Part shown: in pieces, positions 1 to 37,267 of the stretch
Layout of the letters: the number at the start of each line of letters is the position of its first letter
Numbering within the stretch: position 1 is the first letter of the stretch
IMG/VR virus record: IMGVR_UViG_3300048577_000041
Span: 1 to 37,267 of that record
From: a virus
Taxonomy: Duplodnaviria > Caudoviricetes
Direction: 5' to 3' (one strand)
Length of the DNA: 37,267 bases
Made by a program: the position numbers and the translations under genes
The notes under the pieces: generated by a model
What the model was told of the DNA's origin: nothing
Database searches by the model: none
What the model saw: only the letters and a program-made list of their open reading frames with translations

Positions 1-329
1 TCGGGGACCGTGTCTGGGCCGGTGTCGGGGACGGTGTCCGGGCCGGTGTCTGGGCCGGTGTCGGGGACGGTGTCGGGGACGGTGTCGGGGACGGTGTCCG
101 GGACGGTGTCCGGGCCGGTGCCTGGGCCGGTGTCGGGGACGGTGTCCGGGACGGTGTCTGGGACGGTGTCGGGGCCGGTGTCTGGGCCGGTGCCTGGGCC
201 GGTGTCGGGGACGGTGTCCGGGACGGTGTCTGGGACGGTGTCGGGGCCGGTGTCGGGGACGGTGTCCGGGACGGTGTCTGGGACGGTGTCGGGGCCGGTG
301 TCTGGGCCGGTGTCGGGGACGGTGCCCGG
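1..329 (+). repeat. 12-bp tandem coding repeat GGTGTC(T/C/G)GGG(A/C)C, about 27 units
   Basis: Directly visible. It encodes G-V-[G/R/W]-[D/A] units. Confidence 0.95.
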
Positions 330-1070
330 GAGATCCTTGCCCAGTATCCCGAGCAGATGCATGGGCCGATCCTGGCCGGCCTTCGTCGCGCCGCTCGCGA
401 GGTGTGGAGTTCGTTCCGGGGCGGCAATCTCTGGGCTGGCGACTACGCGTGGATTCAGTGGTTCCGGACTGTCGGTCACCTCGAGCTGGCCGGCGATCTG
501 TGGGACCGGCACGACGCAGATGTGAGGCTCGCGGCGGCCGGCCCGCAGTTCTGGTACCGGGCCGGCGATCGGTGCGTGGTGGCCGTCTCGGATCGTCCGG
601 TGCAGATCAGCCGCGACCCGCTGGGCCGCAGCCACAGCGACACTGGCCCGGCCGCCTCGTGGGCGGACGGCTGGCGATTCAACACCTGGCACGGCACCAC
701 CGTGCCGCCCGACTTCTACGGCTGGGACGTGGCTCGCGCACTGGCCGAGAAGAACTCCGAGGTGCGCCGGTGCGCGATCGAGCGGCTCGGCTGGGACACC
801 GTCACCGACCGGATGCGGCTCGTCGCGACCGCGGACGATCCGGGCAATCCGAGCCAGGTCCTGGCCCTGTACGACCTGGACACGCTGGCCGGCCTGTACG
901 ACGCGGACGCCCGGATCTTGCTCGTCTCCAACGCGTCGCTCGACAAGGGCGGCCACCGGCGCCGGTTCGGCCTGCCGGTCCCCGGTCACCACACAGACCC
1001 GGTCGCCGCGGCCGCCGAACTCTTCAACGTGCCTGCTCACACCTACCGGCAGCTCGCCCGAGCTTGCTGA
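3..1070 (+). CDS. DUF6745-like phage protein with N-terminal tetrapeptide repeats (5' partial)
   Basis: Frame 3 is open from the window start into the 357..1070 ORF. It reads [16 protein letters not shown]...[16 protein letters not shown]. The C-terminal [23 protein letters not shown]...WHG...[16 protein letters not shown] resembles DUF6745. Confidence 0.75.
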
Positions 1071-1092
1071 TCCAACAGGAAGGAAACCCATC

Positions 1093-1494
1093 ATGCAGAC
1101 CAACTCGCAGATCCTCATCGCCCACGGCTACTCAGACTTGGCGGTCGAGTACCCGGAGCTGGAGATCCCCGTGCTGTCGGGGGCGCAGCGGCAGGGCGAT
1201 GTGCTGATCGTGCCGACCCATCTGCGCGAGGGCGGCAAGCCGCTCGGGAAGGGCGTGGAGGTGGTCCGGTCCGAGGCCGGGTCGAACACCCACTGCCTGC
1301 ACGGTGACGGCACCTGGCTGCCGGCGCCGGACGCCGCGACCGCGCTGGTGCAGGGCTACCTGTCCGTGCCGGAGGGCGGTGAGGCGTACCTGATCCACTC
1401 CGAGGAGCACGGGGCGATGGGCATCGGGCCCGGCAGCTACGAGGTTCGCCGGCAGCAGGAATGGGCCGGCGAATGGCGGCGAGTCGCCGACTAG
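1093..1494 (+). CDS. conserved phage hypothetical protein (QGDV...H...HSEEH...RRQQE), usual partner of DUF6745 genes
   Basis: RBS AGGAAGGA, ATG start and a recognisable motif pattern. Confidence 0.75.
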   Translation: MQTNSQILIAHGYSDLAVEYPELEIPVLSGAQRQGDVLIVPTHLREGGKPLGKGVEVVRSEAGSNTHCLHGDGTWLPAPDAATALVQGYLSVPEGGEAYLIHSEEHGAMGIGPGSYEVRRQQEWAGEWRRVAD

Positions 1495-1526
1495 CGCTCG
1501 CAACGCCCGGGGGTGCCGGGCTTCCT

Positions 1527-1570
1527 GGGGTCGGCCCGCCGCTACCGGAGGGGCAGTGCGGGCCGACCCC
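1527..1570 (+). terminator. GC-rich stem-loop, possible terminator or processing site
   Basis: Perfect 13-bp inverted repeat GGGGTCGGCCCGC / GCGGGCCGACCCC in an intergenic gap, with only a weak pyrimidine tail. Confidence 0.5.
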
Positions 1571-1607
1571 CGCTTCTCACATTCGCTCTTTGGAGGAGGT
1601 GTGCGTC

Positions 1608-1799
1608 GTGAGTAGACCTCAGACGCAGCGCTGGTCTCACGACCGGCAGGTAGTGCACATGGAGCCGTCCGCGCGTGGTCTGGGTTTCGCGCTGTGGTGG
1701 GCGGTCCTGATCGTGGTGGCGGCGCTGGTTGGCGTGTCGTGGGGCTGGCTGGCCTCTGGTGGCCTGCTGCGGCTGGCTGAGCGGATCGGGGAGTGGTGA
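1608..1799 (+). CDS. small membrane protein
   Basis: GGAGGAGG RBS before GTG 1608. Hydrophobic stretch FALWWAVLIVVAALVGVSWGWL. Confidence 0.6.
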   Translation: MSRPQTQRWSHDRQVVHMEPSARGLGFALWWAVLIVVAALVGVSWGWLASGGLLRLAERIGEW

Positions 1800-2482
1800 T
1801 GGCCGACCAGATCATCACAGCCGCCGAGCAGTATTCGGGCATCGTCTCCGGACTCGAATTCTTGCGAGCCGGCGCCGCGCTGCAGTGCCAGACCTGCTCT
1901 GATGATCAGGGCGACCCGACGGGCGACTACTGCTGCCAGTGCTGCACCGAGCGCGACAAGGCGCCGGGGACGTACATCACTGTCCGGCTGGATGGTGACC
2001 CGTCGCTGCACGCTGGCCGCGTGACGGTCACCTACGACCGTCCCGACGCCGAGCCTGAGCTCCAGCGGGTGCAGCCCACCTTCGAGGCCACGGTCATGGC
2101 GACGCTTGAGCAGTACGGCATCACCGAGGCGGTCAAGGACGTGGCGTTGGAGCGCATGACCCACGAGTCGCGCGGATGGACCGCCGAGCACGACGCGGAG
2201 CACGGGCCGTGGAATCTCGTGCTGCTAGCCGAAAAACACCTCGTACAGAGTCGTGGAAATACGGCCCCCGTCCGGTCTCACCTCGTCAAGGCCGCGTCCC
2301 TGCTGGTCGCCGCCATCGAACTATTGGACCGGCAGGATGTCTCAGTTCTCGACGCCGAAGTGCGTCGAATGGACGATGACACCCTTCTGCCCGGAGAGGC
2401 CGACGTGGCTGAGCAGGAGGGGTTCGACAGCCCTGCGCTCCGGGCATACGTCGAGCGGCTTGCCGAAGGCGGTGCGCGATGA
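1799..2482 (+). CDS. hypothetical phage protein (N-terminal CxxC...CCxCC)
   Basis: TGATG coupling to the upstream gene and GC3-rich codons. Confidence 0.7.
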   Translation: MADQIITAAEQYSGIVSGLEFLRAGAALQCQTCSDDQGDPTGDYCCQCCTERDKAPGTYITVRLDGDPSLHAGRVTVTYDRPDAEPELQRVQPTFEATVMATLEQYGITEAVKDVALERMTHESRGWTAEHDAEHGPWNLVLLAEKHLVQSRGNTAPVRSHLVKAASLLVAAIELLDRQDVSVLDAEVRRMDDDTLLPGEADVAEQEGFDSPALRAYVERLAEGGAR

Positions 2483-2751
2483 CCCGCCCCATCCTGCGGT
2501 CGGCACCGATCGACGACGGACGCGTGAGTCCTCGCCGCTACACCGCCGCCGAGCATGACGCCGCGAAGCGCCTCGGCCTGTCTGACCGTGAGCATCGCGG
2601 AGCGATCTGGTGGGCGACTGGTCCGTACTGGCGTAACCGACTCGCTCTCGTGGCTGACCGGGCACGGCAGACCATCGCTGACTGTGAGCTGCTGCTGGTC
2701 GCGATGGAGCGCGAGTGGGACGCATTCGACCGTGAGGAGGCCCAGCGATGA
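2479..2751 (+). CDS. hypothetical phage protein
   Basis: ATGA overlaps at both ends. Confidence 0.65.
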   Translation: MTRPILRSAPIDDGRVSPRRYTAAEHDAAKRLGLSDREHRGAIWWATGPYWRNRLALVADRARQTIADCELLLVAMEREWDAFDREEAQR

Positions 2752-2987
2752 GCGCCCGAGTCGTGTTCACCCATGGCTCCATCGCGAAGGTGGTCGTCGC
2801 TGGACGCCGCTACGTCTGCGGTAGTCACCTCAACCCGGAGCGGCACTACATCGAGCCTGGCCAGCAGTACGTCGCCAACGCACTACCACCCCACAACCCC
2901 GAGATCGGCAACGACCGATGGCGGCACCTCATGGTCTGCCTCGACTGCTGTCCCGCGGAGTACGCATGGAAGGAGGCCCAGCGATGA
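2748..2987 (+). CDS. hypothetical Cys/His-containing phage protein
   Basis: AGGAGG RBS and ATGA overlaps. Confidence 0.65.
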   Translation: MSARVVFTHGSIAKVVVAGRRYVCGSHLNPERHYIEPGQQYVANALPPHNPEIGNDRWRHLMVCLDCCPAEYAWKEAQR

Positions 2988-3283
2988 GCGAGCCCCTGAC
3001 CCGCGAGCAGATCATCGAGCAGGCAGCACGGGCGCTAGAGGATGCCCGGGCAGACGCGGACATCGACGGCTACGGAGACGAGGGACAAGGCTACGACTTC
3101 ACGGTCTACGCCTCCGCAGCCCTGCCTATCATCACCCGCGCCATCACCGACCGAGTGCGGACGCTGCACTGGCAGGACGGCTCGACGTGCGGGCTGTGTA
3201 GCGGAATGCGTGGTGTGCCCTACCCCTGCCCGACCGTCTGCGAGTTGGACGCCATCGACGCCGAGATGGGAGTCGGCCGGTGA
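2984..3283 (+). CDS. hypothetical phage protein (LH...CxxC...YPCPT motif)
   Basis: AGGAGG RBS and ATG at 2984. The YPCPT motif is common in actinophage small proteins. Confidence 0.7.
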   Translation: MSEPLTREQIIEQAARALEDARADADIDGYGDEGQGYDFTVYASAALPIITRAITDRVRTLHWQDGSTCGLCSGMRGVPYPCPTVCELDAIDAEMGVGR

Positions 3284-4026
3284 AGCCCTACTACTCCGAC
3301 GACCTGGTGACCCTCTACCACGGGTCGGCGCTGGGCCTCACCGAGTTCCCCCAGGCCGACCTGATCCTGACCGACCCGCCGTACGGTGAGACCAGCCTCG
3401 AATGGGACCGGTGGCCCCAGGACTGGCCGCGCTGCATGGTCGGTCTCGCCCCCGCGATGTGGGTGTTCGGGTCGATGCGGATGTTCCTTGAGCACGCCGA
3501 CGAGTTCAGCGAGTGGCGGCTGTCGCAGGACGTTGTGTGGGAGAAGCACAACGGGTCTAGTTTCCATGCTGACCGGTTCAAGCGGGTCCACGAGCACGTC
3601 CTGCACTGGTATCGGGGCGAGTGGGCCGCCATCTACCACCGGACTCCGACGACTCCGGACGCGACCCCTCGGACGGTGCGCCGGAAGGCGCGGCCGAAGC
3701 ACACCGGACACATCGACGCTTCGAGCTACCAGAGCTTCGACGGCGGCCCTCGGCTCATGCGGTCGGTGCTGTATCAGCCGTCAATGCATAGTGCGGCGGT
3801 CAATGAGACCGAGAAGCCGGTGCCGCTGCTCGAGGTGCTGATCGGCTACGGCTGCCCGCCCGGCGGGACCGTGCTGGACCCATTCGCGGGGTCCGGTTCG
3901 ACAGGTGTGGCTGCGAAGCGCACCGGACACAGGGCGATCCTCTACGAGGTCCGCGAGGAGCAGTGCGAGCAGGCCGCCCGTCGCTTGGCCCAGGACGTCC
4001 TCAACTTCGGCGGAGGTGTCGCATGA
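3280..4026 (+). CDS. DNA N6-adenine/N4-cytosine methyltransferase (beta class)
   Basis: Catalytic TDPPY near the N-terminus, TEKP motif, and SAM-binding VLDPFAGSGST near the C-terminus. Confidence 0.92.
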   Translation: MKPYYSDDLVTLYHGSALGLTEFPQADLILTDPPYGETSLEWDRWPQDWPRCMVGLAPAMWVFGSMRMFLEHADEFSEWRLSQDVVWEKHNGSSFHADRFKRVHEHVLHWYRGEWAAIYHRTPTTPDATPRTVRRKARPKHTGHIDASSYQSFDGGPRLMRSVLYQPSMHSAAVNETEKPVPLLEVLIGYGCPPGGTVLDPFAGSGSTGVAAKRTGHRAILYEVREEQCEQAARRLAQDVLNFGGGVA

Positions 4027-4169
4027 AGCTCACCAAAGCGCAGGCCAAGGCACACGCCGACGCCGAACGCATTCTTCAGCAAGACACCCTCAGCCACGAC
4101 GACAAGCTGTTCGTGCTCGAGCACTGGCGTGAGGACGCCAACCACATCACACCCAAGGAGCACCGATGA
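4023..4169 (+). pseudogene. probable N-terminal remnant of a phage methyltransferase
   Basis: MKLTKAQAKAH..A..IL..D.L..DD..FVLEHW.E.ANHI resembles, from recall, the N-terminus of a phage methyltransferase family. It stops after 48 aa, before any SAM motif. Confidence 0.45.
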
Positions 4170-4465
4170 CCGCCCACCGGGCAACCGCCTACCTGATCGT
4201 CAAGGCTGAGCGGAGCCGCTACGTAAGCGCCGACCGTGAGACCGGACTGCGCCCAGTCGGCGCCGTGAAGATCATCGGCTCGCGCCAGGGCAGGCCGGCG
4301 AAGCTTGAGCGAGACGAGGTGGCGATCAAGGTCACCGTCGAGATCCCGGACGCCGCCTTCCAGCCGTTCTCCCCGTCGGCGCTGGTAGTCGTCCCGACCG
4401 ACCTGGCGTTACCCGGTCCGATCGGGGTCGAGGCCGTCGACGCCAACCCGTCGACGGAGGGCTGA
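4166..4465 (+). CDS. hypothetical phage protein
   Basis: AAGGAG RBS and ATGA overlap. Confidence 0.7.
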   Translation: MTAHRATAYLIVKAERSRYVSADRETGLRPVGAVKIIGSRQGRPAKLERDEVAIKVTVEIPDAAFQPFSPSALVVVPTDLALPGPIGVEAVDANPSTEG

Positions 4466-4468
4466 CCG

Positions 4469-4990
4469 ATGACCGGAAAGTGCCGTCTCGACTTCTGTGA
4501 CCGTGACGCCTACAGCCGCGACCACCTATGCCGTGCCCATGCACACCAGCAGCGCATGGGCGGCCCGCTCAGGCCGATCAAGACTCTGATCCGGGACCGT
4601 GGCTGCGACTTCCCCGACTGCGGCCGGAAGCACAAGGCGCGCGGTCTGTGCGCCTCCCACCTGAACCAGCGGGAGCGGGGTGTGGAGCTGCGGCCGATCC
4701 GGCCGAGGGGACGGTTCCGTGACCCTCAACCCGAGCAGGGTGAGGGTCCGCTGCCTGCGGGTTGGGGACGTGTCGCCCGCCCGAAGACCGTCAAGCGGCC
4801 TGTGAATGATCAGGCTCTGTCGTCTCAGCAGCCGGTGTGCCCTCCGACCGATCCGCGGACGCTGGCGGTGGTGGCGGCGAAGCTGCGCGACTGGGGTGCC
4901 GAGGACTGCGCTGAGGCTTTGGGTGTGACGCCGGATCAGATTCGGGTGGAGGCGGGCCGGTGGCTGATGTGGGAAGGGACGGCCGCCTGA
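4469..4990 (+). CDS. zinc-binding protein with two CxxxxC...LCxxH repeats
   Basis: CRLDFC..HLCRAH and CDFPDC..GLCASH. This motif is usually found N-terminal to phage HNH nucleases, but no HNH core is seen here. Confidence 0.65.
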   Translation: MTGKCRLDFCDRDAYSRDHLCRAHAHQQRMGGPLRPIKTLIRDRGCDFPDCGRKHKARGLCASHLNQRERGVELRPIRPRGRFRDPQPEQGEGPLPAGWGRVARPKTVKRPVNDQALSSQQPVCPPTDPRTLAVVAAKLRDWGAEDCAEALGVTPDQIRVEAGRWLMWEGTAA

Positions 4991-5018
4991 TGCTCACCTA
5001 CGGAGAACAGGTGGCCGC

Positions 5019-5456
5019 ATGAACATCCAGCCCATCGGTCTCGACGTCGCGAACTGGTTCGTCAACTCGTGGCACCGTCACGCGAGGGGCGTGGTCGGTC
5101 ACCTGTTCAGCCTCGGCCTGTTCGACGCCGACCTGACCCTGCATGGCTGTGCGATCGTCGGTCGCCCAGTCGCTCGCCACCTCGACGACGGCTACACGGT
5201 CGAAGTCACCCGGCTGGCCACCGACGGCACCCGCAACGCCTGCTCGCAGCTGTATGGGGCGGCCTGTAGGGAGGCTCGGAGGCGCGGCTACCGCTGGGTG
5301 GTCACCTACACCCGCGACGACGAGACCGGGGCGTCCGTCAAGGCAGCGGGCTTCCGCTGGGGCGGCGTGGTGCGCGGACGCCAGTGGGATACCCCAGGCC
5401 GCCGTCGCCCGCTGCGGAATGTGGTCGACCGTGTCCGCTGGGAGCGTGCCGCATGA
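5019..5456 (+). CDS. XF1762-family / Mom-like GNAT-fold protein
   Basis: HRH...G..FSLG...G.AIVGRPVAR.LDDG.T.EVTRLATDGT.NACS.LYGA...GY..VVTYT...E.GAS.KAAGF is the characteristic family pattern. Confidence 0.8.
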   Translation: MNIQPIGLDVANWFVNSWHRHARGVVGHLFSLGLFDADLTLHGCAIVGRPVARHLDDGYTVEVTRLATDGTRNACSQLYGAACREARRRGYRWVVTYTRDDETGASVKAAGFRWGGVVRGRQWDTPGRRRPLRNVVDRVRWERAA

Positions 5457-5611
5457 GCCGCTACGAGGCGTTCCTCCGCTCCCTGACCGCAGGCGATCCC
5501 GCCTCGGCGCTGGCCATGTGGAGGTCGAAGGACTGGACAGACACCGACCGTAAGCGCGCCGAGCGGCTGCTGCGGACCGCCACCACCGTACGAATCGAGG
5601 TGCTCGGATGA
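5453..5611 (+). CDS. hypothetical protein
   Basis: ATGA overlaps at both ends. Confidence 0.55.
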   Translation: MSRYEAFLRSLTAGDPASALAMWRSKDWTDTDRKRAERLLRTATTVRIEVLG

Positions 5612-6009
5612 GCCCGCAGCGAATCAAGCGCCAGCGCACCAGGGGTTGGCGGACGCCGCCGTGCTCCTGCGGCTGCGGGAAGCCCGCCGTCTACGTCGGG
5701 CGGCCGACCCGTTGGGGGAACCCGTACCGGCCCGTCCGGCTCACCGACGGTACATGGGTGGCCCAGGACGACAACGGCGAGCAGTACCCCGGATACGGGC
5801 CGGTCGGCGACGGCACATGGTCCACCAAGCAGGACGCGCTCCGCGACTGCCTGCGCCTGTTCGTGGAGGTCGAGGTGGGCTACGGCCTGCTGAACCTCCC
5901 GACGCTGCGGGATGCACTCCACGGCCACGACCTCATGTGCTGGTGTCCGGACGGCCAGCCGTGCCATGCCGACGAGTTGCTTGAACTGGCCAACGGAGGT
6001 GTGGCATGA
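5608..6009 (+). CDS. DUF4326 domain protein
   Basis: VYVGRPTRWGNPY...LHGHDLMCWCP...PCHADEL. Confidence 0.9.
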   Translation: MSPQRIKRQRTRGWRTPPCSCGCGKPAVYVGRPTRWGNPYRPVRLTDGTWVAQDDNGEQYPGYGPVGDGTWSTKQDALRDCLRLFVEVEVGYGLLNLPTLRDALHGHDLMCWCPDGQPCHADELLELANGGVA

Positions 6010-6197
6010 CCCGACCGACCACTCCCGACGAGCGCTACCAGGACGAGGACGGCCACTGGTGGACGCGGATGACCGTGAAGCGTGCCTGCAATGGCTGCCA
6101 CCGGTCACTCGGGGACGCAACCGAGCACGAGCTGGACTGCGCGATGGAGGGGCTTCCCCTGCCGGACGTGCGAAGCGAATGCGGGTGCGGATCGTGA
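6006..6197 (+). CDS. small Cys-rich hypothetical protein
   Basis: GGAGG RBS, ATGA overlap, and KRACNGC..LGD..LPDVRSEC. Confidence 0.6.
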   Translation: MTRPTTPDERYQDEDGHWWTRMTVKRACNGCHRSLGDATEHELDCAMEGLPLPDVRSECGCGS

Positions 6198-6370
6198 CCA
6201 CTCTGCCTGTTCCTCTCCCCCACCGGATCACGATCAGCAAGCGCGGTGGCCCCCGGCCGTGGGGTGCCGTCTGCTCCTGCGGACGGTGGGGGTGGCGGTC
6301 CCGCTACCAGCCGATGTGTCTGCGTCAGGGCTTCGCCCACCTGGTCAACCAAGCGAAGAAGGCAGGCTGA
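6194..6370 (+). CDS. small hypothetical protein
   Basis: GTGA overlap and TGATG coupling to the downstream gene. Confidence 0.5.
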   Translation: MTTLPVPLPHRITISKRGGPRPWGAVCSCGRWGWRSRYQPMCLRQGFAHLVNQAKKAG

Positions 6371-7113
6371 TGGCCGACAGACGCTACTACGCGAAGCTCG
6401 ATGTCGGGTACCTCGGGAACCCGAAGATTGCCCCACTGCTGGAGAAGCACCCGCGGGCTGTGCTGCTGCACTCGTGGGGCATTCTCTACTCGAAACAGCA
6501 CGGCACCGACGGTGTGATCCCGTTCCGGCTGGGCATGCGAGAGCTATGGATAGACCGATGCTCCAAGCAATGCGGTATGCAATGCGAGTCGCAATGCGAC
6601 CTCGGAATGCTCGTGCAGAACGGCCTGTTCGAGGTGTTGGACGACGCGCAAGCGGTGGTGCATGACTACCTCGAACACCAAGACTCGTCTGAAACAATCA
6701 AAAAGGCATCTGACAAGGCCAGACGGGCCGCTGAAGCCCGCTGGGACAAGGCCCGCAACGATGCTCCAAGCACTGCACCTAGCACTGCATTGAGCAATGC
6801 AGGTAGCAATGCCAAGGAGAGGAGAGGAGAGGACAACTCTGGGCCGCGTAAGCGCGGCACCCGGATCCCCGACGACTTCGAGGTCACCGACCAGATGCGA
6901 AGATGGGCGGCGGAGAACGCGTCGAACGTCGACCCCGACCGGGAGACTGCCAACTTCGTCGACTTCTGGTCGGGCAAGGCCGGCCAAGCCGCAACCAAGG
7001 TGGACTGGCCGGCCACGTGGCGAAAGTGGATGCGCACCGCGTCCGATCGCACTCCCACATGGAGACGCCCACCCTCCACCCAGCCCGACCCGGACGGGTG
7101 GATGAATGCCTGA
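6370..7113 (+). CDS. phage replication initiator protein
   Basis: ATG at 6370. N-terminal HTH-like region (HDYLEHQ). C-terminal RGTRIPDDF...FVDFW..K......KVDW.ATWRKWMR. Lies upstream of the helicase and carries internal repeats. Confidence 0.8.
   Translation: MADRRYYAKLDVGYLGNPKIAPLLEKHPRAVLLHSWGILYSKQHGTDGVIPFRLGMRELWIDRCSKQCGMQCESQCDLGMLVQNGLFEVLDDAQAVVHDYLEHQDSSETIKKASDKARRAAEARWDKARNDAPSTAPSTALSNAGSNAKERRGEDNSGPRKRGTRIPDDFEVTDQMRRWAAENASNVDPDRETANFVDFWSGKAGQAATKVDWPATWRKWMRTASDRTPTWRRPPSTQPDPDGWMNA
6556..6833. repeat. iteron-like repeats, candidate replication origin
   Basis: GCAATGCG x3 at 12-bp period (6567, 6579, 6591). GCA(C/A)TGC x4 at 12-bp period (6770, 6782, 6794, 6806). Each cluster begins with CGATGCTCCAAGCA, and a purine tract follows. 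Confidence 0.7.
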
Positions 7114-8326
7114 CCTGCTGAACCCCGAGGCGGCCGAGCTGGCGGTGCTCCACGCCGCGTTCACCGATCCCCAGTGGACCCAGGTGCTGAAGCTGCGCGA
7201 ACAGGACTTCTACGATCCAGCCCGCGGCGCGTTGTGGCGGTGCCTGGCCGACATGTCCGTCCGGGAAGTCACCCCCGACCCGGGCACGGTGATCGACCAC
7301 CTCGGCCTGACCGGCCACCGGGCGGGGATCATGTCGCAACTACTGGTCGCGGTCGCCACGGATCCGTCAGTGCCGGCGAACGCCGAAACCCACGCGCTGA
7401 CTGTGGCCGACCGGGCGACCCGCCGGGCGCTGCTGGCCTCCACCGAGGGCGCGAGGCAACGTCTGCACGACCTTTCGGTTCCCGTCGATGCGGCCGTCGC
7501 GTTCGTCGAACAGTCCCTGATCGGTGCAGCGTCTGGCCAGGACCGCGAGGCTGACCAGCTGTGGACCTATGAAGAGTTCGTTCACCAGGAGCTTCCTCCC
7601 GAAGAGTGGGTCATCCCTTCGCTGCTGGCCCGCGAAGACCGGCTGGTGCTGACCGGGACCGAAGGTGCCGGCAAGACCACGCTGCAGCGCACGATCGCGG
7701 TCATGGCCGCTTCCGGCCTGCACCCGTTCACGCTGCAGACGATGGAACCCCGCCGGGTGCTGGTGGTCGACCTGGAGAACCCGAACCGGATCATGGTGAA
7801 GCGGTTCCAAGAGTTGGGGGCGATCGCGGAGCGCCGCGGCCACCACCCGAAGCTGTTGAACATCCGTCGGATGCCGCAGGGCATGGACTTGTCGCGGCCC
7901 GACGAACGGATCCGGCTGCGCTACATGTGCCAGGCGACCCAGCCGGAACTGCTGGTGATCGGACCGGCGTACAAGATGGTCCGCACTCACGCCAACGAGG
8001 GTTTCGAGGAGTCGGTCGCACATATCGCCGAGGCCCTGGACGCGTTGCGTGAGGAGTTCCGGTTCGCGTTGCTGCTCGAGCATCACATTCCGAAGGGTGA
8101 GCAGGGTCGGGATCGTGGCGTGGCGCCGATCGGCTCGTCGTTCTGGCTCCGGTGGCCCGAGTTCGGTGTCGGTCTCAAGCTCGACCCGGATTCCACCTTC
8201 CACGACCGTCGCGCCGAGCTCGTGCACTGGCGGGGCGCCCGCGACGACCGGCCTTGGCCGAAGCACCTCGAGTCGGGTGGGCCCGGCTCTCTTCCCTGGA
8301 TCGACAGACAGTCCCTAGCAGCCTGA
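7106..8326 (+). CDS. replicative helicase (DnaB-like N-terminal domain plus AAA_25/RepA-type ATPase)
   Basis: Walker [23 protein letters not shown] and DnaB-N-like AELAVL...DFYDP. Confidence 0.85.
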
Positions 8327-8336
8327 GGAGGCACAC

Positions 8337-8801
8337 ATGTCCGGAGAGACGATCATCACGGTCTGCGGCAACCTGACCGCAGACCCAGAACTCAGATTCA
8401 CGCCTGCTGGTGCGCCGGTGGCGAACTTCACCGTCGCCTCCACGCCACGCACCTTCGACCGCCAGAGCGGCGAGTGGAAGGACGGCGACGCCATGTTCCT
8501 CAACTGCGCGGTCTGGCGCCAGGCGGCCGAGAACGTGGCCGAATCCCTCACCAAGGGGATGCGGGTCATCGTCCAGGGCCGGTTGCGCTCGCGCAGCTAC
8601 GAGACCCGGGAAGGTGAGAAGCGCACCGTCTTCGAGGTGGAGGTCGAGGAGGTCGGTCCGTCGCTCAGATCGGTGACGGCGAAGGTGGCCAGAGTCCAGT
8701 CCCCGCAGCAGGGGGCGGGCTGGTCGAAGGACTCCCGTGCTGACGCGAACACCGGACGGGACCCGTGGGCGACCGCATCCGACGACACTCCGCCGTTCTG
8801 A
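8337..8801 (+). CDS. ssb: single-stranded DNA-binding protein
   Basis: Actinobacterial SSB sequence [25 protein letters not shown] with a C-terminal DDTPPF. Confidence 0.97.
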
Positions 8802-8820
8802 GTAGGAAGGCGACTAGGCC

Positions 8821-9408
8821 GTGTACATCACCCGCATCGTGCTGACCTCGAAGGGACAGCGCCAAGCCCGGGATATCCGGGCAATCCACCAGACCGTCGG
8901 GTACTTGACCGACGCGTCCACCGGCCGTGTCCTGTGGTGCCTACCGCGGCGTGACCTGCTCATCGTGCAGGCCGACCATCCGTGCGACGTGCGGCTCACG
9001 CCCGGTCTGGCGGTGTCGTCGGCGCATGCCGAGGTGTGCACCGACTGGGCGGCCGGGCAGCGGGTCCTCGTGTCCTTGATCGCCGTCCCGGAGGTGGCGG
9101 TCAGCAGGCCGGGCCGGCAGCGCAGCGTCCGTCGCCCGCTGACCGTCGATGACTGGCCGGGCTGGCTGGAACGCAGGCTCGCCGGCGCTCTCACACTGGA
9201 CGACATCCAGGTGGAGCCGATGGGGGCGCGGATCGGACGCAAGGCCGGGACGCGGATCATCGTCGACTGGGTCGGGTATGCCGCAGCCGGGACCGTCATG
9301 GACCCCGCAACCCTCGCAGCGCTCCAGCGTGACGGGGTCGGTCCGCACAAGGCATACGGTGCTGGGCTCCTGCTGGTCACCACCGACAGCAAAGCGCGGG
9401 CGGCATGA
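8821..9408 (+). CDS. cas6e: Cas6e/CasE-like CRISPR RNA-processing RAMP
   Basis: MYITRIVL start, early His (IHQTV), RVLW...LLIVQ, WLERR, and the C-terminal G-loop GVGPHKAYGAGLL typical of type I-E Cas6. Confidence 0.82.
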   Translation: MYITRIVLTSKGQRQARDIRAIHQTVGYLTDASTGRVLWCLPRRDLLIVQADHPCDVRLTPGLAVSSAHAEVCTDWAAGQRVLVSLIAVPEVAVSRPGRQRSVRRPLTVDDWPGWLERRLAGALTLDDIQVEPMGARIGRKAGTRIIVDWVGYAAAGTVMDPATLAALQRDGVGPHKAYGAGLLLVTTDSKARAA

Positions 9409-10109
9409 CCGCCCCCACCAGCCTCGTCTGGGACCTCGCCGGGAGGCCGGGGCCAGCCAAGCCGCTGGAAGACGTGCCAGGCTGGTGCGCCATCTCTGGC
9501 GAGTGGTGCGAGCGGACCGCCGACGTGACCAAGTCGCTCGGTTCGAACTTCACCGACCGCCGCTGCTTTGCTCGCGACGACTCGACGAGGGTAGGGCCGG
9601 GGGCGCTGTGGGCTTTGACCGGACGCGGCCTCCAGACCCTGCGCATGTGGACGATCATCGCCGGCGCCGACTCCGGCCCGTCCCACGAGAAGGCGTGGCT
9701 CGGAAGCCGTCCCGGTCTGACTCTGCTGAACCGGGCGAACCCGATGCCGGTCCACCGGCTGCTGTCCGACCCGCCCGAGACGGAATGGCTGCTGTCGGTG
9801 GCCGTCTCCGGCCAGAAGCACGTCCTGCCCTACGCCCAGGTCAACAGCGGGCGCTCATGGACGGTGCGGATGGAGACCACCGACATCACCGCCACCTCCG
9901 ACCAGTGGGCCCACGTCCACACCCACACCCTCGCGCTGCGCAGACTCGGCGTCCCTGCCGACGCCATCCCGCAGCGGGAGCCGCGCTACATCAAGACCAG
10001 CGAAGCGCTCGCTCAGTGGCGCGAGCACGACCTGGCTCTCACCGGCTGGCACACCAGCCCGCTACTCGACCTCGCACTGTGGACCATCACGAAGGAGACC
10101 ATGCAATGA
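9405..10109 (+). CDS. csf1: type IV Csf1 (Cas8-like large subunit)
   Basis: Position in the operon. Motifs C...G, SNFTD, LL.DPP...W...VA.SGQKHVLPYA.VN and LRRLGV resemble IV-B Csf1. Confidence 0.72.
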   Translation: MTAPTSLVWDLAGRPGPAKPLEDVPGWCAISGEWCERTADVTKSLGSNFTDRRCFARDDSTRVGPGALWALTGRGLQTLRMWTIIAGADSGPSHEKAWLGSRPGLTLLNRANPMPVHRLLSDPPETEWLLSVAVSGQKHVLPYAQVNSGRSWTVRMETTDITATSDQWAHVHTHTLALRRLGVPADAIPQREPRYIKTSEALAQWREHDLALTGWHTSPLLDLALWTITKETMQ

Positions 10110-10477
10110 CACCCGAGACCCTGGACAGGCTCACCATCGACCTGATCTTCGCGCTCCGCGACAGCCTCACCGACCTGTCCCCGATCGACTTCTGGTCGGG
10201 CCGGCTCAAGACGGCTCTCGACACGGCCGCCGCCGGCTCATCACGGGCCGGGGAGGCCCTGACCACCGCCGCACGCAAACTCCAGATCGACATCATCACC
10301 GCCAAGCCGGCCCCGGTAGCGGTCGCCACCTGCGCCGCGATCGATGCCGACTACCCGGCATGGGCATCCCACATCTCCCGGAACTCCACCTACATCGTCG
10401 CGCTCGCCTACGCCGAGCGCGACCTCCACTCCCGCGCCCGGAAGGACCCCAGCAATGACCAGCAGCCCACGTTCTGA
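10106..10477 (+). CDS. cas11: type IV-B small subunit (Cas11-like)
   Basis: 123-aa helical protein between csf1 and csf2. AAGGAG RBS, ATGA overlap, and FWSGRL...ARKLQI. Confidence 0.65.
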   Translation: MTPETLDRLTIDLIFALRDSLTDLSPIDFWSGRLKTALDTAAAGSSRAGEALTTAARKLQIDIITAKPAPVAVATCAAIDADYPAWASHISRNSTYIVALAYAERDLHSRARKDPSNDQQPTF

Positions 10478-11342
10478 CATCACCCCGGAGGCCACCGTGA
10501 CCATCACATACACCGCGACCCTGACCAGCCCGCTGCACCACGGAGCCGGAACCGCCGGCAACACCAGCCTGCTCCGCACCCAGGAGGTTGTGCAGCCCGA
10601 CGGGACGGTAGCTGCACTGCCGTTCCTGTCGGCCGCCTCGATCCGGCACGCGCTCCGCGACCGGATCGCGTGGCACATCGCCCGCATCCTCGACATCGAG
10701 CCGGGCAGTCTCACCAAGCAGGCGGTCGATCTGCTCTGGTCGGGCGGGGCGGTCACCTCGACCGGTGCTGAGACCGACCTCGACCTCTATCGCAGGGTGG
10801 ATGACCTGCTGCCGTCCCTGACCCTGTTCGGGTACGCAGCAAGGGCGGACATCACCGAGGGCATCCTGCGGGCGTCTGACGCCATCCTGGTGTGCGCCGA
10901 GAACAGCTTCCGGCTTCCTGCCGGGCTGCCGCAGCTCGACCAGCGGGCAGCCGTGTTCCGGGGGGAGGAGTTCGGCACCCGCCACGACGTGGCCGACTCC
11001 CCTGTCGCCCGACTGGTGCAGGCCGCCGACACCCTGATCGGCGCACCAAAGACGACCCAGATGATCTTCGACCTTCAGGTACTCAAGCCGGGCGCGGTGC
11101 TGCACGGCGACATCACCCTCACCCCTGCCGCCACCGGCCAGCACCGCATGGTCCTCGGCGCGGCTCTGGCCCTGTGGGCTCCCGACGGTGAGGCGATGCT
11201 CGGAGCGAAGACCGCGACCGGGTACGGCCGGGCCCGCATCGACGGCCTGCCCGACACCGCCGAGGACCTGGGACGCTGGACCGAGCACCTGCTCGCCCAC
11301 CGGGACAACATCCTCGCCCTGGTCGCCGAGGTAGCGGGATGA
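10455..11342 (+). CDS. csf2: type IV Csf2 (Cas7-like backbone RAMP)
   Basis: LTSPLHHGAGTAGNTSLLR, PFLSAASIRHALRD, LWSGG, P.LTLFG, QMIF..QVL.PG and G-loop GAKTATGYG. An alternative start is GTG 10497 after GGAGG. Confidence 0.88.
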   Translation: MTSSPRSDITPEATVTITYTATLTSPLHHGAGTAGNTSLLRTQEVVQPDGTVAALPFLSAASIRHALRDRIAWHIARILDIEPGSLTKQAVDLLWSGGAVTSTGAETDLDLYRRVDDLLPSLTLFGYAARADITEGILRASDAILVCAENSFRLPAGLPQLDQRAAVFRGEEFGTRHDVADSPVARLVQAADTLIGAPKTTQMIFDLQVLKPGAVLHGDITLTPAATGQHRMVLGAALALWAPDGEAMLGAKTATGYGRARIDGLPDTAEDLGRWTEHLLAHRDNILALVAEVAG

Positions 11343-11935
11343 GCACCCCGCTGCTGGTGACGGCCCGGCTCGACACCCCTAGTGTCGGGCTGGACCGCCA
11401 CCCCCTGATGCTGGACGGTCCCCTGTCATGGGCGTACGCGATGCACGCCCTCGCACACAACCTGCCGCTGGAGCGTGTCACCAAGCTGTACGCGCCGGAC
11501 CTGCCGCTGCCGCTGGACCGGTGGGAGCAGGACGGCACCTGGGGATGGTGCACATCCCGAGCCCGGTTCACGGTGGAGGCGTACACGGCCATCCAGATAC
11601 GCCGTAAGCCCGCCACCCAGGCGATGGCCCGCTACAGCCCCGACCGCAAGCACCATGCGGGGCTGGGCCCGATGAAAGCCCGCGACACCACACTCCAGGC
11701 TGCATGGATCCGCCGCATCGAATGGGACGTGCTCGCCACCGACCCGACCGAGCTTGCCGCGCTGCTGCAGCACATCACCCACATGGGCGAGCGGCACCGC
11801 AACGGACTCGGGCACGTCACGAAATGGACGATCGCGCCCTCGCACCAGCCGGACGCGTGGCGGGACCGGCCCATGCCCGGCGACGGGCAGCCGATGCGCG
11901 CCCCCTACTGGCATCCGTCACGGAGGGTCGCGTGA
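11339..11935 (+). CDS. csf3: type IV Csf3 (Cas5-like RAMP)
   Basis: PLLVTARL, LDGPLSWA, LPLDRW...W.W..S, ITHMG.RHRNGLGHV.KW and RAPYWH. Confidence 0.85.
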   Translation: MSTPLLVTARLDTPSVGLDRHPLMLDGPLSWAYAMHALAHNLPLERVTKLYAPDLPLPLDRWEQDGTWGWCTSRARFTVEAYTAIQIRRKPATQAMARYSPDRKHHAGLGPMKARDTTLQAAWIRRIEWDVLATDPTELAALLQHITHMGERHRNGLGHVTKWTIAPSHQPDAWRDRPMPGDGQPMRAPYWHPSRRVA

Positions 11936-12144
11936 GCATCGAGCAGGCGATCTGGGATTGGCTGCCCGCCCGCGCAGACCGGCGCCGCACCACCGTCCCC
12001 CCGGTGATCGCAGCGAACCTCGGCCTCGAACCGCGCGCCGTGGCCGAGGCGCTGCACCGCATGGAAGCGGGCGGGCACGCCTTCCAGTCCCGCCGCGGCT
12101 CGTGGCACCGCGGCATCCCACTCCCCAAGGAGGACACATGCTGA
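11932..12144 (+). CDS. small winged-helix DNA-binding protein
   Basis: GTGA overlap. IAANLGLEPRAVAEALHRMEAGG..FQSRRGSW fits a wHTH pattern. Confidence 0.6.
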   Translation: MSIEQAIWDWLPARADRRRTTVPPVIAANLGLEPRAVAEALHRMEAGGHAFQSRRGSWHRGIPLPKEDTC

Positions 12145-12881
12145 TCGACTCGCCCCGGCTCACCCCGGCCGACCGGCAGGCGTGGGCGGCACTCGAACGC
12201 TACGACACCGCCCTCGCCGCCCTGCCGTCCTGGCCAGCCAAAGAGCAGCACGCCCAGCAGGTCATCCGCGACTTCGCCGCCGGCGGACCTTGCTACGCCT
12301 CCACCTCGTGGGGCAAGGACTCCACCTGTATGGCCCACCTGGTCGCCACCAGCGGAGTGGTGCTGCCGGTGGTGTATGTGCGGATGCGGCGCTGGGAGAA
12401 CCCCGACTGCCTCACCGTCCGGGACCAGTTCCTCGACCGCTACGGCGACCAGGTCGACTACCACGAATACTGGGTCGACGGTGGTCCCCGCTGGTGGGAC
12501 GGCCCCGACCAGACGACCCTGAAGTCAGGCTCGCACGTCGGAAGCCAGTTCGCCGAGGCCGAGCGCCATCACGGCACCCGACACATCTCCGGCGTCCGAG
12601 GCGACGAGTCCCGGATGCGGCAGATGGCGATGGGGCGGTGGGGCGAAGCAGGCCCGTCAGCGTGCCGCCCGATCGGCCGCTGGAGAGCTACCGACGTGTA
12701 CGCCTACCTGCACCGCCACGACCTGCCCGTCCATTCCGCCTACGCCATGAGTTTCGGTGGCCACCTCGACCGGCAATGGCTCCGCGTCTCACCCATCGGC
12801 GGCATCACCCAGGCCCACAAGCAGCGCGCGGACTGGGAAGCGGCCTACTACCCAGACATCGTCCGACAGGAGCAGCCGTGA
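12138..12881 (+). CDS. cysH: CysH/PAPS-reductase-family protein of type IV-B locus
   Basis: AAGGAGG RBS. PP-loop STSWGKDS, ISGVRGDES..R and PIGRW...DVYAYL..HDLP. Location matches IV-B loci. Confidence 0.85.
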   Translation: MLIDSPRLTPADRQAWAALERYDTALAALPSWPAKEQHAQQVIRDFAAGGPCYASTSWGKDSTCMAHLVATSGVVLPVVYVRMRRWENPDCLTVRDQFLDRYGDQVDYHEYWVDGGPRWWDGPDQTTLKSGSHVGSQFAEAERHHGTRHISGVRGDESRMRQMAMGRWGEAGPSACRPIGRWRATDVYAYLHRHDLPVHSAYAMSFGGHLDRQWLRVSPIGGITQAHKQRADWEAAYYPDIVRQEQP

Positions 12882-13891
12882 CGGATTTCCTGGACCCCAA
12901 GCGGCGCGACCGGCTCAAGCGGTGGCTCGACACCCTGCCCGAACTGGCCGCGCTCGCCCAGGTGGTCGCCGACACCCTGCTGCCCCGCCGCGGCGGCCAC
13001 GGTGGCAGCCGCCCCCACCCCGGATCCAGACCGCCCGTGAGCCTCGGGCTGATCGACACCCTCGATGCCCGCCCGAAACGGCAAGGCCGCTACGCCGGGT
13101 CCGGGGCGGACACGATCGCCACCTCCGGCGACGACATGGCCGACGCGGTGCAGCTCGAGACATGGGCGGCCCGCCAGCAGGGCAAGGACACCCACAACGT
13201 GGACGGCAAGCCCCCCGCCTGGTCACGCGACACCGACGAGGTGCTGCGGCTGTCTGTCGACGCCAAAGGCGCCCGGGAGGGCATCCTGCGCAACCTGGGC
13301 GACTGGGTCCGGATCTGCGTCGAGGAGATGGACGAAGCCCTCGCCGCCCACACCGAACCGGCGGGCAAGCGGGACGTGTGGGTGGTCGACTCTCGTGGCG
13401 ACTGCTGGGCCGGGTTCGTGGAGACCGCCACCATCACCACCGAGGCTGGCTGGCTGTCGATGCACCTGGACTGGATCGCTCAGCAGCAATGGTCCGACGA
13501 GCTCGCCGAGGATGTCCACCGGATGCACCGCGACCTCAAGCGCATCATCGGCGAGGGCAGGCCCGAGTACCGGCCGCTGTGCACCGGCTGCTCCACCGAC
13601 ATCCGCCGCCAGCGGATGCGGGACGAGGGCGCCTACTTCACCTGCCCCAACTGCGGCCGGCAGGTACGCGACGGCCAGATGGACCACCGGCAGGCGCTCG
13701 CCACCGAGCAGCCGATGGACTCCCAGAGCTTCGGCTGGGCCGGAGTGTCCTCCGAGCGCATCCGCAAATGGGTGGAGCGCGGCGAACTGGGGCCCGCCCT
13801 GGATGAGCAGGGGCAGGTGATGAAGCGCGGCAAGCGTCATCTCTACCACCCGCTCGACGTGCTTAGGGTTCGCGACGAGATGGGCGCGTGA
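12878..13891 (+). CDS. putative late-gene regulator (zinc ribbon plus C-terminal HTH)
   Basis: CTGC...CPNCG and VSSERIRKWVERGEL...LY...DV. It is the last gene before the packaging module. Confidence 0.6.
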   Translation: MTDFLDPKRRDRLKRWLDTLPELAALAQVVADTLLPRRGGHGGSRPHPGSRPPVSLGLIDTLDARPKRQGRYAGSGADTIATSGDDMADAVQLETWAARQQGKDTHNVDGKPPAWSRDTDEVLRLSVDAKGAREGILRNLGDWVRICVEEMDEALAAHTEPAGKRDVWVVDSRGDCWAGFVETATITTEAGWLSMHLDWIAQQQWSDELAEDVHRMHRDLKRIIGEGRPEYRPLCTGCSTDIRRQRMRDEGAYFTCPNCGRQVRDGQMDHRQALATEQPMDSQSFGWAGVSSERIRKWVERGELGPALDEQGQVMKRGKRHLYHPLDVLRVRDEMGA

Positions 13892-13930
13892 CTTGTCCGG
13901 AACCTACAACAGATCGGCGGCGCCATGCCG

Positions 13931-13936
13931 TACACT
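13931..13936 (+). promoter_or_regulatory. possible -10 element (TACACT) of a late/ncRNA promoter
   Basis: TANNNT hexamer just downstream of the putative late regulator. No clear -35. Confidence 0.3.
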
Positions 13937-14124
13937 GACGGTGATGGTTGGTGGTTCTCCCCAACTGTGACAATCGGCACATGTGGCATGCCCAGAGTCC
14001 ACCCGTTGAGGCCAGTGGCTTCCGCCATTGAGCCCCGAATCAGCGGCCACCCCAAAAGTTCGGATACCCGTGAGGTCGTGGGCGCGGGAGAGCCTGACGG
14101 CAGCTCCGTCGAGATGATCGGGTA

Positions 14125-14153
14125 GCGGCTTTCGCGCTAGCGCGGGTGAGCCG
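14125..14153 (+). CRISPR. solitary or degenerate type I-E-like CRISPR repeat
   Basis: 29-nt GCGGCTTTCGCGCTAGCGCGGGTGAGCCG has a central palindrome and a 3' GTGAGCCG handle, like actinobacterial I-E repeats. A partial second copy GCGCGGGAGAGCCT lies at 14082-14095. Confidence 0.45.
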
Positions 14154-14172
14154 TCCGGGACTTGCGACCAAA

Positions 14173-14255
14173 GGTAGGCGTCCGGCAGGTCGAGGACATC
14201 GCCCCGAAAGCGACTGGCGGGCAACCGCTCCAGAGTTCGAGTCTCTGGCCTACCG
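14173..14255 (+). tRNA. tRNA-Ser(CGA)-like, atypical
   Basis: Acceptor GGTAGGC/GCCTACC plus G73. Anticodon arm TCGC-CCCGAAA-GCGA. Long variable arm GCGG-GCAA-CCGC. T arm CAGAG-TTCGAGT-CTCTG. It has C33 instead of U33 and no encoded CCA. Confidence 0.75.
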
Positions 14256-14299
14256 CATGAACACCCGACCCTCTCCCGCCCACCGCGCCGGCCCCAGGC

Positions 14300-14372
14300 T
14301 TGACGACATCTCATCGGGTAGAGCGGCTGCCTAGTAAGCAGCGGGTGCGGGGTTCGAGTCCTCGTCGGTCCT
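14300..14372 (+). tRNA. tRNA-Thr(AGT)-like, degenerate acceptor stem (possible pseudo-tRNA)
   Basis: D arm CTC-ATCGGGTA-GAG. Anticodon arm GCTGC-CTAGTAA-GCAGC. T arm CGGGG-TTCGAGT-CCTCG. The acceptor stem is only partly paired. Confidence 0.6.
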
Positions 14373-14478
14373 CCCCGTCCTCGCCGCTGCAGCTACCGCA
14401 CCACACACCACTCAGGGCCAACGGCCGGCCCACCATTGAGGACGGGCGGGATCGCCGGCGGCGAGGACAGGCAAAAGC

Positions 14479-14730
14479 TCAGCGGCGGCGGAACACCGGG
14501 TACGCCTGAGGATTCCCCTTCTGGTCGGTCGATCCGGCCCACTGGATCAACACCCACCCCTCACGCTCCACGGCCTCGATCATCGCCGACCAGTCCGGGA
14601 TCTCACCCGACAGGCCCATCGTGAACGTCGGCGTGTTCAGCAGCGCAGCGAAGATGTACTGGTCACCAGCGTGCGCGGCGCGAGCCTGAGCAGCCAGCTT
14701 GTCAGCCTTGGCGTTACGGACCATTCCCAT
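14479..14730 (-). CDS. hypothetical protein (reverse-strand moron-like gene)
   Basis: 83-aa ORF MGMVRNAKADKLAAQA...WSAMIEAVEREGWVL.QW...AYPVFRRR with protein-like composition. Confidence 0.6.
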   Translation of the reverse strand: MGMVRNAKADKLAAQARAAHAGDQYIFAALLNTPTFTMGLSGEIPDWSAMIEAVEREGWVLIQWAGSTDQKGNPQAYPVFRRR

Positions 14731-14764
14731 GCTCAGCAGCCTAGGGTCATGAAAGGCATGCGGG

Positions 14765-15028
14765 GTGGCGAAAGACGGATACGGGTGGGACCACAAGAAG
14801 ATGCGGGCCAACCTGGTCGAGCAGATGAACCGCGACGGACACCTCACCTGCTGGCGCTGCGGCGAACCCATCTACCCCGAGGGCGAATGGCACCTCGGCC
14901 ACGACGACCACGACCGCAGCATCCGCCATGGCCCCGAACACGCCCGCCAGTGCAACCTTCGAGCGGCCGGACTCAAGAGCGCAGGCAAACTCAGCCCCAT
15001 CAAAGCCAGCCGCAACTGGTGGAACTGA
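14765..15028 (+). CDS. HNH endonuclease (terminase-associated)
   Basis: YGWDH...CWRCGEPI...WHLGHDD...GPEHA..CN, located directly upstream of the terminase genes. Confidence 0.85.
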   Translation: MAKDGYGWDHKKMRANLVEQMNRDGHLTCWRCGEPIYPEGEWHLGHDDHDRSIRHGPEHARQCNLRAAGLKSAGKLSPIKASRNWWN

Positions 15029-15099
15029 TGAAATCTGTTGCGAAGGTCACCGGCAGGACATTCACTAAGGAAGCCTCCGAATCCGGCCCGGGCGAGCCC

Positions 15100-15200
15100 A
15101 TGTGGACGCATACCACCTAGCCAGAGCGGTTTTTTCAGGGGCGAGACGCCACAAAGACCGCTCTCGAAGTCCATCTCCCCCCGAGTTCGAGAAACCTCCG
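15100..15200. other. candidate cos / packaging-initiation region
   Basis: Intergenic gap between HNH and terS. Inverted repeat AGAGCGGT...ACCGCTCT flanks a T-run, followed by CTCCCCCC. The + strand changes from C-rich to G-rich here. Confidence 0.5.
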
Positions 15201-15214
15201 GAGAGCGGGGATTG

Positions 15215-15586
15215 ATGAACTCTGAGCCTGAGGGGTTGGCGGCTGGGGGGCTGGGGCTGTGGCAATCCAGGGCGTGGGAGGGCATGCCGGCTGATGCGTC
15301 GGCGATGCTGCTGGAGGCGTGCCGGGCGAAGGATCGGCTGGACAAGCTGGACGAACTGCTGCGGGGTGACATCGACTGCTGGGCGCGGCTGACGCACCGG
15401 ACGCTGACGGAGGACTACGAGCTGCGGATCGATGCGGCGCTGGTGGCGGCGAACGCCACGGCGGGTTTGATGTCGCGGATGCTCAACGCGATGCCTGCCA
15501 GGCCGAAGGCTGAGGCCGGGGACCGGGGAGGTGTGCTTGTCGACTTCCAAGCGCGTCTCGCTGACCGAGCTGGCGCAGGCCCCTAG
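15215..15586 (+). CDS. terminase small subunit
   Basis: Position, and G..LW....LLEACRAKDRLDKLD..LRG motif of actinophage TerS. Confidence 0.75.
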   Translation: MNSEPEGLAAGGLGLWQSRAWEGMPADASAMLLEACRAKDRLDKLDELLRGDIDCWARLTHRTLTEDYELRIDAALVAANATAGLMSRMLNAMPARPKAEAGDRGGVLVDFQARLADRAGAGP

Positions 15587-17009
15587 GCTCCATTTCGCCC
15601 CGCCACTCGGCGTGACGCTGGGCGACGACGCGGCGGATTTCGCGGCGGCGTTCGGGCTGGTGCTCGATCCGTGGCAGCGGACGGTGCTGCGGGACTGGAT
15701 GGGTGTCCAGCGGTCCGGGATCTACCTGTGCAAGACGTGCGGGCTGAGTGTTCCGCGGCAGAACGGCAAGAACGCGATCATCGAGGCGCGCGAGCTGTTC
15801 GGCATGGTGTTGCTGGGTGAGGCGTTCCTGCACACCGCGCACGAGGTCAAGACGGCCCGCAAGGCGTTCCGTCGGCTGAAGCACTTCTTCGGCGAGCAGG
15901 CGAACGACCCGAACGCGAAGTTCCCGGAGCTGAACGCGCTCGTGGTCGAGGTCCGTTCGACGAACGGGCAGGAAGCGATCTACCTGTCGAACGGCGGCCA
16001 GGTCGAGTTCGTGGCCCGGTCGAAGGGGTCGGGTCGCGGATTCACCGTCGATGTGTTGGTGCTGGATGAGGCGCAACATCTGACCGAGGAGGAGCTGGAG
16101 GCGATCCGGCCGGCGATCTCTGCGGCGCCGAAGGGCAACGCGCAGGTGATCTACACCGGTACCCCGCCGGGCCCGAAGGTGTCGGGCGAGGTGTTCAAGC
16201 GCATCCGGCAGTCGTGTCTGGTGCGGCGGGCGAAGCGGCGCTGCTGGCATGAGTGGTCTGCCGACCCGGAGTCTGTCGATCCGGATTCGAAGCGGTGCCT
16301 GCATCAGGCGAACCCGTCGCTGGGCATGTCCCGGCCGGGTGCTCTGCAGATGGATGTGATCCGGGGCGAGCGTGAAGAGCTTTCCCTGGAGGGGTTCCTG
16401 CGGGAGCGTCTGGGCATGTGGGACGAGGGGCACGCGAAGGACGGCGTGATCTCCCTGCTCGCCTGGAACGAGTGCTTGTCGCCGGATCTGGAGATCGACG
16501 GCAAGCCGACGTTGGCGCTGGACGTGTCGCCGATGCTCACCTTTTCGGGGATCGTCGCGGCCGGCCCGGTGCCGGACGGCCGGGTCGGTGTGGAGGTCAC
16601 CTCGGATGGCGAGTCGCTGATCGACTACCGGGAGGGCACCGAGTGGGCGGTCGAACTACTCACCTCCCACGCTGCCGAGGTGTGGATCGCTGCCGGCTCG
16701 GCGGCGGAGACGCTGGCGAAGCGGCTGACCGATGGTGGATGCACGGTGCAGGTAATGCCGCGCGCCGACTACGCGCAGGCGTGCGTGGCTTTCGCTGCCG
16801 GGGTGGCGTCGAAGCGGTGGGCGCACAGGGGCCAGATCGAACTGGACAAGGCCGTGACTGCCGGCGCGAAGCGGGTCGTCGGCGATGAGGGGCTGTGGAC
16901 GTGGGGCCGGGTCCGGTCAACCTCCGACATCACCCTGCTGGTCGCCGCCACCCTGGCCGCGGCAGCCTCCCAGCGGGCCACGTATAGCCCGATGGCGAAC
17001 ATCCTTTGA
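15531..17009 (+). CDS. terL: terminase large subunit
   Basis: LDPWQ, Walker A PRQNGK, Walker B LVLDEAQ, YTGTPP, ANPSLG and FLRERLG. The exact start is uncertain. Confidence 0.95.
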   Translation: MCLSTSKRVSLTELAQAPRLHFAPPLGVTLGDDAADFAAAFGLVLDPWQRTVLRDWMGVQRSGIYLCKTCGLSVPRQNGKNAIIEARELFGMVLLGEAFLHTAHEVKTARKAFRRLKHFFGEQANDPNAKFPELNALVVEVRSTNGQEAIYLSNGGQVEFVARSKGSGRGFTVDVLVLDEAQHLTEEELEAIRPAISAAPKGNAQVIYTGTPPGPKVSGEVFKRIRQSCLVRRAKRRCWHEWSADPESVDPDSKRCLHQANPSLGMSRPGALQMDVIRGEREELSLEGFLRERLGMWDEGHAKDGVISLLAWNECLSPDLEIDGKPTLALDVSPMLTFSGIVAAGPVPDGRVGVEVTSDGESLIDYREGTEWAVELLTSHAAEVWIAAGSAAETLAKRLTDGGCTVQVMPRADYAQACVAFAAGVASKRWAHRGQIELDKAVTAGAKRVVGDEGLWTWGRVRSTSDITLLVAATLAAAASQRATYSPMANIL

Positions 17010-17019
17010 GGAGGCAGCG

Positions 17020-17172
17020 TTGGTTTGGGACATCCTCGAGGCGCTCTCCCTGATTGCGATCGTGGCCGGTGGCTTCCTGCTGTTCGGGCCGCCCGCGCTC
17101 ATCGTCGGTGGCGTGCTGGTGCTGACCCTGTCGTGGCTGGTCAATAGGGGTGTTGGGGGTGGTGAGTTGTGA
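17020..17172 (+). CDS. small membrane protein
   Basis: GAGGAGG RBS, TTG start and two hydrophobic segments. A gene of this kind is common between terL and portal. Confidence 0.7.
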   Translation: MVWDILEALSLIAIVAGGFLLFGPPALIVGGVLVLTLSWLVNRGVGGGEL

Positions 17173-18344
17173 CCTTATTTCGCCCCCACCCCAGGCCTGC
17201 CGTGCGGCGGTCCTTTGAGATGCCTGAGGCCTGGCAGCAGTTCGTGAAGACGAACTATGCGACGGTTGACCCGTCGAAGGGGTTGACTGCGATGCAGTCG
17301 ATCGCGGTCGCATCGACCGCGGACCTCATCGCGTCCCTGGTGTCTGAGCTTCCCGCAGAGGTGATGTCGGGCAAAACCCGGCGTTCGACGCCGTGGAATA
17401 TCGACGATCCTGCCGATAACGGGTCGGGTCGGGAGGACTGGCTCTACCAGCTGGTCATTTCGTGGCTAATCCGCGGCAACGCCTTCGGCCTTGAAACATC
17501 TTGGGATGTCCGCACCGGCCGGGGAATGACTGTGACCTTGCTGTCTCCCGACAAGGTGAAACCCCAGAAGATCAGCGGCGATGTCCACTGGTTTGTGGAA
17601 GGAAAGGAAGTCGTCGGAGAGAAGCTGGCCGAGTTTCGGCACTGGCCGGTCTCCCGACACCCCGGCACCCTGCTCGGCCCGTCCGTCGTCGAGAGGCACG
17701 CCCTCTCCATCGGCATCTCGTTGCGGTCTGCGCAGTTCGGGGACCAGTGGTTCCGTGAGGGAGCGCACCCGTCGTCCGCACTCGTCAACAAGGCGGCGCT
17801 CTCGACCGTTGATGCCGAGACAGCGAAGCGGCGGCTCATCGATGCAACGCATGGCAGCCGGGAACCGCTGGTGCTCGGCGAGGGCTGGACGTTCGAGCAG
17901 ATGCAACTCTCACCCAACGAGTCCCAGTTCCTGGAGACCCAGAAGTACTCGGAGTCTCAATGCGCCCGGATGTTTGGACCGGGGTTTGCGGAGATCCTGG
18001 GATATGAGACTGGCGGGTCGATGACCTACGCGAACGTGGCAGACAGGGATCTCCAGCTTGCGAAGTACTCGTTGAACAAATGGATTCGACGCGCTGAGCG
18101 GGTGTTGACCGGACTGTTGCCGCCATCCACTCAGCGTGTGCAACTGAACCGTGAGGGACTGCTGGAGGCGACAACGCTCCAGCGGTACCAGTCGTATGCC
18201 TCAGCCCTGCAAAACCAGTGGCGCACCGTGAATGAGGTGCGAGCAATTGAAGACCTGCCGCCAGTTCCGTGGGGCGACGTTCCGACGGAACCGAAAACCC
18301 AGACATCGCAAGGGGTGACCAATGGAAACGCTGCCCAATCTTGA
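17169..18344 (+). CDS. portal protein (HK97 family)
   Basis: LIRGNAF, QFLETQK, TYANV and TVNEVRAIEDLPP. Confidence 0.93.
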   Translation: MTLFRPHPRPAVRRSFEMPEAWQQFVKTNYATVDPSKGLTAMQSIAVASTADLIASLVSELPAEVMSGKTRRSTPWNIDDPADNGSGREDWLYQLVISWLIRGNAFGLETSWDVRTGRGMTVTLLSPDKVKPQKISGDVHWFVEGKEVVGEKLAEFRHWPVSRHPGTLLGPSVVERHALSIGISLRSAQFGDQWFREGAHPSSALVNKAALSTVDAETAKRRLIDATHGSREPLVLGEGWTFEQMQLSPNESQFLETQKYSESQCARMFGPGFAEILGYETGGSMTYANVADRDLQLAKYSLNKWIRRAERVLTGLLPPSTQRVQLNREGLLEATTLQRYQSYASALQNQWRTVNEVRAIEDLPPVPWGDVPTEPKTQTSQGVTNGNAAQS

Positions 18345-19140
18345 AGTTGTGCGCGACATCGCTCAGACGGTCCGCACAAAGGCTGCGGAGCCGACCGAGG
18401 GCGCCAGCTCCGTCATGCCGACGATGGAGGTCAGGTTCTCCCGGTATGGCAAGTGGTACGAGATCGATTCGTTCTGGGAAGGCAACTTCATGGAGCGCAC
18501 AGATCTCGGCGCGTTCGCCAAGACGATTGCCGAGTCCCGGTCTCAGATCCGGTCCCTGTTCAACCACGGGTTCGATCCACAGATCGGCCAGAAGGTGCTC
18601 GGCGACATCACTGATCTCCGTGAGGAACCAGACTCCCCGGTGGGTGAAGTGCCGCTGTTCGACACCTCCTACAACCATGATCTCCTGCCCGGCCTCGAGG
18701 CGGGCGTCTACGGATCGTCGATGCGGATGCGGGTCGTGAAGGACGAGTGGAACGACGACCCGGGAATCTCCGAACACAATCCGAAGGGCCTCCCGGAGCG
18801 CACCATCAAAGAGGTCCGGCTGTTCGAATTCGGGCCGGTCACATTCCCGGCGAACCCCGAGTCGACCGCCGGTATCCGCTCCGCCACCGACGACTACTAC
18901 ACCGAACTGCGCTCCCGCGACCCTGAGAAGGTCGCCGAGCTGATGCGCAGCCGTGACTCCCTGATCTCACTCCACCGTCTCGAGCAGCCGGCCCCGGCCA
19001 CTGTCGAGGATGAACGAGCCGAGAAACCCGCCGCCGAGCCGGACGCGCCCCACGACGAGGGCGCTGCACCACTCGTGGGCCTGACCCCTGGCGCTCGCCG
19101 TGAGCGCCTCCACCCCTTCCTGAAAGGAAGTGCAGCATGA
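18322..19140 (+). CDS. prohead protease (HK97 family)
   Basis: GAFAKTI, LFNHG, GSSMRM and EVRLFEFGPVTFPA. Confidence 0.9.
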   Translation: METLPNLEVVRDIAQTVRTKAAEPTEGASSVMPTMEVRFSRYGKWYEIDSFWEGNFMERTDLGAFAKTIAESRSQIRSLFNHGFDPQIGQKVLGDITDLREEPDSPVGEVPLFDTSYNHDLLPGLEAGVYGSSMRMRVVKDEWNDDPGISEHNPKGLPERTIKEVRLFEFGPVTFPANPESTAGIRSATDDYYTELRSRDPEKVAELMRSRDSLISLHRLEQPAPATVEDERAEKPAAEPDAPHDEGAAPLVGLTPGARRERLHPFLKGSAA

Positions 19141-20564
19141 CCGTCAACATTGACGTGATGCGGGCTCGGCTCGACGAGATCGAGAACTCCGAGCTTCGCG
19201 CCATCCATGAGGAGGCCGGCGACGCCGACTTCGACGAGGATCAGCAGGCTCGCTGGGACACTCTCGAATCCGAGGCTTCCGAGATCCGCACCAACATCGC
19301 CGCCGAGGAGGCTGCCCGCGCCAGGGCCGCTGCCCGAGCCGAGCAGGTCAAGCGGTGGGGTGGGGTCCAGATCACCCCGACCGCCGAGGCAGATCCGTTC
19401 GACCTGAGCGACATCCGAAGCCTGACCGCAGCGGACCTGATCGAGCGCGCCAAGCGCGGGTTCGACCCGGACAAGATCCGCGGCTCCCAGCATGACGGTG
19501 CCGCCGAGGTGCTGCGGAAGGTTGAGGATTTCGCCGACCGCAACCTGTACGACGAGTCCAACACGGAGGGCGCCGACCTGGCCCGCTACGTGCTGGTCCA
19601 CGGATCGCCCGCCTACCGGTCGGCGTTCACCGCGTGGATCAAGGCCGCCGCCAAGGGCAACGCCGCGGTCCTCACCGAGCAGGAGGCGGAGGCTGTCCGG
19701 GCATCCATGTCGCTGACCTCAGCGAACGGCGGCTATGCCCTGCCGACGCTGTTCGACCCGACGCTCATCATGACGGGTGCGATGACCAAGAACCCGATCC
19801 GGCGGATCTCCCGCGTCGAGCAGGGCGCGCAGGACAAGTGGAACGGCGTCACCGTCTCCAACGTGACCACCTACTGGAAGGGTGAGAACGCGGCGTTCAC
19901 CGACGGCTCCCCGACCACGGGCACGGTGCAGATCGACGCTGGCATGCTGACCGCCTACGTGACCGGCTCCTACGAGATCTTCCAGGACTCGGACCTGCTG
20001 GCCCAGCTGCCCGGCGTGATCGGCCAGTCGATCGACATGGCCGAAGGTGTCGCCTTCGCGTCCGGCTCCGGTTCGGACGCCCCTCTGGGCATCGTCACCG
20101 CCGTGTCCGGCACCGCCGGCTCGCTGGTCACCTGCACCACCCGGGGAACGTTCACCTCCGCCTCCGGGCAGGACACCCTCAACCTGTTCGGCTCCCTGCC
20201 GTCCCGGTACGAGGACACGTCCAAGTGGGTCATGAACAAGCTGACCTACCTGACCATCGCGCAGCAGACTTTCGGCACGTCCGGAGGCAAGATCATCGAC
20301 ATGACGAACCAGAACGTCATCCTCGACTCCGAGGTGGTTCGGGCGTCCTCGATGGCGTCGGCGACCACGTCGGGCAACATCCTCGCGGTGCTGGGTGACT
20401 TCAGCCAGTACATCATCTACGACCGGATCGGGGTGAACGTCGAGTTCATCCAGAACGTCACGAACTCCAGTGGCGTGCCGCTGGGGCAGCGTGGTCTGGT
20501 CGCCTACAAGAGGGTCGGCGCGAAGCCGTCGGACCTCGACGCGTTCCGTCTGCTGAAGGCGTGA
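19137..20564 (+). CDS. major capsid protein (HK97 fold with delta domain)
   Basis: Coiled-coil N-terminus, GGYALP, and GDFSQYIIYDRIG...GQRG...YKRVG. Confidence 0.95.
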   Translation: MTVNIDVMRARLDEIENSELRAIHEEAGDADFDEDQQARWDTLESEASEIRTNIAAEEAARARAAARAEQVKRWGGVQITPTAEADPFDLSDIRSLTAADLIERAKRGFDPDKIRGSQHDGAAEVLRKVEDFADRNLYDESNTEGADLARYVLVHGSPAYRSAFTAWIKAAAKGNAAVLTEQEAEAVRASMSLTSANGGYALPTLFDPTLIMTGAMTKNPIRRISRVEQGAQDKWNGVTVSNVTTYWKGENAAFTDGSPTTGTVQIDAGMLTAYVTGSYEIFQDSDLLAQLPGVIGQSIDMAEGVAFASGSGSDAPLGIVTAVSGTAGSLVTCTTRGTFTSASGQDTLNLFGSLPSRYEDTSKWVMNKLTYLTIAQQTFGTSGGKIIDMTNQNVILDSEVVRASSMASATTSGNILAVLGDFSQYIIYDRIGVNVEFIQNVTNSSGVPLGQRGLVAYKRVGAKPSDLDAFRLLKA

Positions 20565-20595
20565 ACCCCGGGCAGGCGGCCTAAGCAACCGTCGA

Positions 20596-20631
20596 GAAGG
20601 CCCCGGACTCCCTCTGTGGTCCGGGGCCTTC
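20596..20631 (+). terminator. stem-loop after capsid gene
   Basis: Perfect 13-bp inverted repeat GAAGGCCCCGGAC / GTCCGGGGCCTTC. Confidence 0.6.
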
Positions 20632-20674
20632 GCCCACCTGCCAGCAGAGGGACCACCCACAGAGAGGGCTCGAC

Positions 20675-20884
20675 ATGGCCGAGCAACTGACACTCATCAT
20701 CGCCGTCCCCGTCGGCAGTCCGGCACCACAGCGCCTCGCTGAGGTGGAGGCCGCGAGCATCCTGATGCGAGAAGACCTGCGCTGGGTCAGCACGCCGACC
20801 TATGGCGGTTTCGTCCGCCACGACGACCGGGACTGGCACCGCTGGACTGTCACCGCGCACGCTGCCGGGGACGTGATCCGGTGA
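20675..20884 (+). CDS. hypothetical protein
   Basis: GAGAGGG RBS and GTGA overlap with the next gene. Confidence 0.55.
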   Translation: MAEQLTLIIAVPVGSPAPQRLAEVEAASILMREDLRWVSTPTYGGFVRHDDRDWHRWTVTAHAAGDVIR

Positions 20885-21633
20885 GCCGCAAGACCACGAA
20901 GCCGACCACGGGTTCGGGTCACATTCCGGGTGTAGTGCTCGCGTACATCCACCCCGGCGAGGTCTCGGCCTACTTCACCGAATCCTTGATCACCACCCTG
21001 CTGACCGACTTCGCCCGGCCGAAGCGCCGCATCGTCAACATCATGCAGGAATGGTCGTCCGCGAACGTCTCCGAGGCCCGCAACACCGTCACAGCCCGCT
21101 TCCTCGACTCCCGCACCCCGGATGGACGCACGGTCGGCGACTGGTTGCTGTGGGTCGACGCCGACATGCAGTGGGAGCCGTCCGCGCTCGACCTGCTGAT
21201 GGACAGCGCCGACCCGAAGTCCCGGCCCGTTATGGGTGGCCTGTGCTTCGGGATGAGCAAGGACAAGCTGGTGCCGACCATCTACCAGTTCGTCCGCACC
21301 GATGACGGAGAGTTCACCACTTACCGGGTGGGCGACTACCCGCCGGATCAGGTGGTGCAGTGCGCCGCCACCGGTGCAGCCTTCCTGCTGATCCACCGGT
21401 CCGTGCTGAAGGGGATCCGCACCCACGGCTTCAACCAGGCGTTCCCTTGGTTCCAGGAGACGCAACTCGGTCCCCGGCCAGTCGGTGAGGACATCACCTT
21501 CTGTCTGCGTGCCGGCCAACTGGGCTACCCCATCCACGTCGACACCCGGGCGAAGATCGGGCACCACAAGTCTGCGCTCCTCACCGAGTCGCGGTACTTG
21601 GCCGAACGCGAGGAGGAGGTGCGCGATGGCTGA
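20881..21633 (+). CDS. glycosyltransferase (GT-A/GT2-like)
   Basis: ARN, DWLLWVDADM (DxD), ATGAAFLLIHRSV, GEDITFC.RA...G..IHVDT..IGHHK. Confidence 0.85.
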   Translation: MSRKTTKPTTGSGHIPGVVLAYIHPGEVSAYFTESLITTLLTDFARPKRRIVNIMQEWSSANVSEARNTVTARFLDSRTPDGRTVGDWLLWVDADMQWEPSALDLLMDSADPKSRPVMGGLCFGMSKDKLVPTIYQFVRTDDGEFTTYRVGDYPPDQVVQCAATGAAFLLIHRSVLKGIRTHGFNQAFPWFQETQLGPRPVGEDITFCLRAGQLGYPIHVDTRAKIGHHKSALLTESRYLAEREEEVRDG

Positions 21634-22138
21634 CCTGCTCACCCTGGCCCAGGCGCGGAACGCGTTGGACTGGAAGTCCGGCCAGAACCCCGACCGGGAC
21701 GCCGAACTGGCCGACGACTACCTGCCTGCGGTCACGAGCCTGATCGAACGCCGCTGCGGCAGGATGGCCGACCGGCGCGAAACGTGGACCAGCGACGACC
21801 CGTCCCCGATCACCACCCCGTGGCCGTCCGCCACCATCAAGTCAGTGACCGCCGGCACGGCCCGACTGACCAGCTGGACCTTCAGCGCCGGGGTGCTCAC
21901 CATCACCGACCCGGCCTACACCCCCGGCTCCTTGGTGACGGTCGTGGCCGGCGGACTGCCCGTCCCGCCGGACGTCCTGCTGGTGGCCCGCCGGGTTCTG
22001 AAGCGGGCATGGAACGCCGACCGTCAGGGTGTCGGCCAAGGTGGCCGTAGCGGTGCCGCGCAGACACCGCGGGTCACCCTCACCGAAGACGACCTGACCA
22101 CCCTCAACCCGTACCTGCTGATCGGCGGCTTCGCGTGA
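21626..22138 (+). CDS. head-to-tail adaptor
   Basis: GGAGGAGG RBS. LLTLAQAR..L...D.EL..YL.A....IERRCG is a gp6/gp15-like pattern. Confidence 0.75.
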   Translation: MADLLTLAQARNALDWKSGQNPDRDAELADDYLPAVTSLIERRCGRMADRRETWTSDDPSPITTPWPSATIKSVTAGTARLTSWTFSAGVLTITDPAYTPGSLVTVVAGGLPVPPDVLLVARRVLKRAWNADRQGVGQGGRSGAAQTPRVTLTEDDLTTLNPYLLIGGFA

Positions 22139-22614
22139 GTGCCGTCCCCGCCATCCGCCGGGCCCTCATCGGCCTGCTGGGCGGCCTGTACCGGGACGCG
22201 CAGGTCACCTACGGCCCGCCGGTCCAGCTCGCCGCCCGGATGGCCTACATCAACGCTGCCCGGATCCCCACCAACATCCAGCCCACCACCTCAGGCGGGC
22301 CGCGCCGCAGCCGCGACGAGACCGCCGAGGTGGACGTGGTGCTGTCCTGCTTCCGCCCCGGCGACACCGCGTCGGTCGACGACGCGCAGCAGCAGGTGTC
22401 CGACGACGCGTGGGCCATGTACGCCACGCTCGAGAACCACTTCCGGTCCCGGGACGCCGCACCTTTGACCCCGGCGAGCCGGGACGCGATCGCCGACCAC
22501 GCCGACGAGCAGATCTATCCGGCGATCGACACCGACGAAGACGGTACCGAGGTCACGATCGGCTGGATCTGCGACATCACCGTCACCGTCACCACCACCA
22601 CACGACTCGCCTGA
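22135..22614 (+). CDS. tail terminator / neck protein
   Basis: Position and size; GTGA overlap. Confidence 0.6.
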   Translation: MSAVPAIRRALIGLLGGLYRDAQVTYGPPVQLAARMAYINAARIPTNIQPTTSGGPRRSRDETAEVDVVLSCFRPGDTASVDDAQQQVSDDAWAMYATLENHFRSRDAAPLTPASRDAIADHADEQIYPAIDTDEDGTEVTIGWICDITVTVTTTTRLA

Positions 22615-22624
22615 GGAGACCGCT

Positions 22625-22801
22625 GTGCAGATCCGCAACATCCATCCGTCCGGCGACATCACCGTGATCATCCCCGGCAGTCCGCCCCGCCAGATCGACG
22701 TCCCCGCCGGCGGTGTGTTCGACGCGACCGAAGCGGAGGCTGCCGCCCTGCTCTGCACCGACAACTTCGAGGCGGTCAAGCCCGCCAGCAAGAAGGAGTG
22801 A
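22625..22801 (+). CDS. small hypothetical virion-region protein (58 aa, not in ORF track)
   Basis: GAGGAG RBS and GTG start. VQIRNIHPSGDITV...DVPAGGVFD..EA.AAALL..DNFEAV fills the gap exactly. Confidence 0.65.
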   Translation: MQIRNIHPSGDITVIIPGSPPRQIDVPAGGVFDATEAEAAALLCTDNFEAVKPASKKE

Positions 22802-22804
22802 CCG

Positions 22805-23815
22805 ATGGCCACCACACTGGACCGCGCCTACATCCTCTCCGAGGAAGCCACCTACGGCGCCTACGCGTCCGGGTCGGCCCGGGCTGTCGAGTTCCTGGAC
22901 TCCGACACCAGCATGAATCCTGAGCCGACCATCGTGCAGGGGCAGGGTGTGCGGGCCGGGGCGCTGCTGCCGGACGGGTCCCGGTCGGTGCTGGTGAAGC
23001 AGGACTACCCGGGCGGCCTCGGCTTCGAGGTGCTGCCGAAGGGGCAGGGGCTGCTGTGGAAGTGGCTGCTCGGCGCGTCGGTGTCGACGCTGGTGTCCGG
23101 CGCCACCTACCAGCAGGTGCACACGATGGCCGCCCAGCTCGCCAGCTTCACGGTGCAGGAGCAGTGGTACACGGTCGGCGGCGACACTTCCGATGTCTTC
23201 ACCGCGCTCGTCAACTCGTACCTCGGCTGTATGTTCACCGACTGGGAGCTGACGATGGGGGCCGAGCTGGCCGCCGTCAAGGCGTCTATCAACGGCCGTG
23301 CTCTCGATACCGCACAGGCGGCGGTGCCAGTGGTGCTGCCGTCCACCGTCACCGCACCGCTGGGTAGGGGCACCCTGAGTATCTACTCGGGCGTGCTGAC
23401 GCTTGCCACCGCGACTGCGCTCGCCTCGGCCGCCACCCCGCTGGGTGGGGTTGAGCAGGTGGTGGTGAAGTGCAACAACAGCCTGAACGTGGAGCGTCCC
23501 GGCCAGTCTGGCCTGAAGGGCAAGCCGGTCCCGCAGATGCGGGAGCTGTCGGTGACCGCGACGGTGGAGCACCGGGACGGCACCTGGTACGCGGCTCAGG
23601 CGGCGCAGACGCCGGTGTCGCTGCTCACCGACTACTCGGGCCGGACGCTGGATGCCGGCACCGAGAGGTTCCAGGTGGCGCTGTCGGATCTGCGGGTGAC
23701 GAAGATCACCAAGAAGGTCGAGTCCGGCATGCCGAAGCTCGACCTCGAGCTGTCCGGCAAGCAGGCCACCACTCCCCTTCAGGTCGTGATCCGCACTTCC
23801 GACACCGCCATCTAG
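22805..23815 (+). CDS. major tail (tube) protein
   Basis: E.TYG N-terminus, SFTVQ and YLGC. Lies upstream of the chaperone and tape measure genes. Confidence 0.8.
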   Translation: MATTLDRAYILSEEATYGAYASGSARAVEFLDSDTSMNPEPTIVQGQGVRAGALLPDGSRSVLVKQDYPGGLGFEVLPKGQGLLWKWLLGASVSTLVSGATYQQVHTMAAQLASFTVQEQWYTVGGDTSDVFTALVNSYLGCMFTDWELTMGAELAAVKASINGRALDTAQAAVPVVLPSTVTAPLGRGTLSIYSGVLTLATATALASAATPLGGVEQVVVKCNNSLNVERPGQSGLKGKPVPQMRELSVTATVEHRDGTWYAAQAAQTPVSLLTDYSGRTLDAGTERFQVALSDLRVTKITKKVESGMPKLDLELSGKQATTPLQVVIRTSDTAI

Positions 23816-23823
23816 GAGAGACG

Positions 23824-24315
23824 GTGGCCGGGCTGCGGATCGAGGCCGACGACTACCAGCGATTCTTCACCGCCACGAAGGCGATGTCGGGACGGCTGCG
23901 GTCCCAGATCCGCAAGAGGGTCCGTGATTCCGGCCGTAGGTACGGGCCCGACATCGTCGCTGAGGGCGCCGAGGGCCTCCCTCATCGGGGTGGACTATCG
24001 GCGCATGTGGCCGCGAAGGGCCGCAACCCCACTGTGGGTCTCACATCGACCGGTGCCCGGCTGATGCTCGGCAAGAAGAAGGGCCCGCAGATCGGTCGGA
24101 TGAACTCCGGCCAACTGCGCCACCCCGTCTTCTACGTGTGGTGGAAGAAGGGCGAGACCGCGGTTCTGTCGGTGCCCGGGGACCGGAAGACGTGGAAATG
24201 GGTGCAGCAGGACATCACCCCCGACACCTTCACCCAGGCGGCTGAGAAGCGGCTGCCGGAGATCCGTGACGATGTGGCCGCCGAGGTGCGGGCCGTACTG
24301 AGGGAGCTGGGCTGA
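23824..24315 (+). CDS. tail completion / HK97 gp10-like protein
   Basis: AGGAG RBS and GTG 23824. Basic protein with G.LRHPVF...WV.Q. Confidence 0.65.
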   Translation: MAGLRIEADDYQRFFTATKAMSGRLRSQIRKRVRDSGRRYGPDIVAEGAEGLPHRGGLSAHVAAKGRNPTVGLTSTGARLMLGKKKGPQIGRMNSGQLRHPVFYVWWKKGETAVLSVPGDRKTWKWVQQDITPDTFTQAAEKRLPEIRDDVAAEVRAVLRELG

Positions 24316-24316
24316 C

Positions 24317-24730
24317 ATGCTGATCGAGATCGACGGCCGCCGGTATCCGGTCAAGCGGATCGAGGATCTGGAGCTGCGGCACATCGCCGCACTGCAGCAC
24401 GAACTCGCGTCCGAGGACCTGCGGCGGGTCACGTCGCTGCGGACGCTGGCCGAGATCGAGAAGGCGCTCGCCGCGTGGGGAAGCCTGAAGCCTGCTGAGC
24501 GAAAGCTGTCGCCCGAAGGGCTGTTCCTCACATGCTTCACGGTGTGGGCGGCACGCGTGCTGGCCGGGGAGAGCCTGACCCTGGTGGAGGCGATCAGCGT
24601 CCCGGCGAAGTCGCTGCGGATGATCGAGGAGCCGGGCGACCGTCAGGCCGGTGAGGGGCAGGGAAAAGCGCGGAAGCGCCCCTCCGGCTCGGGGGGCGCA
24701 CGGCGTCACGGGGCGAAGCGCCGCAAGTAG
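24317..24730 (+). CDS. tail assembly chaperone (G)
   Basis: Upstream of the tape measure gene, with a slippery GGGAAAA near its 3' end. Confidence 0.8.
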   Translation: MLIEIDGRRYPVKRIEDLELRHIAALQHELASEDLRRVTSLRTLAEIEKALAAWGSLKPAERKLSPEGLFLTCFTVWAARVLAGESLTLVEAISVPAKSLRMIEEPGDRQAGEGQGKARKRPSGSGGARRHGAKRRK

Positions 24731-24930
24731 TCCCCGACGACATCGAGGCCGAGGTTCACCGGCGGATCGTTCCGCTTTCCCATCTGGTGCCGTCCGTGTC
24801 GTGGTGGTCGGTGTGGACCCTGCCGCTGTTCGTGTGGCGCGGCTACGCCGCCTACGTCGATTCGTGGGTGCAGGCCAGGGAGCGGGAGTCCGCAGAAGCA
24901 GACCGGATAAGGAGGGCGCATGGCCGATGA
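24661..24930 (+). other. -1 programmed frameshift site G GGA AAA and GT chaperone extension
   Basis: In-frame X XXY YYZ at 24661-24667. The -1 frame stays open to TGA 24928-24930 (VPDDIEAEVHRRIVPLSHLVP..WWSVWTLP). Confidence 0.85.
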
Positions 24931-26641
24931 CGTGACCCTCAAGGTGCTGCTGATGGGCGAGGACAAGACCGCCTCGAAAGCCATTCAGGGTGTCGGCGAG
25001 TCGGCGGAGGAGACGGGCCGGAAGACGTCCCGTGCCGGGGCGGTGATGAAGGGCGCCCTGTCGGCCGAGGTGGTGACCCGTCTGGCGGATGCGGTGGTCG
25101 ACTTCGGGAAGGAGTCGGTCGAGGCTTACCGGGATGCTGCCGCCTCCCAGCGCCAGCTGGACGACGCCTACAAGCGATTCCCTGCGCTGGCGGATGTTTC
25201 GATCGACCGGCTGCGGAAACAGGCTGCGGCGATCGAGGCCAAGACGGGGGCGGACGCCGACGACATCGCGTCCGGCCAGGCGGTGCTGGCCCGCTACAAG
25301 ATGACCGGCAAGCAGCTGCAGGAGATGACGCCGCTGCTGGTCGACTATGCGAAGCGGACCGGCAAGGAAATCCCGGCTGCGGCTGGGGTGCTCGGCAAGG
25401 GCATCATGGGCAGCAGCCGGGCCATGAAAGAGCTGGGCATCAAGTTCAAGGACACCGGCGACCCGGCGAAGAACCTTGAGCTGATCATGGACGGGCTGCG
25501 GGACAAGGTAGGCGGGTTCGCCGAGTCGGAGGCGTCCACGCTGGACGGCAAGCTCGGCATCCTTCAGACCCGGTTCGGGAACGTGCAGGAGGAGATCGGC
25601 GAGAAGCTGCTGCCGATGCTCATTCAGGGCGCTGAATGGCTGGGCAAGCTGGTCGACTGGGTCGGCCAGAACACCGCCACACTTGGCCCGCTCGCCACCG
25701 GTCTGGGCATCGCCGCCGCGGCTTTCATGGCCCTGAATCTGGTCATGGCAGCCAACCCGATCGGGCTAATCGTGATCGCCATCGGAGCGCTCGTGGGTGG
25801 CCTGATCTGGGCCTACCAGAACGTCTCCTGGTTCAGGGACGGGGTCGACGCAGCATTCCAGGCGATCGGCGCCGTCGGTCGGTGGCTGTGGAACAACGCC
25901 CTCGCCCCCGCGCTGCGCGGGATCGTGCAGGGCTTCGCATGGGTGATCGACGGGATCGGCAACATGCTGATCGCGCTCGGATCGGTGCCCGGCTTCGAAT
26001 GGGCACGGCAAGCCGGCCACGACCTCAAGGGTCTCGCCGTCGACGCGCGCGCGGCCGCGACCGGCATCAAGGACATTCCCGACCCGGACGTGCAAACCCA
26101 GGACAGCCTGAAGCAGATCGACACCCTAAACACCAAGATCCAGGGCATCAAAGGCAAGATCGTCGAGGCTAAAGCCAAGGGCGACGACAAAGAGGTCGAC
26201 CGGCTCCAGGGCAAGCTGAAAGCGCTACGCGACAAGAAGCTGAAGGTCGAGGCGAACGTCAAGAAGACGGGCGTCACCACCATCAAGCCGGTCGACACCG
26301 GGCACGGCATCAAGATCTCCGCCTACGCGAAGGGTGGCCGTCCCACGGTGGGCGAGCTGGCCTACTTCCACGCCGACGAGCTGTGGGTGCCCGATACCGC
26401 CGGCACCGTCCTGACCCGCAGCCAGTCCCGGAACGTGCTCAACTCCCTCACCGGCCCGGCCCCGCTCACCGCCACCACTGTCGTCCAGCAGGTCAAGACC
26501 GAGAAGACCCCCGCCCGGCCCATCGACTACGAGGCGATGGCGGCAGCACTCGCGGATGTCCTGTCGGCGCGCGGACTGTCGTGGCTGCTCGTCGCTGACC
26601 GGGTCTCTGGCATCAAGGCCCTCGCTGAGGAGATGGCATGA
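24920..26641 (+). CDS. tape measure protein
   Basis: Ala/Gly-rich helical protein with ANPIGLIVIAIGALV..YQN..WFRD and a C-terminal YAKGG..ELWVP. Confidence 0.9.
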   Translation: MADDVTLKVLLMGEDKTASKAIQGVGESAEETGRKTSRAGAVMKGALSAEVVTRLADAVVDFGKESVEAYRDAAASQRQLDDAYKRFPALADVSIDRLRKQAAAIEAKTGADADDIASGQAVLARYKMTGKQLQEMTPLLVDYAKRTGKEIPAAAGVLGKGIMGSSRAMKELGIKFKDTGDPAKNLELIMDGLRDKVGGFAESEASTLDGKLGILQTRFGNVQEEIGEKLLPMLIQGAEWLGKLVDWVGQNTATLGPLATGLGIAAAAFMALNLVMAANPIGLIVIAIGALVGGLIWAYQNVSWFRDGVDAAFQAIGAVGRWLWNNALAPALRGIVQGFAWVIDGIGNMLIALGSVPGFEWARQAGHDLKGLAVDARAAATGIKDIPDPDVQTQDSLKQIDTLNTKIQGIKGKIVEAKAKGDDKEVDRLQGKLKALRDKKLKVEANVKKTGVTTIKPVDTGHGIKISAYAKGGRPTVGELAYFHADELWVPDTAGTVLTRSQSRNVLNSLTGPAPLTATTVVQQVKTEKTPARPIDYEAMAAALADVLSARGLSWLLVADRVSGIKALAEEMA

Positions 26642-28533
26642 GTATCGCCATGGTCGGCCACGGCGACATCGTCTACACCGCCGACGGCGGGCTGGCGGTC
26701 GCGTGGCCCTCCGGCACCGCGGCCGGCCATACCGGGATCGTGGTGACGGCGACGAGCGGCGGTAGGAAGCCGGCCACGTCCCTGCCGGGCGGCTGGACGC
26801 TGCTCCGGTCGAACTCGCAGGGCGAGGCGGTCTGGGGCAAGACCCCACTGACGGCGGCCGACATCGCCGAAGACCTTGACCTCAACGCGGTCATCTCCGG
26901 CCTGTTTGTGCTGTCGGGTGTGGTCGCGTTCGGGGCCACGTCGGCGTCGAAGGGTGTGACTCTGGCGGGCGTCGCGGATGCGATGGTCACCTTCGGCCGG
27001 AAGGACGGCGCCTCTCCCGCATTGACCCCGCCCGCGGGTCGGGTCTTCAACGCTGATGCGATCAACGACAAATTCTCCAGCTACAAGAAGGGCAAGAAGA
27101 AGCTGTGGCGGCAGCGGCGCTACAACGCGTGGCTGACTGTGCCCGCCGCGTCCGGGTTCGTGTCGATCGCGACGAACGCCGCGTCGGTGATGTCGGTGGC
27201 CCTGCTGGGGTCGGTGACCGGAGCCACCACCGGTGTGGCGATGACCCCGACGACCCTGGCGCCGGCCGACGATTCGACGATCGCCGTGGGCGGCCCGTAC
27301 GGCTTCGAGTGGGCGCTGCCCACAGCATTCAAGACTGGCTGGCTGATTCGGCAGATCCAACTCCGGGTAGCGGGGGGCTCGTGGGGGTCGGTCGCGTCCG
27401 GGGTGTGGTATCCGGCGGATTCGACCAAGACCGAGCCTTCCAGCTTCACCGGCTCCCAGACGTCCACCCGGCTGACGACAGGCCTGTCGGCGGGCAGCAC
27501 GTACGAGTGGCGGGTCCGCTGCCAGTATGCCCAGTCGGTGTGGTCGGAGTGGTCGGCGATCTCGCAGTTTGCGGTGGTCGCCCCGCCGGTGGTCGGGTCG
27601 GTGGCGATGTCGTCGGCGCTGCGACCGGTGGTGTCGTGGACCCTGTCGTCGGGCACGCAGGCCTACTACCAGGTGACGGTGATCGACTCGGCCGGCACGG
27701 TGGTGTGGGATTCGGGTCTGGTCGCCTCCACCGCCGGGTCGGTGACGGCGCCGGCGCAGGACTGGACGAACGGGGGCGCATACCGGGCGACAGTGCAGGT
27801 CACGTCGGCGGCCGGGATGGTGTCGCCCACGGTCACGTCGTCGGCTGCCACGATCTCGTGGACCCCGCCCGCCGCACCCACCACGGTGACGGTGCAGCAG
27901 GGCACACCCCTGTCACTGCTGGTGGCCGGGCTGACCGCGGTGCACAGCCATGTCCGGGTGTCGTGGACCGCGCACGGCGAGGACTACCAGGTGACCGTCC
28001 CGGCCGCAGTCGGCACCGTCACCGTGCCCCTGCCGCTCGCCCCGTACGGCGCCTGCACCTACACGGTGGACGCGTCGAAACTTCAGGACGAAGTGCAGCT
28101 GTGGTCAACCGCCAAGACCGCCCCCGGTACGAACACCGACACCAGCCCCTATCTGGTCTCAGATGACCTGACGGGCTGGCTGAAGGTCGACATGGAGATC
28201 CCGTCCGAGCCTGCCGACTCGGAGAGCATCCTGACCTCCTACCCGCTTGGCGCCACGCGCCCGGTCACCCTCCGCACACCGTCGGCCGGCCTGTCCGGGA
28301 CGGACGTCTTCTACGTGGCCACGCAGGCCGCTAAGGACACGCTACTGGCGTGGCTGGGCGACCATCCGGTCTTCTACTTCCGACGGCTCCCGGAGCGCAG
28401 CGAGGGGGTCACGACCGACACCCCAGCCCTGCACGTGTCCCGCACCTCCCCACGGTCCGAGGCCCGCCTCGACGGCATGAAGGAAGCGGACCTTCAGATG
28501 CGCACCGTGCCGGTGTCGTGGGTGGAGATCTGA
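26638..28533 (+). CDS. minor tail protein with fibronectin-III/Ig-like domains
   Basis: L.AGSTYEWRVR...WSEWS; beta-rich; follows the tape measure gene. Confidence 0.75.
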   Translation: MSIAMVGHGDIVYTADGGLAVAWPSGTAAGHTGIVVTATSGGRKPATSLPGGWTLLRSNSQGEAVWGKTPLTAADIAEDLDLNAVISGLFVLSGVVAFGATSASKGVTLAGVADAMVTFGRKDGASPALTPPAGRVFNADAINDKFSSYKKGKKKLWRQRRYNAWLTVPAASGFVSIATNAASVMSVALLGSVTGATTGVAMTPTTLAPADDSTIAVGGPYGFEWALPTAFKTGWLIRQIQLRVAGGSWGSVASGVWYPADSTKTEPSSFTGSQTSTRLTTGLSAGSTYEWRVRCQYAQSVWSEWSAISQFAVVAPPVVGSVAMSSALRPVVSWTLSSGTQAYYQVTVIDSAGTVVWDSGLVASTAGSVTAPAQDWTNGGAYRATVQVTSAAGMVSPTVTSSAATISWTPPAAPTTVTVQQGTPLSLLVAGLTAVHSHVRVSWTAHGEDYQVTVPAAVGTVTVPLPLAPYGACTYTVDASKLQDEVQLWSTAKTAPGTNTDTSPYLVSDDLTGWLKVDMEIPSEPADSESILTSYPLGATRPVTLRTPSAGLSGTDVFYVATQAAKDTLLAWLGDHPVFYFRRLPERSEGVTTDTPALHVSRTSPRSEARLDGMKEADLQMRTVPVSWVEI

Positions 28534-29666
28534 TGGACACCCTGGACATCGACTGGGAGACGCTGGAGTCGATGCCGGAGTGGGCAGCTCAGGTGGCGGC
28601 CCGGGACCGGTCGGTCGCGGTCCGGGTCGAGGTGATCGATCCGGCCGGGGTCGCGCTGGGTGATGCGGCGGTCGAGTCGGGCACGGTGACGATGACCGGC
28701 GGCGGGTCGGAGATGTGGGTGGCGTCCCTGTCGGGGTCCGATCCGGACTGGCTGCCGATGGACTACACCGACGCCCTGGACGCCCGGTCGGGTAACCGGG
28801 TGCGGGTCTGGTGGCAGGAGCATCTGCCTGCTCTGGGTGGGTGGGGTGAGGTGCCGGTGATGACCGGATGGCCGCACAACCCTGATGTGACCGACGATGG
28901 CCAGGTCGCCTGGCAGGTGACTGTCAGGGATTCGCTGCTGGAGGCCAAGCGGGGCGGGTACGGCGGGGCGACGGTCGAGTTGGGTGGCAAGACCGTCCCG
29001 GACGCGCTTGACGCCCTGTTCGCTGTCGTCGCCCCCCAACTCGAGCGGGCCTTTCCTGCGTCGTCGGTGGTGCTGCCGGATGTGTACACGCTCGGCCAGA
29101 ACGCTCCGGATGAGGACTGGCAGGCGATCGCCGCGCTGGCGGGCTGGCAGGTGTGGTCGGACCGTGAGGGTGTGATCACCGCCGGGCCGCTGACCGCGTC
29201 GACGACGGTGGACTGGTCGGAGGGTGACGGCTGCCGGCTCACTGAGCTTCGTAAGGACACGAAGACGACGGACATCATCAACCGGGTGGTGGTGGTGTCC
29301 ACCAACTCTTCGGTGTCGCCGACGATCACGGCGGTCGCTGACGATTCCGATCCTGCTTCGCCGACCTATGTGGGGGATCACGGGCCGTGGGAGCTGCGGG
29401 TCGAGTCGGATGCGGTCGCGACCCAGGAGGCGGCCGACAATCTCGCCCAGACGACGTTGGAGGCTGGGCTGCGTCCGGTGGTGGAGGTGACCGGGAAGTG
29501 CACGCCCCGCCCCGATTTGGGCTGGGGGGATGTGCTGCTGCTGCAGCGGGACCGGATCGGGATTTTCGGCCCGCACACCCTGACCGGTTTCCGGCTGTCC
29601 CTGCCGCGTCCCGCTTCTGGCCCTGAGCTGATGGAGGTGTCGATGTCCCCGGTGGTGAGTGTCTGA
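28533..29666 (+). CDS. minor tail / baseplate hub protein
   Basis: TGATG coupling, IINRVVV, D.DPASPTY and P.PDL..GDV. Confidence 0.75.
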   Translation: MDTLDIDWETLESMPEWAAQVAARDRSVAVRVEVIDPAGVALGDAAVESGTVTMTGGGSEMWVASLSGSDPDWLPMDYTDALDARSGNRVRVWWQEHLPALGGWGEVPVMTGWPHNPDVTDDGQVAWQVTVRDSLLEAKRGGYGGATVELGGKTVPDALDALFAVVAPQLERAFPASSVVLPDVYTLGQNAPDEDWQAIAALAGWQVWSDREGVITAGPLTASTTVDWSEGDGCRLTELRKDTKTTDIINRVVVVSTNSSVSPTITAVADDSDPASPTYVGDHGPWELRVESDAVATQEAADNLAQTTLEAGLRPVVEVTGKCTPRPDLGWGDVLLLQRDRIGIFGPHTLTGFRLSLPRPASGPELMEVSMSPVVSV

Positions 29667-31924
29667 TGGGTGAGACGGCACGCGCGGCAGCGAAGGCGAA
29701 GGCGGCGGCGAGGGCTGCGAAGGCGGCGTCGTACTGGACGGGTGTCGTGACGAAGGTGTCTGGCACGACCCGATGCCGGGTCGCGTACGGCGACAAGGAG
29801 GTGCCGTGTGTGGTGCCGGAGTCGCTGCTGGTGTCGGTGGACGACGAGGTGCAGATCCGGGTCCGCGGCAACGACTACACGGTGGGCGCGGTGTTGGCTG
29901 GCGAGAAGCAGGCCGCATGGGTAGCGGAGACGGCGTCCGATGCGGCCGAGGCGGCTGCGGCGGTGAATACCTTCGCGCACGACCTTGAGGTCACGATGGA
30001 CGCGAAGTGGGATGAGGCGAACGCGCTGGCCGCCAGTGCCAGCGCGAACGCGAGCGCGGCGCTGACGGCGGCGAACGGCAAGGGCCGCAATCTCCACGCC
30101 ACCAGTTCCGACATCAACAGCTACGCCCCCTTCGGCGAGTTCGATGTTTGGTGGGACTACACCGACGCCAGCAAGGTGGTGTTGAAGCGCCGCTCAGGCT
30201 CGTCGTGGGTGATCGAGTCTCTTGGTCCGGACTCGATCGCTACTGGTGCGATCACGTCGGCGAAGATCGCCACCGGTGCAGTCCTGACCGCTGCGATCGC
30301 GGACGCCGCAGTCGATACCGCCGAACTGAAGGACAGTGCGGTCTCGCAGGTGAAGATCGCGAATCTGGCGGTGGGTACCGCGAAGATCGCGGATGCGGCG
30401 GTCGTGCAGGCGAAGATCGGCAGTCTGGCTGTGGGGACCGCACAGATTGCGGATGCGGCGATCGTGTCGGCGAAGATCGGTGACGCGCAGGTCGTCAACG
30501 CGAAGATCGCCGATGCCACAATCCAGAACGCGAAGATCGCCACGCTGGACGCAGCAAAGATCACGACCGGCACACTCAGCGCGGACCGGATCGCCTCCAA
30601 CTCGATCGTCGCGTCAAAGGTGCTGATTGGCGCGTTCGACAACTTGTTTGCCAACGGCGGCTGCGAAGTTGGCAGCATCTCACCGAACGTGAGTAATGCG
30701 CCCACCTACTTCACGGTGGCACCATCAACCGCACAAGTTCGAAGCGGGAGCTACTCATTCGGCGTGACGGAAATCCTGGCTCCGTCCGGATCGCAGGCAT
30801 TCTTGGTATTGAACGGCCAACCCGTTGCGCCGGATCTCCACATTCCGTGCGTCTCTGGCGAGAAGTTCTACGCCGAGTGCTACATCAAGGCCGGGTCCGG
30901 CACTCAGCCCGTGATCGGATTGAACTACGGATTCCGGAACGCTGCGGGCGCCTTGATTTCGTCGGGCTCGGGGACTGCCGCCGCGCCGGTCACTACGGCG
31001 TGGACTAAGTATTCGATGACTGTGACGGCGCCAGCAGGTGCAAGCTACCTGTACTTCTATCTGGCGAATAGCAGTGGAGGCGTGGGTGCGACCGGCTCAG
31101 TCTTCTACGTGGACGACTTCTACTGCCGGAAGATGCTGACCGGCGACTTGATCGTGGACGGGGCTATCACCGCCGACAAGCTCAACGCAAACGCCATCAA
31201 CGGCATGACTATCACGGGCATGACAATCAACAGCAGTACGGTGAACACGACCGGCACCCACGGAAAGGTCACCATCGCAGACGGATGGGTCCACGCAGAA
31301 CCGAACCCCTACACCGACCGGGCCGCGAACTTCACCTACGACGGCCTAGAGGTAGCCGACTACAGCGGCGACTATGCCGACCACGTCGAGACACTGGTCC
31401 ATCCCGGCCTGATCACGGTCGGTGACGCCGAGACCCTGCAAAACTCGCGCCTCGACCGGATCGGGCTCACCGTGTACGCGGCACCGACGACGACATCCAC
31501 AGTGGGTGCCGCATGGTCCGGCCCGGACACGGACGGCTACTACCGGGTGCGCCGCCAGTCATCCCTGCGCCGCCTCAAAGTCGCCGCCGAAGACCTAATC
31601 GCCGACCCGCAAGCGCTGCTCCAACTCCGCCCCCGCACATGGTTCGACCGGGAGGAAGTCGAAACGGCCGGGCTCGACCCGGCCACTGCAACCGCCGACC
31701 AGTGCCTCGCCGTCGGACTGCGCCGATACCCCGGCTTCATCGCCGAAGAGGTCGAGGCCATCGACCCAACCTTCTGCACCTACGACCTGGCCGAACTGCA
31801 AGGTGTGGCCTACGACCGGCTCGCCGCAGGGCTGCTGATCATCGCCCGCGAGCAGCAGGCCCAGATCGACACCCTCACCTCACGCCTCGAGGCGATCGAG
31901 GCCCGACTTGGGGAGGTCGCCTGA
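29666..31924 (+). CDS. tail fibre / host-specificity protein with carbohydrate-binding-like module and C-terminal S74-like chaperone
   Basis: AKIAD repeats, a NLFANGG...YVDDF module, and SSLRRLK...LRPRTW...GFIAEEV...VAYDRL followed by a coiled coil. Confidence 0.82.
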   Translation: MGETARAAAKAKAAARAAKAASYWTGVVTKVSGTTRCRVAYGDKEVPCVVPESLLVSVDDEVQIRVRGNDYTVGAVLAGEKQAAWVAETASDAAEAAAAVNTFAHDLEVTMDAKWDEANALAASASANASAALTAANGKGRNLHATSSDINSYAPFGEFDVWWDYTDASKVVLKRRSGSSWVIESLGPDSIATGAITSAKIATGAVLTAAIADAAVDTAELKDSAVSQVKIANLAVGTAKIADAAVVQAKIGSLAVGTAQIADAAIVSAKIGDAQVVNAKIADATIQNAKIATLDAAKITTGTLSADRIASNSIVASKVLIGAFDNLFANGGCEVGSISPNVSNAPTYFTVAPSTAQVRSGSYSFGVTEILAPSGSQAFLVLNGQPVAPDLHIPCVSGEKFYAECYIKAGSGTQPVIGLNYGFRNAAGALISSGSGTAAAPVTTAWTKYSMTVTAPAGASYLYFYLANSSGGVGATGSVFYVDDFYCRKMLTGDLIVDGAITADKLNANAINGMTITGMTINSSTVNTTGTHGKVTIADGWVHAEPNPYTDRAANFTYDGLEVADYSGDYADHVETLVHPGLITVGDAETLQNSRLDRIGLTVYAAPTTTSTVGAAWSGPDTDGYYRVRRQSSLRRLKVAAEDLIADPQALLQLRPRTWFDREEVETAGLDPATATADQCLAVGLRRYPGFIAEEVEAIDPTFCTYDLAELQGVAYDRLAAGLLIIAREQQAQIDTLTSRLEAIEARLGEVA

Positions 31925-32373
31925 TGTCGGAGCCGGTCGTGCTGCAGATCATCACCCAGCTCGGCACGATCATCGCCGCGATCGTCGCCGCCGTGTCTGC
32001 CCGGTCCGGGCTGAAGAAGGCCAAGGAGGCGCACTCGGAAGCGCGGTCCGCCGCCGCTGGAGTCAGGGTGGTGAAGGCCGAGACGGAGGCGAATCGCGGC
32101 TCGTCGATGCGGGACGCGATCGACCGGATCGAAGCCAATCAGCAGTCTGAGCAGAAGGCGCGGGAGCGGCTGGAAACGACCGTCGACGGGGTGGCTTCCG
32201 ATGTGCGCGGGCTACGATGCGACATCGGCCGGCTGCAGGACGCCGACACCACCCTCCGCGAGGACTTCGCCAAGCACGCCGGCGAAGTCCCGCAGGTGGT
32301 CAAGACATCACTGTCGGAGGCCCGAAAGGTAGCGGAGGCGCTGCTGTCCGACCATGAGCGCCGACACCACTAG
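31924..32373 (+). CDS. membrane protein with coiled coil (lysis-region)
   Basis: N-terminal TM segment and NRGSSMRDAIDRIE. Confidence 0.7.
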   Translation: MSEPVVLQIITQLGTIIAAIVAAVSARSGLKKAKEAHSEARSAAAGVRVVKAETEANRGSSMRDAIDRIEANQQSEQKARERLETTVDGVASDVRGLRCDIGRLQDADTTLREDFAKHAGEVPQVVKTSLSEARKVAEALLSDHERRHH

Positions 32374-32451
32374 ACCCCCCGCCCTTACTTCCCTTACCTC
32401 AAGCCCCGGACCGTCACGGCCGGGGCGTTCGCATGCAGACAGGAGATCCCG

Positions 32452-32592
32452 ATGGCTGATGACGACCGTGCGCTCGACCAGGACTTGGGCGAGCAGGACT
32501 CCCCGGATCCGGGCGACCCGGCCGGGGTGGCCGAGGTGGACACCGGCTGGGAGCCGACCACCGACGACGAGATGGAGGACGACCATGCCTGA
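32452..32592 (+). CDS. small acidic protein (46 aa, not in ORF track)
   Basis: AGGAG RBS. MADDDRALDQDLGEQDSPDPGD...EMEDDHA overlaps the endolysin start. Confidence 0.55.
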   Translation: MADDDRALDQDLGEQDSPDPGDPAGVAEVDTGWEPTTDDEMEDDHA

Positions 32593-33709
32593 GCAGACCC
32601 TCTACACGGCCGCTCAGTACGCGGCCCTCGCGGACGCTCAGGTCGGCAAGCCGTACGTGCTCGGCGCGGACGGGCCGTCGGCCTTCGACTGCTCCGGGCT
32701 GGTGCTGTGGCTCAACCGGCTCTCAAGTGCGTGGGTGCAGCCGGACATGACTGCTGCCGGCATCTACGGACACACCAAGGCCGTGACCGGGACGCCCGCG
32801 GTCGGGGATCTGGTCTTCCTGCGCAACAACCCTGCTCGCGCGAACGGCATCGGCCACGTCGCCGTCCTGACGAAGAAGCTCAGCAACGGTGACTGGCGGA
32901 TCATCGAGGCGCGCGGCCGCGCGTCCGGCGTCGTCCGCACGACCCTGTCGTACTGGAAGACCCGGAAGTACTACACGGGCGTCCGGCGGCTGCCCGCCTT
33001 CCGGCTGGCCACCAGCACGCCAACCCCGGTCCCGTCCAAGGTCACCGGCGTCAACGTCGCCACCTACAACTGCCTGGACACGCGATTCGGCGGCAAGACC
33101 TCCGACGACGTGGCGATCCTGCGCAAGGCCGCGGCCAGCGTCTACCTGCTGACCGAGTGCCCGGAGAAGGTCCGGACGGCGATCCGCAAGGGACTCGGCG
33201 GGCTGGCGGACTGGCTGGTTTGGACCCGCGACGACACGAAGCCGCAGGCGATCGCGTTCCGCAAGGCCAAGTGGCAGCACGGCGCCGAGCCCAGCAGGGT
33301 CACCTTCGGGCCGACCTCGTACCACGGCGGGGTGATCGCCCAGCTCACCGACAGGGTCGCCGGGAATCCGGTCCAGTACGGGTCGCTGCACCTGCCGCCC
33401 CGCGTCGTCGCGTCCGAGGCGAAGCGCAAGTCCGCGCTCGGCGACTTCATCGACCACCTGGACCGTGACCTGCCGACCATCATCGGCGGCGACTTCAACT
33501 CCACCGCTGCCGGCGGATGGCTGCGCTCTGCCGGCTTCACCGTCCTCGCCACCGGCAGCACCACCGACGCGGGCAAGCGGTACGACTACCTCGCGGCGCG
33601 CGGCGACATCGGCTGGCTCGGAGACGGGACCGTGCTCAACCCCGGCTCTGCGTCTGACCACCGACTCGTCAAGGGCAAGGCCCGCACCACCACCATCCCC
33701 ACCACCTGA
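32585..33709 (+). CDS. endolysin: NlpC/P60 peptidase fused to EEP (endonuclease/exonuclease/phosphatase) domain
   Basis: GKPYVLGA.GP.AFDCSGL...GDLVF...GHV...IIEA, then a PTP linker, then VATYN...E...IIGGDFN...YDYL...SDH. Confidence 0.85.
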   Translation: MPEQTLYTAAQYAALADAQVGKPYVLGADGPSAFDCSGLVLWLNRLSSAWVQPDMTAAGIYGHTKAVTGTPAVGDLVFLRNNPARANGIGHVAVLTKKLSNGDWRIIEARGRASGVVRTTLSYWKTRKYYTGVRRLPAFRLATSTPTPVPSKVTGVNVATYNCLDTRFGGKTSDDVAILRKAAASVYLLTECPEKVRTAIRKGLGGLADWLVWTRDDTKPQAIAFRKAKWQHGAEPSRVTFGPTSYHGGVIAQLTDRVAGNPVQYGSLHLPPRVVASEAKRKSALGDFIDHLDRDLPTIIGGDFNSTAAGGWLRSAGFTVLATGSTTDAGKRYDYLAARGDIGWLGDGTVLNPGSASDHRLVKGKARTTTIPTT

Positions 33710-33720
33710 TTGGAGCCACC

Positions 33721-34077
33721 ATGACCGACAACCTCCGCAAAGCGCTGTACACCCTCATCTCCGTCGCCGTGCTCGCCCTGACCGCGGCCGGGGTCCTGAC
33801 CCAGCAGCAGGGCGTCGTGTGGGCCAACGTCGGCGTCCTCGCCATCGGGTTCGCCTACGCCGCCTCCCGCGCCCGCAACAATCTGCTGCTCGACGCCAGT
33901 GTGCGCCGCGCCGGCTACGTGCTGCTGCCCGCGATCATCGCCCTCATCGCCGCCTACTGGTCGATCGACGTGGCCCTGTGGACCTCGGTCGCGACCGCCC
34001 TGGTCGGCACCTGGGTCGCGATCTACAACATCGACCCTGCAGAGGTCACCGCCAGCGATGGCGGCACCGACTCCTGA
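33721..34077 (+). CDS. holin
   Basis: Four hydrophobic segments in two internal repeats, RKALY start, and location after the endolysin. Confidence 0.75.
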   Translation: MTDNLRKALYTLISVAVLALTAAGVLTQQQGVVWANVGVLAIGFAYAASRARNNLLLDASVRRAGYVLLPAIIALIAAYWSIDVALWTSVATALVGTWVAIYNIDPAEVTASDGGTDS

Positions 34078-34234
34078 CCGGCTGATGCTGGCCGGTCTGG
34101 TGCAGGCCGAGCACATCCTGCGCGCCCTGCACCAGCACTGGCCGGCCGACGCCTGCCGAGACGCGCACCAGATCCTGACCAGGCTGCATGAGCGGCCACC
34201 CAACCCCGAACTCGATCCGAAGATCAAGGAGTAG
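34058..34234 (+). CDS. hypothetical protein
   Basis: GAGG RBS; fills the gap between holin and the next gene. Confidence 0.4.
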   Translation: MAAPTPDRLMLAGLVQAEHILRALHQHWPADACRDAHQILTRLHERPPNPELDPKIKE

Positions 34235-34240
34235 CACACC

Positions 34241-34588
34241 ATGGCATTCACCAATGCGACCAAAGAGACCGCCGCCCTCGCCGTGACCGGTCTCGGCAAT
34301 TACATCTCTCTCCACACGGCCGATCCGGGCACGACCGGCGCGTCGGAGGTGACCGGCGGCAGCCCGGCATATGCGCGCAAGCAGACCACCTGGGCTGGTG
34401 GCAGCTCTGACGGGTCGGTCGCCGGTGAGCAGGTGACCTTCGACGCCCCGGCCGGCACCTACACCCACATGGGCATCTGGACGGCCGCCAGCGGTGGCAC
34501 CTTCGTGGCCGGCTTCGCCCTGTCCTCGCCGGCCACTCTCGCCGCGCAGGGCCAAGTGCAGGTCACCCCCACCGTCACCGTGTCCTGA
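34241..34588 (+). CDS. small minor tail / fibre-associated protein
   Basis: ISLHTADPGTTGASEVTGGSPAYARK...THMGIW.A.SGGTF is a pattern common in actinophage tails. Confidence 0.8.
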   Translation: MAFTNATKETAALAVTGLGNYISLHTADPGTTGASEVTGGSPAYARKQTTWAGGSSDGSVAGEQVTFDAPAGTYTHMGIWTAASGGTFVAGFALSSPATLAAQGQVQVTPTVTVS

Positions 34589-34603
34589 GAGAGGGGGCCT
34601 GTC

Positions 34604-36766
34604 ATGGCCGTGAGGGTCGTCGCCACCTCGACCGCTGTCCAGACCGGGGGGACCAGCATCACCGTGCCGGTCCCGACCGTCTTCAGCGACCCCGAGGGCG
34701 GGCCGGCGGCCCTCGCGGCGGGCGATGTGCTGCTGGTCTGTCACGGCGACCAGACCTCGGCCGCCACCAGCTACGACGGCAACGCCGCATTCACGCGCCT
34801 GGGGCCTTTCGTCGCGTCGTCGTCGGAGGGCCGGGTGATCGGCATCTGGGGCCGGCGGGTGACCAGCCCCGGATCCGAGCCGGCCGACTACGCCTTCACC
34901 CGGGCCGGGGCCGGGGTGTCCCGCTCGACCGCCGTGATGCTGGTCCTGCGCGGGGCCGACCCCACCTACCTGGACACGGCCGTGACCAGCTACCCGGGCA
35001 CCGCGATCACCACCGGCCGCCGCACCGAATCCCTCACCCCCGCCGTCGGCGGGTTGCAGGTCTTCTTCGCCCGCAGCGAGTTCACCGACGGCAACAGCCA
35101 CGTGCCCACCGGCACGCCGTCCGGGTTCGCGGTGGTGGTCAGTCATCAGGCGGGTACGGGCACGTCGGGGTCCCGGTCGGGATCCTGGGTCGGTACCCGC
35201 ACTGTGCCGGCGGGTGCGACCGGCACCAGTGACATCGTGTGGGCCGCCCCCGCCTCGCCCTCGGCCCAGTCGGTCGTGATCCGCGCCCAGACCGAGGAGG
35301 CCACAGCACGCACCGCCGAGGGCACCCTCACCCTCACCGGCACCGCTACCGCCACCGCACGGCTGCTGTACACCCCGCAGCCGTGGACGGTCACCGACAT
35401 GGACGACTGGATCGCCCAGGGCTACCCGGTGTCGTGGGCGCACCGCGGCGGCTCCGCCACCTGGTCGGAGATGACCATGTACGCCTACGACCGGGCCGTC
35501 GCCCACGGCGCCCGCGCGCTCGAGGTGTCGGTATGGCGCTCCAGCGACGGCGTCTGGATCATGTCCCACGACGCCAACCTGTCCCGGGTCACCGGCGCCA
35601 ACCTGGCGATCGGCTCCACCCCGGCAGCGGCCATGCTCGGCATGCCAGTCACCGCACCCACCAGCGGCGGCGTGATCGGACGCCTCGAGGAGGTACTCAC
35701 CGCCTACCCCGACCGGGTCCTGCTCGTCGACAACAAGTCCGGGGCCGCTTTCAGCGACTTCCTGGACTTGTTGTCGACGGTGCCCGACGCCACCGACCAC
35801 ATCGTGGTCAAGTTGTGGGGGCTCGCGAGCGTCTCCCAGTATCAGGCGGCCAAAGCGCGCGGATTGAAAACGGCCGGCTACTGGTATCCCGACTCCTACG
35901 CGGCCGAGTTACCGTCCCGGGTGGCCTGGACCGACTACATCGGCATGGAGTACACCGCCACCGCCGCCGACTGGGCAGCACTAGCCGCCTACGGCAAGCC
36001 GCTGTGGGGACACGTGCTGTGGACCCAAACCCAACTAGCCCAATGCGCCGCCGGCGGCGCCGCCATCTTCCAGCTCGCGAATGTGCTGGACCTGATGCCG
36101 CGGTGGAATCAGCTCGAGGCCCGGGCAAGAATCGGGCTGACCGGCCAGGCTGTCGGCACCGTCAGTGGCGGCGTCGCCGTCCGAACCGCGGCCGGGACGC
36201 TCACCCTAGCCGGCACGGCCGAGGCGCAACCATCTGGCGGCGTCCACGCTCGCACTGCGGCTGGGACGCTCACGCTCGCCGGCACCGCCACCGCCCAGGC
36301 CGACGGCGGCATGCACACCCGCACGGCCATCGGCCAGCTCACCCTGACCGGTACAGCTGAGGCCACGGTCGTGGGGGGTGTCGCGGCCCGTACCGCGGTA
36401 GGCGTGCTGACCCTGGACGGACAAGCCGCCGCCCGCAGTGTGCAGATCCGCACCGCCCTCGGCAGCCTCGCCCTGACCGGGACCGCCGACACCGCCGCCG
36501 TGATCACCCGCGCCGCAGTAGGCATCCTGATCCTCGACGGCACGGCGACCGCCACCCCTGACGGCGGCACCATCACCCGCACCGCCGAGGGCGTGCTCAC
36601 CGTCACCGGCCACGCCAACGCCACTGCTGCCGGTGGCACGATCGTCCGGACATCAGTCGGGCTGCTCCTCCTCGCCGGGATCGGCACCACCACCAGCGGC
36701 TGGCGCGACATCACCATCCGGGCCATCGACCGCCAACCCACCATCCGCGCCGCCGACAGGAGCTGA
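34604..36766 (+). CDS. virion-type protein with glycerophosphodiester phosphodiesterase (GDPD) domain and beta repeats
   Basis: AHRGG....EMT..AY..A...LEVSV.RSSDGV....HD, flanked by RTAxGxLTLxGTA repeats. Confidence 0.82.
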   Translation: MAVRVVATSTAVQTGGTSITVPVPTVFSDPEGGPAALAAGDVLLVCHGDQTSAATSYDGNAAFTRLGPFVASSSEGRVIGIWGRRVTSPGSEPADYAFTRAGAGVSRSTAVMLVLRGADPTYLDTAVTSYPGTAITTGRRTESLTPAVGGLQVFFARSEFTDGNSHVPTGTPSGFAVVVSHQAGTGTSGSRSGSWVGTRTVPAGATGTSDIVWAAPASPSAQSVVIRAQTEEATARTAEGTLTLTGTATATARLLYTPQPWTVTDMDDWIAQGYPVSWAHRGGSATWSEMTMYAYDRAVAHGARALEVSVWRSSDGVWIMSHDANLSRVTGANLAIGSTPAAAMLGMPVTAPTSGGVIGRLEEVLTAYPDRVLLVDNKSGAAFSDFLDLLSTVPDATDHIVVKLWGLASVSQYQAAKARGLKTAGYWYPDSYAAELPSRVAWTDYIGMEYTATAADWAALAAYGKPLWGHVLWTQTQLAQCAAGGAAIFQLANVLDLMPRWNQLEARARIGLTGQAVGTVSGGVAVRTAAGTLTLAGTAEAQPSGGVHARTAAGTLTLAGTATAQADGGMHTRTAIGQLTLTGTAEATVVGGVAARTAVGVLTLDGQAAARSVQIRTALGSLALTGTADTAAVITRAAVGILILDGTATATPDGGTITRTAEGVLTVTGHANATAAGGTIVRTSVGLLLLAGIGTTTSGWRDITIRAIDRQPTIRAADRS

Positions 36767-36769
36767 CCC

Positions 36770-37075
36770 ATGCCCCACCTGCACCGCTACGACCGCATCC
36801 TGTGGGCACCCGACCTCACCGCCCTAGACGACCACGACCAGCCCGTCGACCCCCAACCCACCGCCTGGGTCGCGTCCTTCGACAAGGGCGCGACCTGGAT
36901 CCTGGCCCGACCCCACCCCGGGCACGGCCGGCCCTGCTGGCTCATCCAAGGCCCCGACGCCCCCGACGGCCCCGCCCCGGACGCCACCCTCTCCGACAAC
37001 TACGGCCAGATCTGGATCCGGCTCATCGTCACCCCCGAAGCACTCCACACCACCATCGCCTACACCTGCACCTGA
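36770..37075 (+). CDS. hypothetical protein
   Basis: AGGAG RBS and ATG start. Confidence 0.65.
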   Translation: MPHLHRYDRILWAPDLTALDDHDQPVDPQPTAWVASFDKGATWILARPHPGHGRPCWLIQGPDAPDGPAPDATLSDNYGQIWIRLIVTPEALHTTIAYTCT

Positions 37076-37101
37076 CCGCTGCCACCCTGCACACCAACAG
37101 T

Positions 37102-37140
37102 GCCCCACCCCTCACCGGGTGGGGCCACTTCGTGCGTTCT
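37102..37140 (+). terminator. intrinsic terminator between convergent genes
   Basis: GCCCCACCC-CTCACC-GGGTGGGGC followed by a T-rich tail. Confidence 0.65.
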
Positions 37141-37267
37141 CAGTCAGGCCGAGCTTGCCTCGCCACCGGCCGACGGTAGAGGCGCCGATCCCGATCCGTC
37201 CTGCCGCCTGCCGGAGAGTGAGGGCACTCGTCTGCCGGATAGCGTCCTCGATCCCCGCGAACCCCGC
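37112..37267 (-). CDS. HTH-containing protein, 3' part only
   Basis: The reverse frame reads ...IRQTSALTLRQAAGRIGIGASTVGRWRGKLGL...TGA, which contains an HTH pattern. Confidence 0.55.
   Translation of the reverse strand, partial: AGFAGIEDAIRQTSALTLRQAAGRIGIGASTVGRWRGKLGLTENARSGPTR

What the first reader, a model, noticed from the sequence alone, without database searches (positions are those of the whole stretch)
8821..12881. Complete type IV-B-like CRISPR-Cas effector operon embedded in a phage replication-to-late transcription unit
Seen: seven genes (cas6e-like, csf1, cas11, csf2, csf3, wHTH, cysH-like) start 19 bp after ssb, overlap or closely abut each other, and couple to the downstream phage regulator. 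The window has no cas1/cas2, no nuclease or DinG, and no canonical array. Established: IV-B loci (csf1-cas11-csf2-csf3-cysH) occur on mobile elements, usually lack arrays, and have no known function. Inference: the phage has adopted the effector as a middle-expressed module. It could sequester host crRNAs (anti-CRISPR), repress genes under RNA guidance, compete with other phages, or direct CysH-like chemistry to a nucleic acid.
Basis: partly seen in the sequence, partly recalled or inferred. Interest (0 to 1): 0.92.

Follow-up and report, generated by a model that had tools for sequence, protein, structure and literature searches.

The report
Phage CRISPR module hijacking host guides
A bacterial virus carries a seven-gene, cutter-less CRISPR protein set whose relatives sit mostly in bacteria with a type I-E CRISPR system aimed at that very virus, so it likely steals the host's guide RNAs to disarm immunity, a testable job for a CRISPR subtype of unknown function.

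Summary
An actinobacterial siphophage carries cas6e-csf1-cas11-csf2-csf3-wHTH-cysH (8821-12881), translationally coupled between ssb and a regulator. Profiles or folds support the six cas-type genes; the wHTH is a weak hit. No array was found. It is a type IV-B variant: IV-B normally lacks Cas6, but this prophage clade (38 clusters at 90%) keeps a Cas6e with catalytic His and G-loop.

New evidence comes from relatives. 12 of 13 host genomes carrying the module encode type I-E Cas7 (background 10-39%). In 11 of 12 examined, host arrays hold perfect spacers against the resident module-bearing prophage region (77 of 737 spacers; controls 6 of 782), mostly with I-E-type PAMs, and 8 hosts have full-length cas genes. 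The module is the only gene set shared by all 11 prophages compared. A DNA methyltransferase lies inside or right after it in 18 of 32 loci.

Best reading (0.55): an anti-CRISPR that processes and captures host I-E crRNAs. Against: 2 of 10 control genomes tolerate PAM-proper self-targeting without the module, the module lies in a lytic-type operon, and this phage's own host was not reached.

The parts
8821..9408 (+). cas6e-like endoribonuclease (195 aa) with His23 and G-rich loop; the part that sets this clade apart from typical IV-B
   Evidence: PF08798 2.8e-18; Cse3 structures; His23 in 22 of 23 and the four loop glycines in 23 of 23 rows; one branch apart from 10 host Cas6e, SH-aLRT 99, quick tree
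9405..10109 (+). csf1 (Cas8-like large subunit, 234 aa); zinc-finger cysteines partly lost in this copy
   Evidence: Model matches 8rc3_G and 7xg1_A; C28 invariant, position 31 is S here and C in 16 of 26
10106..10477 (+). cas11 small subunit (123 aa, all helical)
   Evidence: VIA Z 11.1 to 7jhy_h; no sequence hit
10455..11342 (+). csf2 (Cas7 backbone, 295 aa); the Csm3-like aspartate D42 of JS623 Csf2 aligns with an invariant glycine in this clade
   Evidence: 7jhy_e E 3e-10; alignment A4; TIGR03115 1.3e-4
11339..11935 (+). csf3 (Cas5, 198 aa)
   Evidence: TIGR03116 2.4e-16; alignment A6
11932..12144 (+). small winged-helix protein (70 aa) in the variable slot; possible Aca-like autoregulator (inference)
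   Evidence: HTH_29 E 0.008; a wHTH or XRE HTH lies in the slot or after cysH in 12 of 32 loci
12138..12881 (+). cysH-like PP-loop protein (247 aa): SWGKDS motif, invariant R154/E157/S158/R161 and invariant C176 in a CRP motif
   Evidence: PF01507 3.3e-10; PAPS reductase 2o8v E 3e-9; residue counts 22 of 22
8337..8801 (+). ssb, left flank (not part of the module)
   Evidence: PF00436 2e-31
12878..13891 (+). Zn-ribbon/HTH phage regulator, right flank; shared with related phage L227, which lacks the module, so the module's right border is near 12868
   Evidence: 98.95% nucleotide identity over 12868-14011 and no module gene within 8 kb upstream in L227

Best explanation
This is a Cas6e-bearing type IV-B CRISPR module of a temperate actinobacterial phage that likely works as a multi-protein anti-CRISPR against the host's type I-E system. 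Shown: gene identities, the conserved cassette, intact Cas6e motifs, no array, and the host-side associations in relatives. Inferred: the phage Cas6e would cut the host's I-E pre-crRNA at its hairpin repeats and hand the guides to Csf3/Csf2/Cas11/Csf1. This would starve Cascade of guides. Because many of those guides match the phage, the nuclease-free complex could also sit on the protospacers without recruiting Cas3. The CysH-like protein would add an ATP-dependent modification to an unknown substrate, helped in many relatives by a DNA methyltransferase. The HTH would limit expression.
For: (1) Host I-E Cas7 in 12 of 13 carrier genomes against 118/301 Corynebacterium, 35/151 Propionibacteriaceae and 30/301 class-wide. 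Binomial p 1e-4 at the highest background; within the Corynebacterium sample 5 of 5, p 0.009. (2) Perfect self-targeting spacers in 11 of 12 carriers, 77 of 737 spacers, 73 with an A[AG][CGT] or GA[CG] PAM, against 3 of 10 control genomes and 6 of 782 spacers (p 0.005 by genome). (3) Eight carriers have full-length cas3-cas8e-cas11-cas7-cas5-cas6, all eight with PAM-proper perfect self-targets, 56 of 531 spacers. (4) In G002 all 30 non-array matches of the array fall in the 42 kb around the module. (5) G636 was found after the hypothesis was set and fits it: Cas7e present, 13 perfect self-targets, 12 of them among the first 21 spacers of the array. (6) Only module genes are shared by all 11 prophage regions compared. 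(7) The Cas6 is of the I-E family with catalytic motifs kept, yet no phage-side repeat was found for it. (8) CASTs can load host crRNAs through Cas6 (PMC11656645, passage).
Against: (a) Module-less regions in control genomes G026 (3 perfect, PAM-proper, intact cas) and G085 (1 PAM-proper) are also tolerated, so other inhibitors exist in these hosts, and carriers may encode them too. The controls were not matched for prophage carriage. (b) Carrier G010 has no Cas7e or I-E array. (c) G007's I-E system is broken, G011's cas3 is split and G006's cas3 has an assembly gap, so their self-targets say little. (d) Here the module lies in a replication-type operon, which fits lytic rather than lysogenic expression; tolerance in a lysogen needs expression there. 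(e) The Cas6-less JS623 IV-B complex did not enrich co-expressed I-E crRNA (PMC7937560, passages), and IV-B overall correlates negatively with other CRISPR systems (PMC7038947, passage). (f) Sequestration alone does not explain why CysH is kept. (g) None of the 737 spacers matches the window and its host was not reached, so the case rests on relatives at 45-64% Csf2 identity. (h) The PAM set was chosen.
Confidence: 0.55

Rival explanations
1. The module borrows host I-E crRNAs for offence: it silences competing phages or plasmids that the host array targets, as IV-A systems do. Self-targeting is tolerated because of separate, ordinary Acr proteins.
For: It also explains the I-E enrichment and the kept Cas6e. 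Csf1 has the fold of DNA-binding IV-A Csf1. Module-less prophages tolerate self-targeting.
Against: 10% of the available guides point perfectly at the carrier itself, so the complex would silence its own phage. There is no DinG. No other gene is common to the 11 prophages, although unrelated Acrs need not be shared.
Confidence: 0.15
2. The core job is guide-independent DNA modification. CysH, often with a methyltransferase, marks phage DNA against restriction or PAM recognition, and the Csf filament is a scaffold on non-specific RNA.
For: A methyltransferase of two unrelated families (PF02086, PF01555) lies in the csf3-cysH slot in 12 and right after cysH in 6 of 32 loci, with only 3 hits in 425 kb of other flank. 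JS623 complex bound heterogeneous RNA (PMC7937560).
Against: It does not explain a conserved I-E-type Cas6. 14 of 32 loci, this window among them, have no adjacent methyltransferase. The profiles were built from slot enzymes, which favours adjacent hits.
Confidence: 0.15
3. The phage encodes its own small RNA, cut by Cas6e, which guides regulation of phage or host genes.
For: Cas6e is intact. The record lacks about 22% of the genome. A structured non-coding tract lies at 13892-14600.
Against: No shared non-coding sequence in 26 loci and no I-E-like solitary repeat in the window or 19 prophage stretches. The structured tract holds tRNA-like genes and is shared with module-less L227. This reading does not predict the host I-E link.
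Confidence: 0.1
4. The block is an assembly chimera or a decayed remnant.
For: Partial loss of Csf1 zinc ligands. No independent contig spans both junctions.
Against: Same intact gene order in 38 clusters, seamless overlaps, matching GC3, and the identical Csf2 on 6 contigs up to 608,930 bp.
Confidence: 0.03

Closest known systems
Type IV-B CRISPR-Cas (Mycobacterium sp. JS623, PDB 7JHY; Rhodococcus plasmids; Skermania phage SPI1)
   Same: csf1-cas11-csf2-csf3 with a cysH-like gene, no array, no adaptation genes, on a mobile element of Actinobacteria.
   Different: Has cas6e first in the operon (46 cas6-bearing rows form one Csf2 branch, SH-aLRT 91 and 82 in two quick trees; not shown, not rejected). 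Only about 29% Csf2 identity to plasmid IV-B. The Csm3-like Asp is replaced by Gly. Hosts are enriched for I-E, whereas IV-B overall is reported as negatively correlated.
Type IV-A1/A3 (PDB 8RC3, 7XG1)
   Same: Csf1 fold; IV-A3 also recruited a Cas6e and leans on host I-E (PMC7038947, PMC11656645 passages).
   Different: No DinG and no own array; has Cas11 and CysH.
cas-derived anti-CRISPRs AcrIB3/AcrIB4 (bioRxiv 2023.06.24.545427) and RNA anti-CRISPRs (PMC10651486)
   Same: Phage use of CRISPR parts to disable host type I immunity.
   Different: Those are single decoy subunits or decoy RNAs. Here a whole alternative effector with its own maturase would capture the guides.
Fuxivirus type IV-B (PMC10848311)
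   Same: Virus-borne IV-B with CysH, proposed counter-defence role, host spacer against its cas7.
   Different: Archaeal; has a mini-array; the word cas6 does not occur in that paper's main text.

Membership tests
Type IV-B CRISPR-Cas | csf2 (type IV Cas7) | tested here: met
   7jhy_e E 3e-10; TIGR03115 1.3e-4, under its cut-off
Type IV-B CRISPR-Cas | csf1 large subunit | tested here: met
   Foldseek 8rc3_G E 9.9e-6, TM 0.55; 7xg1_A E 2.4e-5
Type IV-B CRISPR-Cas | csf3 (Cas5) | tested here: met
   TIGR03116 E 2.4e-16, under its cut-off
Type IV-B CRISPR-Cas | cas11 small subunit between csf1 and csf2 | tested here: met
   VIA Z 11.1 to 7jhy_h, next 6.1, plus position; Foldseek not significant
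Type IV-B CRISPR-Cas | cysH-like gene | tested here: met
   PF01507 E 3.3e-10
Type IV-B CRISPR-Cas | no array, no cas1/cas2, no helicase | tested here: met
   holds for the 78%-complete record only
Type IV-B CRISPR-Cas (typical form) | no Cas6 (12 exceptions noted in PMC7038947) | tested here: not met
   PF08798 E 2.8e-18; hence filed as a variant, not as the typical form
Type IV-A / IV-D | DinG or RecD helicase and a CRISPR array | tested here: not met
   No such hit; the nearby helicase 7106-8326 is a DnaB-N/AAA_25 phage replication protein
Cas6e endoribonuclease | catalytic His and G-rich loop | tested here: met
   H23 in 22 of 23, four glycines in 23 of 23; the role of this His is recalled from Cas6e literature
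Cas6e endoribonuclease | cleaves I-E repeat hairpins | not testable with these tools
   Needs biochemistry; host repeats fold into the same 7-bp stem
PAPS reductase (true CysH) | C-terminal catalytic cysteine | tested here: not met
   No conserved C-terminal Cys in alignment A3, as described for CasCysH (PMC8175902); an invariant internal C176 is present
Anti-CRISPR of type I-E | found with self-targeting spacers and intact cas genes | tested here: met
   8 of 8 fully sequenced intact hosts; tested on relatives, not on this phage's host
Anti-CRISPR of type I-E | inhibits interference when expressed alone | not testable with these tools
   Bench test needed

The most novel reading that the evidence does not exclude
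RNA-guided self-shielding: the phage complex loads the host's own anti-phage crRNAs, finds exactly the PAM-flanked sites on phage DNA that Cascade would attack, and has CysH (with an optional methyltransferase) mask or chemically mark them. The host's immune memory then becomes a map of what the phage must protect. This would be a programmable DNA-modifying CRISPR effector and a new kind of anti-CRISPR.
Probability: 0.2. Interest if true: 0.95.

Novelty: new variant of a known kind. Interest (0 to 1): 0.8.

Why it matters
The function of type IV-B has been open since its description; a 2024 review still calls it uncharacterized (PMC11656645, passage). The one structural study lacked the natural RNA. 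This clade names a candidate RNA (host I-E crRNA), the enzyme to process it (its own Cas6e), and natural lysogens in which the effect should be visible (self-targeted strains with intact I-E). It also runs against the reported negative IV-B/CRISPR correlation. If right, it is a whole Cas effector turned into an anti-CRISPR, and possibly an RNA-guided DNA-modifying tool.

Tried and rejected
Phage-encoded guide or array: repeat search, mini-array scan (output cut, so L029-L033 were not seen), Rfam, blastn of the window against 26 loci, all-against-all and a solitary-repeat scan found none. Three-copy palindromes in L005, L012 and L015 and repeats at window 6544-6812 look like replication-origin iterons and were set aside.

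Own host: not found among 331 Propionibacteriaceae genomes (only 2 candidates scored per genome). Close relatives by helicase: none. More carriers in Actinomycetaceae: only G005 of 338.

Sequencing runs: no RNA holder listed; the two small-share runs did not span the stretch. Complex prediction of CysH with Csf1+Csf3+Csf2: no answer. Sequence profiles of Csf1 and Cas11 against PDB: nothing. The first array pattern had too short a gap (redone in 75). double-counted some spacers in both orientations; all counts come. Careful trees did not finish; quick trees are quoted. Skermania phage SPI1 orf39 before csf1 has no Pfam hit and no hit to my Cas6 profile. The scan's earlier findings returned nothing. 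Not done: scans of prophages for known Acr families, promoter scan, self-targeting test for Cas6-less IV-B hosts.
Full report
Setting. The window is a whole linear virus record of 37,267 bp, about 78% complete. It encodes a siphophage late region (terminase, portal, protease, capsid, tape measure, holin) and a replication region (initiator, DnaB-like helicase, ssb). Its Csf2 protein is also on record on a 608,930-bp contig, which suggests an integrated form. Named relatives are Actinomycetota, so the host is inferred to be actinobacterial.

Observation. The seven genes lie at 8821-12881, 19 bp after ssb, each overlapping the next and the last overlapping the regulator. Cas6e, Csf2, Csf3 and CysH were identified by profiles or solved-structure sequences. 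Csf1 and Cas11 were identified only by predicted fold: IV-A Csf1 at E about 1e-5 and IV-B Cas11 at Z 11.1. No array, I-E repeat core or solitary repeat was found.

A clade, not a one-off. Csf2 relatives came from 21 and 25 viral loci, 11 species genomes and 49 metagenome loci. In one search all 32 other loci (26 distinct) had cas6-csf1-csf2-csf3 in order. Over all loci, 46 rows with cas6 form 38 clusters at 90% and one branch of the Csf2 tree (SH-aLRT 91 and 82, quick trees; rows of unknown cas6 status were mostly left out of the second). Cas6-less loci (L053, L054, three plasmids, phage SPI1) fall outside it. The 46 phage Cas6 proteins form a branch apart from 10 host Cas6e, which argues against repeated recent capture. 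His23 is kept in 22 of 23 and the loop glycines in 23 of 23 aligned rows. The cassette follows many different upstream genes. Related phage L227 shares the regulator at 98.95% from position 12868 but has no module gene in the 8 kb upstream.

Host link. Because an I-E-type Cas6 had no phage-side substrate, I tested the hosts. Type I-E Cas7 (PF09344) was found in 10 of 11 carrier genomes, plus G177 and G636: 12 of 13. Backgrounds were 118 of 301 Corynebacterium, 35 of 151 Propionibacteriaceae and 30 of 301 across the class. Binomial p is 1e-4 at 39%. These samples include incomplete genomes and no phylogenetic correction was made.

Self-targeting. I extracted spacers from the arrays in fetched stretches (not every array of each genome) and matched them to the region around each module (55-80 kb per prophage; 10.8 kb for G001, 20.9 kb for G011, two regions for G636). 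Perfect matches per spacers: G001 0/26, G002 19/97, G003 3/42, G004 2/49, G005 3/28, G006 16/73, G007 2/82, G008 1/14, G009 1/29, G011 1/25, G177 16/108, G636 13/164. In total 77 of 737, 73 with an A[AG][CGT] or GA[CG] flank (set chosen). No spacer matched another host's prophage perfectly. A whole-genome search for G002 put all 30 non-array matches within C1:1065535-1107948, around the module; 2 of its 19 perfect targets lie in the module. Eight hosts have full-length interference genes and hold 58 perfect self-targets in 531 spacers, 56 with PAM. G006 has a gap in cas3, G007 lacks cas3/cas8e/cas11 in the stretch fetched, and G011 has a split cas3. G636 was found after the hypothesis was formed, and 12 of its first 21 spacers are perfect self-targets.

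Controls. Of 20 complete I-E-positive, module-negative Corynebacterium genomes fetched, 10 were searched genome-wide; one with 11 spacers was skipped and 9 were left for lack of searches. Perfect self-targets: 6 of 782 spacers, in G026 (3), G085 (2) and G283 (1). Four searches scored only 40 of 43-83 candidates, so control counts may be low. The published baseline is 19% of CRISPR genomes and 0.8% of spacers (PMC7708048, passage). Importantly, G026 and G085 tolerate PAM-proper targets in regions with no module gene. Tolerance is therefore not unique to the module, and the fair control, matched for prophage carriage, was not done. Among 11 carrier prophage regions, only module genes were shared by all; ssb was in 8 and a methyltransferase in 5.

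Variable slot. Between csf3 and cysH, relatives carry a wHTH, an XRE HTH, a D12 adenine methyltransferase or an N6/N4 methyltransferase. Of 38 clusters, 6 were dropped (2 without cysH seen, 4 too short). Of 32, 18 have a methyltransferase in the slot or right after cysH, against 3 hits in 425 kb of other flank (the profiles were built from slot enzymes). The window has the wHTH, and a different methyltransferase 4.8 kb upstream. CysH keeps a PP-type SWGKDS motif and an invariant C176 but no C-terminal cysteine. This fits the ATP alpha-hydrolase proposal in PMC8175902.

Mechanism. Shown: parts, conservation, host I-E enrichment and tolerated self-targeting in relatives. Inferred: Cas6e cuts host pre-crRNA, the Csf complex captures the guides, and Cascade is starved or out-competed at its targets (0.55). 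The backbone lacks the Csm3-like aspartate, so cutting is unlikely. Csf1 has the fold of the PAM-reading IV-A subunit (PMC11519345, passage), which allows target masking; partial loss of its zinc ligands points more to a sponge. Dense self-targeting at one end of the G636 array could mean that acquisition continued in the lysogen, which would favour a block at the target, but the spacers may predate integration. Rivals: offence against competitors (0.15), guide-independent modification (0.15), an unseen phage RNA (0.10), artefact (0.03).

Literature. Passages were read in PMC8175902, PMC10848311, PMC7038947, PMC7708048, PMC11519345, PMC7937560, PMC11656645, PMC10910872 and bioRxiv 2023.06.24.545427. 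PMC10651486 was seen only in search listings. IV-B in actinobacterial prophages, 12 Cas6-bearing exceptions and the crRNA-sponge idea are all in print (PMC7038947, PMC8175902); the sponge idea was judged unlikely there. Seven full-text searches showed no paper tying a Cas6e-bearing IV-B clade to host I-E, self-targeting or methyltransferases. PMC8658065 was not held, subscription reviews were not searchable, and Supplementary Data S1 of PMC7038947 was not opened and may list members of this clade. The Aca analogy and the catalytic role of the Cas6e histidine are recalled.

Verdict. Real, a new variant of type IV-B, with genomic evidence for an anti-CRISPR role that a simple experiment can settle. 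Interest 0.8.

Noticed in passing
window 14296-14375 (+): tRNA-Thr with anticodon AGT (Rfam 24.3 bits, under the gathering score). An A34 anticodon is unusual in bacteria (recalled). Most of it is shared with phage L227 at 98%.
   Followed up: partly
window 14173-14254 (+): tRNA-Ser(CGA)-like cloverleaf with a long variable arm, missed by ARAGORN and Rfam; folds as a cloverleaf and is 100% identical in L227.
   Followed up: partly
window 14012-14171: 160-nt structured non-coding segment (-66 kcal/mol, no shuffle control) absent from L227.
   Followed up: no
window 1-330: 12-nt tandem repeat tract (21 overlapping family members) in a gene cut by the record's start; a similar repeat tract precedes a homologous gene in L019.
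   Followed up: no
window 6544-6812: Iteron-like repeats inside the replication initiator gene.
   Followed up: no
L229-L232 (G026 C1:2106863-2169611) and L233-L234 (G085): Module-less prophage-like regions with PAM-proper self-targeting spacers (cas genes full-length in G026): candidates for unknown AcrIE proteins.
   Followed up: no
L016 729-1781 and L033 7719-8795: Cas6 reading frame extends into a long C-terminal, cysteine-rich (zinc-ribbon-like) region in these two loci.
   Followed up: no
L053; L071: L053 (Cas6-less) has three cysH-like genes around its module; L071 has two in tandem.
   Followed up: no
G636 C1:2094838-2098181 and C3:226007-229354: One genome carries two module-bearing regions; 12 of its 13 perfect self-targets fall on the C1 one.
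   Followed up: partly
L122-L125 (G177): The targeted region starts about 10 kb from the host's I-E Cas7, and most PAMs read GAC rather than AAC/AAG.
   Followed up: no

What the first reader, a model, noticed from the sequence alone, without database searches (positions are those of the whole stretch)
8821..9408. A type I-E-style Cas6 heads a type IV-B operon
Seen: a Cas6e G-loop (GVGPHKAYGAGLL), an MYITRI N-terminus and a candidate catalytic His, coupled to csf1 by an ATGA overlap. Established: IV-B is generally described as lacking cas6, while Cas6e-like genes accompany some IV-A loci. Inference: this variant processes its own guide RNAs, either I-E-like hairpins from the phage or the host's I-E pre-crRNA. 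It may therefore define a distinct IV-B subvariant and point to the elusive IV-B RNA.
Basis: partly seen in the sequence, partly recalled or inferred. Interest (0 to 1): 0.88.

Follow-up and report, generated by a model that had tools for sequence, protein, structure and literature searches.

The report
Prophage Cas6e hijacks host CRISPR guides
A phage carries an array-less type IV-B CRISPR operon led by its own Cas6e-type enzyme, and its relatives sit in bacteria whose type I-E CRISPR arrays perfectly match the resident phage, so the operon likely captures the host's guide RNAs as a counter-defence, a testable role for a subtype whose function is unknown.

Summary
Confirmed: 8821-9408 encodes a Cas6e (Pfam 67 bits, E. 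coli CasE fold, His23 and G-loop kept) overlapping csf1 of a csf1-cas11-csf2-csf3-HTH-cysH operon in a 37-kb actinophage contig. It marks a clade: 41 of 56 non-redundant Csf2 loci carry it, all on one side of a 98% branch (4 lack it, 11 truncated). No array or repeat unit beyond chance was found; 13940-14400 holds tRNA-like genes. Instead, 13 of 14 lysogen hosts have type I-E Cas6e plus array (backgrounds 16-41%), and 10 of 13 carry perfect spacers against their own prophage, mostly AA-PAM, 8 with intact interference genes; 1 of 8 controls did. A model docks Cas6e on the Csf2 thumb (0.76 vs 0.00). Best reading (0.55): the enzyme loads host I-E crRNA into a nuclease-less filament, blunting Cascade. 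Nothing is shown biochemically and the window's own host is unknown. Cas6 in IV-B was noted before (12 rare cases, 2020), but not this clade. This scan reported the same module earlier on another genome (e1-5867787, e1-5867796); I re-tested its claims. New variant of a known kind.

The parts
8821..9408 (+). cas6e, I-E-type crRNA endoribonuclease; His23, Lys141, G-loop 172-184
9405..10109 (+). csf1 (type IV Cas8-like), ATGA overlap with cas6e
   Evidence: PADLOC Csf1_0_IV 90.8 bits
10106..10477 (+). type IV cas11 small subunit
   Evidence: PADLOC typeIV_Cas11 139 bits
10455..11342 (+). csf2 (Cas7 backbone); thumb tip predicted to dock Cas6e
   Evidence: 313.7 bits
11339..11935 (+). csf3 (Cas5-like)
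   Evidence: 98.8 bits
11932..12144 (+). small winged-HTH-like gene in the slot where many relatives carry a DNA methyltransferase
   Evidence: weak HTH_29
12138..12881 (+). cysH-like PP-loop protein (SWGKDS motif conserved)
   Evidence: PF01507 40.7 bits
8337..8801 (+). ssb, last replication gene before the operon (context)
   Evidence: PF00436
14125..14152 (+). best I-E-repeat-like 28-mer of the window; 8 mismatches, chance level, not accepted as guide
14173..14255 (+). tRNA-Ser-like sequence (by my inspection; not called by ARAGORN default)
   Evidence: sequence; weak T-arm hit
14296..14375 (+). degenerate tRNA-Thr-like gene
   Evidence: Rfam tRNA 24.3 bits, below gathering 29

Best explanation
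The phage encodes a Cas6e at the head of an array-less type IV-B operon, and this enzyme likely cuts the host's type I-E pre-crRNA, is predicted to dock on the Csf2 thumb, and would load host guides into a nuclease-less Csf filament, which would starve host Cascade and protect the phage. Shown: gene identity, operon, clade, host I-E co-occurrence, perfect self-targeting spacers. Predicted: Cas6e-Csf2 contact. Inferred: cleavage, crRNA loading, loss of immunity. CysH would act on the captured RNP or its target; its role is not resolved.
For: Active-site pattern equals that of host I-E Cas6e: His at T. thermophilus H26 in 39 of 40 phage and 27 of 27 host proteins, R/K at R158 in 37 of 40, G-loop glycines 40 of 40. 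Cas6e is inherited with Csf2 (Mantel rho 0.57, permutation max 0.35) and is not a copy of each host's enzyme. No own array or repeat unit. Hosts: 13 of 14 have I-E Cas6e and array against 83 of 201 Corynebacterium, 47 of 301 Actinomycetes, 65 of 301 Propionibacteriaceae. 10 of 13 hosts hold perfect spacers to the resident prophage region, 82 in all, 62 with AA-N PAM; in G001 all 30 non-array matches in the genome lie in the prophage. Interference genes are whole in 8 of these 10. Controls 1 of 8. Only the cas module is shared by all 11 elements compared. Cas6e-Csf2 model 0.76, best control 0.00; mark reached by 116 of 157 solved and 2 of 215 mismatched pairs; runs agree in at least 72% of contacts, partner pLDDT at least 83.
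Against: No biochemistry or expression data. The window's host is unknown; 0 of 824 spacers match it at up to 4 mismatches. Control G027 tolerates 3 perfect spacers to an element without this module, so ordinary Acrs can do it. G007 lacks cas3/cas8e/cse2 in the stretch fetched. Spacers keep being added at the leader end (12 of the first 21 in G537), which suggests Cascade is not fully starved. The operon lies in the replication module with no promoter found, so expression in the lysogen is open. JS623 IV-B did not enrich co-expressed I-E crRNA, though it lacks a cognate Cas6. A sponge does not need CysH. The complex pass may reflect likeness to solved Cas7-Cas6 contacts.
Confidence: 0.55

Rival explanations
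1. Guide theft for use, not removal: the Csf complex loaded with host crRNA binds matching DNA or RNA (its own genome or competing elements) and recruits CysH and a methyltransferase to mark, shield or silence it.
For: All targeting subunits and cysH are kept in every full locus; a DNA methyltransferase of either of two families sits next to cysH in 25 of 36 assessable loci, 18 between csf3 and cysH; ongoing leader-end acquisition.
Against: 11 of 36 loci, the window among them, have no adjacent methyltransferase; methyltransferases are common in this phage region and I ran no control on phages without csf; no targeting data.
Confidence: 0.22
2. Cas6e processes a phage-encoded RNA not recognisable as a CRISPR repeat.
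For: Phage Cas6e has diverged from host enzymes (median 29% identity within the clade); hairpin-plus-handle motifs 42 observed vs 24 expected; one candidate at 14125-14152.
Against: Motif hits are scattered on both strands with no shared position; shared unmasked DNA among loci proved to be mostly methyltransferase genes; best repeat matches are at chance level in 13 of 13 sequences; it does not explain the I-E host bias.
Confidence: 0.11
3. The host bias and self-targeting reflect phage ecology and unrelated small anti-CRISPRs; Cas6e is only a structural cap of a filament built on non-specific RNA.
For: G027 shows tolerance without the module; JS623 complex binds random RNA; small divergent Acrs would escape the shared-gene test.
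Against: The catalytic His is kept in 39 of 40 while a related solo Cas6e family lost it; ecology alone does not predict near-absence from I-E-free hosts (0 of 4 Csf2-positive Corynebacterium lack I-E).
Confidence: 0.12

Closest known systems
Type IV-B of Mycobacterium sp. JS623 (PMC7937560)
   Same: csf1-cas11-csf2-csf3 with cysH, no array, no helicase or nuclease
   Different: JS623 has no cognate Cas6 and bound random RNA; this clade is prophage-borne, has an operonic Cas6e and is about 30% identical in Csf2 to the plasmid IV-B group
Rare cas6 near IV-B loci, Pinilla-Redondo 2020 Data S1 (PMC7038947)
   Same: Cas6 gene associated with IV-B
   Different: Called 12 exceptions; the 10 visible rows are other records and mixed proteins. 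Two loci of this clade appear in that paper's IV-B tree but not in the Cas6 list. It reported negative co-occurrence of IV-B with other CRISPR systems; this clade shows the opposite for I-E
Type IV-A3 (Cas6e recruited from I-E)
   Same: Cas6e in a type IV operon, tied to I-E hosts
   Different: IV-A3 has DinG and its own array; here Cas11 and CysH, no array; IV-A3 Cas6 model scores only 18.3 bits
Cas-derived anti-CRISPRs AcrIB3, AcrIB4, AcrVIA2 (10.1101/2023.06.24.545427)
   Same: Phage cas homologues proposed or shown to block host CRISPR
   Different: Single decoy proteins; here a whole five-subunit effector with a processing nuclease; no csf mention in that text
Fuxivirus IV-B with mini-array (PMC10541130)
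   Same: Virus-borne IV-B with cysH
   Different: Archaeal, has a mini-array, no cas6 mention

Membership tests
Cas6e (CasE/Cse3) | Tandem RRM fold matching CasE/Cse3 | tested here: met
   (TM 0.8)
Cas6e (CasE/Cse3) | G-rich loop and catalytic His (T. thermophilus H26; role of the residue recalled) | tested here: met
   H23, G172-G182; Y23 and R27 equivalents absent, as in host I-E enzymes
Cas6e (CasE/Cse3) | NCBIfam equivalog TIGR01907 cut-off | tested here: not met
   18 bits vs 45.2; a divergent branch, Pfam cut-off is met
Cas6e (CasE/Cse3) | Cleaves a repeat hairpin | not testable with these tools
   needs in vitro assay
Type IV-B | csf1, cas11, csf2, csf3 | tested here: met
Type IV-B | cysH-like neighbour with PP motif | tested here: met
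Type IV-B | No CRISPR array | tested here: met
   contig may be incomplete
Type IV-B | No Cas6 (usual description, rare exceptions allowed) | tested here: not met
   Cas6e present; hence a variant
Type IV-A / IV-A3 | DinG helicase and own array, no Cas11 | tested here: not met
   none among the proteins scanned around the operon; Cas11 present
Anti-CRISPR | Blocks interference when expressed | not testable with these tools
   indirect only: self-targeting

The most novel reading that the evidence does not exclude
A phage-borne class 1 effector that has no memory of its own: it processes the host's I-E guides with its own Cas6e and uses them, including guides against itself, to steer CysH and an interchangeable DNA methyltransferase to matching DNA, i.e. 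natural RNA-guided DNA modification running on stolen guides.
Probability: 0.15. Interest if true: 0.95.

Novelty: new variant of a known kind. Interest (0 to 1): 0.78.

Why it matters
The RNA and function of type IV-B are a standing open question; the one solved complex bound random RNA. This clade names a nuclease, a candidate RNA (host I-E crRNA), a phenotype (tolerated self-targeting) and a docking site, so the old 'crRNA sponge' and 'crRNA scavenger' hypotheses become directly testable. If right, it is a multi-subunit anti-CRISPR made from a whole Cas effector.

Tried and rejected
Cas6 single-sequence locus search found nothing; alignment search was needed. Arrays or mini-arrays: none in the window, in 10 loci or in the visible part of the 41-locus scan (output cut, so not all loci were seen). 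Long tandem repeats (window 1-330, L001, L004) have periods that are multiples of 3 and the window's lies in an open frame; taken as coding, unrelated. Rfam gathering scan: 0 hits. 13895-14480 folds no better than shuffles (z -0.6). Relaxed ARAGORN was noise. Sequencing runs: no RNA holder listed; the one run laid was uninformative. Cultured phages: only Skermania phage SPI1 has a distant Csf2 (30%), its upstream gene was not tested. No IV-A3 Cas6e sequence was obtained for the tree, so that comparison rests on HMM scores. The careful Csf2 tree did not finish; the quick one is cited. The Cas6 FastTree does not show the phage enzymes as one clade: 4 changes, one origin not excluded. The junction count counts overlap with any next gene and is not used. 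G537 coordinates were wrong and redone. Paper search for catalytic residues gave nothing relevant, so residue roles are recalled.

Full report
Observation. The window is one 37,267-base virus record with replication, packaging and tail genes of a high-GC tailed phage. It matches PF08798 at 67.4 bits and PADLOC Cas6e at 70.6, but falls below the TIGR01907 cut-off. A profile of 23 relatives finds only CasE/Cse3 chains in the PDB (8 sequences), and the model (pLDDT 95.2) superposes on E. coli CasE and T. thermophilus Cse3 at TM about 0.8; the type IV Cas6 6NJY scores 0.38. The genes behind it are Csf1, type IV Cas11, Csf2, Csf3, an HTH-like gene and a CysH-like gene: subtype IV-B.

A clade, not an accident. 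Searching viral contigs with Csf2, not Cas6, gave 21 loci, and 21 of 21 had a cas6 hit upstream of csf1. With genome and metagenome scans I reduced Csf2 sequences of 200 aa or more to 56 clusters at 95%: 41 with cas6e (window included), 4 without despite enough upstream DNA, 11 truncated. All 41 lie on one side of a 98% SH-aLRT branch of a quick tree, the 4 on the other. In 37 of 41 cas6e abuts csf1; in 4 a 0.3-0.5 kb stretch intervenes. All 12 named genomes with the cas6e form are Actinomycetota. The seeds came from this clade, so 41 of 56 is not a frequency for IV-B: in the 50% library only about 15 of 890 clusters at E 1e-10 score above 300 bits, and plasmid IV-B Csf2 are about 30% identical (34 records). 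Cas6e and Csf2 identities correlate (rho 0.57, 40 loci). Host I-E Cas6e form their own 99% clade apart from the phage enzymes, which group loosely with variant I-E and solo Cas6e proteins. His23 (T. thermophilus H26) is kept in 39 of 40, R/K at R158 in 37 of 40; that these are catalytic is recalled, not read.

No guide of its own was found. No array in the window or relatives. The best match to each host's repeat in 12 prophage regions and the window had 8-10 mismatches against 6-11 in shuffles. The region holds two tRNA-like genes (one by my inspection) and folds like its shuffles.

The hosts supply the guide. Of 12 genomes, 10 have a canonical second Cas6e of 190 bits or more, G010 a divergent one with a variant Cas3 and array, and G012, a fragmented MAG, none. 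Two lysogens found later, G178 and G537, also have I-E: 13 of 14. Backgrounds are 83 of 201 Corynebacterium, 47 of 301 Actinomycetes, 65 of 301 Propionibacteriaceae; binomial 0.005 for 6 of 6 Corynebacterium and 1e-4 for 7 of 8 others, with genus rates for the others unmeasured. Perfect spacer matches to the own prophage region: G001 19 of 97, G003 3 of 42, G004 2 of 49, G005 3 of 28, G006 16 of 74, G007 2 of 82, G008 7 of 89, G009 1 of 28, G178 16 of 106, G537 13 of 163; none in G010 (0 of 33, two with up to 2 mismatches), G011 (0 of 8), G002 (0 of 25, only 10.8 kb of prophage). Arrays were only those in fetched stretches, and regions include some flanking DNA. 62 of 82 have an AA-N PAM; G178 prefers GA-N. 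Cross-host matches are nearly nil. In G001 all 30 non-array hits genome-wide fall in the 43-kb prophage. Cas3, Cas8e, Cse2, Cas7, Cas5, Cas6 are whole in 8 of the 10; G006 has an assembly gap in cas3, G007 lacks three genes in the stretch. Eight I-E-positive, Csf2-negative Corynebacterium controls: 1 self-targets (Fisher p 0.0075), and its target has no csf genes. The controls are imperfect: not known lysogens, 4 capped. Nobrega 2020 (PMC7708048, passages) gives 19% of CRISPR genomes, mean 2.5 spacers; conditional on a prophage about 45% by my arithmetic, p about 0.02 by hand. The self-targeting lead came from an earlier scan note; the numbers are mine. None of 824 spacers matches the window itself, so its host is unknown and the argument rests on relatives.

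Assembly. The Cas6e-Csf2 model scored 0.76 against a best control of 0.00; the mark was reached by 116 of 157 solved and 2 of 215 mismatched pairs; runs agree in at least 72% of contacts, partner pLDDT at least 83. The contact is Csf2 residues 173-190 (numbered from window 10479), the thumb tip. Zhou 2021 saw a flexible 20-residue thumb insertion unresolved in JS623 Csf2. From recall, the Cas7 thumb docks on Cas6e in I-E Cascade, so the pass may show likeness only.

Neighbours. A Dam-like (PF02086) or N6/N4 (PF01555) methyltransferase lies between csf3 and cysH in 18 and right after cysH in 7 of 36 assessable loci. The window has an HTH there and carries an N6/N4 methyltransferase and a Mom-like gene 3-6 kb upstream. 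Among 10 self-targeted prophages and the window, only the cas module is common to all, partly by selection.

Mechanism. Most likely (0.55): Cas6e cuts host pre-crRNA, stays on the 3' hairpin, caps a Csf2 filament and withholds guides from Cascade. Rivals: guided use with CysH and methyltransferase (0.22), structural cap plus unrelated Acrs (0.12), hidden phage RNA (0.11). Against the best reading: continued leader-end acquisition, unknown expression in the lysogen, unexplained CysH, and JS623 IV-B not enriching I-E crRNA.

Prior art. Pinilla-Redondo 2020 (PMC7038947; passages, supplement parts 1 and 12, one supplement search) states IV-B lacks Cas6 except 12 instances, and raises both scavenging and sponge ideas. 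The 10 visible rows do not hold these loci, although the Frankia contig found here and a C. phocae locus are in its IV-B tree. Taylor 2021 (PMC8175902; passages, section 7) describes IV-B as lacking a processing enzyme and lists the same hypotheses. Makarova 2025 (PMC12669027, passages) names no such variant in the passages seen. Shmakov 2018 (10.1101/270033, passages) lists SSB and N6-MTase in the legend of a figure covering I-E and IV-B loci, so a locus of this clade may be drawn there; figure and supplements not seen. Also passages only: PMC10541130, PMC7937560, PMC10910872, 10.1101/2023.06.24.545427. Searches 'type IV-B + cas6 + cysH', 'type IV-B + CRISPR' from 2022, 'csf2/prophage/cas6e/cysH', 'type IV-B + cas6e' and two anti-CRISPR searches listed no paper on this clade; the library lacks most subscription journals.

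Verdict. Observation confirmed; interpretation partly supported; new variant of IV-B; interest 0.78.

Noticed in passing
L243-L248 (G314, G441, G483, G249, G348): Cas6e-like genes with the catalytic His replaced by Gly and a degenerate G-loop, no csf genes or array nearby; they group near the phage Cas6e in the tree. Possibly a solo RNA-binding family.
   Followed up: partly
L249:4073-13973 (G351): A distant IV-B operon directly after a reduced I-E locus (cas7, cas5, cas6e, cas1, cas2, array).
   Followed up: partly
window 3280-4026 and 5019-5456: N6/N4 DNA methyltransferase and Mom-like DNA modification gene.
   Followed up: no
L009:20-130: tRNA-like sequence with a long extra hairpin in the anticodon arm, upstream of cas6e (by inspection).
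   Followed up: no
G027:C1:2106863-2169611: 63-kb element hit by 16 host spacers (3 perfect) with no csf module: a place to look for a type I-E anti-CRISPR.
   Followed up: partly
L068:729-1784: Cas6e frame runs on into a Cys-rich C-terminal extension.
   Followed up: no
window 1-330: 12-nt tandem repeat of about 27 copies in an open frame at the contig start.
   Followed up: partly
window 1527-1572 (approximate): Long GC-rich intergenic inverted repeat.
   Followed up: no
L254:3304-7437 (Skermania phage SPI1): A cultured phage with an unannotated distant Csf2 in a gene run of IV-B-like sizes.
   Followed up: no

What the first reader, a model, noticed from the sequence alone, without database searches (positions are those of the whole stretch)
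14173..14372. Two non-canonical tRNA-like genes directly behind the repeat-like element
Seen: a tRNA-Ser(CGA)-like gene begins 19 nt after the repeat, with C33, a non-standard 8-9 region and no CCA. A tRNA-Thr-like gene follows with anticodon AGT and a broken acceptor stem but intact anticodon and T arms. Established: A34 anticodons other than Arg(ACG) are rare in bacteria, and RNase P cleaves at tRNA 5' ends. Inference: these may be processing signals that define the 3' end of a guide RNA, decoys for anticodon nucleases, or ligands of the PP-loop CysH-like enzyme, rather than decoding tRNAs.
Basis: partly seen in the sequence, partly recalled or inferred. Interest (0 to 1): 0.7.

Follow-up and report, generated by a model that had tools for sequence, protein, structure and literature searches.

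The report
Phage late-operon tRNAs, unrelated to CRISPR
A bacterial virus carries an oddly built but conserved serine tRNA gene and a broken copy of a threonine tRNA gene with an A-starting anticodon; both also occur in a virus lacking the neighbouring CRISPR-like genes, so they likely help make late viral proteins when the host's own tRNAs are cut, rather than serving the CRISPR-like complex.

Summary
Both tRNA-like genes are real; the link to the type IV-B block is not supported. A complete cas-free phage (G001) carries the same 1.1-kb regulator gene (99% identical), an identical Ser gene and an intact Thr(AGT) gene, without the 164 nt holding the 'repeat'. That repeat scores 4.7 bits on a type I-E repeat matrix (true repeats 27-40; chance level). 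None of 21 other IV-B phage records has either gene. The Ser(CGA) gene (14173-14255) is not decayed. It belongs to a small phage family with one nucleotide between acceptor and D stems, with compensatory pairs. It recurs with 0-1 differences between unrelated flanks in three metagenome studies, and relatives sit in the same slot, between regulator and HNH-terminase genes. Thr(AGT) is a common phage tRNA (111 of 119 viral loci fitting the search pattern); the window's copy lost its 5' acceptor strand to a 47-nt replacement. Likely role: late-expressed serine tRNA that keeps UCG decoding going against host tRNA-cutting toxins (inferred, untested). New variant of a known kind; modest interest.

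The parts
14173..14255 (+). tRNA-Ser(CGA) gene, 7/5 acceptor/T architecture, one-nucleotide acceptor-D connector (U8 missing), G14, C33, long variable arm, G73, no encoded CCA
   Evidence: identical in G001; 0-1 differences in runs X6, X7, X8, X11
14263..14309 (+). 47 nt standing in place of the 10 nt that carry the 5' acceptor strand and positions 8-10 of the Thr tRNA in G001
   Evidence: joint 14262 to 14310 in run X4; window form seen in run X1 with 0 differences over 14242-14461; no source found among fetched loci
14310..14372 (+). Remnant of a phage-type tRNA-Thr(AGT): intact D, anticodon and T arms, anticodon at 14333-14335, one change in the 3' acceptor strand relative to G001; likely pseudogene
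   Evidence: (intact G001 copy scores 50.5 bits)
14008..14171 (+). 164-nt optional segment, absent in G001 and in contigs of runs X2 and X4; holds a double hairpin (14008-14070) and the repeat-like stretch
14125..14153 (+).
   Evidence: 4.7 bits; true repeats 27-40; 92% of simulated windows hold as good a site
12878..13891 (+). PHROG 908-like gene with Cys-x2-Cys motifs, likely the late-gene regulator (inferred from position); travels with the tRNA genes
   Evidence: 100% identical protein in G001
8821..12881 (+). Type IV-B-like block (cas6e-like, csf1-like, cas11-like, csf2, csf3, small HTH, cysH-like); neighbour, not partner. The csf1 and cas11 labels come from gene order, not from a family hit
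   Evidence: absent from G001
14765..17009 (+). HNH endonuclease, terminase small and large subunit genes: start of the late operon downstream of the tRNA slot

Best explanation
These are phage tRNA genes in the exchangeable slot between a probable late-gene regulator and the packaging genes, present with or without the IV-B block; the conserved Ser(CGA) gene is likely transcribed late, processed and charged with serine, and would keep UCG codons decoded when host toxins cut the host's tRNA-Ser(CGA), while this phage's Thr(AGT) copy is likely a pseudogene. Shown: the slot, independence from cas, conservation with compensatory pairs, exchange as an exact 84-nt unit, and the break in the Thr gene. 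Inferred: late transcription, RNase P and CCA-adding processing, serylation (long variable arm and G73 are kept), and escape from a VapC-type nuclease through the rebuilt D arm and, in this lineage, C33.
For: (1) G001, complete and cas-free, shares window 12868-14007 at 99%, the Ser gene at 100% and an intact Thr(AGT). The same form is in contigs of two other studies (X2, X4). (2) Relatives of the Ser gene (L266; L289=L325; L362) share the one-base connector. Over 4 sequences, 94 of 96 cells pair and 7 of 24 pairs change on both sides; 0 of 500 shuffles reach this, and slid controls pair 41-51% (few, related sequences). Against a host-type Ser(CGA), 6 of 20 core pairs are compensatory and 19 of 20 pair. 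(3) L266 and L289/L325 lie just behind a regulator-like gene and before HNH and terminase genes; an unrelated C33 Ser(CGA) occupies the pre-HNH slot in the Csf2-free provirus G304, 95% complete. (4) The gene matches exactly over 14173-14256, with unrelated flanks on both sides, in runs of three studies (X6; X7 and X8; X11). (5) G73 and the long variable arm, the SerRS determinants named in PMC5389517, are kept. Host-type genes often lack an encoded CCA too (G003 Thr and Ser(TGA)). (6) A related host-type genome already has Ser(CGA) and three Thr isoacceptors, so the gene adds no missing anticodon; an actinobacterial VapC cuts tRNA-Ser(CGA) (PMC10287673), and phage tRNAs can defeat tRNA-cutting defences (PMC11555353 abstract). 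(7) Thr(AGT): annotated in cultured actinophages and called in 111 of 119 pattern-matched viral loci, 68 distinct genes.
Against: No expression, charging or nuclease data; the RNA-library contigs cannot show transcription. C33 is not a family trait: L266, L289 and L362 have U33, and only 7 of 82 distinct viral Ser(CGA) calls have C33. Mycobacteriophages are reported to avoid Ser(CGA) because VapC cuts inside the anticodon itself (PMC10264068). Loss of U8-A14 and of U33 may lower decoding efficiency (recalled tRNA structure), and some irregular tRNAs are charged but do not translate (PMC5389517). Even the intact G001 Thr gene has G2-C71 and a U3-U70 mismatch, whereas 63 of 68 viral Thr(AGT) start G-C/G-C at pairs 1-72 and 2-71, so it may be poorly charged. 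The host is unknown; the tie to Propionicimonas rests on a 43% identical protein. Three other regulator relatives (L036, L037, L039) have no tRNA in the slot, so the genes are dispensable.
Confidence: 0.55

Rival explanations
1. The Ser RNA is a decoy: it folds like tRNA-Ser(CGA) and occupies a host anticodon nuclease or other tRNA-binding defence protein, but does not decode.
For: U8, A14 and (here) U33 are lost while stems and the CGA loop are conserved; charged but non-translating irregular tRNAs exist (PMC5389517).
Against: SerRS determinants, T loop and a 7/5 acceptor branch are kept; relatives keep U33. Functional tRNAs with a one-base connector are known (PMC7609411 passages).
Confidence: 0.18
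2. Plain supply: the tRNA adds decoding capacity for late genes, with no defence role; its oddities reflect relaxed selection on phage tRNAs.
For: UCG is 53 of 144 Ser codons in seven late genes. Non-standard D arms are frequent in viral Ser(CGA): only 33 of 82 ARAGORN calls have T as eighth base, a crude count since some 5' ends are offset.
Against: UCG is as frequent in three early genes (18 of 46), and ACU is rare in late genes (11 of 137 Thr codons). The gene is nearly invariant across unrelated flanks, which does not fit relaxed selection unless spread was very recent.
Confidence: 0.14
3. The tRNA folds act in cis as RNase P sites that cut or stabilise the late transcript or release neighbouring hairpin RNAs; this would explain a Thr remnant with intact arms.
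For: Position at the head of the late operon among structured hairpins; the window's broken Thr form recurs in run X1.
Against: Anticodon loop and serine identity elements are conserved, which a pure processing signal would not need; several relatives lack any tRNA in the slot.
Confidence: 0.08
4. One reading: RNase P cleavage at the Ser 5' end defines the 3' end of a repeat-plus-19-nt guide for the IV-B complex, or the tRNAs are CysH-like enzyme ligands.
For: The cas block and the 164-nt segment are both present in the window and both absent in G001, a single co-occurrence. The block has its own Cas6e-like gene. The element reaches p about 0.02 if only a 600-nt plus-strand slot is considered, chosen after the fact. 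The JS623 complex binds mixed non-CRISPR RNA (10.1101/2020.07.31.231399 passages).
Against: The tRNA genes occur without cas. The element scores 4.7 bits against 27-40 for 16 true repeats, ranks fifth in its own window and lacks the conserved C-run of the stem. No match better than 9 mismatches in 21 IV-B loci. 0 of 21 IV-B records carry either tRNA. Part of the 164-nt segment precedes another Ser variant in an unrelated contig (X4). A 337-codon phage gene separates cysH from the slot.
Confidence: 0.05

Closest known systems
tRNA genes at the head of a temperate-phage late operon, e.g. ileZ-argN-argO of phage 933W
   Same: Small tRNA set directly behind the late regulator gene and ahead of late genes (GenBank feature table).
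   Different: Actinobacterial-type phage; regulator is PHROG 908-like, not Q; the Ser gene is non-canonical and missed by default scans.
Phage tRNA-Thr(AGT) of Microbacterium phages Necrophoxinus and Hortus1 and Streptomyces phage FlowerPower
   Same: Same anticodon, 80-88% identity over the matched arms.
   Different: Those have intact acceptor stems starting G1-C72, C2-G71; the window's copy is broken and G001's has G2-C71 with a 3-70 mismatch.
Phage tRNAs that counter tRNA-cleaving defences (van den Berg 2023, PMC10264068; Azam 2024, PMC11555353)
   Same: Phage copy of a tRNA that is a known VapC target, with changes around the anticodon.
   Different: Untested here; that analysis found mycobacteriophages avoid Ser(CGA); the main change here is in the D-arm connector.
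(8/4) tRNA-Ser and allo-tRNAs (Mukai 2017, PMC5389517)
   Same: Irregular serine-type tRNA of phages with long variable arm and G73.
   Different: This one is 7/5, with a 10-nt D loop; not an allo-tRNA.
tRNA-Pyl and mammalian mitochondrial tRNA-Ser(UCN) (review PMC7609411)
   Same: One nucleotide between acceptor and D stem (G8 in D. hafniense tRNA-Pyl).
   Different: Those have a 6-bp anticodon stem and a tiny variable arm; this has a 4-5-bp anticodon stem and a long variable arm.

Membership tests
Canonical bacterial tRNA-Ser | Cloverleaf with 7-bp acceptor and 5-bp T stem | tested here: met
Canonical bacterial tRNA-Ser | Long variable arm and G73 | tested here: met
   determinants as stated in PMC5389517
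Canonical bacterial tRNA-Ser | U8, A14 and U33 | tested here: not met
   All three differ; 24 of 24 host-type Ser(CGA) among the top model hits have U33 and, after correcting one offset call, U8
Canonical bacterial tRNA-Ser | Serylation and decoding in vivo | not testable with these tools
   needs biochemistry
Phage tRNA-Thr(AGT) | AGT anticodon in a 7-nt loop with intact D, anticodon and T arms | tested here: met
Phage tRNA-Thr(AGT) | Paired 7-bp acceptor stem with G1-C72 and C2-G71 (threonine determinants, recalled) | tested here: not met
   5' strand replaced in the window; G001 copy has G2-C71
(8/4) or (9/3) allo-tRNA | 8- or 9-bp acceptor stem with 4- or 3-bp T stem | tested here: not met
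   An eighth pair would be G-G; the 5-bp T stem covaries
Type I-E-like CRISPR repeat (upstream element) | Match to the conserved repeat stem and handle | tested here: not met
   4.7 bits against 27-40
Type I-E-like CRISPR repeat (upstream element) | Cleavage by the locus's Cas6e-like protein | not testable with these tools
   needs an in vitro assay
RNA component of type IV-B loci | Co-occurrence with csf2 loci | tested here: not met
   0 of 21 IV-B records; present in cas-free G001

The most novel reading that the evidence does not exclude
This phage has co-opted a pre-existing tRNA: it placed a degenerate repeat hairpin 19 nt upstream, so that its Cas6e-like protein cuts the 5' end and host RNase P the 3' end of a 27-nt mini-guide for the array-less IV-B complex.
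Probability: 0.04. Interest if true: 0.85.

Novelty: new variant of a known kind. Interest (0 to 1): 0.32.

Why it matters
It removes a false lead on the guide RNA of type IV-B systems. It also leaves two modest, testable points. First, there is a conserved phage tRNA-Ser(CGA) architecture without U8 that default ARAGORN and Rfam scans miss, so phage tRNA counts are low; it is a ready substrate for asking how a phage tRNA escapes a nuclease that cuts inside the anticodon. Second, Thr(AGT) is frequent in viral tRNA sets, against a 2026 preprint's statement that such A34 tRNAs are absent from bacteriophages (10.64898/2026.05.15.725136, introduction), although GenBank already annotates them.

Tried and rejected
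BLAST of the Ser gene and of the 164-nt segment against cultured phages gave only short chance-level hits. Promoter and terminator scan found nothing; the whole 589-nt slot folds no better than shuffles (z -0.4). ARAGORN at threshold 80 is noise (88 calls in the window) and was used only to view structures. Rfam found no other RNA family in the slot. G002/L023 is 100% identical to the window and was not counted as independent. Six of 14 C33-pattern loci (L210, L211, L214, L216, L218, L219) and 2 of 7 connector-pattern loci (L380, L386) are chance matches and were dropped; L032 and L038 were uninformative. The U8-less family was not found in 151 genomes by pattern or among the listed top hits in 141 genomes by model, whose best matches are canonical Ser(CGA) genes. 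The Thr pattern rang in 1 of 301 such genomes (control 5 of 5) but missed a non-canonical Thr(AGT) in a G003 array, so that count is a lower bound. Csf2 absence in G305, G307, G308, G332-G334 is weak, as these records are 5-70% complete. Lack of cover over 14059-14169 in the runs shows nothing. Allo-tRNA and tRNA-Pyl readings were rejected on stem lengths. PMC13015707 had no passage on these anticodons. No earlier scan note matched this place or sequence.

Full report
Setting. The window is a whole 37,267-bp virus record, 78% complete. Family scans give, in order: replication genes; a type IV-B-like block at 8821-12881 with Cas6e-like, Csf2, Csf3 and CysH-like hits; a PHROG 908-like gene at 12878-13891; a non-coding slot; then HNH, terminase, portal and capsid genes. 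The csf1 and cas11 labels come from gene order. The host is unknown. The only named relative of the PHROG 908-like protein is from a Propionicimonas MAG at 43% identity; I used its family as a host proxy (the family name Propionibacteriaceae is recalled).

Observation. The 8-9 oddity is a missing U8: aligned to a host-type Ser(CGA), one G links acceptor and D stem, and A14 is G.

Independence from cas. A scan with the PHROG 908-like protein found two records: G002, a 100% duplicate, and G001. G001 (47,830 bp, 100% complete) matches window 12868-14007 at 99%, carries the Ser gene unchanged and an intact Thr(AGT) just behind it (Rfam 50.5 bits), lacks 14008-14171, and has different head genes. 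None of the seven block proteins matches it at E<=0.01; the Csf2 search rang in 3 of 3 known IV-B records. Contigs of two other studies show the same 164-nt skip (X2, X4), and X4 also the intact Thr start. In the other direction, 21 Csf2 loci were fetched. In their whole records, 4 of 21 have a tRNA above the Rfam cut-off (Arg, Trp plus Gln, Trp, Val), none Ser or Thr. A model of the U8-less family finds 0 of 21 (best 32 bits, a Trp tRNA), while canonical Ser(CGA) genes score up to 65 bits. One IV-B phage (L006) has canonical Trp and Gln genes ahead of its terminase genes, which fits a slot effect.

The repeat. I-E arrays were recovered from 24 of 30 cas2 loci; 16 distinct 28-mers made a weight matrix. 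True repeats score 27-40 bits, the element 4.7. It ranks fifth in the window; 92 of 100 simulated windows hold as good a site; 2.3% of 600-nt single-strand slots do. No IV-B locus has a match better than 9 mismatches. Against my reading: block and 164-nt segment are jointly present here and jointly absent in G001, one case. Part of that segment (14015-14053) precedes a further Ser variant with the same connector in another contig (X4), suggesting slot cargo.

The Ser gene is maintained. Pattern scans gave 14 viral loci with C33 (2 this module, 6 other cloverleafs, 6 chance) and 116 with U33 from 58 of 64 parts of the collection. Among 82 distinct Ser(CGA) calls from 113 of these 130 loci, three sequences share the one-base connector: L266, L289 (=L325) and L362. 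The four-sequence alignment pairs 97.9% of cells with 7 of 24 pairs changed on both sides, above all 500 shuffles and all slid controls; the set is small and related, so this is supportive, not a probability. L266 lies about 100 nt behind a PHROG 908-like homologue and before HNH-like and terminase genes; L289/L325 lies behind a Cys-rich regulator-like gene and before an HNH-like gene; the unrelated C33 gene L207 sits with Met and Glu tRNAs before HNH and terminase in a Csf2-free provirus (HNH labels there are my reading of the motifs). Of eight runs laid, four (X6, X7, X8, X11; three studies) hold exactly 14173-14256 with 0-1 differences and unrelated flanks, two hold the G001 form, one holds only the 3' end in the window's form, one lacks it. 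So the gene moves or is conserved as a precise unit.

The Thr gene. Best BLAST hits are annotated tRNA-Thr of actinophages; the three records opened read AGT. A pattern scan of 31 of 64 parts of IMG/VR gave 119 loci, 111 called Thr(AGT) at default, 68 distinct, 89 loci with three or more tRNAs; several record names mark giant viruses, and I did not separate eukaryotic viruses. In host-proxy genomes the pattern rang in 1 of 301. In the window 47 nt stand where G001 has the 10-nt 5' end, and one 3' acceptor base differs; the fold is worse than shuffles. The same form occurs in run X1 with no difference, so it is not an assembly error. I read it as a pseudogene; residual pairing of five base pairs is possible.

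Mechanism. Shown: slot, independence, conservation, break. Inferred: transcription from the late promoter, trimming by RNase P, CCA addition, serylation through variable arm and G73, and UCG decoding when the host's tRNA-Ser(CGA) is cut. Support is indirect: the host proxy already has this anticodon, UCG is not enriched in late genes, and an actinobacterial VapC cuts this tRNA and is predicted to read the D and anticodon arm. Against: U33 in relatives, reported avoidance of Ser(CGA) by mycobacteriophages, possible loss of decoding efficiency. Decoy, plain supply and cis-processing remain open.

Papers, as seen: 10.1101/2020.07.31.231399 passages; 10.64898/2026.05.15.725136 abstract, passages, first part of the introduction, reporting that Thr(AGT) replaced thrT in E. 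coli; PMC10264068 passages; PMC8421152 passages; PMC5389517 abstract, first part of results and section 16; PMC7609411 passages; PMC10287673 passages and section 9; PMC11555353 abstract; PMC13015707 passages. No supplements were read; those of PMC5389517 (irregular 7/5 tRNAs) and PMC10264068 could already show such genes. Searches for a IV-B-tRNA link, for phage Thr(AGT) and for a one-base-connector phage tRNA-Ser listed no paper describing them; the library is partial.

Verdict. Observation confirmed; cas link not supported; anti-nuclease role plausible. New variant of a known kind, interest 0.32.

Noticed in passing
window 14370-14475: Long irregular hairpin (z -3.3), kept in G001 and similar to a hairpin before the HNH gene in L037:7095-7200 with changes that keep pairing; also in run X15 with 3 differences. 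Possibly a conserved late-operon RNA motif.
   Followed up: partly
window 14008-14070: Double hairpin (z -3.6); its first part precedes another U8-less Ser variant in a contig of run X4.
   Followed up: partly
window 14074-14169: A 9-10-bp closing stem brackets the repeat-like stretch in a ~95-nt fold ending just before the Ser gene (z -1.2); no homologue found.
   Followed up: partly
window 8821-9408; L001-L021: All 21 Csf2 loci have a match to the Cas6e-like protein upstream of the csf1-like gene, unlike the Cas6-less JS623 IV-B operon.
   Followed up: no
window 1-331: Tandem copies of about 60 nt at 87-92% identity.
   Followed up: no
window 14479-14739 (minus strand): Small ORF without family hit, inserted between the hairpin and the HNH gene; G001 has a different 143-codon gene there.
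   Followed up: no
L159 (G003:C14:99500-106000): tRNA array with many non-canonical D arms, including a Thr(AGT) with G8-U9 and C33.
   Followed up: no
L370:1499-1574; L025:697-782: Other A34 tRNAs in phages: Val(AAC) in IV-B record G329 and Ser(AGA) in Streptomyces phage FlowerPower and relatives.
   Followed up: no
L215:2678-3063; L209: Clusters of three or four serine isoacceptor genes side by side, the CGA one with C33.
   Followed up: no
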